Shown one piece after another: positions 1-64,000 of a DNA stretch of 64,000 nt. The translations under genes and the position numbers were made by a program. The stretch's first letter is position 1. Each line of letters begins with the position of its first letter. The stretch comes from Candidatus Bathyarchaeia archaeon (GTDB taxonomy: Archaea > Thermoproteota > Bathyarchaeia > 40CM-2-53-6): contig JBEKFP010000002.1 in the NCBI GenBank assembly GCA_050013255.1, forward strand, positions 448,001 to 512,000, given 5' to 3'. The notes below the pieces were generated by a model. The model was not told the DNA's origin. It worked only from the letters and a program-made list of their open reading frames with translations, and ran no database searches.

Positions 1-235
1 CACGGTCCTGCTCGAGCGCTGTGTTAAGACTGGCTACCAGCACTGAAATTTCTCTGGACGTGGCACCCGCGGATTCTGCTCTGTGCACTGCAATGATGGT
101 TTGGCCGAAGCCAGGCTGTAGAGTCTCAATGTTTTGAGATTTCACTGGTCCGAGTGGCAAAATGGCCAAAATGGCTAGAATTGCGAGTATGGCAATGGTG
201 GGAAACTTGTTGTGACTCATTGTGGGTTCATTCAT
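1..235 (-). CDS. Secreted helical protein, N-terminal part (runs off window edge); paralog of 9336..9845
   Basis: Manual translation MNEPTMSHNKFPTIAILAILAILAILPLGPVKSQNIETLQPGFGQTIIAVHRAESAGATSREISVLVASLNTALEQD: signal peptide, then a segment resembling QAFSQVANVYALGGQAPALVDELNKAL of 9336. Confidence 0.7.
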   Translation of the reverse strand, partial: MNEPTMSHNKFPTIAILAILAILAILPLGPVKSQNIETLQPGFGQTIIAVHRAESAGATSREISVLVASLNTALEQDR

Positions 236-448
236 GTAGAGGTTCAAATAGAATATAGTGATAACGGTGGAAGCGTGATTAGAACCCAATAAGGTAGGCT
301 CTGATTCTGACTGAAATCGGAATAGACGAAAGAGGATTGGAATATATTGAAGAAAATGGTGCAATGAGGGTTCAAATTTTGTACGTCCGTTGTCAAGAAT
401 CGAATTCACTCCATACTCGATAATCCGGCTATATCGAGTGCGACCAAC

Positions 449-1741
449 TTAGCAACTTAGCAAGTAATTTTCGAATCCTTCCGCAATTATGTTCCAATTA
501 AATCTTCGTTCGACGATGCATCTGCCCTGAGCCCCCCACTGCTTCATCATCTTCCTGTTGTCGTGTAAGGAGCTTATCGCTTTGGCGAACTCTTTTGGAT
601 CTGCGTCCTTGACGTACGTCCCGCACTTGTTCTCACCAACAATCCATCGATTGCATGGAATGTCAGTAATGATTACCGGTTTTTCCATGGCAAGGTACTC
701 GAGAAGATTGAGTGGGCATTGGTGGATCCAGTCCTGGTGGTTGGGCAATGGGACCAAGCCAACGTCAGCCATAGCAATATACTGAGGCACTTGATTGTAA
801 TGAACGGGATCATGAAGGACCACCCTACCTTGAAGGCTTCTCTCGTCTACAAGGCGTCTTATTGTTGACAGCGCTGGTCCTGATCCCAAAATGAAAAAAA
901 CGACATCATCGTACTTGTCTCTATCGAGTACTTCAAGGGATCTTGCCACCTCAATGAGGCCTCTGTTGCGTGATACTGCGCCGTGATACAAGAGTACAAA
1001 TGCGTTATCCAAGCCCTGCTTGCGTCTTAGCAACGCGCCTTCAGCAGCGTATTTGGCAGGATCGAATTGGGTTGACACGCCGTTTACCCAGAATCCAATC
1101 TCATCGGGATCCATTTGGAAACTCTTCGCAATATCATCTCTCATTAAGCTTGTAACTGCAGTTATCCCATCAAACATTCTCTTGGCGATGAGAACAGAAA
1201 TCCTGAAGAAAAGATTCTTCACAGCCATCTGCCACCCGTAGACCTCTATAGGTATCGATCTGATATCCAAGATCACCTTGACATTCAAGCACCTCGATAA
1301 CACAGGTTTCCAGAGAAAAGCAAGGATCCAAGGGCCTGGATCAGTTACTATGAAACGCGGTTTCTTGACGAGAACGTAGATTGGCAAGAATAGGAACATG
1401 ATTACTGAGAAGAAGATTAAGTGAAATGGCGGTGCGAACCTGAGAGGAATACAGCAGACTTTCAGGTCGTCTGTAGAATAATGTTCCTTTGAACGGACAG
1501 CACAAAGTTCAACATCAAAACCACGATTGGCTAGATGCCTTAGCATCTCGATGGCACATGTTCTGTGAAAATGCCTGTCCAATACCAGTTCGCTAATCCA
1601 GACCAAACTCTTGCCATTAATTGCTTTACGTCGCGTTTCAGAACTATTCGGTTGGCGGTTCGAGCCACGACTGAAATTCGGGTCTGGTGATGCTGTCGCA
1701 TGCGCAGGCTGCTCGATGCTCCTCTTCAGTGCGGCTTCCAT
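449..1741 (-). CDS. Glycosyltransferase family 4 (GT-B)
   Basis: YHGAVSRNRG, CPLNLLEYLAMEKPVIITD (Ex7E-type region), C-terminal RFNW. Confidence 0.9.
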   Translation of the reverse strand: MEAALKRSIEQPAHATASPDPNFSRGSNRQPNSSETRRKAINGKSLVWISELVLDRHFHRTCAIEMLRHLANRGFDVELCAVRSKEHYSTDDLKVCCIPLRFAPPFHLIFFSVIMFLFLPIYVLVKKPRFIVTDPGPWILAFLWKPVLSRCLNVKVILDIRSIPIEVYGWQMAVKNLFFRISVLIAKRMFDGITAVTSLMRDDIAKSFQMDPDEIGFWVNGVSTQFDPAKYAAEGALLRRKQGLDNAFVLLYHGAVSRNRGLIEVARSLEVLDRDKYDDVVFFILGSGPALSTIRRLVDERSLQGRVVLHDPVHYNQVPQYIAMADVGLVPLPNHQDWIHQCPLNLLEYLAMEKPVIITDIPCNRWIVGENKCGTYVKDADPKEFAKAISSLHDNRKMMKQWGAQGRCIVERRFNWNIIAEGFENYLLSC

Positions 1742-1829
1742 TCAGTACCCCTTCCAGAAGTCAACTCGGCTCTTCGTTGTGCTTCTGGTTATTCAAGCGT
1801 TTGGCTCTGCATTTGCTGCATCCTAGCTT

Positions 1830-2010
1830 TCTCTAAGCTTTCTTCCCTTAAGTGTTCCCAATAGCTCTCGAAGCCCTTCTGTCGCAGCTTCTCCCATAGT
1901 CGCTACTCGAGATCAATTCGAGCACCTTCGTCCTAGGCAAATCTACCGGTGTGTTCCCTGTATTCCTTCTCCAGTCTTCTTACTAATGGCACGTGACGCG
2001 CCTCCGATAA
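1830..2010 (-). pseudogene. Possible decayed GT4 C-terminal fragment
   Basis: Frame-broken translation KVLELISSSD/LWEKLRQKGFES resembles the GT4 terminal helices; contains stops and frameshifts. Confidence 0.3.
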
Positions 2011-2212
2011 TCACGAACTCTTTGGTTCGTGTTTGATCAAGCATAGGAATAGTAATTGCACAACAAGTTAGCAATGACTAACTTCGCGAATAAGAATGAA
2101 GGCATGCTCTATCCGCTAATTGGATCCCTGTTTCTTGCATCAAGAGTCTGTCTGCGGACCCTGAAGGCCTATTATAGATGTTGGAGAACATTCGACGCTG
2201 AGGACTGTTCGA

Positions 2213-3364
2213 ATGCCGATTCGAATTTTCTGGTGCCAGCCAGTGGGCGTTATGGATTACCGTTTGCCTTTTTTCGAGAAGGCGCAAAGAGCTTTCGACA
2301 TAACGTTCCTATTCCATCAAAGAGGACCAGTGAATCACAAACTAAATTGCACCTATTCTAGCAGCATTAGCCGCATTATTGATAATGCATTATTGATAAA
2401 GATGATCGGCCTTTCAGTCCTGGGGCCAGCCGATTTTCAATCTATGTACTCCTCGATACAGCGCTGTAATGTCTTTGTTAGTTCATTTGTTTGGAACTCC
2501 TACACACTCGTAGGCCTCGTTCTTTGCAAGCTCTTTCGCAAAAAAGTGATTGTTTGGGAGGAGATGCACGTAGTTCCTCCGGGTCTCAGATTTGGCATTC
2601 AACACGCTCTAATTCGGATGGCGCTTAAGCATATAGATGCTTTCTTCGTCTGCGGAGAATCGCAGAATCATTTTCTTATATCCAACGGAGTAGCTCCCAA
2701 GAAACTTTTCGTAACTAATGAATATCCGGGCCATGTCTATTCGGACGTGCAACCACGCCCCGTCGCTCTTCCCTTTAATGCTCACGAAAAGGTAATTCTC
2801 TATCTAGGAAGACTGGTGGAAGCCAAAGGTGTAGAGTACCTTATCAAAGCTTTCAGCCTCGTGGAAAAGCAATGTAACGATGCTACTCTCGTGATTGTTG
2901 GTGACGGTCCCCTGCGAAAAGATTTGGAAAATCTAGCAAGACAACTGGGACTGCGTAGGATCCATTTTACTGGGTACGTCGGAGACGTTCACGTGAAATC
3001 CTACCTTTTTGGAAGAAGTTGTATGGTGATTGTCCCCTCCATAATCACTGAGAAGCCAAAGGAAGGGGGATCGCGTGAAGCCGGATCGATGGTTGCGCTT
3101 GAGGCACTATCAGCAGGGAAGCCGGTCATTAGCACCGATGCGGTTCCTCACTGCTTGGCTTTCATAAAAGATGGGATAAATGGTTACAGGGTACCGCAGA
3201 GAAATGTTGATGCCTTAGCTGACAAGATAATGCGCCTCTTGGATGTGCCAATAATGCCAACACAAGTTCTATCGACCTTCCGCGAAATTAAGGGACATGA
3301 CTATCAAGTTGAACAGCTACAAGAAGCAGTATCTTACGTGATACGCGAGAAAACGAATACGTGA
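2213..3364 (+). CDS. Glycosyltransferase family 4
   Basis: YLGRLVEAKGVEYLI, VGDGPLR, EAGSMVALEALSAGKPVI. Confidence 0.92.
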   Translation: MPIRIFWCQPVGVMDYRLPFFEKAQRAFDITFLFHQRGPVNHKLNCTYSSSISRIIDNALLIKMIGLSVLGPADFQSMYSSIQRCNVFVSSFVWNSYTLVGLVLCKLFRKKVIVWEEMHVVPPGLRFGIQHALIRMALKHIDAFFVCGESQNHFLISNGVAPKKLFVTNEYPGHVYSDVQPRPVALPFNAHEKVILYLGRLVEAKGVEYLIKAFSLVEKQCNDATLVIVGDGPLRKDLENLARQLGLRRIHFTGYVGDVHVKSYLFGRSCMVIVPSIITEKPKEGGSREAGSMVALEALSAGKPVISTDAVPHCLAFIKDGINGYRVPQRNVDALADKIMRLLDVPIMPTQVLSTFREIKGHDYQVEQLQEAVSYVIREKTNT

Positions 3365-3499
3365 TTCACGTTGCCGAATGCCTCAGATAACCGAGGCATC
3401 TTAATCATAATTCTCGCTAGAGATTTAGAACGCACGCATCTTTATCAAAGCATCAAGCTCAGTTGACTCCTTCCTGTAGATATAATGCTCGTCGAATTC

Positions 3500-3620
3500 A
3501 CTGGACTTTAACACTCATCCTTGTCACGTTTTCTACTAGAGTATCAATTGCCCTAACGCTCCAACCTCGTATTTCACAAGCCAAGGTTCCTGACCCCGAA
3601 TCACATTTCTGATATACACA
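3500..3620 (-). pseudogene. Possible decayed class I SAM-methyltransferase fragment
   Basis: CDSGSGTLACEIRGWSVRAIDTLVENV resembles motif I plus the acidic motif II; no intact ORF. Confidence 0.3.
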
Positions 3621-3830
3621 GTAACCGCGGGAGACTTAGATTCTTCCCATTACGCCCATTCGCCGCCGATCCGACTTCTTCCGGTGCTCAGATAACTCTC
3701 GAAGCCCACCTATCGGTTTCTGGTAGTCCATATTGTCAGTGTACAGCAGCTGAACGGTGCGCTTGACATTCCGTGCAAACGATCACGCACCTCATGATGT
3801 CATCACGGTCAAAGTATGACGAGCCTTGTC

Positions 3831-5417
3831 TCATATTGCCGCGTATATGACTCCGTCCCCGTAATTGAATATAATATTGTATCTCGATGTTAGTTTAGTT
3901 TTCGCAGCAAGGTACGTGCTTCCTGCAAAGGCAGGCGTTGCTGTTGGCGCAAGAACGTAGTCCATTGAACTCGGATCAATCTCGTCGAAGGTGAAAAAAA
4001 CTCTCATCGACGCGTTGCCATTGTCGGATAGACCAAAGAACCCCCTCACGATGAAGGGTGTAAAGATTCTTAGTGGATTACGCGCGCCCGCCTCCAATTC
4101 TATATTAGTGGATAGGAACGTAGCGGCCTGCGCGTCCTCCTGAGGCTGATACAGTGAAGAATAATAATTCATGTGCATAACACAGAAAATTGACGAAATT
4201 GAAAGGAAAAGAAGCAAGCCACCACGTAATTTGCGCGTGTGCAGTAATTCGGGGAAATGGCCACTCCCTATCGCGGCTACCACTGCTGCCAATTGTAGTG
4301 CTCTCGTGCCAAGAAGGCTGACCGCTGCACCCACGCCGAAAGCCAAGGTGCTCGCGGATATGAGTGCGACATCTTGAGGAAGAGCCCTACGCTTTCCTAT
4401 TAAATGAGCGAGCCCAAAGCCAGAAAGAGCCGTCACACTTAGCACTGAAAGTCTCGCGAACGTTAGATAGGGCGACGTACCGTACCCCGTTATCCTTATT
4501 CCATATTGAGAAAAGCCAAGCATCAACTGGATCGAGTAGATTGTACCCAGAATTAGTCCAAAAAGAGCAGAAAACGTGACGAGCATACTCCCTACCAGTC
4601 CCAATGTCATTGCGAAGATCCCTATGATCAGGTAGCGTCGATTCTGGAAGGCTCTAGCGAATAGGTAGACAGCATAATAGGCCAGCATGAATGGATGCGA
4701 GATTGCCGTCGCCACCACAAGCGTCAGTACCGCTACTGTTCCAGCCAAACTTTTTCCACACGAATAATCAACATAGAGCAACATCATTACAAAGACCCAC
4801 GCAAGGGTCTGCGGTGCAAATTGATAGTTTACAAAGAAAAATCCGATAATCGAAAAAGCGACAACACTCCAAAATCCGTCAAGTCCGTGTCTTGTTGCTA
4901 TGAAGAAAACCATCGATACCATAACTAACCCGGTGCCGAGATAGAAGACCGACACAGTGATATTCAGCGGCAAGGTGGTTATTTCGCTTAACATGCGGAT
5001 CAAGAGGAAGAAACCTGGCCAAGGGTAGACCCCCAAGGCTTGTGGATTCGTGAAACCACCAGACAAGTAAGCGGGCGCGAGGTTTAGGAAGAATGTGTCG
5101 GAACCAGGAACGTAGTAGTAGAAATAGCTCAAGGAATTTATGAGCATAAAGAAACCAACTCCGGCGCCCCACTTAACCGGCACAGAGTGAGATGTGGTAG
5201 CTATCCGCCAAAACGAAATCACGAAAATAAGATACGAAACCCAATACGTCCAATAGACGGAACTCAGAAAAGGCAGATTCGTTGATTCCTGATGCAGCGG
5301 ATAACTCTTGGCCCAGGCTAGCAGCAGTAGCACAATCGCGGTTAGCAGAATAGACGTCCAGACATATGCCGACGCCCTAGAGCCGAGGGTCAGACGCCTC
5401 AATGGGTACTTCTCCAA
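3831..5417 (-). CDS. Polytopic membrane protein, GT-C/polymerase-like
   Basis: Many TM helices; loop PGSDTFF..YPWPGF, F.PQTLA, SHPF; soluble C-terminal domain ending YNIIFNYGDGVIY; paralog of 10507..12120. Confidence 0.65.
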   Translation of the reverse strand: MEKYPLRRLTLGSRASAYVWTSILLTAIVLLLLAWAKSYPLHQESTNLPFLSSVYWTYWVSYLIFVISFWRIATTSHSVPVKWGAGVGFFMLINSLSYFYYYVPGSDTFFLNLAPAYLSGGFTNPQALGVYPWPGFFLLIRMLSEITTLPLNITVSVFYLGTGLVMVSMVFFIATRHGLDGFWSVVAFSIIGFFFVNYQFAPQTLAWVFVMMLLYVDYSCGKSLAGTVAVLTLVVATAISHPFMLAYYAVYLFARAFQNRRYLIIGIFAMTLGLVGSMLVTFSALFGLILGTIYSIQLMLGFSQYGIRITGYGTSPYLTFARLSVLSVTALSGFGLAHLIGKRRALPQDVALISASTLAFGVGAAVSLLGTRALQLAAVVAAIGSGHFPELLHTRKLRGGLLLFLSISSIFCVMHMNYYSSLYQPQEDAQAATFLSTNIELEAGARNPLRIFTPFIVRGFFGLSDNGNASMRVFFTFDEIDPSSMDYVLAPTATPAFAGSTYLAAKTKLTSRYNIIFNYGDGVIYAAI

Positions 5418-5670
5418 TTCTCTCTGACAAGCGTTCTAGCGGACGAGACAAACACCGAAGAAACGCTGTCCCAGAGGACGAAATGTTTCAGCATACAATG
5501 TCCGCCGCTATCTCATCAGACTGTACGGTGGAGGATCTTATTTACCCGCGTCGGTAAATAAGAACTGTGCGTCCGGAATCGAACTCAGAACCATTCGGTA
5601 TCGCATCAATAATGGTCTCTATTTCCTTCTGGGACGCAAATTTTCGGGTGAAGAGGAAACCGCTGATTTC

Positions 5671-6198
5671 CTAGTTGGGCTGATGTGTGAGACTGGATAC
5701 CTCTCTGTACTGCCTTACTACTCCCACTCCAGCTAGTCCGAGTGTGAACGTGGTCAGTGAGATTACGATCGGCGTAAGTCTGACCCCCCAAGGCGTATAG
5801 TTCAATAGTAGACCAACCAGCGGGACCAGTGCCAAGCTTAGCCCAATGCTCAGCGCGAAACGCTCGATCGCATGTAGCTCGCGAAATCGCGGAAACAACG
5901 CCTCAACTGTCACGTAACCCGGCAGGAATAGAACAAACACGGAACCCAAGGCCCATCGCACTGCCACCAGCGGAAGCTCGCTTGGGAGCGTGGAAATCGC
6001 GAGCACCGTTATCAGCGATGTCGCCACTGACGCGTAGAACCAAACGTTCCTTTCCCAAAGTCCAAGATACTCCCTCAGAGACCTCACTTCTGGCGGGGCA
6101 TCTTCAACGTCAATCTGACCCTGCTTGGCGAGACGCCACACAAGATCCGTGATCTCAGTGTCAGTTACCGTTGACTTCTTCGCTCTAAGCGCATCCAA
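5671..6198 (-). CDS. DUF1616-family membrane protein (true start probably near 6267)
   Basis: FLPGY..ALFP..ERFALSIGLSLALVPLVGLLLNYTPWG; frame stays open upstream with similarity to the 20556 paralog. Confidence 0.85.
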   Translation of the reverse strand: MDALRAKKSTVTDTEITDLVWRLAKQGQIDVEDAPPEVRSLREYLGLWERNVWFYASVATSLITVLAISTLPSELPLVAVRWALGSVFVLFLPGYVTVEALFPRFRELHAIERFALSIGLSLALVPLVGLLLNYTPWGVRLTPIVISLTTFTLGLAGVGVVRQYREVSSLTHQPN

Positions 6199-6966
6199 TA
6201 ATGCTGGGACGGTCGTTGTGCCGTTCTTCCTCAGATAGTCAAGCGCCTGATCATCTAGGCTTTCCGTCTTAGTACAGCTCCACTCTTCCCCGAACCGTGC
6301 TACCGAAGGTCGGGGATGATGTGTGGGATGAAGAAACTGTAATTGGGAGAGACATTATGAGAATGATGGCGAGTGGTATTGCGTAATGACGAGAACGTCT
6401 GGAAATGAACTCAAGTATCGATCCTTGTTGCAAACTCGTTTCGTCCTATGAGGTTTCACTCATTCTATAGCAGACTATATTTCGATTTCGAGGGCAGGCA
6501 GTTTGTCAGCGGCGCGCATCTTACACCACTAACCAAGGGGAAGTTCTCGTAGTGACGAAGTGATCGCTATGCTCAAATGCTGTGTTATGTGTGAAGACGC
6601 CTTGGTGAGGTTCAAGCTTATCAGCTGTAGATAGAAAACTGATTAGTGTTCTATGTATCTGTTGTTGTGAATTACGCGTGACACGACACTTAACAATCTC
6701 AGGTGCAACTTTTGGAGTCGATGAGATTTTTCATGGTGCGTGCGCTCGCTGGACTGATGCTCCTGCTTCTTTCATCTCAGGCTTTCGCGGTAGGTACGAT
6801 TGCCATTTTGATGAAACGGTCGGAGATTAGAATCGAATGTTAGGGACTATGAGGAGAACAAAGGGGACCAAGGAGAATTCGAGAGTTAATCTACACATCA
6901 GGAGAACGAATAGTTGAAGCGAACATTTATGTCATTCGTCAAGTAACATCGAGTGGTTATTGCGGG

Positions 6967-8007
6967 TTGGCTGAGATTAATTGCGAGATATGTGGTGTTC
7001 ATCCGGCGATTAAGGGCAGTACTGTATGCCAAGAATGTTCTGAGCGGTACGTAAATCTTCTACGTTCGGCAAGGCATAGAACGCGCAATATGCTTGCTCG
7101 CATGGAGAGGGCACCCGATATATCGTCTGTTGTCGAGCCGAAAGCAGAACCTGAGAAACAGAATATTCAAACGGTGCAAGAGTCCTCTGTCACACCTGAA
7201 CCTCTATCACAACGCGGTCTCACTGGTGGTCAAGTCCAATCTGAATTGCCGAGAAAGCGGACGCAATCCTCGCTAATAGGTTACCTCCTACTTGTAATCG
7301 GACTGTTGGCTCTGACTGCTTCAGTCTTACTGACCTCAACGATTTTGGTTTTTGTCGGTCTCGGAGTGACATTGTGGGGGGCACTCGTATTCTTTGTTCA
7401 ACCCCAAAAATACGTCAAGTCAGACTTGATGAATGCAACCGCAGCGTCTTCGTTGAAAACAATTGATAAGATGATGTTGGGGCTGGGTTATCGAGAGAAG
7501 GGTGTGTACGTTCCGTCCGAGCAAGACAAGGCGGTTGTGTTCGTTCCTTCTGAACCGTTTTCCAATATTCCCAAGAGCTCGGCGATTAATGATGTGACGT
7601 TTCTAGAGGATCCGCGGGGTCTGCTGGTTGTTCCACCTGGTCTAGCGCTCGCGAGCCTGATCGAGAAGAAAATTGGTTTTAATTTGAAGAATTGCGGAGT
7701 GGAGAGACTCGTTCGAGCTCTTCCTAAGGTGCTAGTAGAGGATCTGGAGATTGTTCGAGACGTTGAAGTTGAAGTAAAAGGCAACAAGATCGATTTCAAG
7801 CTCGTTGACTCTATTTATGCCGATTTTTGTCGAGAAGTTCGTGATACGAGTAGGCGATGTGGGCTGGGCTGTCCTATGTGCAGCGCATTAGCATGTATTC
7901 TCGCGGTCGCTTCAGGGAAACCCGTCGTTTTCGAGGAGGACAGGCTTGCTGCTGATAAGAGAACGACAATTTCCTCTTATGAATTGATTGATCGCACAAG
8001 GTTATAG
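6967..8007 (+). CDS. Membrane protein with N-terminal Zn finger and C-terminal V4R-like Cys domain
   Basis: CEIC..CQEC, two TM helices, PPGLAL, C..CGLGCPMCSALAC..GKPV. Confidence 0.7.
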   Translation: MAEINCEICGVHPAIKGSTVCQECSERYVNLLRSARHRTRNMLARMERAPDISSVVEPKAEPEKQNIQTVQESSVTPEPLSQRGLTGGQVQSELPRKRTQSSLIGYLLLVIGLLALTASVLLTSTILVFVGLGVTLWGALVFFVQPQKYVKSDLMNATAASSLKTIDKMMLGLGYREKGVYVPSEQDKAVVFVPSEPFSNIPKSSAINDVTFLEDPRGLLVVPPGLALASLIEKKIGFNLKNCGVERLVRALPKVLVEDLEIVRDVEVEVKGNKIDFKLVDSIYADFCREVRDTSRRCGLGCPMCSALACILAVASGKPVVFEEDRLAADKRTTISSYELIDRTRL

Positions 8008-9318
8008 ATGCGGTTCAATATGCATGCTGACCGCGTCACGAGCCGCCTGCTGATCGTTGTACTAGTACTATTGATGATGGAACTTGCGAATGTTTCTCGA
8101 GTCAGCGCCGCTTCTAATGTCGCCATTATTATTTATGATCATGGAGTGACAGAACAACTAACCTGGACAAAAAATGGTAATTTTGTAGCTAATAATACCT
8201 CGAGTTTCACACAAGATGATCGTGTCGTCTTCGCATATGTTACGGCGGCAGTATCCAGTGCAAACCTCACGTGGGTGTGGTCCAATCCGGAAGGGCAATC
8301 GTTCAAGAATGATACTCAACAAGTCCGTTGCGACGTCTCACCATGTACCTTCATATCCTATTTACCGCTAGCACATACTAGCGCAGCTCTGCAACCCGGG
8401 CTGTGGACAGTGAGTCTGCAGGCAGGAGGAGCCATACTCTATTCAGACCACTTTTCTGTCACTCCAGTTGTGACTCAGGATAATTATTGGGAGTTTGATA
8501 TCCTGCAATCGGCACCTCCGCGAGTGCGTGGAGAATTAATGGTCGTGATTCATCCCAATAATGGGACTTGGAGTTCTTACGTTGTGCGCTTATGGTATGC
8601 TGCCAACGTAACTGCCCATGAATATGCCTCACATCGCCAACTTAATGTCACGACACTCCAGGACACTTTTATAGTTGATCTGGGGGCTCCGCGTCATGAT
8701 GGCTACACATTTGTATTGAGTTTTGACGTTTTGTACTCGTTGGTGAGCTTAGGTGGGTGGGATACAGGCAATTTTGCGTTCACCTGGCAGGAGTCCTCTT
8801 GGGGAACGTTCAATGATGGCTATCATTTCATTCCAGGTTCATTTAGCGTGACTCTTCCGCAGGGTGGAGGTATCATTGATACGGTGGGTATCAATGCAAT
8901 CGTTCTTAACCAGAGCGTGCGAGCAGGTTCAAAGCCCACTGTAGTTTTCACGACGACGCTTCCGCCTGGTCTACGATTCGGCTGGACTGTAATCTATAGA
9001 GATTATACGTATGTAAATTCCCATCGACCAAACTCAACCTCGGGAAACCCTGTTACCGGCTTGAGTATGGTGTTATCCCAACAGATTCCTGTAATTCCGT
9101 TATCGCTGGGTAGTTTGAGCCTATGGGCTGCAGCAATGGCAGTAATACTTGTGACCACGTCTGAATTCTTATCACCTCTCTATTCGAGGACTGGTATGGT
9201 GACGCTTAATCGTCGGCGTCTGCGCATCGCTGCTTTGTTTCTTGTTGCCGTATTCTTAGGTAGTGTTGTTTATCAGGTAATTCTACTTCAATCAATCGTT
9301 GCTCAGGTTAGTCGTTGA
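8008..9318 (+). CDS. Secreted/membrane-anchored beta-rich surface protein
   Basis: Signal peptide, Ig-like W..PEG..PGLWTV segment, many NxS/T sequons, two C-terminal TM helices. Confidence 0.7.
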   Translation: MRFNMHADRVTSRLLIVVLVLLMMELANVSRVSAASNVAIIIYDHGVTEQLTWTKNGNFVANNTSSFTQDDRVVFAYVTAAVSSANLTWVWSNPEGQSFKNDTQQVRCDVSPCTFISYLPLAHTSAALQPGLWTVSLQAGGAILYSDHFSVTPVVTQDNYWEFDILQSAPPRVRGELMVVIHPNNGTWSSYVVRLWYAANVTAHEYASHRQLNVTTLQDTFIVDLGAPRHDGYTFVLSFDVLYSLVSLGGWDTGNFAFTWQESSWGTFNDGYHFIPGSFSVTLPQGGGIIDTVGINAIVLNQSVRAGSKPTVVFTTTLPPGLRFGWTVIYRDYTYVNSHRPNSTSGNPVTGLSMVLSQQIPVIPLSLGSLSLWAAAMAVILVTTSEFLSPLYSRTGMVTLNRRRLRIAALFLVAVFLGSVVYQVILLQSIVAQVSR

Positions 9319-9335
9319 AATAAGGGCGGAATTAG

Positions 9336-9845
9336 ATGAACCGTACGAAACCTAAGAAATTCTCGGTGCTGAATGTGGAGACTCTGATTATAGCTCTCTC
9401 AGTTATCACTCTAACTAGTATGGCTGCGCCTCTTGCGAACTCCCAGGAAACGAATACCCTCGATAGTCTCACGTTTCAGGCATTTAGTCAGGTGGCTAAC
9501 GTTTACGCTCTTGGGGGCCAAGCGCCAGCGTTAGTTGACGAACTCAACAAGGCGCTGAGCCTCCTTCAAGAATCAAGAGTTTCACAGTCGAGTGGAAATG
9601 TGACGCAGGCAACGGCTTTGGAGAGTGAAGCGAGGTCACTTATCTCGGACGTATTGGCGCGCGCACCATCCGCGGCGCATCAAGCGTCGGTTGAGTCATC
9701 CAACAAGATTATCTATACTGTTGCAACGATCCCAATCATCGTCGCTATATCGACGATTTGCTTCTACGCAGTGCTCCGCTCTTGGAGTCGGTATGAAAGA
9801 GCTAAGCTTTTCGAGTTGAGGATTGTTGAGAAGGAGAACGCGTAA
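9336..9845 (+). CDS. Secreted helical protein with C-terminal TM anchor
   Basis: Signal peptide, Ala/Gln-rich helices, terminal TM; paralog of 1..235. Confidence 0.75.
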   Translation: MNRTKPKKFSVLNVETLIIALSVITLTSMAAPLANSQETNTLDSLTFQAFSQVANVYALGGQAPALVDELNKALSLLQESRVSQSSGNVTQATALESEARSLISDVLARAPSAAHQASVESSNKIIYTVATIPIIVAISTICFYAVLRSWSRYERAKLFELRIVEKENA

Positions 9846-10458
9846 TTCTACCTATGTCATTGTTTTTGCGATACTTGCCACAGTGATTGTGTCAAGTGGA
9901 GCGTACGTAATGCTGAACGCTCCTCCGCCTGAAAGATTCTTCGCAATGTGGATCTTGGGATCAAATGGTTTGGCAGAACATTACTATCCCAACGATAATC
10001 CGAACATTACTGTTAACGAACCAGTCAACTGGACTCTTAACGTATACAATCATATGCCTTCCCTTGAATATGTGGTTGTGAGAGTGAAACTTCTGAACTC
10101 CACAATGGCAAGCCCAAATGAAACAACGGGCACCCCTAGCCCCTCTTCTTCCTTAATTGAGTTCACGCATGTTCTAATCTCAAATCAAACCTGGTCATTT
10201 CCATTCAACTGGGTAATGACGAATGTCATAACGGAAGCCCGTAACATTACAGCCGTGAATGAGCTATCGATCAACCAAGCTAGTTTTAAGGGCGATTTGG
10301 CTGAAACAAAGTTAGGAGTTAATTTCAGATTCGTATTCGAACTATGGTTCTACGACCAGAATGTTGACCAGCTTTCCTTCGCATGGAATGTTGCGAACAC
10401 TAGAGAGTCTGTATGGACTCAGCTCTGGTTCAACGCCTTAGCAGTTTCAACGGCGTGA
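9823..10458 (+). CDS. DUF1616 extracellular-domain protein
   Basis: TM then PPERFFAMWILG.NGLAEHYYP..VYNH..YVVRVKL..FELW. Confidence 0.8.
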   Translation: MLRRRTRNSTYVIVFAILATVIVSSGAYVMLNAPPPERFFAMWILGSNGLAEHYYPNDNPNITVNEPVNWTLNVYNHMPSLEYVVVRVKLLNSTMASPNETTGTPSPSSSLIEFTHVLISNQTWSFPFNWVMTNVITEARNITAVNELSINQASFKGDLAETKLGVNFRFVFELWFYDQNVDQLSFAWNVANTRESVWTQLWFNALAVSTA

Positions 10459-10506
10459 GCACCGATCTAGTCGTGCAGGCTGAGGATTGGCTGTTCATAT
10501 CCGATA

Positions 10507-12120
10507 CTACGGAGGCAATGCTGTAGCATTTGGATTGAGCAGAACTGTTACGTGTCCGTTCGAGTAAATTCTTGAGAATCCCACCGTGTTTCCCTCCATT
10601 TGCGATAATTCGCTATTTGACAGTCCTGCTATGTTGACTAGATCTTTCTCAAATTCGGGGCTCATGAAGATAATCTTGAACCATGCAGCACCTTTCAGTA
10701 ATCGAGGTGAAGCATACTCATCGATAAAGTGTGTATTCGTATTCGACTTGGAATCCAACCACTGATATACACGGTTCCGAAGCAGCATGGTGTAATTTTC
10801 ACCATTTGGATCCGCTTGGAAGGTGGAGATGAAGATGACATCGGCTGCATGCTGTTCTCTAAAGGACATGTATGATTCCACGTTGTAAGTTCTATGGAGT
10901 AAGGCCACTGGGAAAATTGCTAGCGCCAGGAGAAAATACACAAGCAGGAATTTGCGTGCCGTGGCACTTACTAACACCGATCTCAGGGCATGGGTGGTCG
11001 GGATGAAGAGTATCTGGAGGGCCCTCCAGCCTATCACTCCGACAATGGCATAGACTACAGAGGAGACTTGCACCGAAATATCAATGACACGTAACTTGTA
11101 GTGTTTCAAGCAGTAATAAGTCACAAAACCTAGAAGTGCCCACATCGAAATCGTAGTAAAAAGCGAAACCGCTCTACCGAGCGCGTCAATCGAAGATACC
11201 GGTCCGGCTAGTGTCAACCTGCCCTGTAACATGTACTCGAGATACAGCTGCGAATACTGGATAATTGCCATCGAAATCATTACCGGTGTTTCGAAGACAA
11301 CGTACACTGCGTATAGCAGTAAGAAGATCAGTGCCAAATTCAAGTACCATCGGTCCTTAATGCTCGCTATAAGTGCGGTAAATACAACAAAAACAGGAAG
11401 GAAGGCGTGCGTGAACATTAATGCTCCGTAGACTATGAGCGTTGCGATCCGAGACTGCACTCCCTTGCCGGTCATAAAGACGAGGCAAATTATCAGAAGC
11501 GTGAGGGCGAACGATTGAGCAGAGAACTGCCATGGCATGTAAGGATTGGCAGCGATAGCATATGCCACGATCGATAGAAAGTCTCTCACTGGGCTGTTCT
11601 GACTTGAGTACAAAAAGAGTCCACCTACAAAAGCTACGTTCCAAGTGAGAAATAGGATGGTACAAACCATCGAGATCGGAACATCGAGAACTCGTGACGC
11701 AATTGTTCCAAGAATAAAAAGCAGGGGCCATTGATAGTAAAGATTCCACACTCCGTTAGACGCATAGTTCTCAGTGAGTCCGCGGAAGAAATTCGCATCC
11801 GGTCCGAACGGGAACGTGAAGAAAAAAGTGATCGAATACGTGCAGATGAAGAAAACGATCCCACAGACGAAGCGCTCCCACATATGTTTGGAGTTGCTAG
11901 CGATCAGGAAGATTGCAATATTTGCGATTGAGAGACCAATCCAATAGAATGGGCTAATTGAATCATAGAGATAATTCGCTCGTGACTCTACGGCCACAGG
12001 AAAATTCCTGAACCACGCTACGCTGATCAAGAACAGGCCGATTGGAAGGAGAGCATAACCAATCCTAGAGCGCGCCCGACTCCATTCTTGATTGTTAGGT
12101 CGCACTCTATTACCACACAA
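10507..12120 (-). CDS. Polytopic membrane protein, GT-C/polymerase-like
   Basis: FGPDANFF..YYQWP, FSAQSFAL, THAF, C-terminal SRIYSNG; paralog of 3831. Confidence 0.65.
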   Translation of the reverse strand: MCGNRVRPNNQEWSRARSRIGYALLPIGLFLISVAWFRNFPVAVESRANYLYDSISPFYWIGLSIANIAIFLIASNSKHMWERFVCGIVFFICTYSITFFFTFPFGPDANFFRGLTENYASNGVWNLYYQWPLLFILGTIASRVLDVPISMVCTILFLTWNVAFVGGLFLYSSQNSPVRDFLSIVAYAIAANPYMPWQFSAQSFALTLLIICLVFMTGKGVQSRIATLIVYGALMFTHAFLPVFVVFTALIASIKDRWYLNLALIFLLLYAVYVVFETPVMISMAIIQYSQLYLEYMLQGRLTLAGPVSSIDALGRAVSLFTTISMWALLGFVTYYCLKHYKLRVIDISVQVSSVVYAIVGVIGWRALQILFIPTTHALRSVLVSATARKFLLVYFLLALAIFPVALLHRTYNVESYMSFREQHAADVIFISTFQADPNGENYTMLLRNRVYQWLDSKSNTNTHFIDEYASPRLLKGAAWFKIIFMSPEFEKDLVNIAGLSNSELSQMEGNTVGFSRIYSNGHVTVLLNPNATALPP

Positions 12121-12236
12121 GCAATGGTAGCATTTACTCTACAGGAAAGACATTCTGTTATGGCTATGATTCTTGATAGCCTTTGTCCTGAAGGTATTTG
12201 ATCATATCCAACCACTGTGTGTTTCATTACTCAATG

Positions 12237-13010
12237 CTAGAACTTCGTTTCATATCGTTTCATGAAGTGATTTGCTGTCGCTTGCTCGATGCCAATTGTC
12301 CACGACCTCCCAGAACTACCTCCTATTGCCAGTAGTGGCGCGATTAGCGGTAGAAACATGTAGAACGCCCGTACAGTAGGTGGTGGCTTCGCAAACTTCA
12401 ATGCTTGGTATACGCCGAGCATTGTTCTTGCCTTATACACTCGTTCCTCTGCGGGTGAACGTGTTCTGGAAGTCATTACGTAGGCCTCCGGGCAGAATTT
12501 CACGCGATAGCCCAACTCGAGTGCCCTAAACATAAGATATGTGTCTTCAGCTGTACATGGTGGGATTGGGACTAAGTGATTGAAGACTCGTCTATTGATT
12601 AGAATCAGTTCACCGCTGGCGGCCACGGGAAGTCTACGCCTCACATGATCGAGTATCTTGTAGAATTCTCTCTGAGGGCCCTCTACGACCTTCACTCCAC
12701 AGTATGTTAGATCAGCTTCACGGGAACGCAAGAGAGCTTTGTCAAGCGAGTAAATACTTGTGTCGACATCATTGAGCACAATTAGTTGGGCGTTTGAAGG
12801 TACGAACTTACTTCCAAAGTTTATCGCATCCCATTTTCCAACTGCCTTTCGGTATCGTACCCTAGGATGGTTCACTCTCTCGCCACAAATAACCAAGAAT
12901 CTGGAAACCCCTAGAGCTGCAAGTTCGTCAAGCTTGTCGCGTAAGTGGGTTCGATCTCTTGCTAGGACTAAGAAGAAAGGCGGTATACGTGCAAAGAGGT
13001 TTGTGTGCAC
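12237..13010 (-). CDS. Glycosyltransferase family 2
   Basis: GKWDAIN, NDVD (DxD), SGEL, AEDTY, RxR-like motif. Confidence 0.8.
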   Translation of the reverse strand: MHTNLFARIPPFFLVLARDRTHLRDKLDELAALGVSRFLVICGERVNHPRVRYRKAVGKWDAINFGSKFVPSNAQLIVLNDVDTSIYSLDKALLRSREADLTYCGVKVVEGPQREFYKILDHVRRRLPVAASGELILINRRVFNHLVPIPPCTAEDTYLMFRALELGYRVKFCPEAYVMTSRTRSPAEERVYKARTMLGVYQALKFAKPPPTVRAFYMFLPLIAPLLAIGGSSGRSWTIGIEQATANHFMKRYETKF

Positions 13011-13190
13011 TTTAAGTCCTCTCAGACCGAGCAGTCAAAGCTTCGCCAGATAATCGAAAGCTGAAATGAACTAGGACTAATTACTTTAGCTGTTTGATGC
13101 CACCCCATGATATCTTGAACAGATTAGCAAGCCGTAGAACTGCTTAGGGCGCTTAAGACAAACGGGATCTCGCAATCACCAAGGCGACTA

Positions 13191-13949
13191 TTATGGAGGA
13201 GAGTCGGTCTTGACCACAATTACTACCTCAGGTGAAATCTGCATCTTTCGGAACTTAGAGGGACGGTAGGGGGAGATACCACGGCCTGGTTTTGTGATAT
13301 CGCCCATGCCACATTCATCGACCAATTGTTTGACAAATCCAACCATACCATAACTGTGGTTCGGAGAGTAGGGCTTAGCAACGTAACAAAACAAGGTGTA
13401 GAGTTTACGGAGACTGCGCTTACCTCCCTCTAGCCGCCAAATTCGCTCCACTATGCTGTTATCCGTCTTCGGGATTTTTGGATCAAAAAATCTTCCATCT
13501 GGCCAGGACTGCCAGTATCCTGTACCCCAGTCTTCGATAGCATATATTCCTCCAGGCTTCAAATGATTGTTAAAGAGATGCCAGAAGGCGATCCGTGTAG
13601 GATCAGCCAGATGAGAAGCGTCGTCGACAATCACATCGAAACCGTGAGGAGCCATTTCGAGAGAAATGCGGTCAAGAAGCGCGGTGTCTTGCTGCAGACC
13701 GCGGTAAATGTGAGTTCTGCCAGTCGAGTCGTGAATGTCGACGGGATTGGCATCTAATCCCACGATATGGCCGTTTTGAAAATAGTCTCGCCAAAGTAAC
13801 AGCGAGCCCCCCTTGAAAACACCAAGCTCAAAGAGCGTGATCTCCTTATCTTTGAAAGGCGCGAAGTACTCTTCGTAGACCTTGAGATATTTCACACTCT
13901 TGTCCGTCTGGTAGCCGGTCATATCCGAAAGCCTGACCATCGGATTCAC
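13191..13949 (-). CDS. Class I SAM-dependent methyltransferase (sugar O-methyltransferase-like)
   Basis: ELGVFKGGSLLLWRDYF, DVIVDDASH, LKPGGIYAIED. Confidence 0.85.
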   Translation of the reverse strand: MNPMVRLSDMTGYQTDKSVKYLKVYEEYFAPFKDKEITLFELGVFKGGSLLLWRDYFQNGHIVGLDANPVDIHDSTGRTHIYRGLQQDTALLDRISLEMAPHGFDVIVDDASHLADPTRIAFWHLFNNHLKPGGIYAIEDWGTGYWQSWPDGRFFDPKIPKTDNSIVERIWRLEGGKRSLRKLYTLFCYVAKPYSPNHSYGMVGFVKQLVDECGMGDITKPGRGISPYRPSKFRKMQISPEVVIVVKTDSPP

Positions 13950-14101
13950 CAGCTGACTAGTATGCTTGCTAGAATCGCGTCACGAAATCTGATCATGATA
14001 ATTGTGAACTTCCTGTCTCAAATCTACTTGGAAGTGATTTATATGTCGTCCCTAATTGTGCATCTGCCTCGCGGATGGAGAATTAGAGGCATGATTGAGT
14101 C

Positions 14102-15349
14102 ATGTGCCATCAACCTCTTCGAATATTGGTGGTGAAATATGCGGTTGTCGGGCTAACAGATCTATCCCGTGAAAGTACGACCTTCAAGCCACTCGCGGCC
14201 TTGGCGAGACTAGGACATCAAGTGACATTTCTGGCAGCAGTACCACACAAATCAGCAGGACGGCGAGAAGTGTCCGGTCTGAAGTTAGAGCTCATTCGAA
14301 TTCCTAAGGAATCTCCCGTCTTTTCTTTGATCTTTTTCGAAATTGCCGCATTGTGGCGCGTCCTCAGAGCAATCTCACACTCAGACGTAATCATTCTTGA
14401 TTACAACTCCGTGCCGTTGCTTTTCCCAGTCCTTTTTCTTCGGCGTTTGTTCAGCCGTAATCCAATATTGCTGCTTCACATTGAGACTAACGTGGTAGTT
14501 GAAGAAAATGCATTACGCAATATGGCGGTTTCTTTCCATGACGCTCTCTCAATGAAACTGGCATCGGTGCTTTTTGACAAAATATTCTTTTCTTCGCCCA
14601 TGTTGGCAGAGCTCTATCGTAATACGTATCGACTATCGGGCAGTAAGATCGCTGTGTGGCCCAACGTTGTCGAGTCAGAGTTTGCTGGTTTTGTAGATGA
14701 AAAGAGAGTTGAACTCCTGCGCAAAGAGCTTGGATTGGCGGGCCGATTGAGCGTATTGTATCATGGATGGCTTTCAAAGGGAAGAGGAATAATTGAACTT
14801 GTTGAGGCGTTTAGACTTCTAAAAGAAGAGTCTGCCATGGCAGTCTTAGTTCTCTTAGGATACGGACCTCAGAAAGAGGCCATCTCTAAGTACGTGCGTG
14901 AGAACAGTTTAGGTGAAATTGTGAAACTTCGAGGACCAGTTGCCAATACGGAGGTTCCAAACTACATCGCAGCTTGCGACGTAGGTATAGTCCCTCTTCC
15001 GGATAATATATGGTGGCGCTATCAATGCCCGATAAAGGTGCTTGAGCTATTGTCGATGAACAAGCCGTTGATCGTTTCTGACTTGCCCGCTCACAGATGG
15101 ATAATCGGTAACCAACCGGTGGCGATTTTCCTTAAAGGAACAGACCCACGTTCGATAGCTGACGGAATATGTGAATTCGCTAATTCAAGAAGCGACTTTG
15201 ATCATGAGGCAGGAAGAATGATCGTAGAAGAGAGGTTCACGCCCGAGAAAGTTGCTAGCTATATTGAATCTGAAATCGTATCTCTAATTTCGATGCCCAC
15301 GAAGATGATTATTGATCAGAAGATCAATTCTCACAAGCCATTGGGTTGA
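14102..15349 (+). CDS. Glycosyltransferase family 4
   Basis: YHGWLSKGRG, CPIKVLELLSMNKPLIVSD; paralog of 449..1741. Confidence 0.9.
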   Translation: MCHQPLRILVVKYAVVGLTDLSRESTTFKPLAALARLGHQVTFLAAVPHKSAGRREVSGLKLELIRIPKESPVFSLIFFEIAALWRVLRAISHSDVIILDYNSVPLLFPVLFLRRLFSRNPILLLHIETNVVVEENALRNMAVSFHDALSMKLASVLFDKIFFSSPMLAELYRNTYRLSGSKIAVWPNVVESEFAGFVDEKRVELLRKELGLAGRLSVLYHGWLSKGRGIIELVEAFRLLKEESAMAVLVLLGYGPQKEAISKYVRENSLGEIVKLRGPVANTEVPNYIAACDVGIVPLPDNIWWRYQCPIKVLELLSMNKPLIVSDLPAHRWIIGNQPVAIFLKGTDPRSIADGICEFANSRSDFDHEAGRMIVEERFTPEKVASYIESEIVSLISMPTKMIIDQKINSHKPLG

Positions 15350-15358
15350 GTAGATGTT

Positions 15359-16297
15359 ATGTCTTGGCCCCTAGTTTCCGTTGTGATACCGACGCAGAGT
15401 CGAGAACGGCAGACTCTGCTGTGTAGGGCAATTAATGGTGTGTTCGGTCAGGACTATCCTGGACCGATCGAGTGCTTAGTAGTATTTGATCGAAGCAAGC
15501 CGGTGGTTCCTTCAGTGGAGACAAAGGATGGCCGATTTCTCCGAATATTGACTAATGTACGTGCTGCTGGTCCTAGTGGTACAAGAAACACGGGAGCTAT
15601 GGCTGCAAGGGGAGAGTTTCTTGCTTTTTGCGATGACGACGACGAATGGTTAGAGAGAAAGTTACGCCTTCAAATAGATGCCCTAGCGAATCACGTTGCC
15701 GTAGTAGCCACATGCGGGATATATGTTTGCTACGAGGGTCACGCAATAGCTCGGTTGCCTCCTAATCGAACTCTCACTTTCAGAGATTTTCTTCGATCGC
15801 GTTACACGGAGGTGCATCCGAGCACTCTTACGATGAGGAGACAAACGTTTTTCGAATACGTCGGCCCACTTGACGAGAATGATGCTCTCAAATCCGGCTA
15901 CTGCGCCGACTACGAGTGGATATTGCGGGCTTCACGTCGGTGCAGGTTTGTCACTGTTAGAAAGCCCTTGGTACGAATAAATTGGCATCCAGGAGCTTGG
16001 TCGATGATGCAGAAAGCAGCACGATGGGAGATCACCATCGCTGCATTGTCATATCTCATAGAAAAGTACCCAGAGTTTCAACAAGAACCGCGGGGATTTG
16101 CGCGTATCTGCGGACAAATCGCTTTTGCATACGCTGCACTGGGAAAGAGAGCGCAATCTCGACAATGGACAGCAAAATGCCTATCCATAAATCCTCTGGA
16201 CATTCGGGCGTTCTTGGCTATTCTTGCCAATTCTGGTTTGATGCGTTGGGAGACAATTGTTCGATTCATCAACATGTTGGGGAGGGGAATCACCTAA
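15359..16297 (+). CDS. Glycosyltransferase family 2
   Basis: VSVVIPT, RNTG..ARGEFLAFCDDDDEW..KL..Q, DYEW. Confidence 0.92.
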   Translation: MSWPLVSVVIPTQSRERQTLLCRAINGVFGQDYPGPIECLVVFDRSKPVVPSVETKDGRFLRILTNVRAAGPSGTRNTGAMAARGEFLAFCDDDDEWLERKLRLQIDALANHVAVVATCGIYVCYEGHAIARLPPNRTLTFRDFLRSRYTEVHPSTLTMRRQTFFEYVGPLDENDALKSGYCADYEWILRASRRCRFVTVRKPLVRINWHPGAWSMMQKAARWEITIAALSYLIEKYPEFQQEPRGFARICGQIAFAYAALGKRAQSRQWTAKCLSINPLDIRAFLAILANSGLMRWETIVRFINMLGRGIT

Positions 16298-16492
16298 CAT
16301 CGTCCGGCGCTGTGCCGAGTGAGCTCTATCACGATTTCGACAAGAAACTGGAGAGATAGTTTGCTCTGGGTCTCTGTAACGGGACGCTCACGAAACGCGC
16401 AACAACGATTGTCGTACCGCTCGGAAATCAGGAGGTGGTAAGCAGCGAGTAGGAAGGTGATCCTTGAGCGTCTCTGCATTGTCATCTGCATT

Positions 16493-17818
16493 TTATGGGG
16501 TTGGAATCGAAGATCTGCCTACTCCGAATGTTGGAATAGTGAGGTGTTTTCCGGATAGAATGTTTCTGCCATCAACTATCGCTTTGAGGCTGCCCACTCG
16601 TTCGTATTGAAAATTCTCGAATTGAGGATGGTTGGTTGCTATGACGATGATGTCGCAGGATTCACGGGTAGGATCAAACGGTGTCATTCCCAGGCGTTCT
16701 ATTTCTTCATTTGAGAACAGTGGGTCATAGACTCTGATATTCTTGATACCTTCCCTCTCGAGAATCTGGTTAAATGTGATTGCGGGGCTGTCCCTGCAAT
16801 CCTTTACCCCACCTTTGTAGGATAGGCCGAAGATGGTTACGCGTGTCTCCACGGTGTCTTTCCTGATGTAAGCGCATGCTTCTTTCATCAGGCCGTAGAC
16901 AAAATATGGCATCCTCTCGTTGGAGAGCATAGCATTCCACAGCGTGTTGAAAGGGGTTCCTGACTCTTCACCCGCAGAAATAAGATAATACGGATCCTTT
17001 GGAATACAAGGTCCCCCGACGCCTATTCCAGGGTAATGTGGATGAAAGCTCCATTTCGTTGCGGCCGCACCTATGACTTCAAGCACGTCAATTCCAGTGG
17101 AGTCACAGAAACGTGCGAATTCATTCGCGAGCCCGAGATTTAGTGCACGATAGGAGTTCTCAAGCATCTTAGTTGCCTCAGCTGCCTCTAGAGAGGAGAC
17201 GAGGACCAGCTGCTTCACGAAATGTGAGTAGAGCTGACGAGCGAGTTCGGTTGAGTTCTGATCTATCCCCCCTATGACTTTCGGTATTTCCGACATAGCC
17301 AAGCTTGTGTTGCCAGGGTCTATGCGTTCAGGGGAGGCTACGAGAGCAAAATCACGACCGGGGACCAAGTGCGATTTTCTTTCTAGGATTCGCCCGATAA
17401 TATTTCTAGTCATGCCTGGGGCGACTGTGCTTTCGTTCACAACTATGTCTCCCTCGTTGATGGATTGTCCTATTAGCGAAGATGCTTCTTTGATCATGGC
17501 CAAATCTGGTCGTCTGTCTACGAACATTGGAGTAGGCACGCAGACTATCTTCACACGTGAATTTGCCACGACCCCTGTATCTTGGGAGGCCTGTAAAGAG
17601 CCTGAGTCTACCAGTGACTTGATTTCCGAATGTGAGATTGCAACTAAGTGTTCGAGAGGGTTTCTTCCAGCCTTCACGGCATCGACCTTTTCAGCAGATG
17701 TGTCAAATCCGAGGACGTGGAATCCACCTTGGGCTGCTCCGCAGGCAAGAGACAACCCTACGTATCCGAGGCCTATGATGCACACCCTGTCTTCGAGGTC
17801 AACGTCTTTCATTTTCAT
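16493..17818 (-). CDS. Nucleotide-sugar (UDP-HexNAc) 6-dehydrogenase
   Basis: GLGYVG, CVPTP, ESTVAPG, SPERIDPG, GVGGPCIPKDP. Confidence 0.93.
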   Translation of the reverse strand: MKMKDVDLEDRVCIIGLGYVGLSLACGAAQGGFHVLGFDTSAEKVDAVKAGRNPLEHLVAISHSEIKSLVDSGSLQASQDTGVVANSRVKIVCVPTPMFVDRRPDLAMIKEASSLIGQSINEGDIVVNESTVAPGMTRNIIGRILERKSHLVPGRDFALVASPERIDPGNTSLAMSEIPKVIGGIDQNSTELARQLYSHFVKQLVLVSSLEAAEATKMLENSYRALNLGLANEFARFCDSTGIDVLEVIGAAATKWSFHPHYPGIGVGGPCIPKDPYYLISAGEESGTPFNTLWNAMLSNERMPYFVYGLMKEACAYIRKDTVETRVTIFGLSYKGGVKDCRDSPAITFNQILEREGIKNIRVYDPLFSNEEIERLGMTPFDPTRESCDIIVIATNHPQFENFQYERVGSLKAIVDGRNILSGKHLTIPTFGVGRSSIPTP

Positions 17819-17836
17819 TGGGAATTCATCTCTGTC

Positions 17837-18766
17837 CTACCGAGTCTGCATCCAATTGATTGTTGCGGCTATTCCTTCGCGCATCGGTGTCTGTGGTTTA
17901 TAGCCCAGTTGTTGAGCCTTGTTTATGTCCGCGAGTCGGTTGAAGATTTCGATTTCTCTGGGACGATTCGATTTGTCGAAATTCTTGAGCACTATACTCG
18001 ACTTAGAGTTTGATAATTTCAGTATGAGGTCCGCGAGTTCAGATGCTTTTGTAGGTACACCGGTTCCCACGTTAAATACTTGATTTTTCGCCCGACTTAC
18101 TTGTGTTGCTGTCAAGGTAAGTCTAACTGCGTCTTTCACAAACGTGAAGTCTCGGACTTGATTTCCGTCTCCATAAATCTCTAACGGAGCTCCTTGTAAG
18201 GCAGCACGAACGAATCGTGGTATAACAAATCGGTCGTCTTGTCTTGGTCCATAGACGTTGAAGTATCTGAGGATAACGTATTCGATTCCGTATGCACGTC
18301 GGTAGGCTTCGCAATATCTCTCTCCGGCTAGCTTCGCGACGCCATAAGTCGACTTAGGAGATGTCCTGTCGGTTTCAGCTATAGGAAGCGATGATGGTTC
18401 TCCGTAGACTTCTGAAGATGAGCCGTAGATGACCATCTTTACGTCGTTCTTTCTCATCCCCTCTAGGATGTTTCGAGTTCCCATGATCTCCACTTCAAGA
18501 GTGTCAATAGGATGTTGATATGCATACTCGACACCTAACACCGCAGCCAGATGATACACAACGTCTACAGACTTAGTGGCGTCGAGCACGTTCTGTGGAT
18601 CACATACGTCACCCTCGATGAGTTCGAACTGATTTCCTGGTGTTTTTGGCTGCTTGTTGGAGAAGTTGTCGAGTACGCTCACTTTGTTGCCTTCCGAAAC
18701 TAGCTCTTCCACCAGGTGGGATCCTATGAATCCAGCTCCTCCGGTCACAAGAACTGACGTGGTTAA
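17837..18766 (-). CDS. NAD-dependent sugar epimerase/dehydratase
   Basis: VTGGAGFIGSH, YGVAK (YxxxK), RYFNVYGP, RDF. Start placed at TTA 18766 after AGGAG; the ORF track start is 18877. Confidence 0.9.
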   Translation of the reverse strand, partial: LTTSVLVTGGAGFIGSHLVEELVSEGNKVSVLDNFSNKQPKTPGNQFELIEGDVCDPQNVLDATKSVDVVYHLAAVLGVEYAYQHPIDTLEVEIMGTRNILEGMRKNDVKMVIYGSSSEVYGEPSSLPIAETDRTSPKSTYGVAKLAGERYCEAYRRAYGIEYVILRYFNVYGPRQDDRFVIPRFVRAALQGAPLEIYGDGNQVRDFTFVKDAVRLTLTATQVSRAKNQVFNVGTGVPTKASELADLILKLSNSKSSIVLKNFDKSNRPREIEIFNRLADINKAQQLGYKPQTPMREGIAATINWMQTR

Positions 18767-18907
18767 GTTGCTCTCCTGATACGGGTTACGTGTAGATGGC
18801 GCATGGTCTGGCTTATTACTGTCGTGTCGCGTCGTTGCATACGGAATGTCAAGGTGACTGTTGACGATAAATACCACATCATCAACAGCCTATTGCAGTT
18901 GTGCTGA

Positions 18908-19297
18908 ATGCAGAAACTGTACTCCAAGTCGCATTTGACGAAGATCGGTCATGACCGCAGAGGCCTAATCTTCAGAGCATCGCTCGTCGACAGGGAGTAC
19001 TCGTTCGTCGAAATGCGCGAGACGAGCCTGCGTGGAGGACATTACCATAGCCGTGAAACTTTCCATCTAGTAGTGCAAGGAAGGATTCGTTTCGAGCTTA
19101 TGGACCCTATCTTGAGGAGAAAACGGCAAGTAACTGCTGGTCCAATGGATATTGTACGTGTCAGGGCTGGAGTGGCACATCTCTTAATAGCCTTGGAAGA
19201 CTCAATATTCATCGAACCCCTAGCTGGACATGGCACAACAGTAAATTTCAACCCACAGCGGGCGCGAGTTGTTCACTTCATAAGGTCATCTGAGTGA
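18908..19297 (+). CDS. Cupin (sugar isomerase/epimerase-like)
   Basis: DRRG, RGGHYH..E, VAH cupin motifs. Confidence 0.75.
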   Translation: MQKLYSKSHLTKIGHDRRGLIFRASLVDREYSFVEMRETSLRGGHYHSRETFHLVVQGRIRFELMDPILRRKRQVTAGPMDIVRVRAGVAHLLIALEDSIFIEPLAGHGTTVNFNPQRARVVHFIRSSE

Positions 19298-19349
19298 TTT
19301 GTAGGGAAACGGTACCTTCTCGTCAGCCAAGAAATGCTGTTACTTTTCG

Positions 19350-20249
19350 TCAGCTAGAAAATGCCGCTACTTTAGCCCAATTAGCTTGCCAAATCCCTTG
19401 CGGGTCGATTAGGTAAAAGAGTACGTTTGCGTCTTGTTGTGCTCCGTAATTCAGCCAACTGTCGAAATTAGAGTAACAGTCGAAACTTGAAGAAGTGTTC
19501 TCCCAATTTGACATCATGAGCCAAGTGATTGCTGGCTTTCCATATTGGGCCGCAAGCTGTGCGTTATAGTTAATCATTGATTGATGATTGTAGTCGTCTT
19601 CGGCCATGAACACTCGAAGATCACTCCCAAATAATGCGTAGTCAGTTGACAAAGCGGAACTGGCCCACTCATCTATTATGATTCCAATATGTGAGTTACT
19701 TTGCTCCGCCGTAATGACAAAACTTTGCAGTTGACTTTGCGACCAAGCCCCGCTTGAGATCGGTTCATCATTTATGATGAAATCAGGATTCATACTAAGT
19801 GCTTCAGGCAGGCCGTTCAGGGTTACTGAATAATTGTTTCTTCCTAGGAACACAAAAGTTTTGAGACCATAGGATCGTGCTGTTGCCAACCAGTTTGATA
19901 ATTGTCGAAGATTATTGCTGTTTTCCCAATATCCGTCTGTCCCCACGATTGTGAAGTGAGCAGCAACTAATTGACTAAACGAAGGTGGAAAACTTGGTCC
20001 AGTTAATATGGATTGACTACTGATGAACAATCCTTTAGCAAATACTGAACGGGCAGAGGAGAAGTAAGCAGTAGATGTTGAGGTTTGAGTTATTATGTTT
20101 GTTAGCGTAGATGTCTGGGATATCGTGGAGGTAATAAGTTGAGGAACTCCACCGGTCCATTGAATTCTTACACTAGAAAGCTGCTGATGAATTACTACTA
20201 CGCTCACTATGAGAATTATGAGTACGATTACTGTAGATTGACTTACCAA
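19350..20249 (-). CDS. Membrane-anchored glycoside-hydrolase-like (TIM barrel) protein
   Basis: N-terminal TM, Thr/Ser linker, ARSYGLK, FIINDEP, IIDE, EDDY. Confidence 0.5.
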   Translation of the reverse strand: MVSQSTVIVLIILIVSVVVIHQQLSSVRIQWTGGVPQLITSTISQTSTLTNIITQTSTSTAYFSSARSVFAKGLFISSQSILTGPSFPPSFSQLVAAHFTIVGTDGYWENSNNLRQLSNWLATARSYGLKTFVFLGRNNYSVTLNGLPEALSMNPDFIINDEPISSGAWSQSQLQSFVITAEQSNSHIGIIIDEWASSALSTDYALFGSDLRVFMAEDDYNHQSMINYNAQLAAQYGKPAITWLMMSNWENTSSSFDCYSNFDSWLNYGAQQDANVLFYLIDPQGIWQANWAKVAAFSS

Positions 20250-20555
20250 ATTAGCTTCACCTGTATGAATCTTGCCTCTTCCGATAACCTTGAGCGCTTT
20301 CGTTCTGAATCATAGTTAACCACTTGTTCTCTCCAGCGATTCTCATTAGCGGCTTCAGCTAGCGCACGTGGTTTTCCGGTAGCTATCGTATTTATACTTA
20401 CAAAAAGTTAGCCGTTACTGTGGACGAGTTCTGGGCGCATCGTCTACTGTGGCTCACGAAGATGTATTGTTACCATTTGTCTGGTCCTTCCGTATCCTAT
20501 CACATTAAGTCATTATAAGCAAGTTAACTCCCTACGAGAAAACGGCAGTTTCCAC

Positions 20556-21167
20556 TTGCAGACACAGTCAGATTCGCATCGGTCTCCAAGAGAAGCGATT
20601 GAGCACATTTTGAAATCGAGACATCCTGCGACAGTACAACAACTTGCTGAGATGGCGATGGCAGAAACTGACATTCGTGAAGAAGAAGTGGTTCAAATTG
20701 TCAAGGAGATGGAAACTGAAGGATCGTTGATGCTCCAAGAGCCGTTGCGCGATATTACGTCTACTTGGGACTATCTTCGTACCCCCATTCTCTCCTTGTG
20801 GTTCTGGACTGCGTTGGGCGCAACGGTTCTTACAACTAGTGTTGTTCTCTTTGTTCCTGACTTTTTTCCGATCGTAGTCATACGATGGTTGTCGGGGTCG
20901 ATTCTTCTATTTTTCTTGCCTGGATACGCCCTTCTACACCTTCTATTTCCAGGGAGAAAAGAGAAGAGTTCACTTGAGCGATTTGTCCTGAGTATAGGTC
21001 TGAGCCTTGCTATCATTCCATTAATCGGCTTGATTCTCACCTACACTCCCTGGAGCCTCAGCTCCGTCCCGGTCGTGTTGTGTATCGCAGCATTCTCGAT
21101 CGGCGTCTTGGCTGGGGCGGTCATAAGAAAATGGTTGCATATCCGCAATCGGCGATCGCTTGTCTAA
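20556..21167 (+). CDS. DUF1616-family membrane protein
   Basis: FLPGY..LFP..LERFVLSIGLSLAIIPLIGLILTYTPW; wHTH-like N-terminus. Confidence 0.85.
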   Translation: MQTQSDSHRSPREAIEHILKSRHPATVQQLAEMAMAETDIREEEVVQIVKEMETEGSLMLQEPLRDITSTWDYLRTPILSLWFWTALGATVLTTSVVLFVPDFFPIVVIRWLSGSILLFFLPGYALLHLLFPGRKEKSSLERFVLSIGLSLAIIPLIGLILTYTPWSLSSVPVVLCIAAFSIGVLAGAVIRKWLHIRNRRSLV

Positions 21168-21169
21168 TA

Positions 21170-21632
21170 CAATTGCCTTTTCGGAGAACTCAAGATCTTC
21201 AAACCTCAACCTGACGCCGCAGTCCCTCGACGCTGACCAGCGATAGTAGTATGTACAGTCGTCAGACTGGACATTCGGACCCGCCTGAGGGGCATGAAAA
21301 GATCGGGCATGTGAGCAGTATGTGAGGGAATCGAATCGACGTTCTTGTCCTTGACTAGTCTTCTTACAAACTTGAGACAGGCGTATAAAGGGGAGCATTG
21401 TAAAAGAAAGTGTCTGAAGCCGGGCTAATCAAATCAACATGAATATCGTCCGGGAAAAAGTCAGCGAAATCGTAGTCAGCTGTTCTTGCGTTCTCTTGCC
21501 TATCCTTTCTCTTGATGGAGCAAGCACGAGAACCTCCACACTTCGCGGAAGGTGTCGAATCAATTCCACAATATAGGTTCCAACGCCCCCCCAAACTGGG
21601 AGAAATTCGGGTGCAAGCATACAGAGTTTCAT
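21170..21632 (-). pseudogene. Frameshifted, truncated GT4 glycosyltransferase
   Basis: MKLCMLAPEFLPVWGGVGTY, then shifted frames DYDFADFFPDDIHV, SHTAHMPDL..TTVHTTIAGQ, FEDLEFSEKA. Confidence 0.8.
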
Positions 21633-21829
21633 AAATTGAAATCAGCACACGACTCGACGGTGCGTGAGATTGAGACTAGAAGCGTCAGGGGGTCATGTTC
21701 TAGGTGTGGAAGCCACATTTGTGGAATGGAAGCAATCTAAGCCCTCTAAGCGTCCAGACTGCTCAAGTTTTCTGTACGGAACGGCCATAAACCCTATAGC
21801 GTAAATCGTAAGGGTTGATGTGAGGAAAT

Positions 21830-22798
21830 TTGCTCGAAACGGAGCCTCCAATAAATCGTCCAGCAAGAGACCGTGTAATCTCGAGATTACTTTCATCAAG
21901 ACCGGTTGCGAAGGACGACGTTACCGTGGTAGTGCCCGTTCTCAACGAGGAAAAGGCCATAGGAATGGTCCTAGATGAATTGACCAGTAGTGGATACCCG
22001 CACATTTTAGTCGTCGACGGATATTCAAAAGACAACACCGTTCAGATAGCGAAAAGCAAAGGCGTGAATGTCGTTCAACAACACGGGATGGGTAAGACAG
22101 GGGCTATCAAGACTGCGATAGATCTCGTCCCAACACCTTACATGCTAGCAATGGACGGCGATTATACATACGCCGCCTCCGACATCCAAAAATTCCTTGA
22201 CCATGCCCATAACTACGACGAAATAGTGGGCGTCCGTGGAAGAGAAAACATTAGTCGACTTCACAGAATAGGAAACCGCATTATTTCGAAATCTTTCAAT
22301 CTGATGTTTGATACCGCACTATCCGACGTTTGCTCGGGCATGTATTTGTTAAGAACCGAGTCTGCAAAAGAGCTTGACTTGCATAGCGGCGGCTTTAACG
22401 TGGACGTGGAAATTATTGCTCAGACAGCGTTGCGTGGGGAGGTTACAGAGGTACCGATAGAATATCGCGCTAGATTGGGGGAACCGAAGTTATCAACTTG
22501 GAGGAACGGTATTCAAATCATCTATTCGGTCCTGATCTGGACTAGGATTTATAACCCGGTCTTCATTTTTTCGGTGATTGCTGCCTTCGCATTCGTACCC
22601 GGTCTGACGATTTTGATTTGGGCGGGGTTGACGTGGTTGCTGCGAGGGGTGTTCCATAGTGGTTGGGCTCTGCTTGCAGCGGTTCTGTTGTTCGGCGCCG
22701 GCCAAGCCCTCACGGTTGGATCGCTCTCACTCCTCATCAAACGTGCGGAAGCCAGAATCACAAAACGGCTTAAACAGGCCGGGTCGTTCCGTTATTGA
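21830..22798 (+). CDS. GT2, dolichol-phosphate glycosyltransferase-like
   Basis: VPVLNEE, VVDGYSKD, MDGDYTY, DVCSGMY, EVPIEY..R.G..KL, two C-terminal TM helices. Confidence 0.9.
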   Translation: MLETEPPINRPARDRVISRLLSSRPVAKDDVTVVVPVLNEEKAIGMVLDELTSSGYPHILVVDGYSKDNTVQIAKSKGVNVVQQHGMGKTGAIKTAIDLVPTPYMLAMDGDYTYAASDIQKFLDHAHNYDEIVGVRGRENISRLHRIGNRIISKSFNLMFDTALSDVCSGMYLLRTESAKELDLHSGGFNVDVEIIAQTALRGEVTEVPIEYRARLGEPKLSTWRNGIQIIYSVLIWTRIYNPVFIFSVIAAFAFVPGLTILIWAGLTWLLRGVFHSGWALLAAVLLFGAGQALTVGSLSLLIKRAEARITKRLKQAGSFRY

Positions 22799-22994
22799 AC
22801 TAAACAACCACATGGTAAAACGACCTATCAAATCGGGGAACTTCGCCACGATGGTACCTTCGCTTCTGTAGTTCTACCTAGGCATAATCATGTCGATCAG
22901 AGAAAGACCTAGCGCGCTTTGTTCTCAACACTTAAGTCGTAGTCGACGTTTGTCTTCGCGTCTTGAGTTAGCTGAAGCATTTCTTCTTGATATT

Positions 22995-24002
22995 TTATTT
23001 TATTATTTCATTTAATATTTCTTGATATTTCAGGTTTGCAACGGTAGTTAACTTCCTCTCCGAAACTGATCTGCTGATGGCTTCGAGAGTTTCGAGGGTT
23101 CGAGGTCCCGTAAGGTCGATGGCGCAGTCTCCGCGTACGACCCGGTCTGCAAAGTTCTCGATTTGAGACATCATGGCGTTGCTGGGAGTGAGTGGAATCT
23201 GGAAGCTCGCATCTCTTGAGTGCTGGACTAGCAGTTGGCGCAGGCAGTCGACTTTCAAAGATCCCTCGGAACCTACGATTGTGACTTCCCTAACGTTGCG
23301 TGGATGTAGCCAACTGAGTTCGATGTGAGCAAAGATGTTGTCGCGATATTCAGCTAAAATGTAGGCGACATCGTTGTGTGCGCTGGAGTTTCTGTAAGCT
23401 CTTCCAACACCGCTCACGTCCTTGGGCCATGCGCCGAGAAGTAGATTGAGAATATCGAGTGGGTCCTGCCCTAGGTCGAAAGTTACATCCTCGTCCGGAA
23501 ACGAATTTTGGTCTGTCCAATGGACTTTGACGTAGTAGAGTTTCCCCAGCTCTCCGCCGTTAAGCATTTCATTTGCAACCTGCAGCGCCCTGTTAAATCT
23601 AATAGGGTGGCTGATTTCAATCAACAGGCCCCTTTCTTTTGCAAGGTCCACTAGATGATAGGATTCATGTGAGCTTAATGTCATTGGCTTCTCTACTAGA
23701 ACATTCTTGCCCGCCCCTAGCGCCATCTCCGCCAGCTCATAGTGCGATTCGGTCGGTGTAGCTATATGGACAATTGCGATGTCAGGGCTGTCCAGTATAT
23801 CATGAACGTCTTGTGTCAGCATCTCCTGCTTAATGGAAGACGTTTCTTTGGTTATGAGCAAGGCTCCTAATGCTGCGATAGAGCCATCGCATATCTTGAG
23901 TAGACTGACCTTTCCTCTTTGCTGAGCAGCAAGGTATTCAGCTGCAAGTTCCCTTCCCAATTGACCTGCTCCGACGATTGCTGCGCCAATTGGGTCACTC
24001 AA
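22995..24002 (-). CDS. Gfo/Idh/MocA oxidoreductase
   Basis: GAGQLG, IATPTESH, GKNVLVEKPM. Confidence 0.88.
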   Translation of the reverse strand: MSDPIGAAIVGAGQLGRELAAEYLAAQQRGKVSLLKICDGSIAALGALLITKETSSIKQEMLTQDVHDILDSPDIAIVHIATPTESHYELAEMALGAGKNVLVEKPMTLSSHESYHLVDLAKERGLLIEISHPIRFNRALQVANEMLNGGELGKLYYVKVHWTDQNSFPDEDVTFDLGQDPLDILNLLLGAWPKDVSGVGRAYRNSSAHNDVAYILAEYRDNIFAHIELSWLHPRNVREVTIVGSEGSLKVDCLRQLLVQHSRDASFQIPLTPSNAMMSQIENFADRVVRGDCAIDLTGPRTLETLEAISRSVSERKLTTVANLKYQEILNEIIK

Positions 24003-24344
24003 AGCCTATCACTAATCGAGTCCGGCGAAACAAAATTAGCGGAAGCTGGAGCGAACGTCGCTTCGGTTTCCGCAATCATTATTTTCGCGATTCAAGAAAT
24101 CAGTCGTCAGGATTCCATATAAGGCTTGAGGAACTTCATTCCACCACTCTGAGTGACACGGTCGAACTCCCTGCAACATTCTATCTCTGCAGATACTGCC
24201 TATGAAAGGGTTAAGCAGTTCCTGTGAAATAACGCAGGTACAATCTGTCGTCCCTGAAGTCGGACGTTGACATACCTAGAAGTTATCCAGAGACTCTGGC
24301 TTATGAAATTCGAAACACATACCTGAACGACGCTAGAATCCGAG

Positions 24345-24980
24345 TCAGGTGAATCGCGTCGGATACACCACTAAGCCTACGGCTGCAACTAAGAGAACAA
24401 TCAAACTCAGAACGACTAGTAAGATGGGAGACTGCTGCTTAGGTTCCGTCGTGGTAACAGCCTGCTTTGTTAACTGAGTCGACTCAGGTGATTGTGCTCC
24501 CATAGGACTTTGAGTTGGAATTGGATTTGTGGTGCCTGACGCCTGACTTGAACTTGATGTGCTCGAAGCTGGGGAGACGTAAGTGCCGATCGAGGTATCG
24601 ACGCTCGGGAAGATTCTTCCGTTGTCATCGGCCAGGTCGCCTGCTGTAACGTATATGGTGATGGTTCCGGTGAGAGATGGTGGTGTGAACGTGTAAGTGT
24701 ATGTTCCAGGAGCAGTCTGCTTCAATGTCGAGGTAACGTCCACGCATCCTGTGGTTCCACACACGTTCAGCGTTATATGATTGGAGGCTAGCACGACTGG
24801 TGCTCCATCCGCGTAAAGCACGTTCAAGACACCAGAGTAAAGGCTAGGTGACGCTAGAGCAGGAGCGCCTGTGGTTCCAAGGATTGGCGTGGCTATTGGA
24901 TAGCCTGCGCCGAAGACCGAGACTATCGGCAGGGCTAAAAGTACGAGCACAGCTATGGCGGTTAGCTTCAGAGCCTGCAT
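24345..24980 (-). CDS. Surface protein with Ig-like domain, Ser/Thr linker and C-terminal TM
   Basis: Signal peptide, GTYTYTFTP, SSTSSSS linker, hydrophobic C-terminus. Confidence 0.75.
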   Translation of the reverse strand: MQALKLTAIAVLVLLALPIVSVFGAGYPIATPILGTTGAPALASPSLYSGVLNVLYADGAPVVLASNHITLNVCGTTGCVDVTSTLKQTAPGTYTYTFTPPSLTGTITIYVTAGDLADDNGRIFPSVDTSIGTYVSPASSTSSSSQASGTTNPIPTQSPMGAQSPESTQLTKQAVTTTEPKQQSPILLVVLSLIVLLVAAVGLVVYPTRFT

Positions 24981-25047
24981 TAATATCACGTAACACACCT
25001 CGCTTTTGGTATATATAGCATATGGTGGCTTGATACAGAACAGGGGC

Positions 25048-27033
25048 CTACTGTGCTCCCACTGGCCCGAAAAGGCTGTGCGGGTCCAGTAGTAAGGGGT
25101 AAAGGCTGCGGAAGGCGGCGTTAACCAAGAGAAGGATCAGAATCACCGCAAGAAAGCTTCGTGCCGTCCGATACCTCGGAAACCTGAATTCAACCACTAT
25201 GACCGCAACAACGACGGCTGTTAAGATTGCTAACCTAACAAGTGGGTCATCGAACAGGAACAGGCCAGCGCTGGCCGCAATCAACGCCAAAGAGGTGAGG
25301 TGTGATTTCAGAGGCCATTTCTCTCCTAAGCTATGGATTTGCCACCGCTTCGAAATTTCTAGGCATTTCTCTAAGCCTAAGGCAAGGAGGATTGGGAGCG
25401 GTGAAACGTACAGCATTCGCCAGAGGCCCGTCTCGCTCAACCCGGGGTTGGTGGGGTTGTAATTGGTTGGGGCAACGAGGATTGACCCAATAAACCAAGT
25501 AACGATCCAGGCCACCACATAGTTTCTTGCCCCTCCTTGCCTTCCAGAAAGGCTGTAGACGCCGACTAGGCAGAGGAGGAGGAGGAGGGGCGGAATGAAA
25601 GGGGTCCAATTCACGAATAGCTCCTGCATTGCACCCCCGAACGTCAGCAGGCTACCTGGCTGGAAAAATGGCGAGGCGTACAGGCCGAGAGTATTCATCA
25701 AATCATACCTTAAGTTCGGAAGAACCCCGTAAGCTCCTGCACCCACTGGTAGAGCAATGATGAGCGCTGCCAGTGCTCCATGTACTGGCCGATCCTTCCA
25801 TGGAGTGCGCCAGGAAACGAGGATTGTTATCAGCAGCGTCGTGAAAAAGATTCCCCAAGTCCAAGGATGAATTACCAAAATAGCGAACGAGATCAACCCT
25901 TCGACAACGAATGTTATCACACTCCAAACCCCGCTTCGAAAGTAAAGTGAGAGAAAGAGCATCCATAGCAAGTAGGCAACCCAGTTGGCTTGAATTCCCG
26001 CGTAGATCCCAAGCGTCGTTGGCAACCAAAGCAACGTGCATACTGCTGAAAGGATTGCAAGTTCATGGTTCCACCCTCCCTTAAGGATCGCCAGGAAGAC
26101 CGTTGAGGCTGTTGCGATGGCGAGGATTAGTGGAGCATATTTCACGATTGAGAAAGCACTCATGCGCGTTGCGAGTTCTATGAGGTAAAGGAATCCAACG
26201 TACAATCCGTGTGTGTACGACGTAGCGAACGCCTGGTAAGGTGTGAGGCCGGCCAGAGCGTTGAGCGGGTTCAGGTATATCCAGTAGGAATCGACGCCAA
26301 CAATCCATCCCTGCCCCGCCAGGTACGAGTAGAAGAATGTGATTATGGCTAGAATTGCGAATAGGTCCAACGATGCAGCCAGCAGTCTAATTTTCGGCTT
26401 GGTCTTAGCTGTTGGTTCATATCGAATAACTAGTGGTTTGCGACGAAAACGTATTGTTAGGGCTATCCAGGAGAAGAGAAGCAGAAGCATTAGGCCAATG
26501 GCTAATGGAAAAAGCGAAAAGGTGAGGTTCAGTTCAAGCTCCTGAGATAGCATCCCCACCTGTGCGTGTGGGTTGAGCGCGGCACCGACCCAATAGTACA
26601 GGGGCGACGACTCTATGAGAACGAAAATGCTCAGTGCAGGAACTAAGACATCACCTACTGCAAGTCCGCGCAGCTCAGACTTTGAAACGCTCGAAATGAC
26701 GCCGAAGGCAACGGTCGCGTAGAGAATCACGACCGCATACCTTACGCCAAGAACCGTGAGGGTTAAGGCAGCAGCCCACATTGTGAGAATCCCGAATAAT
26801 CCTGACCGGGACAATTTTGATTTATTGAGTACGAGTGTGCACGGAACGGATACGCTCGATGCAAGGAAGAAGTAGAGGTCGTAGGTGGCTGAAGTTAGAA
26901 TCGTTTGCGTTACGTGCGGGTAGTATAGGTAGAATGGAATTTTAAGTGAATTCAAGAGTACGAGTAGCCCTATCCCCAGGCTCACTCCGCTGATGCAACG
27001 CGATAGCTTCGCAGCGAACTCCATGTCCCGCAT
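25048..27033 (-). CDS. Large polytopic membrane protein, GT-C-like
   Basis: Many TM helices, VGVDSYW loop, HPWTW, WRMLY. Confidence 0.65.
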   Translation of the reverse strand: MRDMEFAAKLSRCISGVSLGIGLLVLLNSLKIPFYLYYPHVTQTILTSATYDLYFFLASSVSVPCTLVLNKSKLSRSGLFGILTMWAAALTLTVLGVRYAVVILYATVAFGVISSVSKSELRGLAVGDVLVPALSIFVLIESSPLYYWVGAALNPHAQVGMLSQELELNLTFSLFPLAIGLMLLLLFSWIALTIRFRRKPLVIRYEPTAKTKPKIRLLAASLDLFAILAIITFFYSYLAGQGWIVGVDSYWIYLNPLNALAGLTPYQAFATSYTHGLYVGFLYLIELATRMSAFSIVKYAPLILAIATASTVFLAILKGGWNHELAILSAVCTLLWLPTTLGIYAGIQANWVAYLLWMLFLSLYFRSGVWSVITFVVEGLISFAILVIHPWTWGIFFTTLLITILVSWRTPWKDRPVHGALAALIIALPVGAGAYGVLPNLRYDLMNTLGLYASPFFQPGSLLTFGGAMQELFVNWTPFIPPLLLLLCLVGVYSLSGRQGGARNYVVAWIVTWFIGSILVAPTNYNPTNPGLSETGLWRMLYVSPLPILLALGLEKCLEISKRWQIHSLGEKWPLKSHLTSLALIAASAGLFLFDDPLVRLAILTAVVVAVIVVEFRFPRYRTARSFLAVILILLLVNAAFRSLYPLLLDPHSLFGPVGAQ

Positions 27034-27064
27034 GTCCCGTTCGTGGGTTTTGTTTGCTTAAAGT

Positions 27065-27277
27065 ATGCTGTTCTCGTGGATCGCATGGCGTTGGAGGCCT
27101 GGGTTTTCCATTCCTGCTGGCTTCGGCTTGACCGCAGGTCTTTTATGCCTGAACCACCATTGTACGTTTTATGGCACATCAGCGTACCCAGATGCTTCTC
27201 GCCCTCATTCATTCATCTCAACAATCCTCATCGTTATCGGCGTGTATCGGAGCATCAACTGGCGACGCGACAGGTAG
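27065..27277 (+). CDS. Small membrane protein, possibly frameshifted
   Basis: Hydrophobic ends; an alternative hydrophobic frame in the middle next to a CATT repeat. Confidence 0.3.
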   Translation: MLFSWIAWRWRPGFSIPAGFGLTAGLLCLNHHCTFYGTSAYPDASRPHSFISTILIVIGVYRSINWRRDR

Positions 27278-27307
27278 AAGTGGCTGAGGGAAATCCCAGG
27301 GCTTTTC

Positions 27308-28084
27308 CTACTTTCTTCGCCTTATAATCATGAGCGCAACCATCGTGCAGATTGTTGCGATCATTCCATAGTAGCTTTGGAATTCAGGCACCGGGGTTTG
27401 TGGTTGTGCTGGGCTGAGGAAGGTTCTGGCGTCAACCCTTTGATTTTGAACGTCGCTTGGAAGTGTGACGAAGGCTGGTGCACTTCCCGAAGCCAGTACG
27501 TGCACCGCGTACAGGTCTAGGGTTGAGAACATTGGCGGGTCCAAGGCCCGGGCTGGAGTGGCCATCGGGTCCATTATATCCGAACTGTCAAGTATGCTTC
27601 CTAAACCGAGAACTCGTCCCAGCTCATGGATAGCCAGCCAAAAGGCGTACTGCCGTGCCGTTAGGTTGCCTGCCTGCGCCGCATTGAAGACGTTCGGGTC
27701 GAGGTATGTTTGAGTCGATTTAACTGACGTTCGCGAACCGGGTTCGAAATTGTAATTTGTCCACCCAACCGCAATTCCCGCATAGGCCTTCGGCATGTCG
27801 TAGCTAACCTTGGCCGTCGCGGACCCGTCATTCGCTTCAACAAACGTGTATGTTGGGCCTGCTGAACTCTGCCATACCTGAGCCAGATTCCACGCAACCG
27901 TCGCGTTCACCACAACATCGTGCGCCCAGGCTGGGGACGTGGGGATTGAGATTTTGATTACAAGGGACGAAAACCTTCCGTTAATAGGAATCGATGGCTG
28001 GGTCGATGCGTGCACGGGAACCGCGAAGATTGTAATGAGTAGGGCGAGGGCAATGATGCAAGCCGAGTACCGTGTCCTAGGCAA
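27308..28084 (-). CDS. Matrixin-like metzincin with degenerate Zn site and PEF-CTERM sorting signal
   Basis: Signal peptide, HELGRVLGLGS, Met-turn DIMDP, VPEF + TM + RRRK. Confidence 0.8.
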   Translation of the reverse strand: MPRTRYSACIIALALLITIFAVPVHASTQPSIPINGRFSSLVIKISIPTSPAWAHDVVVNATVAWNLAQVWQSSAGPTYTFVEANDGSATAKVSYDMPKAYAGIAVGWTNYNFEPGSRTSVKSTQTYLDPNVFNAAQAGNLTARQYAFWLAIHELGRVLGLGSILDSSDIMDPMATPARALDPPMFSTLDLYAVHVLASGSAPAFVTLPSDVQNQRVDARTFLSPAQPQTPVPEFQSYYGMIATICTMVALMIIRRRK

Positions 28085-28233
28085 GTATTATCTAGAGAAT
28101 ATAGGCTAATTTTCTAGAAATCATCGATGTAACTGCACATAGAACAGAGTGGTGACAGTTATAGAACAATTTAAGATATTCCACATCACGCGTAGGGGTC
28201 AGACGCTCATCTAACGGCCGCAAAAGGGCTACG

Positions 28234-28686
28234 TTAGCTTCCTAGAATTCGTCTCAAAGCACCAAGCCGAACCGGTGTTTCCTTTTCTGCAAGTTTCATG
28301 GCCCCCTTGTCAATTTCGAGGGCGAACCATTGCTTTTCGTGGCAGGTTGCGCATTCAACCTCATTGGGGCCGCTTAAGGTTAGGTTTCTGTGCCCGCAGG
28401 CCCGGCAGGCAACTCTCGTAGCTATTCGGACGCGGCCGTTCGGCGTTGGAGATTCTGTGTCGCTAATCGAGCGCAGCGCGCTTACGATTTCAACTGGGGA
28501 GACTGCGCCTGGTTTCCGTCTGATCTCCATGCCAGGGTATTGTCTGACTTCCACGAACTCCCAGCGAACTAGGAAATCGACGGCCCGTTTCAGCGTTCCC
28601 TCATCCAAGCCTGAAGTCTCCTTTAGTGCCTCAGGGGTTTCCCATTCCAGTTCGGGAATCGCTGACCAAACAGTCTCGAGGAACAA
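28234..28686 (-). CDS. wHTH plus Zn-ribbon protein (putative regulator)
   Basis: HTH-like LKETSGLDEGTLKRAVDFL..WEFV; CRAC..CATC. Confidence 0.65.
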   Translation of the reverse strand: MFLETVWSAIPELEWETPEALKETSGLDEGTLKRAVDFLVRWEFVEVRQYPGMEIRRKPGAVSPVEIVSALRSISDTESPTPNGRVRIATRVACRACGHRNLTLSGPNEVECATCHEKQWFALEIDKGAMKLAEKETPVRLGALRRILGS

Positions 28687-28859
28687 TATCTTGCCAACTC
28701 AAACGCGTGTTAACCCGGGAGGGCAGGTAAACCAAGTGTCACCAACGGTCGTCGACCTCAGTCACATACAACGCTATAGAACATTGCACGAAATCTTCTA
28801 TGATGCGATTTGCAACCCAACTCGACTCAAAAGGCCTAAGGGTATGCTCAGTTTTCTAA

Positions 28860-29117
28860 ATGCGCAGATGCGTCTTGGCGCGTACTCGTATGCTGCTCCG
28901 TCCCGTGGCATTGACGATGTTCGTTTTCGGCCTGCTAGTCTGGCTGTACGTTATCACCATACAGATCACGCATCCGGATTGGCTTGCCGAGGAATTTTCT
29001 CACCTCAACCTTCCACCCCTGAACTGGCGGTTAGACGAAGTGGGCATCATAGCCTTCGCAGTCGCCGCGGTCGGCTTCTTCATCTGGCAACTTGAACAAA
29101 ACTCAACTCACAAGTGA
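28860..29117 (+). CDS. Small two-TM membrane protein
   Basis: WLYVITIQITHP motif between two TM helices; start may be ATG 28890. Confidence 0.7.
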   Translation: MRRCVLARTRMLLRPVALTMFVFGLLVWLYVITIQITHPDWLAEEFSHLNLPPLNWRLDEVGIIAFAVAAVGFFIWQLEQNSTHK

Positions 29118-29129
29118 AAATGCCGTTCA

Positions 29130-29157
29130 ACACGAAGTAACATAGTTTGCTGGCCTT
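29130..29157. repeat. Degenerate dif-like site A
   Basis: ACACGAAGTAA CATAGT TTGCTGGCCTT shares AAGTAACATRGTTT with site B. Confidence 0.45.
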
Positions 29158-29461
29158 CTTCTGGACAGTGATATTCCCGGGGTCGAATAGACATATTCAG
29201 TGCAGAGAGAGCGGACATGAGCTTTTTGTTGAGTATCCTAGGCTAATGGTAAGCACGTTGTCTGAACTCGACTAGGAGGACGCTAATTCGTTTCGCTTCC
29301 CAGTCTACTTCATATTCTATGCGAATGTCTCCAATTCGGATTCGATAGAGGTCTTTCAGTCCGCGCAACTTCTTTACGTCGTATTCTGGTACGGGAGCTG
29401 GATTCTGCTTAAGCACCTCGAAGGCAATAACAATCCTCTCAACCTAGTGTTTGGGAATGTG

Positions 29462-29819
29462 GGTTCTGTTAACTTGTCGGCTCATTGCGTTCAGTGACCT
29501 CTCATGCCTAAAGGTGAGAAGTGTGGTAAGCAGTCTCGTCATCAGTTGATGAAAACGGCTCATTAAGCGATATGTGGGTTTCATAACCCGAAAGCTGAGC
29601 GGTTCGATGTTGGGTAATAGGTTGCTTTGACCAAGCGTAAAACCCTGACTAGGCGAAATGGTCTAGCTGGCCTGGTGAATGCTAGGCGAGAGCCGTGAGG
29701 TTCGCGGCCGTCGCGTCTGCAATTGAAGCGATGGTACAGGAATCCGTGACTGACGGTAATCTTGAAAGTCGATGCAGACGAGTTAACTCAAACGCATGTG
29801 CCGAAGAGCTAACAGAACC
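29462..29819. mobile_element. IS6-family-like MITE (358 bp)
   Basis: Terminal IRs GGTTCTGTTAACTTGTCGGCTCAT / ATGTGCCGAAGAGCTAACAGAACC; perfect 8-bp direct repeat GGAATGTG at 29454-29461 and 29820-29827. Confidence 0.88.
29495..29785 (+). ncRNA. Candidate structured RNA inside the MITE
   Basis: At least 8 nested helices, with G-U pairs on the + strand. Confidence 0.5.
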
Positions 29820-29876
29820 GGAATGTGCCTTAGCGACTTTCTTGCACGGTTTGAGATTATCAGCTCAAACTGGGAC

Positions 29877-30080
29877 TTACACGCCTAATTCTTTTCGCAG
29901 TTGAGTGAGCGTTACATAATGGCCCCTCTCAATCTCCCGCCGACTTTTCCTTATTCGCCTTCTTATCGACGGGGTTGGCACCTCTTCGGGCAGGAGTTGG
30001 GCCCGCAGGCGAAGAAGTTCAATTTTCACATCGTCCAATCTCGTAATGACTCTCCGAATCTCCGTTTGCGTGATGGCCAT
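29877..30080 (-). CDS. Antitoxin (RelB-like) of the broken RelE
   Basis: MAITQTE..LLPEEVPT..REIERGHYVTLTQLRKELGV; directly upstream of relE. Confidence 0.85.
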   Translation of the reverse strand: MAITQTEIRRVITRLDDVKIELLRLRAQLLPEEVPTPSIRRRIRKSRREIERGHYVTLTQLRKELGV

Positions 30081-30108
30081 CGGTCTAAGCCCAACATAAC
30101 AGAATACC

Positions 30109-30590
30109 GGTGCGACTAATAATTGCATCTTGGCTCTCGCAAGTTGAAGGACTCAAAGGCAGCAATCATCAAGGCTTTTACGAGTTACAGAAACACGCCG
30201 AGATTGTTGATGACAAGAAACGCAACCTTCAACGCGCACCAAGAATAGTTGCTCAATAACCCGCTAACACGACAGGGCGTCCATTTATGAGGCGTACCTG
30301 ACGTCGGGGGTTTACCACATTGTACGCGGTAAAGGCAGTTACCGCGGCCCCATAAACCCCCAAGGCGGTGAGTGAAACTAACGGAATCAAGGTTAGCTGA
30401 TCAAACGAACCATACAGGAATGACTCGAGGCTCGCAAGAAACCCTAGCCATGAGTCAAATCATTGAACCCTGCTGGGCTCGTCTTACGAGCTAGCCTAAA
30501 GTGAAACCCCCCAGACTAAGGGTCACCGCGCGATTATGCCCCCCTGAGCAGCCCGGGTTCCACAAAGCCAGACCGGAGCAACAACCAGTT
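30109..30590 (+). ncRNA. Candidate large structured non-coding element
   Basis: Nested helices, e.g. GTTGCTC/GAGCAAC, GGGGGTTTA/TAAACCCCC, GCGGTGA/TCACCGC; no credible ORF. Confidence 0.5.
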
Positions 30591-30628
30591 AAGCAGGACC
30601 AGTGTAATATTCTGAGGAGTGTATCTGG

Positions 30629-30832
30629 ATGAAGGGGCGACGGTTGTTTGTGGCCATCGACTTCTCAAAGTATAGAGGCAGATATGTCGCCCTAGTTAGA
30701 AGAGAGATTGTTGCTAGTGGTAGGGACGCGGAAAAAGTTTGGTTGGAAGCCAAGAAGAAATATCCGCAGGCCCAACCTGAATTACTTAAAGTTTCGAAAG
30801 GCGAAACGCTCGTGCTTATCGTATGCGGATAA
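30629..30832 (+). CDS. DUF5678-like small protein
   Basis: KYRGRYVALV..EIVASG.D..V..EAKKKYP. Confidence 0.8.
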   Translation: MKGRRLFVAIDFSKYRGRYVALVRREIVASGRDAEKVWLEAKKKYPQAQPELLKVSKGETLVLIVCG

Positions 30833-31221
30833 GCTTCCCTTACTTGAAAGAACAGTCGCGCATTTTCGGAGTAGTCACCCGCCCCATCGCGAGAGTGATC
30901 CTACAGCGAAAGTATCCGCAATGGATGTATGTCGACTCGGGGGCAGATATCTCACTGATCCCTCTGTCTGTTGGCCGACTGATTGGGCTGACTCGAACAA
31001 GAGAAGACAGGCTCCAGAGAATATTCGGAGTCAGTCAATCTTCCGTTTCAATAATCGTGAAGAAGGTATCAATGCGTATTGGGTCGTCAGAATTCAACGC
31101 TAGAGTCGCTTGGAGCCAGGTCGAAGAGGTCCCTCTGCTTCTGGGCAGAATGGACGTGTTTCCCAGATTCAGTGTGATATTCAAAGAAAGAAATCAATTA
31201 ACCACCTTTTCAACGAGCTAG
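30823..31221 (+). CDS. Retropepsin-like (clan AA) aspartyl protease
   Basis: VDSGADIS and LLGRMDVF. Confidence 0.85.
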   Translation: MRISFPYLKEQSRIFGVVTRPIARVILQRKYPQWMYVDSGADISLIPLSVGRLIGLTRTREDRLQRIFGVSQSSVSIIVKKVSMRIGSSEFNARVAWSQVEEVPLLLGRMDVFPRFSVIFKERNQLTTFSTS

Positions 31222-31227
31222 ACCCAG

Positions 31228-31476
31228 TCAGTGCGAATCCCTCATCTTGTCTAGGAGGCGTTTCATCTCCCCAGGGCTGGAGCACTCGGATCCGCTACCG
31301 GCTAAGTCGACTGTGCTTGGTTTGGGTTTCAGGAGTATGCCTGAACCTGAGTTGATTACTTCCAGTCGCGTACCCTCCCTGACCAAATACTTCTTCCTCA
31401 CTCTGACGGGGATAGTTACTCGTCCCTTTCTGGTAACGAGTACTTCTTCGTTGGTTCTGTTAACTTGTCGGCGCAT
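31228..31476 (-). CDS. AbrB/MazE/SpoVT antitoxin (orphan), N-terminus derived from an IS end
   Basis: VTRKGRVTIPVRVRKKY..EGTRL..DLAGS. Confidence 0.85.
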   Translation of the reverse strand: MRRQVNRTNEEVLVTRKGRVTIPVRVRKKYLVREGTRLEVINSGSGILLKPKPSTVDLAGSGSECSSPGEMKRLLDKMRDSH

Positions 31477-31501
31477 GTTGACTCACCGGTTTCGTTAACT
31501 C
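31453..31501. mobile_element. 49-bp remnant of the same IS6-like element
   Basis: GGTTCTGTTAACTTGTCGGC identical to the MITE left end; 8-bp repeat TCTTCGTT at 31445-31452 and 31502-31509. Confidence 0.8.
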
Positions 31502-31559
31502 TCTTCGTTCATGGCACAAGGCACTACCAATGGAAGGGCAGTACATAGGGGGTTGCGGG

Positions 31560-31591
31560 GCGATAAGTAACATGGTTTACTTCAAAACAGG
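31560..31591. repeat. dif-like recombination site B
   Basis: GCGATAAGTAA CATGGT TTACTTCAAAA CAGG; AAGTAA-N6-TTACTT dyad. Confidence 0.7.
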
Positions 31592-31730
31592 GGAGGCCGC
31601 CATCGTACGCAGCAACTGCAGTTAGAAGTTAACCGTCCCGTGTTGGTCCTCCCCCTGAAATTTTCGAAACTGCGAGCGCTAGAATGTACGCATCATTCTC
31701 GATAGGTACAGTCTAAATTTGCATGCACCA

Positions 31731-31983
31731 TCATTCATAGACAGCTCGCCTGTGGCCCACGGTGAGCAGAATCACCTTGTCGTCTGAAACTAAGTAAATT
31801 ACACGGTAACGGCCGATCCTGAGGGAATACTTTCCTTCCCATTGGCCCCTGAGAAGTTTTCCCGCGTGCGGATTTTCCTCAAGCACATGTACTTCGGAGA
31901 ATTCTGATTTGTGTTTGTCGATCTAGGTCTTTGAGTCTACGCCCGAAGCGTGGAGCGAACTCAAGCCTGAACTTGGCCTTCAA
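31731..31983 (-). pseudogene. RelE/ParE toxin with frameshift
   Basis: MKAKFRLEFAPRFGRRLKDLDRQTQIRILR / EVHVLEENPHAGKLLRG..YSLRIGRYRVIY..VGHRRAVYE; 253 nt, consistent with a 2-nt deletion. Confidence 0.9.
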
Positions 31984-32170
31984 GACCAAGCTCCTTTACA
32001 AGTTCTAAGAAGGGCCTCGTTCTTCCTTCCTTCACTTCAGTGAGCGCGTCTTCGATGTCTCGCACCAGTTCTTTATCGCCGCTAACTTCCATGGTTTCGA
32101 CGAGTTCCTCCATCAGCCTACTAGCCTTCATGAGGAGCTCCTTTTCTTCAATCGTTAGTAAGCTAGTCAT
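31961..32170 (-). CDS. Antitoxin (RelB-like)
   Basis: Acidic; ELVETMEV..DKELVRDIEDAL.EVKEGRTRPF; overlaps the relE start. Confidence 0.85.
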   Translation of the reverse strand: MTSLLTIEEKELLMKASRLMEELVETMEVSGDKELVRDIEDALTEVKEGRTRPFLELVKELGLEGQVQA

Positions 32171-32408
32171 GGCAGGCTACCTAATACTACCCTGTGCGCC
32201 CAGCTACATATTCATTCTCCATGCCGCCAACGCAGTTCGGGACATCACGCTACTCTCAGAGGAAGAATTGGAATTCTCGATAGGTTACAGTTGCACGCAC
32301 CACATGCAGTTCTTCGTCTTCGTGCCGTCGGCCGCTTCAACTTCGGCGAGGGAATAGTGGCAGTAGGGACAATAATCCAAGTTGCAGGGCCTCGTGCCTA
32401 GTTGGCTA

Positions 32409-32440
32409 GCGATGAGTAACATGGTTTACTTCAAAACAGG
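32409..32440. repeat. dif-like recombination site C
   Basis: GCGATGAGTAA CATGGT TTACTTCAAAA CAGG; 31/32 identical to site B. Confidence 0.7.
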
Positions 32441-32465
32441 CGACCCCTCCCTCAACCGCTGTCGG

Positions 32466-32759
32466 GCGCAGAACAGTTACCGGTTAACCAACTCGAATAG
32501 TCCGCACCATAATCCACACTACCAAAAAAACAGCAAAACAGGCCCGGTCTGACTCAGAAAACTGAGTCACCCCCCCCTGGGGGGTCCTCCAAGCGTGCGC
32601 ACGCAGGCCGCGGGGGATGCCTAGCCTATGTTATACAGCCCCAACTAGGTGCTTCCACGTGGCTGGGTAGGTTCCCCCACCTTCAGTGGCTTGCGCGAAT
32701 CGCGCAGAACAGTTACCGATTAACTCGACAACCTATCCTACCGAATGCGTGTGGTAGTG
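32466..32759 (+). other. Structured non-coding element with 23-bp direct repeats
   Basis: GCGCAGAACAGTTACCGRTTAAC at 32466 and 32702; several hairpins between them. Confidence 0.5.
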
Positions 32760-32783
32760 CAGGAAACTAAAGCAGCTACGGGC

Positions 32784-33071
32784 CTAAGTTTTCTTTTTTC
32801 TGCTTCGGCTTGGCTTTTTCGCCGGAGTGTTCGAACTCACGGGTTCTGTGTCTAGCGGCGCCGGCGGGGGCGTTGTAAGCATCGTCCAACCAATCCAAGC
32901 TGAGATCACGAGAACGAGGAGGACGAAGAGTAGGACGGGTATCCCAATCGCCCAATCATGCCAGTAAGCTGGAAGCCCTACGAACGGGGCGAAGAACGCA
33001 AGAAGATACACGATCGCGACGATAAGCGATACTATGAAAATTGCGAAGCCGTAACCTTGATCCTTACTCAT
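32784..33071 (-). CDS. Conserved archaeal two-TM protein
   Basis: MSKDQ..G, WIGWTMLTTPPPAP motif, basic tail. Confidence 0.85.
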   Translation of the reverse strand: MSKDQGYGFAIFIVSLIVAIVYLLAFFAPFVGLPAYWHDWAIGIPVLLFVLLVLVISAWIGWTMLTTPPPAPLDTEPVSSNTPAKKPSRSRKKKT

Positions 33072-33180
33072 GGAGGTTCAAGCTCGAACCGGAATTAACT
33101 TCGGTCACAATATAAGCTTTAACAAAGCTGCCTTCAAGATATTTAAATCCTGAACGACAAACTACGTAACAGAGTAGGGT

Positions 33181-33453
33181 ATGACTAGCGTAACTGAATT
33201 GCAGCATAGAATCCAGAAGACGCGACAGTACCTACATAGGCTGGAGACTGAACTACATCGAGTCGAGTATCCATCGCCAACAAGAAGAGAGTCGGAAGAG
33301 CAGAGGACTAGAAGATTGGAAACCGAGTTCAACCGTGAGTATCCTAACATGGTAATTGAGAGGAGCGTACTCAAGCTCGTTGGTAGCCTTCCGAATCGTG
33401 GAAGCGATAGCAAACTAATAGCCCAAGCAATTGTCGAAAAATATGCAAAATGA
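33181..33453 (+). CDS. Putative antitoxin (VapB-like)
   Basis: Coiled N-terminus, LKLVGSLP..DSKLIAQAIVEKY; overlaps a PIN remnant. Confidence 0.65.
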   Translation: MTSVTELQHRIQKTRQYLHRLETELHRVEYPSPTRRESEEQRTRRLETEFNREYPNMVIERSVLKLVGSLPNRGSDSKLIAQAIVEKYAK

Positions 33454-33600
33454 ACCGCCCTTTGTAGACGCAAACATCTTCCTAGATGTCGCGAGAAGGC
33501 GGAAAGGTCACAAAGAGAATCAGGAAGACCACAGATGACGAGATGTTGAAGAGAGTTGAAAGAGTTGAAATTTGTTCCCCTTGCGAGGCTGATGCTCTTC
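33443..33600 (+). pseudogene. PIN/VapC toxin with internal deletion
   Basis: MQNEPPFVDANIFLDVARRR then, in another frame, TTDDEMLKRVERVEICSP. Confidence 0.65.
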
Positions 33601-33622
33601 CAACAAGCACACAGCTGGGAAC

Positions 33623-35470
33623 TCAAGTTAATTGCTTGTAGCCGGGTCTCTGGCTGATTAGGGTTGGGAGCTTCTGCGACATAACCGGATAACCCGCACT
33701 GTGACCGACTATTTCGTTCACCAATTCCGGAAGCCCAACGTTGTACCGTTTCCCGTCCGTCCTCCGCCGAACCGCGAGCATTTGCGTCTCAACTTCACGC
33801 TTACCCACAACCGCAACGTAAGGTATCCAGTTAAGCTCAGCATCCCGCACACGCCTGTCCAAGCTTTCATCTCGGTCATCAATGTCGGCTCTAACATGTG
33901 AAGCGGCCAATTGGTCGGCGAGTTTCTGGGCATGCTCCAGGAACTCAGGCTTGACGGGGATCAGTCGAATCTGGGAAGGCGACAGCCACAGCGGTAGGCT
34001 TGGTTTCCCTCCCAGTTTCTCCGTTCTCGCACACTGGTCTAGCACCGTGAAAAGGTAACGTTCAACCGAGCCGATGACGGCCGTGTGGATTATTGGCGGA
34101 AACTGTTTCGCACCTTTCTCATCGACGTACGAGATGGCGAAACGTTTCGCGTTCCCCATATCGATTTGAAACGTTGCGATCTCCCTCGGCCTTTCAAGCT
34201 CGTCAATTATGTGGTACTCTATGTTGAGAACCCAGTAGTAGATACCCTCAGGGACAAAGTTGAGCAGCGCCGGCTTCCCCTCCCGCTTCACAAGTTTCAT
34301 CACGTAATCTTTGTGTGAGTCCAGGAAGCTCTGAGTGATGTTATACACTGAAACATAATCCCTGCCGAGTTTCCCAATTTCCTCGTAAATTTTATCATGT
34401 AATTTGAGGGTGACCTCCTTCGCATCTTCGAGGTTTCTGCAGTAGATGTGGCAGTCGGGCATGTGCAATTTCCTTAACCTAAACGAAAGCAGAAGCTCAC
34501 CGCTCTGCTCCAGGCGGTATGAGTCAGCCACTTCGAAAGTCCCGAAGGGCAAGTGCCTGTAGCTCAAGGTCCAATTCCTCACGGCTGCAAACTGCTGGTG
34601 GCAGGCGGCGTATCTCATCACGAAACTCTTGTTCTCCACCTCAAGCCGGTAAAGCCTCGAACCGAAGAGGTCTGCGTGTTCCTTCACGGCTGGGACGGCT
34701 AGGTCGAACATGTTCGTGCCCTTTACCTGCAGGATCGGTAATCCAACCGAGCTCAATACACTCCACGAATATTCGCTGATGAGGTCAAAGATCATTACAC
34801 CCTCAGGGTTGTAACGCATGTGGCCTACGTCGGAGAAGTTCTCCCATTCGATTCCAAACTTCTTGCAGTATTCGAGGTAACGCGGTTCCCCTCCCGGCAA
34901 CGCCTTCTTGAGGGCCTCCTTCTCTACGAGGATGCGGAACTCCTCTTCGCCAGGCTTGAACACGTACTCCTCGGGGTCGTAGAGTTTTCCGTCCAGTGCC
35001 AGAACCTTATAGTAAGTCTTGATCGGTGCAGGTTCCGCCTTTGCCTGCTCAGGCCTAATTGTTCTGGATAATTCGGAGAGCGGATGGCCAAGGCAGTGAA
35101 GGCTAAAACTCTTGTAGTATCCGAACGGACTACGGTGTACTTCGAAACTCATCTCGCTCAGAAATCTGCTTAACTGCTCAAGAACAGAAATCGCAACGGC
35201 CGCGGAAGCAAGACTGCTTGAGAGGTGCGCGTAAGGGTATACCAGTATACGGTTCGCGTTTACGGACCTTGCAACCTCAGCGATGGATTCAGTAGCCTTC
35301 CTGACAACTTCACCGGGATTCTGTTCATCCTCCTTCTCAATAGTCGAAAAGGCCACAAGCACATTCTCAAACTTACCAGCTCGGTTGTCCTGTAGGGGTT
35401 CCGGGTTCTTGACAGCCGTCTGGCGGACCTCGTACTCGAACGATTCGCAATGAAGTAATAGAAGCCTCAA
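33623..35470 (-). CDS. thrS: Threonine--tRNA ligase, archaeal type
   Basis: N-terminal editing domain YPYAHLSS..HPLSELSR; RYAAC, IIHTA..GSVER, anticodon-binding domain. Confidence 0.97.
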   Translation of the reverse strand: MRLLLLHCESFEYEVRQTAVKNPEPLQDNRAGKFENVLVAFSTIEKEDEQNPGEVVRKATESIAEVARSVNANRILVYPYAHLSSSLASAAVAISVLEQLSRFLSEMSFEVHRSPFGYYKSFSLHCLGHPLSELSRTIRPEQAKAEPAPIKTYYKVLALDGKLYDPEEYVFKPGEEEFRILVEKEALKKALPGGEPRYLEYCKKFGIEWENFSDVGHMRYNPEGVMIFDLISEYSWSVLSSVGLPILQVKGTNMFDLAVPAVKEHADLFGSRLYRLEVENKSFVMRYAACHQQFAAVRNWTLSYRHLPFGTFEVADSYRLEQSGELLLSFRLRKLHMPDCHIYCRNLEDAKEVTLKLHDKIYEEIGKLGRDYVSVYNITQSFLDSHKDYVMKLVKREGKPALLNFVPEGIYYWVLNIEYHIIDELERPREIATFQIDMGNAKRFAISYVDEKGAKQFPPIIHTAVIGSVERYLFTVLDQCARTEKLGGKPSLPLWLSPSQIRLIPVKPEFLEHAQKLADQLAASHVRADIDDRDESLDRRVRDAELNWIPYVAVVGKREVETQMLAVRRRTDGKRYNVGLPELVNEIVGHSAGYPVMSQKLPTLISQRPGYKQLT

Positions 35471-35552
35471 AGAATCCAACACTCATAGTGGCATGTGGGA
35501 ACTGCAGGAGATTAACATAGGTTGAACATCTCTTTTCTGGAACGCAGCTTCA

Positions 35553-35759
35553 TTAGGCTGAGAATCGCCACTTGTCTAGCTGACGGTCTTTCCGCGTCAG
35601 CTTCTTGAATTCCCGGTAATGGGTCTTGCACAGATAAGCTCTGCGAGCACCCCCAATATTGAGCCCACTGTGTGAGACTTTTTCAGTTGAGATGGACCGG
35701 AGAGCAGCGGCAGTACACCCTACGACGCTGCATTTCTGTCCCTTGTTCACTTTGCCCAT
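35553..35759 (-). CDS. Small conserved Zn-binding basic protein
   Basis: MGKVNKGQKCSVVGC..YLCKTHYREFKK. Confidence 0.75.
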   Translation of the reverse strand: MGKVNKGQKCSVVGCTAAALRSISTEKVSHSGLNIGGARRAYLCKTHYREFKKLTRKDRQLDKWRFSA

Positions 35760-35920
35760 GGACATCGCACTAAGAAAAACAGCATCCTGCTTGAAAAACT
35801 TGGTTTCGCTGCCTGGAGGAACCGATGGCATTCGACGCAATGCTCGAGTGGAAAAACGTTCTACACCCCGGGGGATAGAGACAAAGGGGAGAGGGACAAT
35901 AATGTTAGGGAAACCGAATA

Positions 35921-36934
35921 ATGGGGCACCAGCGATTGAAGCGTTCAACGAAGCTCTTTGAAAGACTCTTGGATTCTGACGTGAAAGTGAAGTTACTGAC
36001 ACTCTTTCATAACGACCCAGAGCTGTCCGACACAGTGGAAGGGCTGGCGAGCAGGGTCGGGGCAGATTTGACAGAGGTGAGAAGGTGCACCGAGGACCTA
36101 TTAGAGCTGCGGCTGCTGAAGAGGTCAGAATATTACACCTTCAGCCCAAGCCGGGACAAAGAGATTCAGGACGCAATTTCAAAACAACTCGACTTGGGAG
36201 AGTCCTCCGTTCCTCAGGAGATCTTGTCAGAAAAGGAGCGGATCCCTACTGGCGTGGATGTTCTCGATGGCCTACTGCCCGATGGCTTACCCGCTTCACT
36301 GGCAGTCCTGATTCTGAGTGAATCAAGTTGCGGTGACGAGAACCTTCTGGCTCACTTTGTTGCGAAGCATACGGAAACAAATCAAGTCGTGTACGTAACG
36401 TTTGATAACTTCCCCGATAACATCAGGCAACTTGTAGACGCAATTCGACACGGGAAAGGCGCCCAACGGTCGAAGCTAACTTTCATTGATTGCTATTCTA
36501 AGAACGTCGGCCTGGAAGGTTCTGAAGAACATGCGTTGATTCCAGAAGACCTACCGGCAATTAATATCGCATTGTCGGAGATGACTAGTAGAAGAGGCGT
36601 TTCACTCGTCGTAGTTGACTCCCTTGACACGGTTATACGAAAGAGGGATGTTCGCTCTGCAATTGAGTTTCTTCATAGCTTGGTCGCCCGCGCGCGTCAA
36701 TCTGGATATCTGTGTCTAGTAAACCTGAACGGGAAGGCTTTTCATTCAGCCGTCGTCGCAGCTGCCATGGACATTGTAGATGGTGTTATCCAACTCAGGG
36801 TTGACGAGGGACAACAGCAACTTGCGCGTTCACTCAGAATTTTCAAAATGCCCGTCAGGCACCTCTCGAAGTGGATGGAGTACGAGATTTCTGATGAGGG
36901 CGAATTCGTACGAGTCCAGCAAAAAACGGTGTAG
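35921..36934 (+). CDS. wHTH fused to a KaiC/RAD55-like domain with degenerate P-loop
   Basis: IPTGVDVLD, SESSCGDE in place of GxxGxGKT, IDCYS, VVDSL, DGVIQL. Confidence 0.85.
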   Translation: MGHQRLKRSTKLFERLLDSDVKVKLLTLFHNDPELSDTVEGLASRVGADLTEVRRCTEDLLELRLLKRSEYYTFSPSRDKEIQDAISKQLDLGESSVPQEILSEKERIPTGVDVLDGLLPDGLPASLAVLILSESSCGDENLLAHFVAKHTETNQVVYVTFDNFPDNIRQLVDAIRHGKGAQRSKLTFIDCYSKNVGLEGSEEHALIPEDLPAINIALSEMTSRRGVSLVVVDSLDTVIRKRDVRSAIEFLHSLVARARQSGYLCLVNLNGKAFHSAVVAAAMDIVDGVIQLRVDEGQQQLARSLRIFKMPVRHLSKWMEYEISDEGEFVRVQQKTV

Positions 36935-37095
36935 AAGGGCCAAAACAGATTCGAGAACGTTTGCCAAATTTCATGCGACGCTAGGCAGATTATGCTAAAC
37001 CAGTTAACTCGGCGCTGTATCAGTTTAACAGATACCTGTAGGTCCTGCACAGAAATCATTTATTCGACTCAAGTTGCCAATCGCAATGATCGGTC

Positions 37096-37842
37096 TTGAG
37101 CAAACTCGTTCCCAGAACTCGCACTGGAATCGCTGGCCTTGACGAAGTGCTTGGCGGCGGTCTCCCCCAGGGGCGTATCGTATTATTGCTGGGAGAGCCT
37201 GGGGCAGGTAAAACGATCTTATGTGCACAGTTCCTGTATAACGGCATTAACAAGTTCGGTGAGAATGGTCTTTTCGTTAGCCTGGAGGAAAGCAGAGGTC
37301 ATTTCATTCGAGAGATGACCGCACTTGGTCTGGATTTCGCCTCGCTGGAGAAAGCAGGAAAGTTCGCCTTTGTCGACGCTTCCCCAATTCGAACGGTCCC
37401 CGCAGAAGTTAAGCTGGGCAAGGTTACGATTGGCAAACAAGATTTCTCTCTAATTAGCTTGCTCGAACTGATCAATACGAGAGCGAAAGCTATTGGTGCC
37501 GTGAGAATTGTCGTGGACCCTGTCTCTCTTCTGATTTTTCAGTTTGCTGACGAAACACAGCGCCGAAAAGCAATCCTAGACTTGGTTGAAGCCTTGTCAG
37601 AAACAGGCGCGACGTGCGTTCTCGCGTCGGAACTCCGGCAGGTAGGTATGAAGAGCAGAACAGTACAGATCGAGGAATACCTAGTCCATGGGGTAATCAT
37701 CATGCAGGCAGTCGTCTCTGGTAGGCTCATGGAGCGAGTAATAAGAGTGGAAAAGATGCGAGAAACACAGATTGAACAACAGCCAAGACTCTACCGCATT
37801 ACAGAGAAAGGCATCGAAGTTTATCCCCGAGAGAACGTCTAG
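37096..37842 (+). CDS. KaiC/RAD55-family ATPase
   Basis: TGIAGLDEVLGGG, GEPGAGKT, SLEE, VEKMRET. Confidence 0.92.
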   Translation: MSKLVPRTRTGIAGLDEVLGGGLPQGRIVLLLGEPGAGKTILCAQFLYNGINKFGENGLFVSLEESRGHFIREMTALGLDFASLEKAGKFAFVDASPIRTVPAEVKLGKVTIGKQDFSLISLLELINTRAKAIGAVRIVVDPVSLLIFQFADETQRRKAILDLVEALSETGATCVLASELRQVGMKSRTVQIEEYLVHGVIIMQAVVSGRLMERVIRVEKMRETQIEQQPRLYRITEKGIEVYPRENV

Positions 37843-38200
37843 AAACATACTCAATCGCATACTACGCGTGGCAGTTTTCTACAGCCATCTTAGGGATCAC
37901 AAAGTGAAATGCTTCATTCATTCCGCTAGGTATTTTGAGACCAGCGCTCGAATCCAGTCTGACACAGAACTAATGAAGGGCGTTGTGACACTCGGATCGT
38001 AGCTGAGAACAACTACCAGCTTCTCGATGCTTAGGAAAACGAGATGAACTTCCGCATATCTGATTGTTACAGATTCTAAAGCGCCGTTAAATGACTGAGC
38101 CTCTCAGCCGAATCGACGAAGATTGGTGCCATAAGTTGAACCCAGTTTCGGTCAGTTTCAGCGAAACGTCCATAAAGTTTGCACATTGAGTTGTAGTTCA

Positions 38201-38806
38201 GTGTCTGCGTTGCTGGGCAAGCTAAGAGCAAAGTACGAGGTAGCAATGCGTCCTATCGGCCTCAGGCTAGGCAAGGCCGGGGTACGGCCAAACACCATAA
38301 CAACCGTTAGCCTTCTAGTTTCCTTTCTAGCTGCTGCTGCCTACCTCCTAAGATCACCTATCCTTGGGGCTGTTGGACTCGCAGCGGCGGGATTAGTGGA
38401 CATGCTCGATGGAGCCGTAGCACGAGCAACAGGTTCTGCGAGCAAATTCGGGGCCGTTTACGATCATGTGTTGGACAGGTATGCGGAGTTCGCCGTCCTG
38501 TTAGGCATGGGCCTGGGGGGACTAGTTGACTGGCCGTGGATTGTCTTCGGGTTGTTTGGAATGGTAATGGCTAGCTACGCAAGGGCGAAAGCGGAATCAG
38601 TTGGGGGCCTTTCAAGCTGTACAGTTGGTGTCGCCGAACGTCAGGAAAAAATAGCGTTGTTACTAGTGGGTTCTTTACTTCAACCCTTTATCGGCATTGC
38701 ACTTACAGCCGCCGTTGCCATCGCAGGTCTATTGTCTCACGTTACCGTTGTTCAGAGGCTCTGGTATACTTTCAAAAATGCGCGAGGCTCGAAGATTGCC
38801 CTTTGA
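38201..38806 (+). CDS. CDP-alcohol phosphatidyltransferase (archaetidylinositol-phosphate synthase-like)
   Basis: DMLDGAVAR..FGAVYDHVLDR, SYARAKAE. Confidence 0.9.
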   Translation: MSALLGKLRAKYEVAMRPIGLRLGKAGVRPNTITTVSLLVSFLAAAAYLLRSPILGAVGLAAAGLVDMLDGAVARATGSASKFGAVYDHVLDRYAEFAVLLGMGLGGLVDWPWIVFGLFGMVMASYARAKAESVGGLSSCTVGVAERQEKIALLLVGSLLQPFIGIALTAAVAIAGLLSHVTVVQRLWYTFKNARGSKIAL

Positions 38807-39728
38807 TCTAGTAGGCATCGGTAATCCGGTATACGATGTTATCGTCACCCCTTGGTCGAGAACTGCCGGCCGTGTCCTATCTGGTTGTAGTACGAATGCT
38901 TGTTTGGCGGCGAAGAAGCTTGGAGTAAAAAAGGTCGGATTGTTGGGATGTATCGGTAAAGACTTCTCGCAACAATTCTCGCGTGATATGAGAGAATATG
39001 ATATCAAAGCAACCGTGGATGTCAGCGGGTTAACGACTGGGGGGTTTCATCTCATCTACGACAGGAACGGCAACAGAACCCTTGATGTTCTAGGAGTTGC
39101 TGGTAAAATCAAGCAAAACAATTTTCCCAAAGAGTTCTTGGATGGCACGTTCCTCCTAATTGGGCCAATTCTAGGTGAGGTTGACCTGGAATTGATCCGA
39201 TTTCTACGATCCACTTCGTCGTCGAAAATCTTCTTGGACCCCCAGGGGTTGGTGAGAAAGATTGGAGACGATGGGCGCATTATTCACTCGTGCGACCGGG
39301 AGGAAATAAGGAAGATAATAGAGATCGTGGATTTCGTTAAGCCGAATGAACAAGAGATTGAGACAATAACTGGCGAAAAAGACCCGCTAATTGGTCTTCA
39401 GCGATTACGGTCTATGGGGTCTGCTGTGCCGATTGTGACATTGGCAGAACGAGGGTCTCTGTTGCTTGATGGGAACAGGCTATTTCGAGTTCCACCTTTC
39501 GCAACAACACACGCTATCGATCCCACGGGGGCGGGAGACGTTTATGCTGGTTCTTTCATCACCGAATATACGCGTACGGGGGACCTCTCGGAGGCGGCCC
39601 TATTTGCGTCAGCGGCAGCTTCCCTGATGGTAGAGCAAGTTGGCCCCGACTTCCGCTTAGCTCCAAAAGACGTACAAGAAAGAAAGGAGGCTATCCGCAG
39701 CGGGCTGACCGTGGAAACCTTAGGTTAG
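38796..39728 (+). CDS. PfkB-family carbohydrate kinase
   Basis: GNPVYD, DPQG, KPNEQE, DPTGAGD. Confidence 0.9.
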   Translation: MPFDLVGIGNPVYDVIVTPWSRTAGRVLSGCSTNACLAAKKLGVKKVGLLGCIGKDFSQQFSRDMREYDIKATVDVSGLTTGGFHLIYDRNGNRTLDVLGVAGKIKQNNFPKEFLDGTFLLIGPILGEVDLELIRFLRSTSSSKIFLDPQGLVRKIGDDGRIIHSCDREEIRKIIEIVDFVKPNEQEIETITGEKDPLIGLQRLRSMGSAVPIVTLAERGSLLLDGNRLFRVPPFATTHAIDPTGAGDVYAGSFITEYTRTGDLSEAALFASAAASLMVEQVGPDFRLAPKDVQERKEAIRSGLTVETLG

Positions 39729-40187
39729 CAAAAATGCCTTACGGTTGTGGATTTTGAAGGATTTCATGTTATGCGTGAAATGGCATCGTTAGCGCCGAGT
39801 ATGCAGGATTGTGCTATCTACACCCAACGGAGGTTGTCTACAGCCTTTAAGGACCACCTTGAACGGGAATCTGAAAAGTACCAAAACCCAAACATCGGGT
39901 GCGGCCCGGAAAAAGGATGTCTAGCATATGTTATACATACCCGATGTCACCCCTGAACGCTCTCCTGTTACATTCCTTCTCCTGGCGCGATTGGTGTAGA
40001 GGCCCCGCCAGCAACACAAACTCGCCAAACTAAAGCAAGCCATTCTCAGCCGTACATGGCTTTTGCATATCCTTTGCAATATTGCTGTGTAGGCCTGAAT
40101 CCTAATTCAGCGTTTTTTGAGCCTAAAACGGTGTAAAGGAACATATCGGCACCTGAACCGTATTGCCTAACGCTGGGGGTTCAGGCA

Positions 40188-40400
40188 ATAACACTAACCG
40201 AGAAACTGCAACTGCGAAAGCCAGCGGCTCAGAAACTTGAGCAGCAACAACGAAGGTTCTTCTGCGAAAACTGTAAACAGGAAGTTTTTCTCCAGGCCAG
40301 ATACTGCGAGAAGTGCGGCGGGCAAATTGAGTGGCCCAAAGAGATCAGGAAAGTCATCTCGTCATGGAATGCGGCCGCTGAAAAGCAGAAGCAAAGGTAG
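40188..40400 (+). CDS. Zn-ribbon protein missed by the ORF track (no canonical start)
   Basis: ITLTEKLQLRKPAAQKLEQQQRRFFCENCKQEVFLQARYCEKCGGQIEWPKEIRKVISSW; GGGGGT upstream of ATA. Confidence 0.7.
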   Translation: MTLTEKLQLRKPAAQKLEQQQRRFFCENCKQEVFLQARYCEKCGGQIEWPKEIRKVISSWNAAAEKQKQR

Positions 40401-41982
40401 CTTCAAACCTTCACTTAACCCATCCTTAGTTTTCTTGAGCGGCAACGTTCTCACGATGGACGCTGCCCGTCCAAAAGCTGAAGCAATCGCGGTCACGGCA
40501 GATAGAATCGTAGCCGTGGGAAGCAACCTACAGATAAAATCGCTCGCAGGACCGGATACCAAGGTTCTCAGCTTAAACGGCGCAACGGTCCTACCCGGAT
40601 TTACAGACTCCCACATTCACCTAATCGAATACGGCCTTTCCCTAAGAAACATAGACCTTCGAAATGCGCAAAGCATCGAAGAAGTGAAGAAGATAGTTTC
40701 AGAACGAACCCATGGGCCAACTACATGGGTTCTAGGGCGCGGTTGGGATCAAGAGAAGTTTGCTGAAAAACGGTATCCTACTCGAAGAGACCTTGATGAG
40801 GCCTCGCCCGAAAAGCCAGTCCTTCTCAAGCGGATTTGCGGCCACATCTGCGTCGCAAACTCCGCGGCTCTCACATTAGGGGCCATCAGCGCCAAGACAC
40901 TCAACCCTCCCGGCGGAATTATTGACCATGATGCGGCAGGTGAGCCTACGGGTATACTTCGCGAGAACGCGGTTGACCTCGTAAGTCAGGCGGTTCCCCC
41001 ACTTGAACTGGAAGACTATGCGCAGGCTGCCCTCACCGCGTGCGAGCATGCGTTGAAGGCGGGATTGACAACGGTGCATTGCATTACTGGTTCAGAGTTG
41101 GAACTGAAAGCGCTACTCAACCTGAAAGCGGAGGGGCGGCTTCCACTTCGCTTTTACGTGCTCATTCCTCTCGAGCAGCTGAAGGCAGCAGTCGCACTAG
41201 GCATTCGTTCAGGGTTTGGGGATGAATGGGTCCGCATCGGGGCTGTGAAGATTTTCACGGACGGTTCGCTCGGGGCGCGAACAGCAGCGCTTGAAGACCC
41301 GTACGCCGACGACCCTGAAAATCAAGGCGTCACCATATACAGCCAGCAACAACTTGACGACATAGTATCAGAAGCCCATCGATCCGGCTTCCAAATTGCA
41401 GCACACGCGATCGGCGACAAGGCGACCGCGATGGCCCTTCATGCAATTACAAAAGCAGATGAATCGGCTCCGAGAAAGAACCTTCGGCATCGAATCGAGC
41501 ACGCATCAATCCTCAACACCGAACTCATCAGGCAGATGAAGGAGGCCGGGGTTGTAGCTTCAGTTCAACCTCACTTCATCGTCTCCGACGTCTGGCTTGA
41601 GCAGAGGCTGGGGGCACGACGAGCTTCCCTCGCTTACCCATTTCACAGTCTACTTCAAGCTGGGCTCATATTAGTCGGGGGCTCCGACTGTCCAGTCGAA
41701 CCATTAACGCCACTATCTGGTATCGAGGCAGCAGTCAACAGGGCGGGAAGTGAAGCGGTAACCGTCGAAGAAGCAATCTCATTCTACACTCGCAACGCCG
41801 CCTACGCGTCATTCGAAGAAAACATGAAAGGAACAATCGCACCCGGAAAACTCGCAGACCTCGTCATTCTCGATAAGGACCCACGAAAAGTGCCCGCATC
41901 GAGAATCTCTAGAATCCAAGTTCTCTTGACGATGGTTGGAGGCAAGAGCTTCTATCAAGCCAAGACTTTCGGTCGGACCTGA
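40369..41982 (+). CDS. YtcJ-like amidohydrolase (Amidohydro_3)
   Basis: PGFTDSHIH, GRGWDQ, DGSLGARTAAL, HAIGD, RIEH, GSDCP; start uncertain. Confidence 0.92.
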   Translation: MRPLKSRSKGSFKPSLNPSLVFLSGNVLTMDAARPKAEAIAVTADRIVAVGSNLQIKSLAGPDTKVLSLNGATVLPGFTDSHIHLIEYGLSLRNIDLRNAQSIEEVKKIVSERTHGPTTWVLGRGWDQEKFAEKRYPTRRDLDEASPEKPVLLKRICGHICVANSAALTLGAISAKTLNPPGGIIDHDAAGEPTGILRENAVDLVSQAVPPLELEDYAQAALTACEHALKAGLTTVHCITGSELELKALLNLKAEGRLPLRFYVLIPLEQLKAAVALGIRSGFGDEWVRIGAVKIFTDGSLGARTAALEDPYADDPENQGVTIYSQQQLDDIVSEAHRSGFQIAAHAIGDKATAMALHAITKADESAPRKNLRHRIEHASILNTELIRQMKEAGVVASVQPHFIVSDVWLEQRLGARRASLAYPFHSLLQAGLILVGGSDCPVEPLTPLSGIEAAVNRAGSEAVTVEEAISFYTRNAAYASFEENMKGTIAPGKLADLVILDKDPRKVPASRISRIQVLLTMVGGKSFYQAKTFGRT

Positions 41983-42144
41983 ACCTGCAAGGTACCTGCC
42001 TGTTCCGACAAGCCAGCTTAGGACTAGCAAATTCCATTCTAAATTTCTACTTTGTCGAAAGCCCATGCCGAGAGTGGAATAGTTCCACATGAAATTAAGA
42101 GACCCCGTATGACCCAAGTTGGTCAGGAGGGAACGATACTCTTG

Positions 42145-42825
42145 ATGGCACGTCATAGCGGAATCTTCCTGTTGGCCTTCCTGTTGGCCTTCCTGTTGGC
42201 CGCAAGCGTTGCTTTTGCGGGGCAAACCGCTTTGGTGTTTGCCCAATCGTGCAATGCTTCCCTAGGTTCGTCCAGCCTCACGTCGACTCAGTCCTATTAC
42301 AATTCGCATATTGGTATTAATACACCCGTGTCAGCGTACTGCTCTTCCTACGGCGGCCAATTATACGCGGTAGGGGACGTATTCGACACGTCAGCGAATG
42401 CTGACTTGGGTTCGGTGAGCACAATGTTGACCCCTACCTACGGAGGCAATACCTACACGGGACAACTTTTGTTCAGCTTGCCGCCCTCGATCATCGGCCA
42501 TCAACTACGAATCATGGTGTCAGTCTACGGCGGACAATATGGCTACAGCACCGGAAATGGGCAACTACTAGCGACGGCAGGTCAAATGGTGAAAGTGAAC
42601 GTTAGCTACCAAAATGGCTACCCGAACGGTAACGGGAATTGTTACATGAATTACAACTGTTACGGTAACTATCAGAACGGTAACTGCTACCAGAACTACA
42701 ACTGTTATCAATACTACTGCAACCAAGCATCATACTGCTACCCGAATAACTACCCCACTTGCTACTACCAAAATGGCAACTACTACCAAACCAACTGCAA
42801 CGACCATCATCGCCACCATAAATAA
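42145..42825 (+). CDS. Secreted protein with Tyr/Asn/Cys/Gln-rich repeat tail
   Basis: Signal peptide (FLLA)x3, beta domain, GNCYxNYNCY repeats, HHRHHK terminus. Confidence 0.75.
   Translation: MARHSGIFLLAFLLAFLLAASVAFAGQTALVFAQSCNASLGSSSLTSTQSYYNSHIGINTPVSAYCSSYGGQLYAVGDVFDTSANADLGSVSTMLTPTYGGNTYTGQLLFSLPPSIIGHQLRIMVSVYGGQYGYSTGNGQLLATAGQMVKVNVSYQNGYPNGNGNCYMNYNCYGNYQNGNCYQNYNCYQYYCNQASYCYPNNYPTCYYQNGNYYQTNCNDHHRHHK
42166..42201 (+). repeat. 12-bp tandem repeat x3
   Basis: (TTCCTGTTGGCC)3, encoding FLLA repeats. Confidence 0.95.
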
Positions 42826-42967
42826 AGAACTGCGAACCGTTTCGTAGAATGTCGCGAAATAGCGACTAAACGACAACGTGAGACAACACTACATAGGCAC
42901 TTTTCATGATGACGCGATATACTCTCTATTGAGCGATGAATGGAAAGACGCGCCATGATTGTCCATG

Positions 42968-43333
42968 TTATCGTCGATTCTGACGGTCCCGGTTGAAATT
43001 GGGAATGTGGCGTGGGATTTCGAGGGAGAGTTCCACGAGACCTCGGTACCTTCCTGCTTTGTACCATGGGGCTTGGTAGATTAGCTTTCGTCTGCCTCGC
43101 TTCTCGACGGTGTACACGTTAGTCAGTCTTTTTTGCAGAAGTTTTCGGAATTTCGTTCTAGCCGGCTCTGGGTGGCAGTCGAACACTTTCTTGCCAATCA
43201 ATCTCTCGCCACCTTCCTCCTTGAAGTTTGCCGCAGATTTGACGTTCATTTCTAAGAGAACTCCCCTTGTATCGCAAACCGTGATGGCTGCAGGGAATTC
43301 CTTGACCCACAGATGCTTTGCTGTTCTAACCAA
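42968..43333 (-). CDS. Stand-alone PAS-domain protein
   Basis: AITVCD..G..MN, LIGK.VFDCHPEP. Confidence 0.85.
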   Translation of the reverse strand: MVRTAKHLWVKEFPAAITVCDTRGVLLEMNVKSAANFKEEGGERLIGKKVFDCHPEPARTKFRKLLQKRLTNVYTVEKRGRRKLIYQAPWYKAGRYRGLVELSLEIPRHIPNFNRDRQNRR

Positions 43334-43561
43334 CCTTTACATCACCGATGGTTCTCGCACGAACTTTGTTGGGAGGCCTAGAAAGCTTCCTCCCAATATT
43401 CGAAAACGAGAAATCATTCATGTTGGGCCTGCAGACTTGTTCTTGACTCTGACATAGGCGGCGTGTTTTTACCCAATTGGCAAACTTACGACCCACACAA
43501 CTTTGCTAAGAAATATAATGAGGCAGTGGCGGCAGACGGCCCCAGTGACGGCGTTTAGGCT

Positions 43562-43849
43562 ATGGCGTCGAATATGGTGGCGAGGAAGGACTCGTATTTT
43601 GTCTATGTTCTTCTCTGTAATGATGGCAGCTATTACACGGGGTATTCAAATAATCCTACAAGCAGGCTCGTCACGCATATGAAAGGGCAGGGTGCCCGGT
43701 ACACGAGAATGCACAAACCAAGAGGCATCGTCTACCTCCAAGAACTTCACACACGTAGTGCAGCAATGAAACGAGAACGACAGATCAAAGCGTTAACTCA
43801 CGCCGAGAAATCTCACCTCGTAGAAGAAAGACATTCGAACCGAACCTAG
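43562..43849 (+). CDS. GIY-YIG nuclease (UPF0213-like)
   Basis: VYVLLCNDGSYYTG..RL..H..GARYTR..AMKRE..IK. Confidence 0.92.
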   Translation: MASNMVARKDSYFVYVLLCNDGSYYTGYSNNPTSRLVTHMKGQGARYTRMHKPRGIVYLQELHTRSAAMKRERQIKALTHAEKSHLVEERHSNRT

Positions 43850-43933
43850 AGGTCACAGGCCGGCGAGCTTTCAGCAGCGTTTCTACATAGGAAATGTTCA
43901 TCAGCAATCCATGGTTCTCAGTCGTGAGGAAAA

Positions 43934-44914
43934 ATGAGTTCTGAACGGATTCCAACTCTGAGGGATGTTTATGCCGCGAGGAAAGTGATCAGTACCTATT
44001 TGAAACCAACGCCGCTGTTCTATTCGCGGCATCTTTCGAAACTTCTAGGCTGTCAATTGTACTTGAAACTCGAAAATCTCCAGCCAACGCGAGCATTCAA
44101 AGTCCGTGGCGGAATAAATTACATGGAGAGGATGAAGCAACAAGCCGCGGGCAAGGTGGTCATCACAGCTTCAACGGGTAATCATGCTCAATCCATAGCT
44201 TACGCAGGCTCCCTCTTCGGCATCGAAGTCAAGATCGTCATGCCCGCTGGAGTTCCCGAGATGAAAGCCCAGGCTATCAAAGAACTAGGCGCCGAAGTAA
44301 TCACGTACGGCAATTATTACGATGAGGCCAGAGAGTACGCGGAGAAGCTGGCAACTCAGAAGGGGTACGTCTATGTTCACGGGAGCAACGAACCGTTGCT
44401 TCATGAAGGCGTCGCCACAATGCACCTCGAAATCTTCGAGGAACAGCCTGGGGTTGACGTAGTCATCAATCCCATCGGCGGCGGGTCCGGAGCGTGTGGC
44501 GCATGCATAGTCTACAAGACACTCGACCCGCGAATCACAGTAATCGGCGTACAAGCGGAAGGAGCACCGGCATTCTACAACTCATGGAAAGGCGGCGTTA
44601 TCCAGCAGATGGACCGAGTGAATACGGCTGCTGAAGGAATGGCAACAGCAAAGGCATACGAGCTCCCGTTCAAGATCCTTAGGAAAGCGCTCGATGACGT
44701 CATCCTAGTATCTGACGACGAAATGAAAAGAGCCGTGCGAAGCATTTTCTCCGCTACAGGCCAAGTCGCTGAACTCTCCGGCGCAGCCTCAACCGCCGCA
44801 GCTTTCAAAATAAGAAACCGACTGGCAGGAAAGAAGGTAGCTTTGCTTCTTAGCGGGGGAAACATAGAACCCAACCAACTTGCAAAAATACTCACCAACG
44901 GCACAGTCCGCTAG
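43934..44914 (+). CDS. PLP-dependent threonine/serine dehydratase
   Basis: KLENLQPTRAFKVRG, STGNHAQ, PIGGGSG, SGGN. Confidence 0.92.
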   Translation: MSSERIPTLRDVYAARKVISTYLKPTPLFYSRHLSKLLGCQLYLKLENLQPTRAFKVRGGINYMERMKQQAAGKVVITASTGNHAQSIAYAGSLFGIEVKIVMPAGVPEMKAQAIKELGAEVITYGNYYDEAREYAEKLATQKGYVYVHGSNEPLLHEGVATMHLEIFEEQPGVDVVINPIGGGSGACGACIVYKTLDPRITVIGVQAEGAPAFYNSWKGGVIQQMDRVNTAAEGMATAKAYELPFKILRKALDDVILVSDDEMKRAVRSIFSATGQVAELSGAASTAAAFKIRNRLAGKKVALLLSGGNIEPNQLAKILTNGTVR

Positions 44915-45066
44915 GTCAGTGTTCAATCAGAAGAGCAACCTAAACGGTAAAGCTTCAGGCAAAACCCAAGGCCCGTTAGGACTTGACAAAGCTTTATTCA
45001 ACTCGCGGTCGTTTACCGACACCCAAAGCTCAAGCTTCACCTTGACTGGCATGGGAGATAGTTCGT

Positions 45067-46284
45067 TTGGAAGCACATGTGGTCGAAACGCCCGCTGGCC
45101 TTTTCATATTAGATGAAAAGGCAACCGTACTCGAGAAAGTCTACTTCTCACCTAAACCGGAAACTGCAGCCGTCGAACTCAAGGAGTTACAGGAGGGTAA
45201 GCCCTCAAAGGAAGTTGTTGAGGCCCTCAAGCGGGCCGCCAAGAAGCACAGCCCCTTGGTATTCGAGAATGAACAGCTCGCCAGAGCCGCCGCGAAAGGA
45301 GAAAAACTGAAGACAGTCGTCAGGAGCTCCCCGGTTGCTGAGCAATTTCGAACTCAACTAGGCTCAGAGTGGGAAGGGCGTGAGGATTGGTTGAAGAAAC
45401 AATCCCTCGAATCGCCTATCCTCATAACCCCCAAAGCCTACAACGATTTCACTCGACAGGTGACTTTGCAGCTTGCACGGGCTGGAATTGCGGTTGCGGC
45501 AGCTAGGCGTGACCTGAGCGCGGTACAAGCCGTCCGCGCAATGGACGACGTGGATAAGGTCTTGAACCTGCTCGCAGGGCGCGTACGCGAATGGTTTGGG
45601 CTCCACTTCCCAGAAATGGACAGGATGGTAGAGAAACATGACGCTTACGCACGGCTAGTTGCAAAACTTGGAAATCGCAGGAATTTCACCTACGAAAGGC
45701 TAGTGGCCGAGGGCCTACCGAAGGAGAGAGCAGAGGAGCTCACCGACGCCGCAAGGAGATCCATGGGCGCCGAAATCAGCGAGCCTGACCTAGTAGTGCT
45801 TCAGTCCTTCTGCGAACTCATGCTAGACCTCTACAAATTCAGAGCCAAAAGCGAAGCGTACGTTGAGGAGGTTCTCAAACAAGTAGCCCCCAACATGACC
45901 GCCATTGTAGGAGCCCCCCTTACCGCCAGGCTGATCTCGATCGCAGGAAGCCTCGACAACCTCTCGAAAATGCCGTCGAGCACCCTACAAGTTCTCGGTG
46001 CAGAAAAAGCCCTCTTCCGCTCATTGAAGACCGGCGCCAGGCCGCCCAAACACGGCGTGATCTTCCAGCACACCGCCATCCATCAAGGCCCCCGATGGCA
46101 ACGAGGAAAAATCGCTAGAGCTCTATCCGGGAAACTTAGCATTGCCGCCAGGATTGACGCCTTCGGCGGCGACTTCCTCGGGCAAAAGTTGAGGGAAGAC
46201 GTCGACAGAAAAATCGGCGAGATAAAGGAACGCTACAAGATGCCGCCTCCACTGAAGAAGAGAGACGTTGGCCGGAAACGTTAG
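45067..46284 (+). CDS. nop5: C/D-box sRNP protein Nop5 (Nop56/58)
   Basis: REWFGLHFPE, GAEKALFR..PPKHG, RGKIAR. Confidence 0.96.
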   Translation: MEAHVVETPAGLFILDEKATVLEKVYFSPKPETAAVELKELQEGKPSKEVVEALKRAAKKHSPLVFENEQLARAAAKGEKLKTVVRSSPVAEQFRTQLGSEWEGREDWLKKQSLESPILITPKAYNDFTRQVTLQLARAGIAVAAARRDLSAVQAVRAMDDVDKVLNLLAGRVREWFGLHFPEMDRMVEKHDAYARLVAKLGNRRNFTYERLVAEGLPKERAEELTDAARRSMGAEISEPDLVVLQSFCELMLDLYKFRAKSEAYVEEVLKQVAPNMTAIVGAPLTARLISIAGSLDNLSKMPSSTLQVLGAEKALFRSLKTGARPPKHGVIFQHTAIHQGPRWQRGKIARALSGKLSIAARIDAFGGDFLGQKLREDVDRKIGEIKERYKMPPPLKKRDVGRKR

Positions 46285-46963
46285 GCCGCACGACCCTTTC
46301 GAGGGCGTCTACTGGGTAACCCTCGAAGAAGGCAGCAAGCGCCTCGCAACGAAAAACCTAGCACCGGGCATCAGCGTCTATGGTGAACAATTAATCGAAA
46401 GCAGCGGCACTGAATTCAGAACATGGGATGCTTACAGGAGCAAGCTGGCCGCCGCGATTCTTCGCAACATCAGCTCACTTCCCATCAAGCCAGGCAAGGC
46501 GGTGCTCTACTTAGGGTCCGCATCGGGCACCACAGCAAGCCACGTCAGCGACATTGTCGAGGAACGGGGGAGGGTGTACTGCGTAGAATTCGCGCAAAGA
46601 AGTATGCGGGAGCTAATCGACACGCTGTGTCAGCATCGCTCCAACGTCTACCCCATCATGGCAGACGCACGTATACCGGAAAAATACAAGGCCTTGGTGG
46701 ACCGAGTGGACGTAATCTATTCAGACGTCGCTCAACCAGAACAAGCGAAAATATTGGCGGACAACGCTGACCTCTTCCTCAAACCAAAGGGTTCAGTTTT
46801 GATTGCGATAAAGTCGAGAAGCGTCGACGTCACCATGGAGCCTACCGATGTTTTCAAACAGGAGACTGGGATACTTCGGGCAAGGCATTTCGACATTCTT
46901 CAGACCGTACGTTTGGAACCCTACGAGAAAGACCATGCTTTGGTCTTGGCCAGTCGGGCATGA
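46268..46963 (+). CDS. flpA: Fibrillarin-like 2'-O-methyltransferase
   Basis: VYGE, RSKLAAAI, LYLGSASGTT.SH, DVAQPEQ, LEPYEKDH. Confidence 0.97.
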   Translation: MAGNVRPHDPFEGVYWVTLEEGSKRLATKNLAPGISVYGEQLIESSGTEFRTWDAYRSKLAAAILRNISSLPIKPGKAVLYLGSASGTTASHVSDIVEERGRVYCVEFAQRSMRELIDTLCQHRSNVYPIMADARIPEKYKALVDRVDVIYSDVAQPEQAKILADNADLFLKPKGSVLIAIKSRSVDVTMEPTDVFKQETGILRARHFDILQTVRLEPYEKDHALVLASRA

Positions 46964-47454
46964 GCTTATTGTTTGATTCAAGGAGACCATTGGATCGGGC
47001 CTTGGACGCTGTTCTCGGCCATGAACTTCGAAAACTAAACACGCACCTCCCAAAGCAAAGGCGCAGCCTAACCGAACTCCTAAAACTCAAAGACCCGACC
47101 GTCGAGGCTACCGACGGTTCGGCTATCATGCTCAAGAGGTCCGAGTTGGAGGAGCTAGCGAGGATTGTTCCAACTGAATATCAGGACCGCCTGAAGCTTC
47201 CAATCATAATCATGAGGAGAATGGATTTGGGCAGGTCGATTTACACGGTTTCAGGTGAACGCGTTGAAGAATTCACGGTTAAGAAGATTTTAGGCCTCAC
47301 TAAAGATGAGTACTACCAAACATACAAGGACCGAGAGCCCGCTTATCTATACAGGCCACAAGTCACCGAACTGCTTCGAAAATTCCACACCATCTTCGTA
47401 ATCGCTTTCGGAATACCAAAGGAACTATCCGACTATGGCCCAAGCCTCCCCTGA
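46960..47454 (+). CDS. DUF61-family protein
   Basis: LNTHLPKQRRSL.ELL....P....DG, LKLPI. Confidence 0.8.
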   Translation: MSLLFDSRRPLDRALDAVLGHELRKLNTHLPKQRRSLTELLKLKDPTVEATDGSAIMLKRSELEELARIVPTEYQDRLKLPIIIMRRMDLGRSIYTVSGERVEEFTVKKILGLTKDEYYQTYKDREPAYLYRPQVTELLRKFHTIFVIAFGIPKELSDYGPSLP

Positions 47455-48107
47455 CCGACCTCAAGCTCGATTTCCTTAATCGTCTTCCAAGAGAGCCTAA
47501 CAATTGGAGGAAACGTGTCGTGAGTCCGCCTCCATTCTCTAAGGAAGTCCATGGTTCTTGGATCGGTCATGTACCCGGATCCGAAATTCCCGTATTCTCT
47601 TCGCAAGAATTCGACGGCCTCGTCACGCCTTACCTTGGCAATTATGCTGGCTGCTGAGACTATGGGATACGTTCGGTCTGCATGGTGCTCAGAGACTATT
47701 TTGATCCCGCGCAACTCTGCGGGCAGAAATTCTCGAATAGTTTCCCCATACCGTTCCTCGTTAACGTCTGAAGCGTCAACGTAGGCCTCCTTTGGGGCGA
47801 GTTCGCTGATCACTTGAGCCATCAACTGCGCTTCCAAGTAGTTCAGTTTCCTCAACTTCCCACCATGCAGCACGACCTCGTCTATCTCCTTCGGCTGGAC
47901 CTCCACCACGCTAACTTTCGCGGCAAGCATTCTCAGCTTTGGGGCCAGCATTGTACGCATGTCAGGGGAAAGCAACTTTGAATCCTTGACGCCCATCGCT
48001 ATCAGTTCGCGGTCATGGTTTTCCCCAAGCAGTACGCCCGCGATCACTAGCGGTCCGATGATTGGGCCGCGCCCAGCATCATCCACACCTGCGATGAGCT
48101 TTGTCAT
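47433..48107 (-). CDS. rnhB: Ribonuclease HII
   Basis: GVDDAGRGP, DSK, VSAASIIAKV.RD, GSGY.TDP. Confidence 0.96.
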   Translation of the reverse strand: MTKLIAGVDDAGRGPIIGPLVIAGVLLGENHDRELIAMGVKDSKLLSPDMRTMLAPKLRMLAAKVSVVEVQPKEIDEVVLHGGKLRKLNYLEAQLMAQVISELAPKEAYVDASDVNEERYGETIREFLPAELRGIKIVSEHHADRTYPIVSAASIIAKVRRDEAVEFLRREYGNFGSGYMTDPRTMDFLREWRRTHDTFPPIVRLSWKTIKEIELEVGQGRLGP

Positions 48108-48171
48108 ACATTCAACCTACACTTCAGTGGGGCTTTACAAGTTAAAAGCTACAACCCTCTCTGCTAGCACT

Positions 48172-48711
48172 ATGCCTCCCTCCCGCATCTTCCTAACCGG
48201 CGAACCTGGGTGCGGAAAAACCACTGCCATCAACGAGATCCATCAAATGCTCGCAGCTCAGGGATGGAAAGTGGGAGGAGTTGTCTCTGGCGAACTTCGC
48301 GAGAGGGGTGTCCGGGTGGGGTTCAGCCTCGAAGACCTTTCAACCCACGAAACCGGCACTCTTGCCCACATCGCCCAGAGGGACGGCCCAACCGTAGGCA
48401 AGTACCACGTGAACTTGGCGGACATTCAACGCATAGCCGTAACAGGAATCAAGCATGCCATCCTGGAGGCTGACGTGATAATGGTTGACGAGCTCGGCCC
48501 GATGGAATTGAATTCCATGCCTTTCATACTTGCCGTTGAAATGGCGTTGGCGACCCCCAAACACCTCGTTGGGACCATCCACAAACGCGCCTCACATTAC
48601 CTAGTTGCAGCGATCAAATCAAATCCCGCATACCAAATCCTCGAAGTAACACCGAACAATCGCAACGAATTGCCGAAAACCGTCACGGAAAGAATCGAGA
48701 GTCAGATGTAG
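48172..48711 (+). CDS. THEP1-family NTPase
   Basis: GEPGCGKTT, RVGF, VGKY.V, DELGPMEL. Confidence 0.92.
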   Translation: MPPSRIFLTGEPGCGKTTAINEIHQMLAAQGWKVGGVVSGELRERGVRVGFSLEDLSTHETGTLAHIAQRDGPTVGKYHVNLADIQRIAVTGIKHAILEADVIMVDELGPMELNSMPFILAVEMALATPKHLVGTIHKRASHYLVAAIKSNPAYQILEVTPNNRNELPKTVTERIESQM

Positions 48712-48712
48712 A

Positions 48713-49882
48713 TTGAAATCGACCTTACAAGCTCAGCAACCAACTCGTCAGGCGAGTGGGTTATCGGAAGGGAGCGCTAAGCTACGCCCCGTCTCACGAG
48801 GAGTATTCTACAACCCGAAAATGAGCCTAGGTCGGGACTTGGCGGTTCTATTTGCGGCATCCTTCTTTCTGGATGGTAGGCGCCTCCGCGTCTGTGACGC
48901 TATGACGGGGTCAGGCGTTCGCGCAGTACGGTATGTGCTTGAATCCCTTAACGTTGCGAGCGTCGTCGCGGCCGATAAGAATCCTGAAGCGGTCGAAGCG
49001 GCCCGGCGAACAATCCAGCTCAACGGTCTGGAGAAGAAAGTTGCCGTGGTTGAATCGGACGCGAACTTGCTGCTTCTCCAACACATGCAGGACAGGTTCG
49101 ACCTAGTTGACCTAGACCCGTTCGGATCCCCGGCACCATACCTGGAATCAGCCTTGCGGGCGACTGAGGATGGCGGTATCGTCGCGGCCACTGCGACCGA
49201 TATGGGCCCGCTCACGGGTGGGAGGCCTGCTGCATGCTTCAGGAAGTATGGTGCGAGTGCGATTCGAACAGAATTTGAGAAGGAGGTGGCTCTCAGAATC
49301 CTCGCAAGCTGCCTCACCGCCATCGCGAGTAGAATTGAAATCGGGATTGAGATTGCCTTTGCACATGCATCTGACCACTACGCACGAATCTACGCAACAG
49401 TGAGAAAGGGTAAGGCGTCCGCGAACGAGTCAGCCAAATTGCTAGGTTTCCTCGGATACTGCCCAAAATGCCTCATGCGAAAATCAGTCAACTCATTGGA
49501 GTCAATCGAATGGGTGTGCAAAGTTTGTGGGTCCAAGGCTCAAATCGGCGGCCCGATATGGCTTGGCCCACTGTGGGACGGAGATGTGGTTCAGAGAATG
49601 GTGCAACGTACCCCGACCGTATCGTCATCACGCCTTTCTGAGATCCAGATGATTCTGTCCCGCACAGCCGAAGAAGTAGACAATTCGTCTTTCTACTATA
49701 GAACTGACTCATTTGCCCGATCACTCAGAATAAGGCCACCCAGAATTGCGCGAGTTGTAGAGGCTTTGCGCAACAGCGGCCACCAAGCTAGCCGAACACA
49801 CTTCGACCCAAAGGGGTTCAGAACCAATATGAAATTCGAAGAGTTAGTGGTATTATTGCGTGGCTTGGCCGAGGAAGCCTAA
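48713..49882 (+). CDS. trm1: tRNA (guanine26-N2)-dimethyltransferase
   Basis: VFYNP, GSGVRAVRY, DLDPFGSP, TATD, GPIWLGPL, RTHF. Confidence 0.95.
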   Translation: MKSTLQAQQPTRQASGLSEGSAKLRPVSRGVFYNPKMSLGRDLAVLFAASFFLDGRRLRVCDAMTGSGVRAVRYVLESLNVASVVAADKNPEAVEAARRTIQLNGLEKKVAVVESDANLLLLQHMQDRFDLVDLDPFGSPAPYLESALRATEDGGIVAATATDMGPLTGGRPAACFRKYGASAIRTEFEKEVALRILASCLTAIASRIEIGIEIAFAHASDHYARIYATVRKGKASANESAKLLGFLGYCPKCLMRKSVNSLESIEWVCKVCGSKAQIGGPIWLGPLWDGDVVQRMVQRTPTVSSSRLSEIQMILSRTAEEVDNSSFYYRTDSFARSLRIRPPRIARVVEALRNSGHQASRTHFDPKGFRTNMKFEELVVLLRGLAEEA

Positions 49883-50473
49883 CCCCAAGAAGTAAAACTC
49901 AGCACTTTCAGGCCGGCTCGCAGGCGGTTTCACTGTCCTAAGAATATGGAATGACGACTTCATCTCAAGTTGAAACTCCTTAAACTCCGAACCTTGAAAG
50001 ACTTTAACGAGCATGTTGCCGGAAGGCCTCAATAAAACGCGCGCAACCCTCAGCGCGCACCGGGCCAATTCGATTTGTCGAGCGGTGTCGACATCCCATA
50101 CGCCCGATAGGTCCGGGGAAAGGTCGGAAACGATCACATCAAACATTCCCGGGGCAGTTGCTCCAATTTGATCCACGAGCCCTTCTTGAGTTATGTCCGC
50201 CCTAATTGCAACAACGTTCGCGAACTGAAGGGGAGGAAACTCCTCCAAGTCGACGCCTAGGACGAAGCCTCTCCCGCCAACGAGTTGGTGGGCTGCCTGC
50301 AACCAACCCCCAGGCGCGCAACCCAGGTCAAGTACGCGGTCGCCTCGCCCCACGAAAGAGTACTGTTTGGCCACTTGGAGTAGCTTGAAGGTCGCCCTAC
50401 TGCGGAAACCTCTCTTCTTAGCGAGGCGGTGGTACTGGTCTCTCTTCCGCTGCCGCAGCCAATCACTCGGCAC
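49853..50473 (-). CDS. rlmE: 23S rRNA 2'-O-methyltransferase RlmE/RrmJ
   Basis: RSRATFKL, DLGCAPGGW, KVFQG, KPPASR..SAE. Confidence 0.95.
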   Translation of the reverse strand: MPSDWLRQRKRDQYHRLAKKRGFRSRATFKLLQVAKQYSFVGRGDRVLDLGCAPGGWLQAAHQLVGGRGFVLGVDLEEFPPLQFANVVAIRADITQEGLVDQIGATAPGMFDVIVSDLSPDLSGVWDVDTARQIELARCALRVARVLLRPSGNMLVKVFQGSEFKEFQLEMKSSFHILRTVKPPASRPESAEFYFLGLGFLGQATQ

Positions 50474-50843
50474 TTGTCGTTACCGCTTTCGCTGAGTCCG
50501 CCACGTCGTGCATCCACTTGGTCAAATGTTCACACCTGTTCGGGTTCAGAATCCAGGCTTGAGGGCAATTGCCCACTAAATCGCAAAAGGCACATGGGAC
50601 GTCCAGGATAGAATCAATCGTGGAATAACGGCGCTTTGCAAATACTCGGTAAGTCCAGCGGCCTTCATGGAGCTCTTTCTTTCGGGCGATCAGGCCCTTC
50701 TTCTCAAGCCTAAGTATTGCTCTCGAACCTTCGCGGCTGTCAGCGGTCAACTGCCTCCAAAGCTCTGATTGCAGAATCCCCATGTCGCCGAGTTCCATAA
50801 CTATGCGTAAGACGTCCTGTTCCGTTGGACCTTTCCTCGGCAA
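50463..50843 (-). CDS. TFE-beta (Rpc34/C39-like wHTH plus Fe-S Cys cluster)
   Basis: GILQSELWR..DSREGSR..RLEKKGLI; PCAFC..C..PNRC..L..W. Confidence 0.85.
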   Translation of the reverse strand: MPRKGPTEQDVLRIVMELGDMGILQSELWRQLTADSREGSRAILRLEKKGLIARKKELHEGRWTYRVFAKRRYSTIDSILDVPCAFCDLVGNCPQAWILNPNRCEHLTKWMHDVADSAKAVTTSAE

Positions 50844-50977
50844 CCAATAACCTTCTAGAAATGAAACGATTTATTCAGAATCAAATTGGAATTAGACGCC
50901 ATTCCATTTAAACGTTCAAGATAATTTCCGCAGTTGATTGTTTAGCCTTCGGTTTTCTTGGCCGAAAAGGCTGGTTT

Positions 50978-51334
50978 CTACGTGATTCTTGACCCGTTAG
51001 GCACTTCACCATCGGTGGTCAGCAAGGCTATCTTGTCGCCTTCCTCAGCCGCAAGCAACATCCCCTGTGAAACCTCGCCGGAGAATTTTGATGGTTTTAG
51101 GTTGTAAAGGAAAATGACTCGCTTCCCCTTCAACTGGTCGGGTTCGTAATATCCAACGAGGCTTGAGACCGTTTGGCGGATCCCAAGCGGGCCGAGGTCG
51201 ACCAGGATCTTGTACAGCTTTTCAGTTCTAGTAACCCGTTCTACCTGCGTTATCGTTCCCACCCGGGCATCTATTCTCTTGAAGTCCTCGAAGGAGATCT
51301 CAAGGCTCACCTTATCGTCGCTCACGTGCCTCAC
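50978..51334 (-). CDS. tRNA-binding OB-fold protein (Trbp111/MetRS C-domain-like)
   Basis: ISFEDF..D.RVG, VDLG, NLKP..SQGMLLAA. Confidence 0.9.
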   Translation of the reverse strand: MRHVSDDKVSLEISFEDFKRIDARVGTITQVERVTRTEKLYKILVDLGPLGIRQTVSSLVGYYEPDQLKGKRVIFLYNLKPSKFSGEVSQGMLLAAEEGDKIALLTTDGEVPNGSRIT

Positions 51335-51342
51335 CTGTTTTC

Positions 51343-52488
51343 TTAGACGTGTTCTAGGGCGGTAGATAAGTCGGCTATCAAATCTTCGGCGTCTTCTATA
51401 CCCACTGACACTCTGATCAAAGAGTCTGTGACCCCTATTCTATCACGTTCCTCTTTGGGAACTGAAGCATGTGTCATCGAGCTCGGATGTTCGATTAGGG
51501 ATTCTACCCCACCCAAGCTCTCAGCCGGCGTGAACACCTTCAGATGCTTCAACAGTTCCTGCCAGGAATGTAAGCCGCCCTTCAAGTGGAAGCTTACCAT
51601 GCCCCCAAAATCATCCATTTGTTTCCGAGCCAGGTCGTGCTGTGGATGGGAGGTCAAACCGGGATAGATGACCCTGGAAACCTTCACGTGCCCGGCCAGG
51701 AATTCTGCGACCTTCTTGGCATTGCTGCAGTGGCGTTCCAGTCTCACAGCCAAGGTTTTGATGCCCCGCAGAACAAGCCAGCAATCCATGGGCCCTGGAA
51801 CGGCGCCGGCTGCGTTCTGTGCGAACTGCACTTTTTCATAGAGCTTCGAGTCGCTGAGCATTACAGCCCCACCGATGAGGTCGGAATGTCCCCCCAAGTA
51901 CTTGGTTGTGCTGTGGACCACAATATCGGCGCCCAGTCTGAGCGGGTGCTGGAGATAAGGGCTCATGAACGTGTTATCTACCACAACCAACGCATTGTGG
52001 CTGTGTGCAACCTTCGCAACTCCCGCAATGTCAACGATCTGGAGGAGTGGGTTTGTGGGGGTCTCCACCCACACAATCTTCGTTCTAGGCTTGAAGCGAG
52101 CTTCGTAATCCCTTAGATTGGTCCCATCGAAGTATGTGGATTCCACTCCAAAGTTTTGCATTACTCGGGTGAATACTCGCCGAGTTCCTCCGTACAGATC
52201 TTCAACAGCCAAAATATGGTCTCCTTGGTTGAGCAGGCTTAGTAGTAGGGTGGTTATGGCTGCCATCCCAGACGCAAACGCGAGTGCGTGATCTGCTTCT
52301 TCGAGGGATGCAAGGCAGCTCTCTAGGGCTGTGCGGGTCGGGTTGGCGGTCCTCGAATACACGTATCCAGCCCCAGTGTCAGGTTGAGATTGTTTGAACG
52401 TTGACACCTGGTAGATTGGGACCACGACCGTTCCTGTCCGGTTTTCGAGTTCATCCCCTGCATGTATTGCCCGCGTAGAAAATCGCAT
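51343..52488 (-). CDS. Cystathionine gamma-synthase/lyase
   Basis: YSRTANPT, ETPTNP, DNTF, HSTTKYLGGHSD, SLGGVESL. Confidence 0.93.
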   Translation of the reverse strand: MRFSTRAIHAGDELENRTGTVVVPIYQVSTFKQSQPDTGAGYVYSRTANPTRTALESCLASLEEADHALAFASGMAAITTLLLSLLNQGDHILAVEDLYGGTRRVFTRVMQNFGVESTYFDGTNLRDYEARFKPRTKIVWVETPTNPLLQIVDIAGVAKVAHSHNALVVVDNTFMSPYLQHPLRLGADIVVHSTTKYLGGHSDLIGGAVMLSDSKLYEKVQFAQNAAGAVPGPMDCWLVLRGIKTLAVRLERHCSNAKKVAEFLAGHVKVSRVIYPGLTSHPQHDLARKQMDDFGGMVSFHLKGGLHSWQELLKHLKVFTPAESLGGVESLIEHPSSMTHASVPKEERDRIGVTDSLIRVSVGIEDAEDLIADLSTALEHV

Positions 52489-52759
52489 AAGAGAACCTTC
52501 GCGGCCAAATCAGAGTTGAGAAGCTTAAAACTTGTATTGGCGGGGACCGTTGCCGAGGCTTGGTTTGAACTCGGGGACAGTAAGCGTTCAAATCTTCTTG
52601 AACGTCCGTCATTTAGCCCCCAAGTGAGTCACTTCGCATTCGGCGGAGCTTGCTTCAGTCAACAGGCCTGAGAGGTTGCCGCGAAACTGTACTTCCGTCG
52701 AGAAAATTCCTAGAAGACTTATTACCATTTGAACTTCGACAATAGGGCGGTGTCACTGT

Positions 52760-53032
52760 TTGGCTAAGAAACGAAAGTCCCAGAAAGGTGCGAAGAAGAG
52801 AGCAAAGCGAACGGCGAAGAAGAAGACTAGACCGAAAAAGAAAATGCAACCTAAACCGAAGCCCGTCGCAGCAGCGCCACCTCCAATGCCCGCAGTTGAA
52901 CAACCACCCATGCCAGAGCCAGTGGTGGAAGCGCCACCTGCAGAAGCCGCTCCAGCTGAGCAACCTCCTTCAACTGAACCCATGCCATCTGAGAGTTCGG
53001 GAAGCGAATCGAGCGAATCCACCAACCCTTAG
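52760..53032 (+). CDS. Lys/Arg-rich plus Pro/Glu-rich disordered protein
   Basis: MAKKRKSQKGAKKRAKRTAKKK.. followed by PPMPAVEQPPMPEPVVE; GGTG upstream. Confidence 0.75.
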   Translation: MAKKRKSQKGAKKRAKRTAKKKTRPKKKMQPKPKPVAAAPPPMPAVEQPPMPEPVVEAPPAEAAPAEQPPSTEPMPSESSGSESSESTNP

Positions 53033-53155
53033 AAACTGGTCATCAAACAATTTCTCGCCGACGCCTACGTGTAGGCATCGACTTTGTATCCTGCCGCTTA
53101 TCGAAGATGGTGAAGGTGGCCTGAACTCCCCTCGAAACAATCCCAAGATAGCTTC

Positions 53156-54532
53156 ATCAGAAACAAGGCCGAACTAATCCGTAACGGGGGCACGGCCCGA
53201 GATCGTACGGCTCGGCAGCTGTGTTTGCAGTCACTCGAAGAAGCATTGCACGCGGTGGACCCGTATCGATGCATCCTATCTTTTGTCAAGGTGAAAGATG
53301 GTCAACTCCGAACCAAAGACTTCACAATTTCCCTCTCCCGGTTCAGTAGTATCCTTGTTCTTGCCGTTGGAAAAGCAAGCGCACCCATGATGAAAGCCGC
53401 CTTCGAAATTCTCGGAAGTCACGAGACGCGTGGAATCATCGTGGCGCCACACGATGAACGTATACCAATTCGTGACCGACGTATCCAAGTCCTTCGCGCA
53501 GGCCATCCAATACCGGATAGTGACGGGTTGAGAGCCGCCAGGACAGTCCTCAAAACAGTTCGAGGGATGAAAGCGGACGAACTCCTCCTTTGCTTGATTT
53601 CAGGGGGCGCTTCCGCTATGCTGCCCTCCACACCGCCTGGGGTAGGATTGGAGGGAGAGAAACGACTAACTCAATGTCTTCTATCGAGCAACTTTACAAT
53701 TCATGAGATAAACACAGTGCGAAGACACCTCTCAACTCTGAAAGGTGGTCGGCTTGTGGAGCAATGTAGAGCCTCAAGCATCTTGTCCCTAATCGTGTCA
53801 GATGTCCCTGGAAATTGCCTACGCGACATCGCATCGGGGTTGACGGTGGAGGATCCAACCACCTACCGAGACGCCGTAGAGGTGCTGAAACGGCACGACG
53901 TCTGGGACAAGATCCCGCGTCAAGTCAAAGATTACCTCACTCTAGGATTGCGTGGTCAAGTCCCGGAAACACCCAAACCGGGGACCTCAAGCTTCAGGAG
54001 AGTCCGGAACTTCATAATCGCAGACAGCAGGATCGCCTGCACCGCAGCGCAGCGGGCTTTGAGATCCAACGGCGTCGAAGCCACGATCATATCATCTTCC
54101 GCCGAAATGGAAGCGAGGGAGATGGGAAGAGTGCTGGCGTCCTTAGCTACTGGCTACAAGGAACATGGGAAATCAGCGGTTGGTTCTCGAGCGATAATCG
54201 TCGGCGGAGAGACAACGGTCAAGGTCGAAGGGAAAGGAAAAGGCGGCCGGAACCAGGAAACTGTGCTCTGGGCCACGGAGGGAATCACGGGCCTCAACGG
54301 CACGGTCGTAGCTGCACTAGGAACTGACGGCGTTGATGGAAACAGCAATGCGGCCGGCGCGCTGGCGGATGGAAGAACGACCATTCGAGCTAGAAGAAAG
54401 CAACTCGAGCCGAAAAACTACCTCGCTCGAAATGATTCCTACCAATTCTTCAAATCGCTGAATGACGGTTTGGTGACTGGTCGAACGGGAACCAACGTTG
54501 GAGACGTGTATCTGATGATCTCGCTCGAATGA
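53156..54532 (+). CDS. Glycerate 2-kinase (DUF4147/MOFRL)
   Basis: GKAS, GHPIPD, SGGASA, KGGRL, GGETTV, GGRNQE, GTDGVDG, TGTNVGD; start uncertain (ORF track 53225). Confidence 0.93.
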   Translation: MRNKAELIRNGGTARDRTARQLCLQSLEEALHAVDPYRCILSFVKVKDGQLRTKDFTISLSRFSSILVLAVGKASAPMMKAAFEILGSHETRGIIVAPHDERIPIRDRRIQVLRAGHPIPDSDGLRAARTVLKTVRGMKADELLLCLISGGASAMLPSTPPGVGLEGEKRLTQCLLSSNFTIHEINTVRRHLSTLKGGRLVEQCRASSILSLIVSDVPGNCLRDIASGLTVEDPTTYRDAVEVLKRHDVWDKIPRQVKDYLTLGLRGQVPETPKPGTSSFRRVRNFIIADSRIACTAAQRALRSNGVEATIISSSAEMEAREMGRVLASLATGYKEHGKSAVGSRAIIVGGETTVKVEGKGKGGRNQETVLWATEGITGLNGTVVAALGTDGVDGNSNAAGALADGRTTIRARRKQLEPKNYLARNDSYQFFKSLNDGLVTGRTGTNVGDVYLMISLE

Positions 54533-54540
54533 CGACGGGA

Positions 54541-54975
54541 TTATTTGACGATTAACGTGGGGATTTTAGCGTGGTGACTCACTTTGTCTGAAACACTTCC
54601 CAGCAAGAAGGCACGAACCTCAGTAAGCCCCCTGCTACCTAGCACGATAAGGTCGACCTTCTCTGAAACAGCTAGCTTAATGATTTCCTCAGCGGCCACG
54701 CCTTGAAGCAACCTTGACTCGTAATCCGCTCCCTCTGCCTTCGCGTACGCGCTAGCCCTATTCAGGGTCTCCTTGCCCTCCGCGTCCATCTCCTTCACGA
54801 ATACAGTGGTCGCGAGGACTCCCGCTTCTGAAGGCGTTACGGCGTAGAATTGGCGAAGAACCACATGTGTAATGATTAACTTGGCGCCATACTTCTTCGC
54901 CAAATCAACTGCGCACTTCAATGCTCTCTCGGCAAATGGCGAACCGTCCACGGCCACAAGGATCCTTGAGAACAT
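54541..54975 (-). CDS. Universal stress protein
   Basis: ILVAVDGS, GSRG..LLGSVS. Confidence 0.95.
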   Translation of the reverse strand: MFSRILVAVDGSPFAERALKCAVDLAKKYGAKLIITHVVLRQFYAVTPSEAGVLATTVFVKEMDAEGKETLNRASAYAKAEGADYESRLLQGVAAEEIIKLAVSEKVDLIVLGSRGLTEVRAFLLGSVSDKVSHHAKIPTLIVK

Positions 54976-55035
54976 GAAAATCGAGGGAGAATATTGAGCC
55001 CGAGGGTAATAACTGTACTTGGTGCGGGCGTTCAG

Positions 55036-55770
55036 CTACCCTACAGTGATTTGCGGGGCCTTCTCAACAGCTCGTTGGGGCTTCGATGCGTACATCCTGA
55101 TGTATGGTGCCATCGCACGCAGGATCTTGCTCTCCGCCTTACGCAGATGCTCTTCATAGGTCGTGCGGGGTACCTTGTTTTTGTTAGCGATTTCTTCAGC
55201 GGTCATCTTCTTCGGGACTTGATAGTATCCATATTCCAAGGCCGCCAACAACGAGTTGGTTTGCTTATCCGTCAGATCTGAGAAAACACTGCCCACCGAT
55301 ATTACAAACGCGTCTTTAATGCTCTTTTCAGGAACGACCCTTTTCTGAACGATCTGAAGCGGGCCGAGCTGGCTTAACTCTTCGAACAGCCTCTTGTAAT
55401 CATTCTCCCGGAACCCTACAACTCTATACTCTTCCCAACCACCGTAGTATACTTCGGGCAGCATTAGAAGGCATGAGTTCTTTTCAATTACCTGTGCGAC
55501 GTTCGGGACTATCTTCCCGCAGCAACAGGTCTTTACGATCAGTTGAAGGTTACCCTCTAGGAAATTCTTCTTTAGTACCTTACCCCCCTTCCAAAGAAGA
55601 AGTTCTTTCAAGTCAGGTTCGATTCTCATGAAAGTCTCAACGTTGGGGCAATCTACCTCCATAACGTGAATCTGGTTGTTACACCACTCAACAAGCCGCA
55701 CGTCTGGGTTCTTCACTGTGAACCGTGTGTAAGGACAGTCGTGTTGCATTTTGAACGTGACTTCAAACAT
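55036..55770 (-). CDS. Bat-like (HTH_10) transcriptional regulator
   Basis: HDCP N-terminus; LTDKQ..A.EYGYY.VPK....EIA....EHLRKAESKI. Confidence 0.9.
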   Translation of the reverse strand: MFEVTFKMQHDCPYTRFTVKNPDVRLVEWCNNQIHVMEVDCPNVETFMRIEPDLKELLLWKGGKVLKKNFLEGNLQLIVKTCCCGKIVPNVAQVIEKNSCLLMLPEVYYGGWEEYRVVGFRENDYKRLFEELSQLGPLQIVQKRVVPEKSIKDAFVISVGSVFSDLTDKQTNSLLAALEYGYYQVPKKMTAEEIANKNKVPRTTYEEHLRKAESKILRAMAPYIRMYASKPQRAVEKAPQITVG

Positions 55771-55818
55771 TTCTAATCAACTGACGGAGTACTGTCTTTC
55801 CGGCTCTATAAGACATGT

Positions 55819-55882
55819 GCCGTCCTAAGACGGCTTATTCGGTTCGGCTAGCGCTGGCTCTGATTTACCATCGTACGACGGT
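55819..55882. promoter_or_regulatory. Two palindromic operators next to divergent TATA boxes
   Basis: GCCGTC-CTAA-GACGGC (55819) and ACCATC-GTAC-GACGGT (55867), the latter abutting TATAAA. Confidence 0.6.
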
Positions 55883-55932
55883 ATAAACTACTACCGTCAC
55901 TTCCGACTCTATTGTTGCTGGAGGTAATGTGA

Positions 55933-56163
55933 ATGAGTATCGTAACAAACGTGTTGGATAGGCTGGGACTCACAGGTGCGTTAAGCCCGAAGATCATTTC
56001 CTTTGTTCCGAAGCTGAACTTACAGCTTTCACAAGTCCTGTGGAAGCATTTCAGTCAAGGGCAGGAATGGACTTCGACTAAGCACTCTCAGGAGTTCCAG
56101 AGAGAATCAATGGCCCGACGGGCCTTATACGAAATGCAAGGCAGACTACCAATAGCGAGGTGA
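55933..56163 (+). CDS. Small hypothetical protein
   Basis: TATA box and GGAGGT RBS upstream; coupled to the next gene. Confidence 0.7.
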   Translation: MSIVTNVLDRLGLTGALSPKIISFVPKLNLQLSQVLWKHFSQGQEWTSTKHSQEFQRESMARRALYEMQGRLPIAR

Positions 56164-56168
56164 ATCAA

Positions 56169-56549
56169 ATGCAACGAACAATAACCGAACAAGTCACCGC
56201 ACCCACAGCGGGACAAGCCGAACTTGAAGTCCTTCAACGAATCCGAACCGATCCGAGAATTTGCTCGGTAGTCATAGTGCGAGCTGCAAATCCCGGAAAG
56301 GTAATGGAGACCCACGGCCTAGTCAAGACTAGTCGTATCAAGTTGCCGACGCCAAATACAGATTCATTCCTTGTAACCGACCTGCTCGAGGACATTACGT
56401 ACATGATTGGGCAGGAAGGGTCGCTCTCCAAGCTTGTCTTCACCTTGAAGGACGAACAAGTCATGGTAGCAGTTCAACCCGGCTCGGACCTCACCGAAAT
56501 CGCTCACGACTTCGCAATCGACCTGGCCACCATAACGGCCCACAACTGA
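56169..56549 (+). CDS. Hypothetical protein, possibly roadblock/profilin-like
   Basis: GAGGTG RBS; helix-strand pattern ending VMVAVQP..LTEIA. Confidence 0.6.
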   Translation: MQRTITEQVTAPTAGQAELEVLQRIRTDPRICSVVIVRAANPGKVMETHGLVKTSRIKLPTPNTDSFLVTDLLEDITYMIGQEGSLSKLVFTLKDEQVMVAVQPGSDLTEIAHDFAIDLATITAHN

Positions 56550-56638
56550 CCAAGCACAGGTTGGTACGTGTCGGGCCGCTTCCCCGGTTTATTCGAAACC
56601 TATTTCTGACTGAAATCCTTTCCAAGCCAGACGGAGAA

Positions 56639-57100
56639 ATGCCAGACGTATCCGAGGGCCTACCTGCCCCCGATTTCACCGCAAAAGCCAGTGACGGGTC
56701 ATCCGTGACGCTCTCTAACTTTCGCGGAAAGAACGTTGTGCTTTACTTTTACACAAAGAATCTCAGCCCGGGTTGCCGGGCAGAAACCTTCGCCTTCAGG
56801 GATATCTATGGGAAATTTACTTCTGCAGACACCGAATTGATCGGTATTAGTGTGGACTCGGTCGAATCACACGTTGACTTTGCTTCCCGCCACAAGATTC
56901 CCTTCAAACTGCTAAGCGACCAAGACAGGTCCATCTCACGCCTTTACGGAGTGCTGGGCTACGGTGGATATTTCGCCAAGCGTACAACGTTCATAATTGA
57001 CAAACAAGGCGTCATTCGAAAGATTTTCCATGTAGTACTCCTGCCAACATCCTATAAGCACCCCGAGACAGTTCTGGAAGCTCTTCGCAGTTTAGGCTGA
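56639..57100 (+). CDS. bcp: Peroxiredoxin, BCP type
   Basis: APDF, VLYFY..SPGC..E, KRTTFIIDK.G. Confidence 0.88.
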   Translation: MPDVSEGLPAPDFTAKASDGSSVTLSNFRGKNVVLYFYTKNLSPGCRAETFAFRDIYGKFTSADTELIGISVDSVESHVDFASRHKIPFKLLSDQDRSISRLYGVLGYGGYFAKRTTFIIDKQGVIRKIFHVVLLPTSYKHPETVLEALRSLG

Positions 57101-57910
57101 ATTGGTTGTGGGCCCAAGGGGCTGAATCTGGGGCAGCATTGCGATGCCCTCATCGGTTATGTCGAAACGATTCCACTTCGTGGAGTGCTTCTGGCCGCGC
57201 AACGAGTATATTCGAATGTATCTTTCCAATCCTTCCGCCCCCTCCTGAATCTTCATTTCCAGCACACCGTCGAACATCAAGAGAAGAGCATTCTGAAAAC
57301 GTTGCTCAAGAATCTCGGTCGTCAACGAAAACAGCCCCAAAGTTGAGCTCCCTTTAATTTTCGCAAGCAATTGCCGCAGAAACTTCAGCGTAACATCGGT
57401 CCCGGCTTCTTGGACTATTGAGGTGAGGTCGTCGACGAGCAGGCATGATTTCGTCAAACCCTCCCAAGCGGCTTTCAATGTAATGCTAATGTCAGTCAGG
57501 TTAGCGAGGCTGGTCAGTGCATACTTCGTTTCGGCCTTTTTGCCCATGAGTGCGCTGTAGCAATCAAGTATGCGAAGTTCATCATCTTCCTCAACCACCG
57601 GCGCTTCTCCATAGCCCTTAGCAAGGATCTTACGGATCTCACCTCGCAAATCACCCGCGGTTTCATCCGACGGCAGGTAAACAACAGGCCTTCCCGACTC
57701 GAGGGCCGTACGAGCGAAGGCTTTGCAGAAAGATGTTTTCCCAACTTTGGCTGGGCCCAGTAGCAAGATGGCCCCATCGTTGACTGTTCCGCCTACGAAA
57801 CAGCCCAGGCAAAAGTGGGCTTCCCTTCCGTCGGCAAATGTTAGATTTGTTATCTGTACAATTTCGTTTTCGTGGATGCCGCAAGCGGAACATGAAAGGG
57901 CCAAGGCCAT
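57092..57910 (-). CDS. KaiC/RAD55-like ATPase with N-terminal Zn finger
   Basis: CSAC..CLGC, GPAKVGKT, LDCYS, FDGVLEM. Confidence 0.85.
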   Translation of the reverse strand: MALALSCSACGIHENEIVQITNLTFADGREAHFCLGCFVGGTVNDGAILLLGPAKVGKTSFCKAFARTALESGRPVVYLPSDETAGDLRGEIRKILAKGYGEAPVVEEDDELRILDCYSALMGKKAETKYALTSLANLTDISITLKAAWEGLTKSCLLVDDLTSIVQEAGTDVTLKFLRQLLAKIKGSSTLGLFSLTTEILEQRFQNALLLMFDGVLEMKIQEGAEGLERYIRIYSLRGQKHSTKWNRFDITDEGIAMLPQIQPLGPTTNSA

Positions 57911-57962
57911 TCCTCTGTGAATAACAGCTTCAGTTCGGTCGAAGATAAATTGTCTTCCTAAA

Positions 57963-58127
57963 CTAGCGCTTAGTCACAGGCTCGACGATTATCTTAGTCC
58001 CATCAAGGGATATGAAGAGTGGTTGGCCTTTTTGCCACTTTAACTTCTCCACCATCTCCCTAGGAATCGTTATCCTATACTGCCCTCGAAAATCTTGAAG
58101 CCGAACAATTTCTAGGCTTTGAGACAT
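57963..58127 (-). CDS. AbrB/SpoVT-family DNA-binding protein (54 aa)
   Basis: MSQSLEIVRLQDFRGQYRITIPREMVEKLKWQKGQPLFISLDGTKIIVEPVTKR. Confidence 0.85.
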   Translation of the reverse strand: MSQSLEIVRLQDFRGQYRITIPREMVEKLKWQKGQPLFISLDGTKIIVEPVTKR

Positions 58128-58232
58128 GCCTCGACGCCCTATGAGTACTCACGAGCCTCCATAGGCTTAATGAGCATTCCTAAGCCTTAAATATACTACT
58201 AATACTAATTAGTACTCTTGAGGACTAATCAA

Positions 58233-58316
58233 TTGGAGACTGCGGAGTACTACAGAGACGCCTCAGGCTTCTGGAAGATCAAGTCGCCTAAACGCAGACG
58301 AATCGTTCACCTATAG
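58233..58316 (+). CDS. Putative 27-aa peptide
   Basis: GAGG RBS plus TTG; METAEYYRDASGFWKIKSPKRRRIVHL. Confidence 0.45.
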   Translation: METAEYYRDASGFWKIKSPKRRRIVHL

Positions 58317-58364
58317 ACCAGCACACAATCACTCGGCCCAGGAGCCGGAATTAGCGGATTCGCG

Positions 58365-60143
58365 CTATGTTTCCGCTTCAATCTTCTTGAGTTGTTTCTG
58401 GTACATTTCGAGCGTTTCTTGCGAAGTAGTCGCGTCCTCCGCAGACTTGTCTTTCCGCCAATTACCAGTGAATCTGGGGAATCTAAGCGCCAGTCCGCTA
58501 CCGGGCCTTATCGCGTCCCAGCCGCACGTGTGGAGCGGGGATAATGTGATTTCGTCCGCAGCTACTTCCAAAACCGCAGAGGGCGCAAACCACACGTCAG
58601 GCTCCATCAACGAGTTGACCCGTGGATGCCTGTGCTTGACCACGCTCTTCTCCAACATCTTTGGGAGGTCGGCCAAGTCCTGGTCGGTGAAGCCTGACCC
58701 TAGCTTACATAGTGTCTCGAAAACGTCCTCCTTCTGATTATAGGCGGCCATGAGGAGCGCACCGTAACTACCTGCCCGTCTTCCCCGCCCCGCGAACGCC
58801 CCTACGGGAACCAAGTCAAAGGTGTCCTGAACTTCCGCCTTGTACGACCGCTTGTATTTTATCCAAAGCCAACCACGGGCCCCAGCCTGGTAGGTAGATT
58901 GCCCCGAGATGCTCTTGACAACTAAACCCTCACAACCTGAAGCAACGGCTTCGTCCATCAATTGCTCCAGTTTCTTTGGATCCTTCGTCAAATGTTGGTG
59001 AGCTATCGCCACGTGTTCAGAAGGTTCGATAATTTTCACTAGCTCCTTTCTTCTTTCGAGGTAGGGGGTAAGTGTCATGTCACGTCCATTCAGGAAGAGG
59101 ACGTCGAACAGGAATACCGTCACAGGTATCTCTTCGGACATTCTCTGAATTTCGTACTTTCTTCCCCGCCTTTGGGAGATGACTTGGAAGGGGAGCATAT
59201 CACCGGTGTTAGCATCCACTGCTACACATTCGCCTTCCACGATCGCCTCTTTCGCCTTGACGCATGTTTGTAACAGTTTGGCGACATCAGGGAATTGGTC
59301 GGTAATGTTCTCAAGCCGCCGCGAGAAAAGTTGCACCCCTTTAGGGTTCAAGTGCGCTTGGATTCTGAGGCCATCGTACTTGTATTCCGCAGCTCCCTCA
59401 CCCCCAAGCTTCTCCAGAATATCTTGGGCAGCGGGCAAACGCTCGCAGAGCATCGGCCTGATCGGACGCCCGACTGTAATCTTGAACTTCTCAATCCCTT
59501 CGAGGCCATCGTGCGTGACCACATCAGCAACGTACCCTAGGTCCGACGAGAGATTGTACGCCCTTTCGATGGGTTCCCTTGCAACCTTGTTGCCTCCGTA
59601 TGCAACCGCAAGCCCATCCAGCACAGTCATATCAGCGACGCCCAACCTCAGCTTACCAACAGCCATCCTCGCGATGAACTTCCCTTCAAGCGGCGTCGCA
59701 TCATTCAGGAGGCTTATGAGTAAACGAGTTTTCGTCTCAACAGAACCGGAACCTGTTGCCTTCGCGATCTTATCGAAGGTCTCGTATACCGTCTTGACAG
59801 TTAGAGACCGTTTCACAAGGGAGGCTTGCGATTTCTTTCGCAGTAATTTCTCAACGCTTAGCCCTACGTCCCCGGTCTTCTTGTAGTCCTCCTCAACCGC
59901 CCGCTCTGTTTTCCCAGAAACTTCTGCAGCCGCCTTTATCAGCAGCTTTTCGGCGAGGCCAAGTTCGACGCCAACATAGTCAGGGTAAAGCTTTCCTTGA
60001 AGCAGGTAGACAACTTTGCTAATTTCATCCTTCGGGGTCTCCTTAATCAGGTCCACAAGGAAGCTGGTCATTTCCAAGCGTTTCTTGGTAGCCTCTATTT
60101 TTTCGAAGAGATCAGCTACCTGACTGAACTTCAAAGGCGTCAC
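58365..60143 (-). CDS. lig: ATP-dependent DNA ligase
   Basis: EYKYDG, EGLVVK, WIKYK, LRFPRF. Confidence 0.97.
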   Translation of the reverse strand: MTPLKFSQVADLFEKIEATKKRLEMTSFLVDLIKETPKDEISKVVYLLQGKLYPDYVGVELGLAEKLLIKAAAEVSGKTERAVEEDYKKTGDVGLSVEKLLRKKSQASLVKRSLTVKTVYETFDKIAKATGSGSVETKTRLLISLLNDATPLEGKFIARMAVGKLRLGVADMTVLDGLAVAYGGNKVAREPIERAYNLSSDLGYVADVVTHDGLEGIEKFKITVGRPIRPMLCERLPAAQDILEKLGGEGAAEYKYDGLRIQAHLNPKGVQLFSRRLENITDQFPDVAKLLQTCVKAKEAIVEGECVAVDANTGDMLPFQVISQRRGRKYEIQRMSEEIPVTVFLFDVLFLNGRDMTLTPYLERRKELVKIIEPSEHVAIAHQHLTKDPKKLEQLMDEAVASGCEGLVVKSISGQSTYQAGARGWLWIKYKRSYKAEVQDTFDLVPVGAFAGRGRRAGSYGALLMAAYNQKEDVFETLCKLGSGFTDQDLADLPKMLEKSVVKHRHPRVNSLMEPDVWFAPSAVLEVAADEITLSPLHTCGWDAIRPGSGLALRFPRFTGNWRKDKSAEDATTSQETLEMYQKQLKKIEAET

Positions 60144-60368
60144 ATCTAGAGGGGGTTACATGGTCTACAATGCTTCAGATGAAGCTGAAAGTGATGGACG
60201 AATTATTAGCGGTTGCCGTTCACATGGTTGTTCCAGGGCCCCGCATTATTACTACGAGTGATGGAGGCTCGCTTGCCCCGCAATGGAGAAATAAACCGGC
60301 ACATTGTACTTGGCCTCGAGCTGAATCTCAGAGGGACACTTTGGAGGCCTAATACAGCGACAGCAACA

Positions 60369-61214
60369 CTGGGTCGATTCTATTTCGGCTGTGCAGGTTG
60401 GTCATACAAGGAATGGAATGGGCCACTCTACGACCCCGGCAAGAGCATGCTTCAACAATATGCCTCAGTATTTGACACCGTGGAACTCAATTCATCCTTC
60501 TACAGGCAACCTGACGAAGGAACAATCCTAGGCCTAACTCGAAACACCAAGAGGGGGTTCATGTTCAGCGCGAAGATTAACCAGAAGTTCACGCACGAAC
60601 TACGGCTGAAGTTAGACGATGATTCTCAGGAGGAGTTGGAGAGTTTCGTGCAACTCTTCGACCCTTTGCTCACTCAAGACAGGTTGGGATGTTTCCTTGT
60701 CCAGCTTCCACCTTCTCTCAAAAGGAACAATAAACTCCTTGAAGATTTCTTAGCTGCTCTTCCACATCGCTATGATTACGTGGTTGAGTTTCGGCACAAG
60801 TCGTGGATGAACGATTCGACGTGGCGCATTCTTTCGAAATATCAGGCGGCTTATTGTATCGTCGATGAACCTCTTTTGCCGCCAGAGGTACATGTTACAT
60901 CATCGATCGGGTACATCAGGTGGCACGGCCACGGGGAACGGCCGTGGTATGATTACCGTTACACGCAGCAGCAGCTCCAGGATTGGGTTCCTAAGATCAG
61001 AGAGGTTCAGGCAAATACGAAGAAGACTTTCGGAATATTCAACAACCACTTTCATGGGTACGCTCCGGAAAATTGCATTCAGACTATGCAAATGCTAGGC
61101 ATAGCGACTCCGACTCATCTGAAAACCATTAAACGCCTGCAGCGTTACATCGACAGGGAATTGGCTGGGTTACCACCCGCCGGAACTCTCGACCAATACG
61201 CTTCATCCACATAA
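60369..61214 (+). CDS. DUF72-family protein
   Basis: GCAGWSY, VELNSSFY, QLPPS, EFRH.SW, YIRWHG, FNNH; probable CTG start. Confidence 0.9.
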   Translation: MGRFYFGCAGWSYKEWNGPLYDPGKSMLQQYASVFDTVELNSSFYRQPDEGTILGLTRNTKRGFMFSAKINQKFTHELRLKLDDDSQEELESFVQLFDPLLTQDRLGCFLVQLPPSLKRNNKLLEDFLAALPHRYDYVVEFRHKSWMNDSTWRILSKYQAAYCIVDEPLLPPEVHVTSSIGYIRWHGHGERPWYDYRYTQQQLQDWVPKIREVQANTKKTFGIFNNHFHGYAPENCIQTMQMLGIATPTHLKTIKRLQRYIDRELAGLPPAGTLDQYASST

Positions 61215-61234
61215 CTGGAGTATGGCGAATCTGA

Positions 61235-61924
61235 ATGAAAGGGATGTTCGGCCGGTTTCATTTAGTAAGAAGAAAAGAGAGGCGTGTCCTAGAACTAATT
61301 TCGGACCATTTTGACCTTGTAGCTAAGGCGGTCCAAGAATTGGAGCCACTCCTCGAAGCCGCGAAGGGTGGTGACTCGAAAAAGGTTGAAGAAATGAGCG
61401 CTAGGGTCGCCGAGTTCGAGACACTCGCCGATGGGTTGCACAGGGACGCAGTATTGGCAATCTCTCAGGGCGCATTCTTTTCGGGGACACGAGACGACTT
61501 CCTCGAGCTCATGGAGGAGAATGACGAGGTCGCGGACGCAGCGCAGAACGCTGCGAGAATACTTGCTGATTCGTCAATCGATTCCTCATCCTTCCTCATT
61601 CTGTATGAGGAACAAAAAGCGACCTTGAGCGACCTTTTCAACTTGCTTCAAACAACGGTTAGACTTTTGCGTGAGTCGATAGCAGCGCTCGCAAGTGATG
61701 CCGAGCTTGCCGTTAGCAAGTCTCTCCTCGTCGAGCGAGCCGAGGAAGAAGCAGACGAGGTGAAGAATCTGCTGATAAAACACATTTTCGCGCACAAATC
61801 TGAGCTGGATGTGCTGACGCTGCTTCAGCTCCGCGACTTTGTACTAAAGCTTGATGAGATTGGAGATGCAGCTGAAGATTCTTCCGACTTAGTGATATCA
61901 TTGGTAGCTAAAGCGGAAGCTTAG
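61235..61924 (+). CDS. DUF47 PhoU-like phosphate transport regulator
   Basis: E..AD, GAF..R.D, EEEADE, IGDAAED. Confidence 0.9.
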   Translation: MKGMFGRFHLVRRKERRVLELISDHFDLVAKAVQELEPLLEAAKGGDSKKVEEMSARVAEFETLADGLHRDAVLAISQGAFFSGTRDDFLELMEENDEVADAAQNAARILADSSIDSSSFLILYEEQKATLSDLFNLLQTTVRLLRESIAALASDAELAVSKSLLVERAEEEADEVKNLLIKHIFAHKSELDVLTLLQLRDFVLKLDEIGDAAEDSSDLVISLVAKAEA

Positions 61925-62025
61925 GCCCAGTTCTTCGAGTTGAAGAGTTTTAATAAAAGGGTTCTAGCTATCGATAGTCTGTCAGATACGATTTCAATGA
62001 GGTTCAGGGAAGGTCTGGTCTAGTC

Positions 62026-62214
62026 TTGAAATGCCCTCTTTGCGGAAAGGAGATGACACCGATGAGCGAGCGCCCGGCCGTGGATTCCCCGACGTTGCCA
62101 AGACCAAGACAGGAATCTCTCTATTTCTGCGGACAACACGGAGTGATGAATAGGTCCACTGACTTGAAGGAAAAAGTCGACCAGGTAACCAAGAAGGCAA
62201 GAACCACTCCGTGA
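62026..62214 (+). CDS. Small Zn-finger protein
   Basis: MKCPLCGKEM..FCGQHG. Confidence 0.7.
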   Translation: MKCPLCGKEMTPMSERPAVDSPTLPRPRQESLYFCGQHGVMNRSTDLKEKVDQVTKKARTTP

Positions 62215-62249
62215 GGTTGTTTCTTGGCGTGTTGCCGCCGGAATACTAA

Positions 62250-63188
62250 TTGACTGCCATGCCATCTTATCTTGAGTTGCTTCCGGGGTTGGCGTTATGC
62301 GTTATCCTCGGCGCCAACAACCTCTCTACCTGCCTCGGAACATCTGTCGGTACTGGTGCTCTGCGATACCCACAAGCACTCATCCTGGCCTCGATCGGAC
62401 TTCTCGCCGGAATTCTTCTCGAAGGACACAAACTATCCCACGCAATAACTGCGGGGATCGTGCCCTCAACCGACCCGGCATTCATACTCGCAGTGTCACT
62501 TTCCAGCATCGGCATAATGGCGTTCCTGACGTTCCGCAAGCTTCCCATTAGCCTATCGCAAGTTGCTATCGGGGCTGCATTAGGCGCCGCGCTCGCTTTA
62601 GGGACACCCATCAACTGGCAGTTCACATTGCTAGTAGCATCATCCTGGCTACTGACACCATTGGCAGGGTTGGCGTTAGCGATCGCTCTTACCTTCACCA
62701 CCAGAACGCTCACAAAACGAGTTAGAAGAATTCTCACCCTAAACGCGCTCTACTCCTACCTGACGATTCTCAGCGGAACCTACGCCGCCTATGTACTCGG
62801 GGCGAACACTGTGGGGCTCATCATTGGCATGGTGGAAATATCAGGCTTCGAGCTCGTAACCTCCATCGCCTTTGGAGTTGCAACGATTCTTGGAATGATT
62901 GCACTCAGCAGGGGTACAACAAGGAGTGTTTCAGAAAACCTCGTAGGTTTGAACCCTTCCGCGTCCTTCGCAGCGCAGATGGGAGGAGCCTTGACAGTTC
63001 ACGGATTCACGGAGGCCGGAATCCCCGTCTCCGTGTCCCAAGCGGTAGTTGGAGGCATATTTGGCGCCTCCATTCCTCGAAACATAGTAGTTCGCAACAA
63101 CCGCCTAGTCAGGGAAATAATCGTCGGGTGGACTGCGGCCCCTTTTCTGGGTGCAGTTCTGGCGTTCTTGCTGGCTAGCGTCTTGTGA
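62250..63188 (+). CDS. PiT-family inorganic phosphate transporter
   Basis: Two GAN motifs, PISLSQ and PVSVSQ, W..TP. Confidence 0.9.
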   Translation: MTAMPSYLELLPGLALCVILGANNLSTCLGTSVGTGALRYPQALILASIGLLAGILLEGHKLSHAITAGIVPSTDPAFILAVSLSSIGIMAFLTFRKLPISLSQVAIGAALGAALALGTPINWQFTLLVASSWLLTPLAGLALAIALTFTTRTLTKRVRRILTLNALYSYLTILSGTYAAYVLGANTVGLIIGMVEISGFELVTSIAFGVATILGMIALSRGTTRSVSENLVGLNPSASFAAQMGGALTVHGFTEAGIPVSVSQAVVGGIFGASIPRNIVVRNNRLVREIIVGWTAAPFLGAVLAFLLASVL

Positions 63189-63299
63189 GCGTGCAAAAAC
63201 TAGGCCATGAGAAGCGGCTGATTCAAAGCAAAGGAAGATTAACCTCAGCGTTTGTTCTGTGAGTTCCTTCACAGTTCACAATTACTCGAGTGTAAGCAT

Positions 63300-63752
63300 A
63301 TGCCTTCGGAGAAGTCATGCGGAGCTGTGATCTTCAAAGCCAACGGGAAACGCAAGTATCTACTACTTCACTACGAGGGCGGCCACTGGGATTTCGTAAA
63401 GGGGCATGTGGAAAGGAATGAAACCGAAATGGAAACCGTTCTCCGAGAAACCAATGAAGAGACCGGCCTGACCGACCTTAGATTCTTTGAGGGTTACCGT
63501 GAACCAATAAGCTACTACTACAGGAGAGCGGGAAGGATCGTTCAGAAGGAAGTCGTCTTCTACCTTCTTGAGGCTAAGACGGACTCGGTTCGGCTCTCTA
63601 GGGAGCATGTCGGTTTTGACTGGATGTCTTATGAGCCAGCCTACCAGCGGTTAACGTACAAGAACGCGAAGGATACGCTGCGCAAGGCCCACGAGTATAT
63701 GGAGAAGTTGCAAGCACAGACTCTAGTCGGGGACGCCGAGAAAGGCAGCTAA
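63300..63752 (+). CDS. Nudix Ap4A hydrolase-like
   Basis: SCGAV, GHWDFVKGHVE..E....RETNEETGL, LSREH. Confidence 0.9.
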   Translation: MPSEKSCGAVIFKANGKRKYLLLHYEGGHWDFVKGHVERNETEMETVLRETNEETGLTDLRFFEGYREPISYYYRRAGRIVQKEVVFYLLEAKTDSVRLSREHVGFDWMSYEPAYQRLTYKNAKDTLRKAHEYMEKLQAQTLVGDAEKGS

Positions 63753-64000
63753 AACGGCCCTTGCCCCGTGCAGCTTGTTCTCAGCCTGCTGCCACACGAT
63801 ACTTTTCGGTCCCTCCAAGACTCCATCAGTGATTTCCAGTCCCCTGTGTGCTGGAAGGCAGTGCATTACCGCAACATCGGGTTTTGCTTTTTGAACAAGT
63901 TTCTCGTTGATCTGGTACGGTTTAAACTTCAGTTCCTTCTTTTTGGCTCCTTTCTCTTGGCCCATGCTCACCCAGACATCAGTGTAGAGAACGTCCGCAT
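63723..64000 (-). CDS. argF: Ornithine carbamoyltransferase, C-terminal part
   Basis: DVLYTDVWVSMGQE, MHCLPAHRG.E, QAENKLH. Confidence 0.95.
   Translation of the reverse strand, partial: ADVLYTDVWVSMGQEKGAKKKELKFKPYQINEKLVQKAKPDVAVMHCLPAHRGLEITDGVLEGPKSIVWQQAENKLHGARAVLAAFLGVPD

Follow-up and report, generated by a model that had tools for sequence, protein, structure and literature searches.

Arrays of gene cassettes bounded by recombination sites are already known from bacterial integrons, from the dif modules of Acinetobacter and, since 2022, from archaeal integrons. Dif modules have sites of alternating (inverted) polarity, are mostly plasmid-borne, and are served by the host recombinases XerC and XerD. 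Integrative elements and integrase-less CIMEs can likewise accumulate in tandem at one att site, as described for ICESt1/CIME of Streptococcus thermophilus. Archaeal integrons are mostly CALINs, integron cassette arrays that lack an integrase, and toxin–antitoxin (TA) proteins are the most frequent annotated function of their cassettes (Ghaly et al. 2022, PMC9668308). The archaeal XerA/dif system is of a different kind, with a single dif site per chromosome that is conserved within a genus and accompanied by a conserved xerA gene (Cortez et al. 2010, PMC2958812). The locus described here, from an uncultured archaeal clade whose mobile elements are poorly known, appears to follow the same cassette logic and to rely on another kind of site. 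The window, i.e., the whole 64-kb stretch of DNA that was analysed, comes from a peat archaeon of the Bathyarchaeia.

Three co-oriented copies of a short sequence (sites A, B and C) divide an inserted island beside thrS into two stretches of cargo (Table 1). The original prediction had described a 32-bp direct repeat with one mismatch, and the sequences at 31560–31591 (site B) and 32409–32440 (site C) are indeed identical at 31 of 32 nt, in direct orientation and 849 bp apart; the similarity reaches 45 nt at 87%. The 28-mer occurs at these two places only in the window, with none expected from 100 shuffles, and both sites match the site model strongly (E = 4e-10 for B and 9e-14 for C). Inward-facing TAA/TTA ends around a 6-nt spacer, also foreseen, are present, and in site B AAGTAA-CATGGT-TTACTT forms a perfect 6-6-6 inverted repeat. 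A degenerate third copy had been placed at the left edge of the island; this copy, site A, is real but partial, at 17 nt. The family core is matched exactly over 16–17 nt, the match stops after TTTGCT, and the site model is matched weakly and at positions 18–46 only. Site A forms the left edge of the island, 18 nt past the stop codon of the 85-aa membrane-protein gene. Searches of the window and of six site loci for tRNAs and Rfam families were negative.

Table 1 Features of the thrS locus, in window coordinates.
Feature	Position	Strand	Description
Left chromosomal flank, 85-aa membrane-protein gene	28860..29117	+	Syntenic in G018, G021, G004 and L108
Site A	29135..29151	+	Partial copy: degenerate left flank, core GTAACAT, usual right arm cut off after 9 nt
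Composite cargo, sites A to B	29152..31559	.	From Pfam scan and ORFs
relE/parE fragment	29243-29416	-	A–B cargo; cut by MITE
MITE, 374 bp	29454-29827		Inserted in A–B cargo; interrupts relE/parE fragment
83-aa ORF	29877-30128	-	A–B cargo; without Pfam match
ORF-free stretch	30.1-30.6 kb		A–B cargo
DUF5678 + aspartyl-protease-like pair	30629-31221	+	A–B cargo
AbrB/MazE-type antitoxin	31228-31476	-	A–B cargo
Site B	31560..31604	+	Complete internal copy: left arm ending GCGATAA, core and spacer, right arm
Cassette 2	31592..32408	-	817 bp between B and C
relE/parE-like toxin	31731-31886 and upstream piece	-	Frameshifted (three-frame translation)
relB-like antitoxin	31961-32170	-	From ORF list
Zinc-ribbon ORF, 45 aa	32285-32422	-	Starts inside site C; start codon ATG is complementary to CAT in the core
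Site C	32409..32453	+	Complete right-hand copy; right arm runs on into chromosomal flank
Separate multicopy element (family D4)	32466..32724	+	~213 bp between 23-bp direct repeats
Right chromosomal flank, 95-aa membrane-protein gene and thrS	32784..35482	-	Syntenic in G018 and G021

The repeats had been said to enclose a relBE pair; relB and relE are both there, but the pair is not intact, as relE is frameshifted and the Pfam ParE_toxin match covers profile positions 38–89 only. In the composite A–B cargo, the DUF5678/protease pair has ~94–95% identity with sequences in the sister species G004 (G004:C46) and on the peat contig L108, where the flanks have 81–85%; on L108 the pair lies directly left of another site copy. 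The array is now eroding, as both toxins are broken, a MITE has been inserted, site A is truncated, and site B has been lost in a sister strain. That strain (L106, 97.8% identical) has 295 bp in place of the 555 bp that contain site B; as the breakpoints do not fall at the site, the island is also being shaped by illegitimate recombination. The D4 element sits in the chromosomal flank right of site C and forms no part of the recombination site; it has 5–10x higher depth in peat contigs and partial copies elsewhere in the genome. The earlier statement that the window encodes no integrase is uncontradicted, with none of the three genome-wide integrase matches falling inside it and an ORF scan that spanned only ~28.9–32.4 kb.

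Evidence for insertion comes from two sister species, G018 and G021, in which the locus beside thrS carries one site copy and no cargo; the flank-to-flank gap is 369 and 325 bp, respectively, as against 3.7 kb of cargo at the same locus in this genome. A single copy at the syntenic thrS locus of relatives is what the original prediction had proposed to look for. The left flank of site A and the right arm of site C resemble those of the G018 and G021 single copies, and the right-hand chromosomal flank of site C is also found right of the single copy in relatives. Direct copies flank an insert and relatives carry the empty site, which is the arrangement of att sites.

The site family has as its consensus an imperfect 8-6-8 inverted repeat, ATGAGTAA-CATAGT-TTGCTCCT, in which 6 of 8 arm positions are complementary, within a conserved unit of ~45–65 nt with asymmetric arms. 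The right-arm types all diverge directly after GTAACAT, i.e., within the spacer. This genome has six copies, of which three form the thrS array (sites A, B and C) and the others lie at C1:142193, C1:426064 and C2:90435; each of four sister species (G004, G014, G018 and G021) has three to four. Copies occur in both orientations and mostly at non-syntenic positions. In our searches the sites were confined to these five Bathyarchaeia species, a subclade of one genus, and were absent from the other 54 genomes of the family and from 185,579 species genomes outside the four relatives. Viral contigs gave 15 exact core matches; the best two fall within an ORF on a phage contig of 40% GC, and the remaining 13 show little beyond the searched core, as would arise by chance. 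Copies coincide with synteny breakpoints and with the points where conserved chromosome gives way to variable islands. A role as origin-recognition boxes was considered and rejected, as the copies stand alone and the Cdc6 genes are at other positions (C1:694k and C3:196k).

The same architecture recurs at other loci. Near 86 kb in G018:C2, three direct copies enclose a hicAB unit of 829 bp and a vapBC unit of 1412 bp, and on the peat contig L113 a 785-bp unit with one gene lies between two copies; together with the window, these arrays have at least two co-oriented sites that separate short cassettes without an adjacent integrase. Each internal site of the G018 array combines a cassette-type left arm (TTCTCCACC..GGGATGA) with a right arm of a new type, and at the last site the right arm is the chromosomal one. 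Relative to the site, cassette genes are mostly on the opposite strand; the window shows the same, with the exception of the DUF5678/protease pair.

We consider it moderately probable that the repeats are att-type, double-stranded sites of a family of cassettes and mobile elements that are moved in trans by a recombinase. Several intergenic places have unoccupied copies, one of them being the place between the 85-aa membrane-protein gene and thrS, and in this genome circular or element-borne cargo with its own site copy aboard was probably inserted at the latter place one piece after another. Insertion would proceed via conservative site-specific recombination within the spacer; site A would then be a hybrid left site and site B an internal one, and site C on the right would retain the right arm of the chromosome. 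The site family with its copy numbers, the empty syntenic site, the recurring cassette architecture and the lack of XerA are observed directly, and we infer the exchange, its crossover position and the identity of the enzyme. In favour of this explanation are the empty locus in G018 and G021, the recurrence of the arrays, the composition of their arms, the position of copies at island borders and synteny breakpoints, the integrases near site copies in G004 and G014, the high identity of the DUF5678/protease module between species with more diverged flanks, and the restriction of the site family to five genomes. Several observations count against it: no recombination product was observed, the site A match ends inside the right arm and not at the spacer, the window shows no recombinase linked to the site, G018 has four site copies but no clear tyrosine recombinase, no integrase-bearing element was found with site copies at both ends (the island of G004:C28 lacks one at its right junction), the strain difference at site B has its breakpoints away from the site, the DUF5678/protease pair is on the other strand, and some inter-site units are just 36–220 nt long and gene-less, which is odd for a cassette system. 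Contigs from four peat runs over 28600–33300, an assembled form of data that misses rare variants, contained no joint that skips the 849-bp unit or the island, and long peat contigs bridge B and C without differences, which counts neither for nor against excision. A search for an integrase in 27 metagenome loci was negative. The enzyme is not host XerA and not encoded in the island; it most likely acts in trans from a mobile element, and is probably a mobile-element tyrosine recombinase, the best candidate. On this basis the array would have its analogues in CALINs, in dif modules or in the tandem accretion of elements without an integrase.

Alternatively, the sites may be attL/attR scars of larger integrase-bearing elements (proviruses or integrative plasmids) that integrated in tandem and decayed by deletion, with the TA units as leftovers that are not independently mobile. 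Integrase-bearing islands do abut site copies in two relatives. In G004:C28, an 18-kb island that carries a type I restriction-modification system has a copy at its edge, and a tyrosine integrase (L067:8723-9520, with Pfam PF16795 and PF00589) is found ~0.9 kb from this copy. In G014:C16, a copy split by a 79-bp insert with ACAT overlap lies beside an element with a terminase and two integrases, the latter ~5.5 kb from the site. The E1 gene, which is a lone cassette in L113, is integrase-adjacent in G004. TA genes are typical stabilisers of mobile elements, and the visible decay of the island, together with its remodelling by recombination away from the sites, would also be in keeping with such an origin. 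Three separate arrays with units of ~0.8–1.4 kb and one operon each are nevertheless hard to reconcile with it, and the near-identity of B and C indicates recent site-precise events and not long decay; we regard this scenario as unlikely.

A regulatory or structural role, in which the site is a protein-binding element (a promoter, an operator or a nucleoid-protein site) and the repeats are duplicated regulatory DNA, appears very improbable. Sites C and B do lie just upstream of minus-strand operons, the second site of the G018 array lies upstream of hicBA, and the reverse strand of the core begins with ATG, which at site C is the start of the zinc-ribbon ORF. However, unrelated antitoxin families (RelB, AbrB and HicB) would not have a common operator, two of the four solitary copies in this genome face the 3′ end of a convergent gene, and copies coincide with island borders and synteny breaks. 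The promoter idea was rejected separately, as the TTATAC-type box that many copies have 65–200 nt to their right faces away from the cassettes.

The original prediction held that the thrS copy is the chromosomal dif site, at which host XerA stacked cassettes in the manner of IMEXs or dif modules. Its view of recombination-type sites with inserted cargo stands, given the geometry and the empty locus in G018 and G021, but its assignment to dif and XerA does not, and we now consider the latter highly improbable. The inverted repeat with inward TAA/TTA ends and a 6-nt spacer is dif-like, two relatives have the single syntenic copy, and the cumulative GC-skew curve shows a broad local peak at 28–42 kb of the window and a slope change near 490 kb of C2; the skew signal is weak and the assembly is in three contigs. 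Against this, the site is multicopy and occurs in both orientations, the C1 copies lie at no skew switch, and the conserved unit of 45–65 nt with asymmetric arms contrasts with the 28 bp of dif. Furthermore, the XerA equivalog (NCBIfam NF040815) falls below its 220-bit cut-off in all five motif-bearing genomes (best scores of 78 bits in this genome, 78.7 in G004, 92 in G014, 111 in G021 and 23.6 in G018), a cut-off that four archaeal control genomes exceed. XerA-like proteins (150–212 bits) occur in the same genus only in six species, all of which lack the motif, and the resident or site-adjacent integrases that were run against the XerA model scored 38–78 bits. This genome has three tyrosine recombinases (C2:259100-259951, C3:28509-29357 and C3:131226-132083), two of them beside tRNA genes, and each of the three is similar to the integrases of a terminase-bearing element. 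A dif-like shape alone is thus insufficient to call a dif site, and the annotation is corrected here.

Transposon-type insertion, i.e., casposons or IS200/IS605-like elements with a passenger gene and the repeat as target duplication or end hairpin, is extremely unlikely and was largely rejected, since two casposase-like cas1 genes in this genome and a tnpB gene 0.5 kb from a site in L113 are set against a B–C unit without terminal inverted repeats, a repeat of 32–45 nt and not 14–15 bp, sites in G018 and G021 without cas1, no Y1 transposase (PF01797) in the five genomes where six control genomes were positive, and eight 96-nt single-stranded DNA folds that are no better than those of shuffled sequence (z-scores of -1.22 to +1.02, with only a 6-bp local stem), such that neither the casposon and IS200/IS605 models nor the attC model fits.

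Returning to att-type sites served in trans, a more specific proposal is that the XerA-less Bathyarchaeia subclade runs a cassette-capture system new to description, with a double-stranded site defined by its sequence (an 8-6-8 core plus arms) and scattered over several chromosomal loci, circular mini-cassettes (mostly TA operons, some gene-less) that would each bring a copy of the site, and a trans-acting recombinase. We put this forward tentatively, as a possibility that we would not yet bet on. If true, recombination between dispersed copies would also reshuffle the chromosome, and the system would parallel integrons and dif modules in function while being built from different parts. Were the recombinase found, it would represent a third independent solution to modular gene capture and would open a way to study the exchange of defence and addiction genes among Bathyarchaeia.

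Set beside the described systems, the locus has the imperfect inverted repeat, 6-bp spacer and non-coding position of archaeal XerA/dif, but neither the single conserved site nor xerA. Its resemblance to integron CALINs lies in small units of mostly one operon in largely one orientation, with directly oriented sites between them, TA systems as the commonest cargo and no integrase next to the array. In contrast to a CALIN, whose attC hairpins are defined by structure, the array has sites made up of a double-stranded core plus arms and conserved in sequence; single sites are also present at several loci, and we saw no attI/Pc platform. IntI (TIGR02249) was likewise missing among the integrases compared with it, which scored 27–38 bits against a cut-off of 265 and comprised the resident C2:259k integrase and three from relatives within ~0.9–6 kb of a site copy. 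The pdif modules of Acinetobacter plasmids and IMEXs are also small accessory or TA modules without a recombinase gene, bounded by short sites with inverted arms and a 6-nt spacer; here, however, all sites of the window and G018 arrays (three each) are direct and on chromosomal contigs, the unit is 45–65 nt long, and there is no Xer equivalog. Compared with ICESt1/CIME accretion, the units are 0.8–2.4 kb in size, the att site is multicopy and lies outside tRNA and protein genes, and the link to an integrase is one neighbouring case in another species; the two nevertheless have in common at least three direct att copies that enclose units without an integrase, relatives in which attB is empty, and an expected mobilisation in trans.

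Comparison with sister species indicates that the island near thrS was inserted at a site already in place, which became duplicated, because relatives have a short gap holding one copy, with flanks that resemble those of the island's outer copies. In G018 and G021, two of the four sister-species genomes that carry the site family (the others being G004 and G014), the gap between the 85-aa membrane-protein gene on the left and the 95-aa gene and thrS on the right measures 369 and 325 bp and contains exactly one site copy, whereas the equivalent flanks lie 3.7 kb apart in the genome under study, G000 (2.46 Mb, three contigs, GC 50%). The window covers C2:448001-512000 of G000. The left flank of site A resembles that of the single copy in both relatives, and the right arm of site C resembles theirs. 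Such a syntenic single copy had been set beforehand as a supporting result by the original prediction, whose view that cargo was inserted at a recombination-type site is supported, while its identification of the site as dif and of the enzyme as XerA is not.

Within the array, sites B and C are, as first noted, repeated in direct orientation at a distance of 849 bp and differ at one position; their likeness reaches 45 nt, and the 28-mer occurs in the window only at these two sites, against an expectation of zero from shuffles. The proposed third copy is present at the island's left edge, although its match is limited to the core and the beginning of the right arm. The relBE pair noted between B and C was recovered as relB-like and relE/parE-like genes, the latter frameshifted. 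The A–B segment is composite and likewise decayed, its relE fragment being interrupted by a miniature element (MITE). With its toxins broken and site A truncated, the array is no longer intact. In L106 (Ga0208321_1000011), from a 97.8%-identical strain, a 68-aa hicB-like gene replaces abrB, site B and the relE 3′ end over the equivalent of window 31270-31826, with breakpoints away from the site. The N-terminal relE frame of L106 is intact where that of G000 is frameshifted, but its C-terminus is truncated; one peat run shows an L106-type joint (31270 to 31835). Contigs from four peat runs gave no sign of an excision product, although rare forms could have escaped them.

Coordinates of the site copies and associated features in G000
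Feature	Position	Strand	Remark
Site A	window 29135-29151
Site B	window 31560-31591
Site C	window 32409-32440
Zinc-ribbon ORF, 45 aa	window 32285-32422	minus	B–C unit; start inside site C
relB-like gene		minus	B–C unit
relE/parE-like gene		minus	B–C unit
MITE, 374 bp	window 29454-29827		A–B segment
~213-bp element	window 32466-32724		between 23-bp direct repeats
Site copy outside window	C1:142193	+	core match
Site copy outside window	C1:426064	+	core match
Site copy outside window	C2:90435	-	core match
tnpB-linked locus with MITE match	C1:854014-855285
tnpB-linked locus with MITE match	C2:63297-63427
Tyrosine recombinase gene and adjacent tRNA	C2:259100-260000		directly beside tRNA-Arg (C2:260000)
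Tyrosine recombinase gene and adjacent tRNA	C3:28267-29357		directly beside tRNA, type unassigned (C3:28267)

Two small elements neighbor the sites. The ends and interior of the MITE match the immediate flanks of both G000 tnpB genes, its right part corresponding to sequence immediately 3′ of the tnpB zinc-ribbon region, and because of this match the "structured RNA cargo" of the MITE may represent the scaffold of a TnpB guide (omega) RNA. A MITE-less allele, joining 29453 to 29820 with an 8-nt overlap, is present in contigs from two peat runs. The GC-rich, hairpin-dense ~213-bp element sits in the flank to the right of site C and has no relation to the site family; it is multicopy, with a peat-contig depth 5–10x that of its neighbors and five partial copies in G000.

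The core, RGTAACATRGTTTRCT, has six copies in G000. A model trained on 15 copies matched 3–4 copies each in G004, G014, G018 and G021 and gave no convincing match among the 54 other genomes in the family; when 185,579 species genomes were scanned for the exact pattern, it matched only in the same four, and a peat metagenome scan yielded ~25 further copies, several in tandem. The conserved unit spans 45–65 nt and comprises an optional left arm (TTCTCCACC..GGGATGA), the core with its 6-nt spacer, and a right arm of at least three types, every one of which diverges directly after GTAACAT. On either side of the spacer the arms make up an imperfect inverted repeat of 8 bp, and single-stranded folding of the site was no better than that of shuffled sequence. 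In copies with a cassette-type left arm, the reverse strand of the core opens with ATG, and translation of the conserved left arm gives MLL(I/V)P(N/S)xGG(E/D), some differences among copies being synonymous; at site C this ATG starts the zinc-ribbon ORF, which is conserved in L106 with two substitutions. A ~125-nt dispersed repeat, formed by a GGGTGGATCCACCC palindrome and then two or three GGTGCCAAAC-like direct repeats, has at least nine copies in G000 and often lies near the site, 50–200 nt left of many copies (e.g., G004:C45, L113:13351-13400, G000:C1:1228435-1228660); it may provide arm-type binding sites, or it may be a small element in its own right.

Comparable arrangements recur elsewhere. 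At ~86 kb of G018:C2, two units, hicAB (829 bp) and vapBC (1412 bp), lie between three copies in direct orientation; a cassette-type left arm meets a new right arm at every internal site, the last site has the chromosomal right arm, and strains and species with one copy at that locus exist (G021:C21, L091 and L101). In peat contig L113, two site copies bound a 785-bp unit; the sole gene of this unit, E1, has no assigned function and in G004:C28 is located between a tyrosine integrase and a site. G004 and peat contig L108 share the window's DUF5678/protease pair at ~94–95% identity, against 81–85% for the flanks; in L108 the pair abuts a site that has a different chromosomal region on its right side. 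Other copies lie at borders between conserved DNA and islands, or at synteny breaks. G018 also has a 23.5-kb insertion (C2:243201-266771) relative to G000 (at G000:C2:632885-632906), containing a segment like G000:C3:177754-183656 and a complete site copy at 249.4 kb, with a 369-aa ORF of faint tyrosine-recombinase likeness at its right end.

We infer that such arrays would arise by conservative site-specific recombination inside the CATRGT spacer, between a chromosomal copy and a copy on a circular unit; repeated rounds would build up A-cargo-B-cargo-C, with the enzyme supplied in trans. The best candidate for it is a mobile-element tyrosine recombinase, given that such an enzyme is encoded 0.9 kb from a site junction in G004, with others near a split site in G014.

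The alternative that the site is the chromosomal dif served by host XerA is not supported. There is one dif site per chromosome, whereas this family is multicopy, and every protein of the five motif-bearing genomes scores below the XerA equivalog cut-off of 220 bits (best, 111 bits; G018, 23.6). Within the genus, XerA-like proteins at 150–212 bits (302–342 aa, full-length match) occur only in six motif-lacking species (G002, G003, G008, G009, G010 and G011) and in none of the five site-carrying ones. All three tyrosine recombinases of G000 share 35–52% identity with integrases encoded by a terminase-bearing element in G014, and two of the three are tRNA-adjacent, the usual signature of integrated elements; Pyrococcus abyssi XerA matched the one G000 recombinase compared only at E = 2.6e-6. 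G018, with four site copies, has no Pfam-level tyrosine recombinase, its only match, a weak one, being in the ORF at the end of the 23.5-kb insertion. The sole point favoring a terminus, itself weak, is a broad local maximum of GC skew inside the window: the cumulative curve rises until ~28-42 kb and then falls, a weak signal, and that of contig C2 is flat to ~490 kb and falls steadily afterwards. This change near the island may be a replication-related switch.

Other models were tested as well. An integron attC/IntI system is contradicted by the lack of a hairpin at the site and by tested integrases scoring far under the IntI cut-off; an operator or promoter, by copies not consistently upstream of co-oriented genes and by unrelated antitoxin families, which would not share one operator; a casposon, by the lack of terminal inverted repeats, a repeat that is too long and two site-bearing genomes without cas1; and IS200/IS605, by a search that found no Y1 transposase in any of the five genomes.

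In function the array is most like an integron array that lacks an integrase; integrons are known from archaea, with TA proteins as their leading annotated cargo (PMC9668308). Integrons are defined by attC and IntI, however, and the G000 sites are not attC hairpins, nor did the integrases tested approach the IntI cut-off. Dif modules are similar, but Xer and alternating polarity, their defining features, are absent here; tandem accretion of integrase-less elements is also similar, while integrative elements are defined by a resident integrase, and the genome-wide search placed no tyrosine recombinase in the window.
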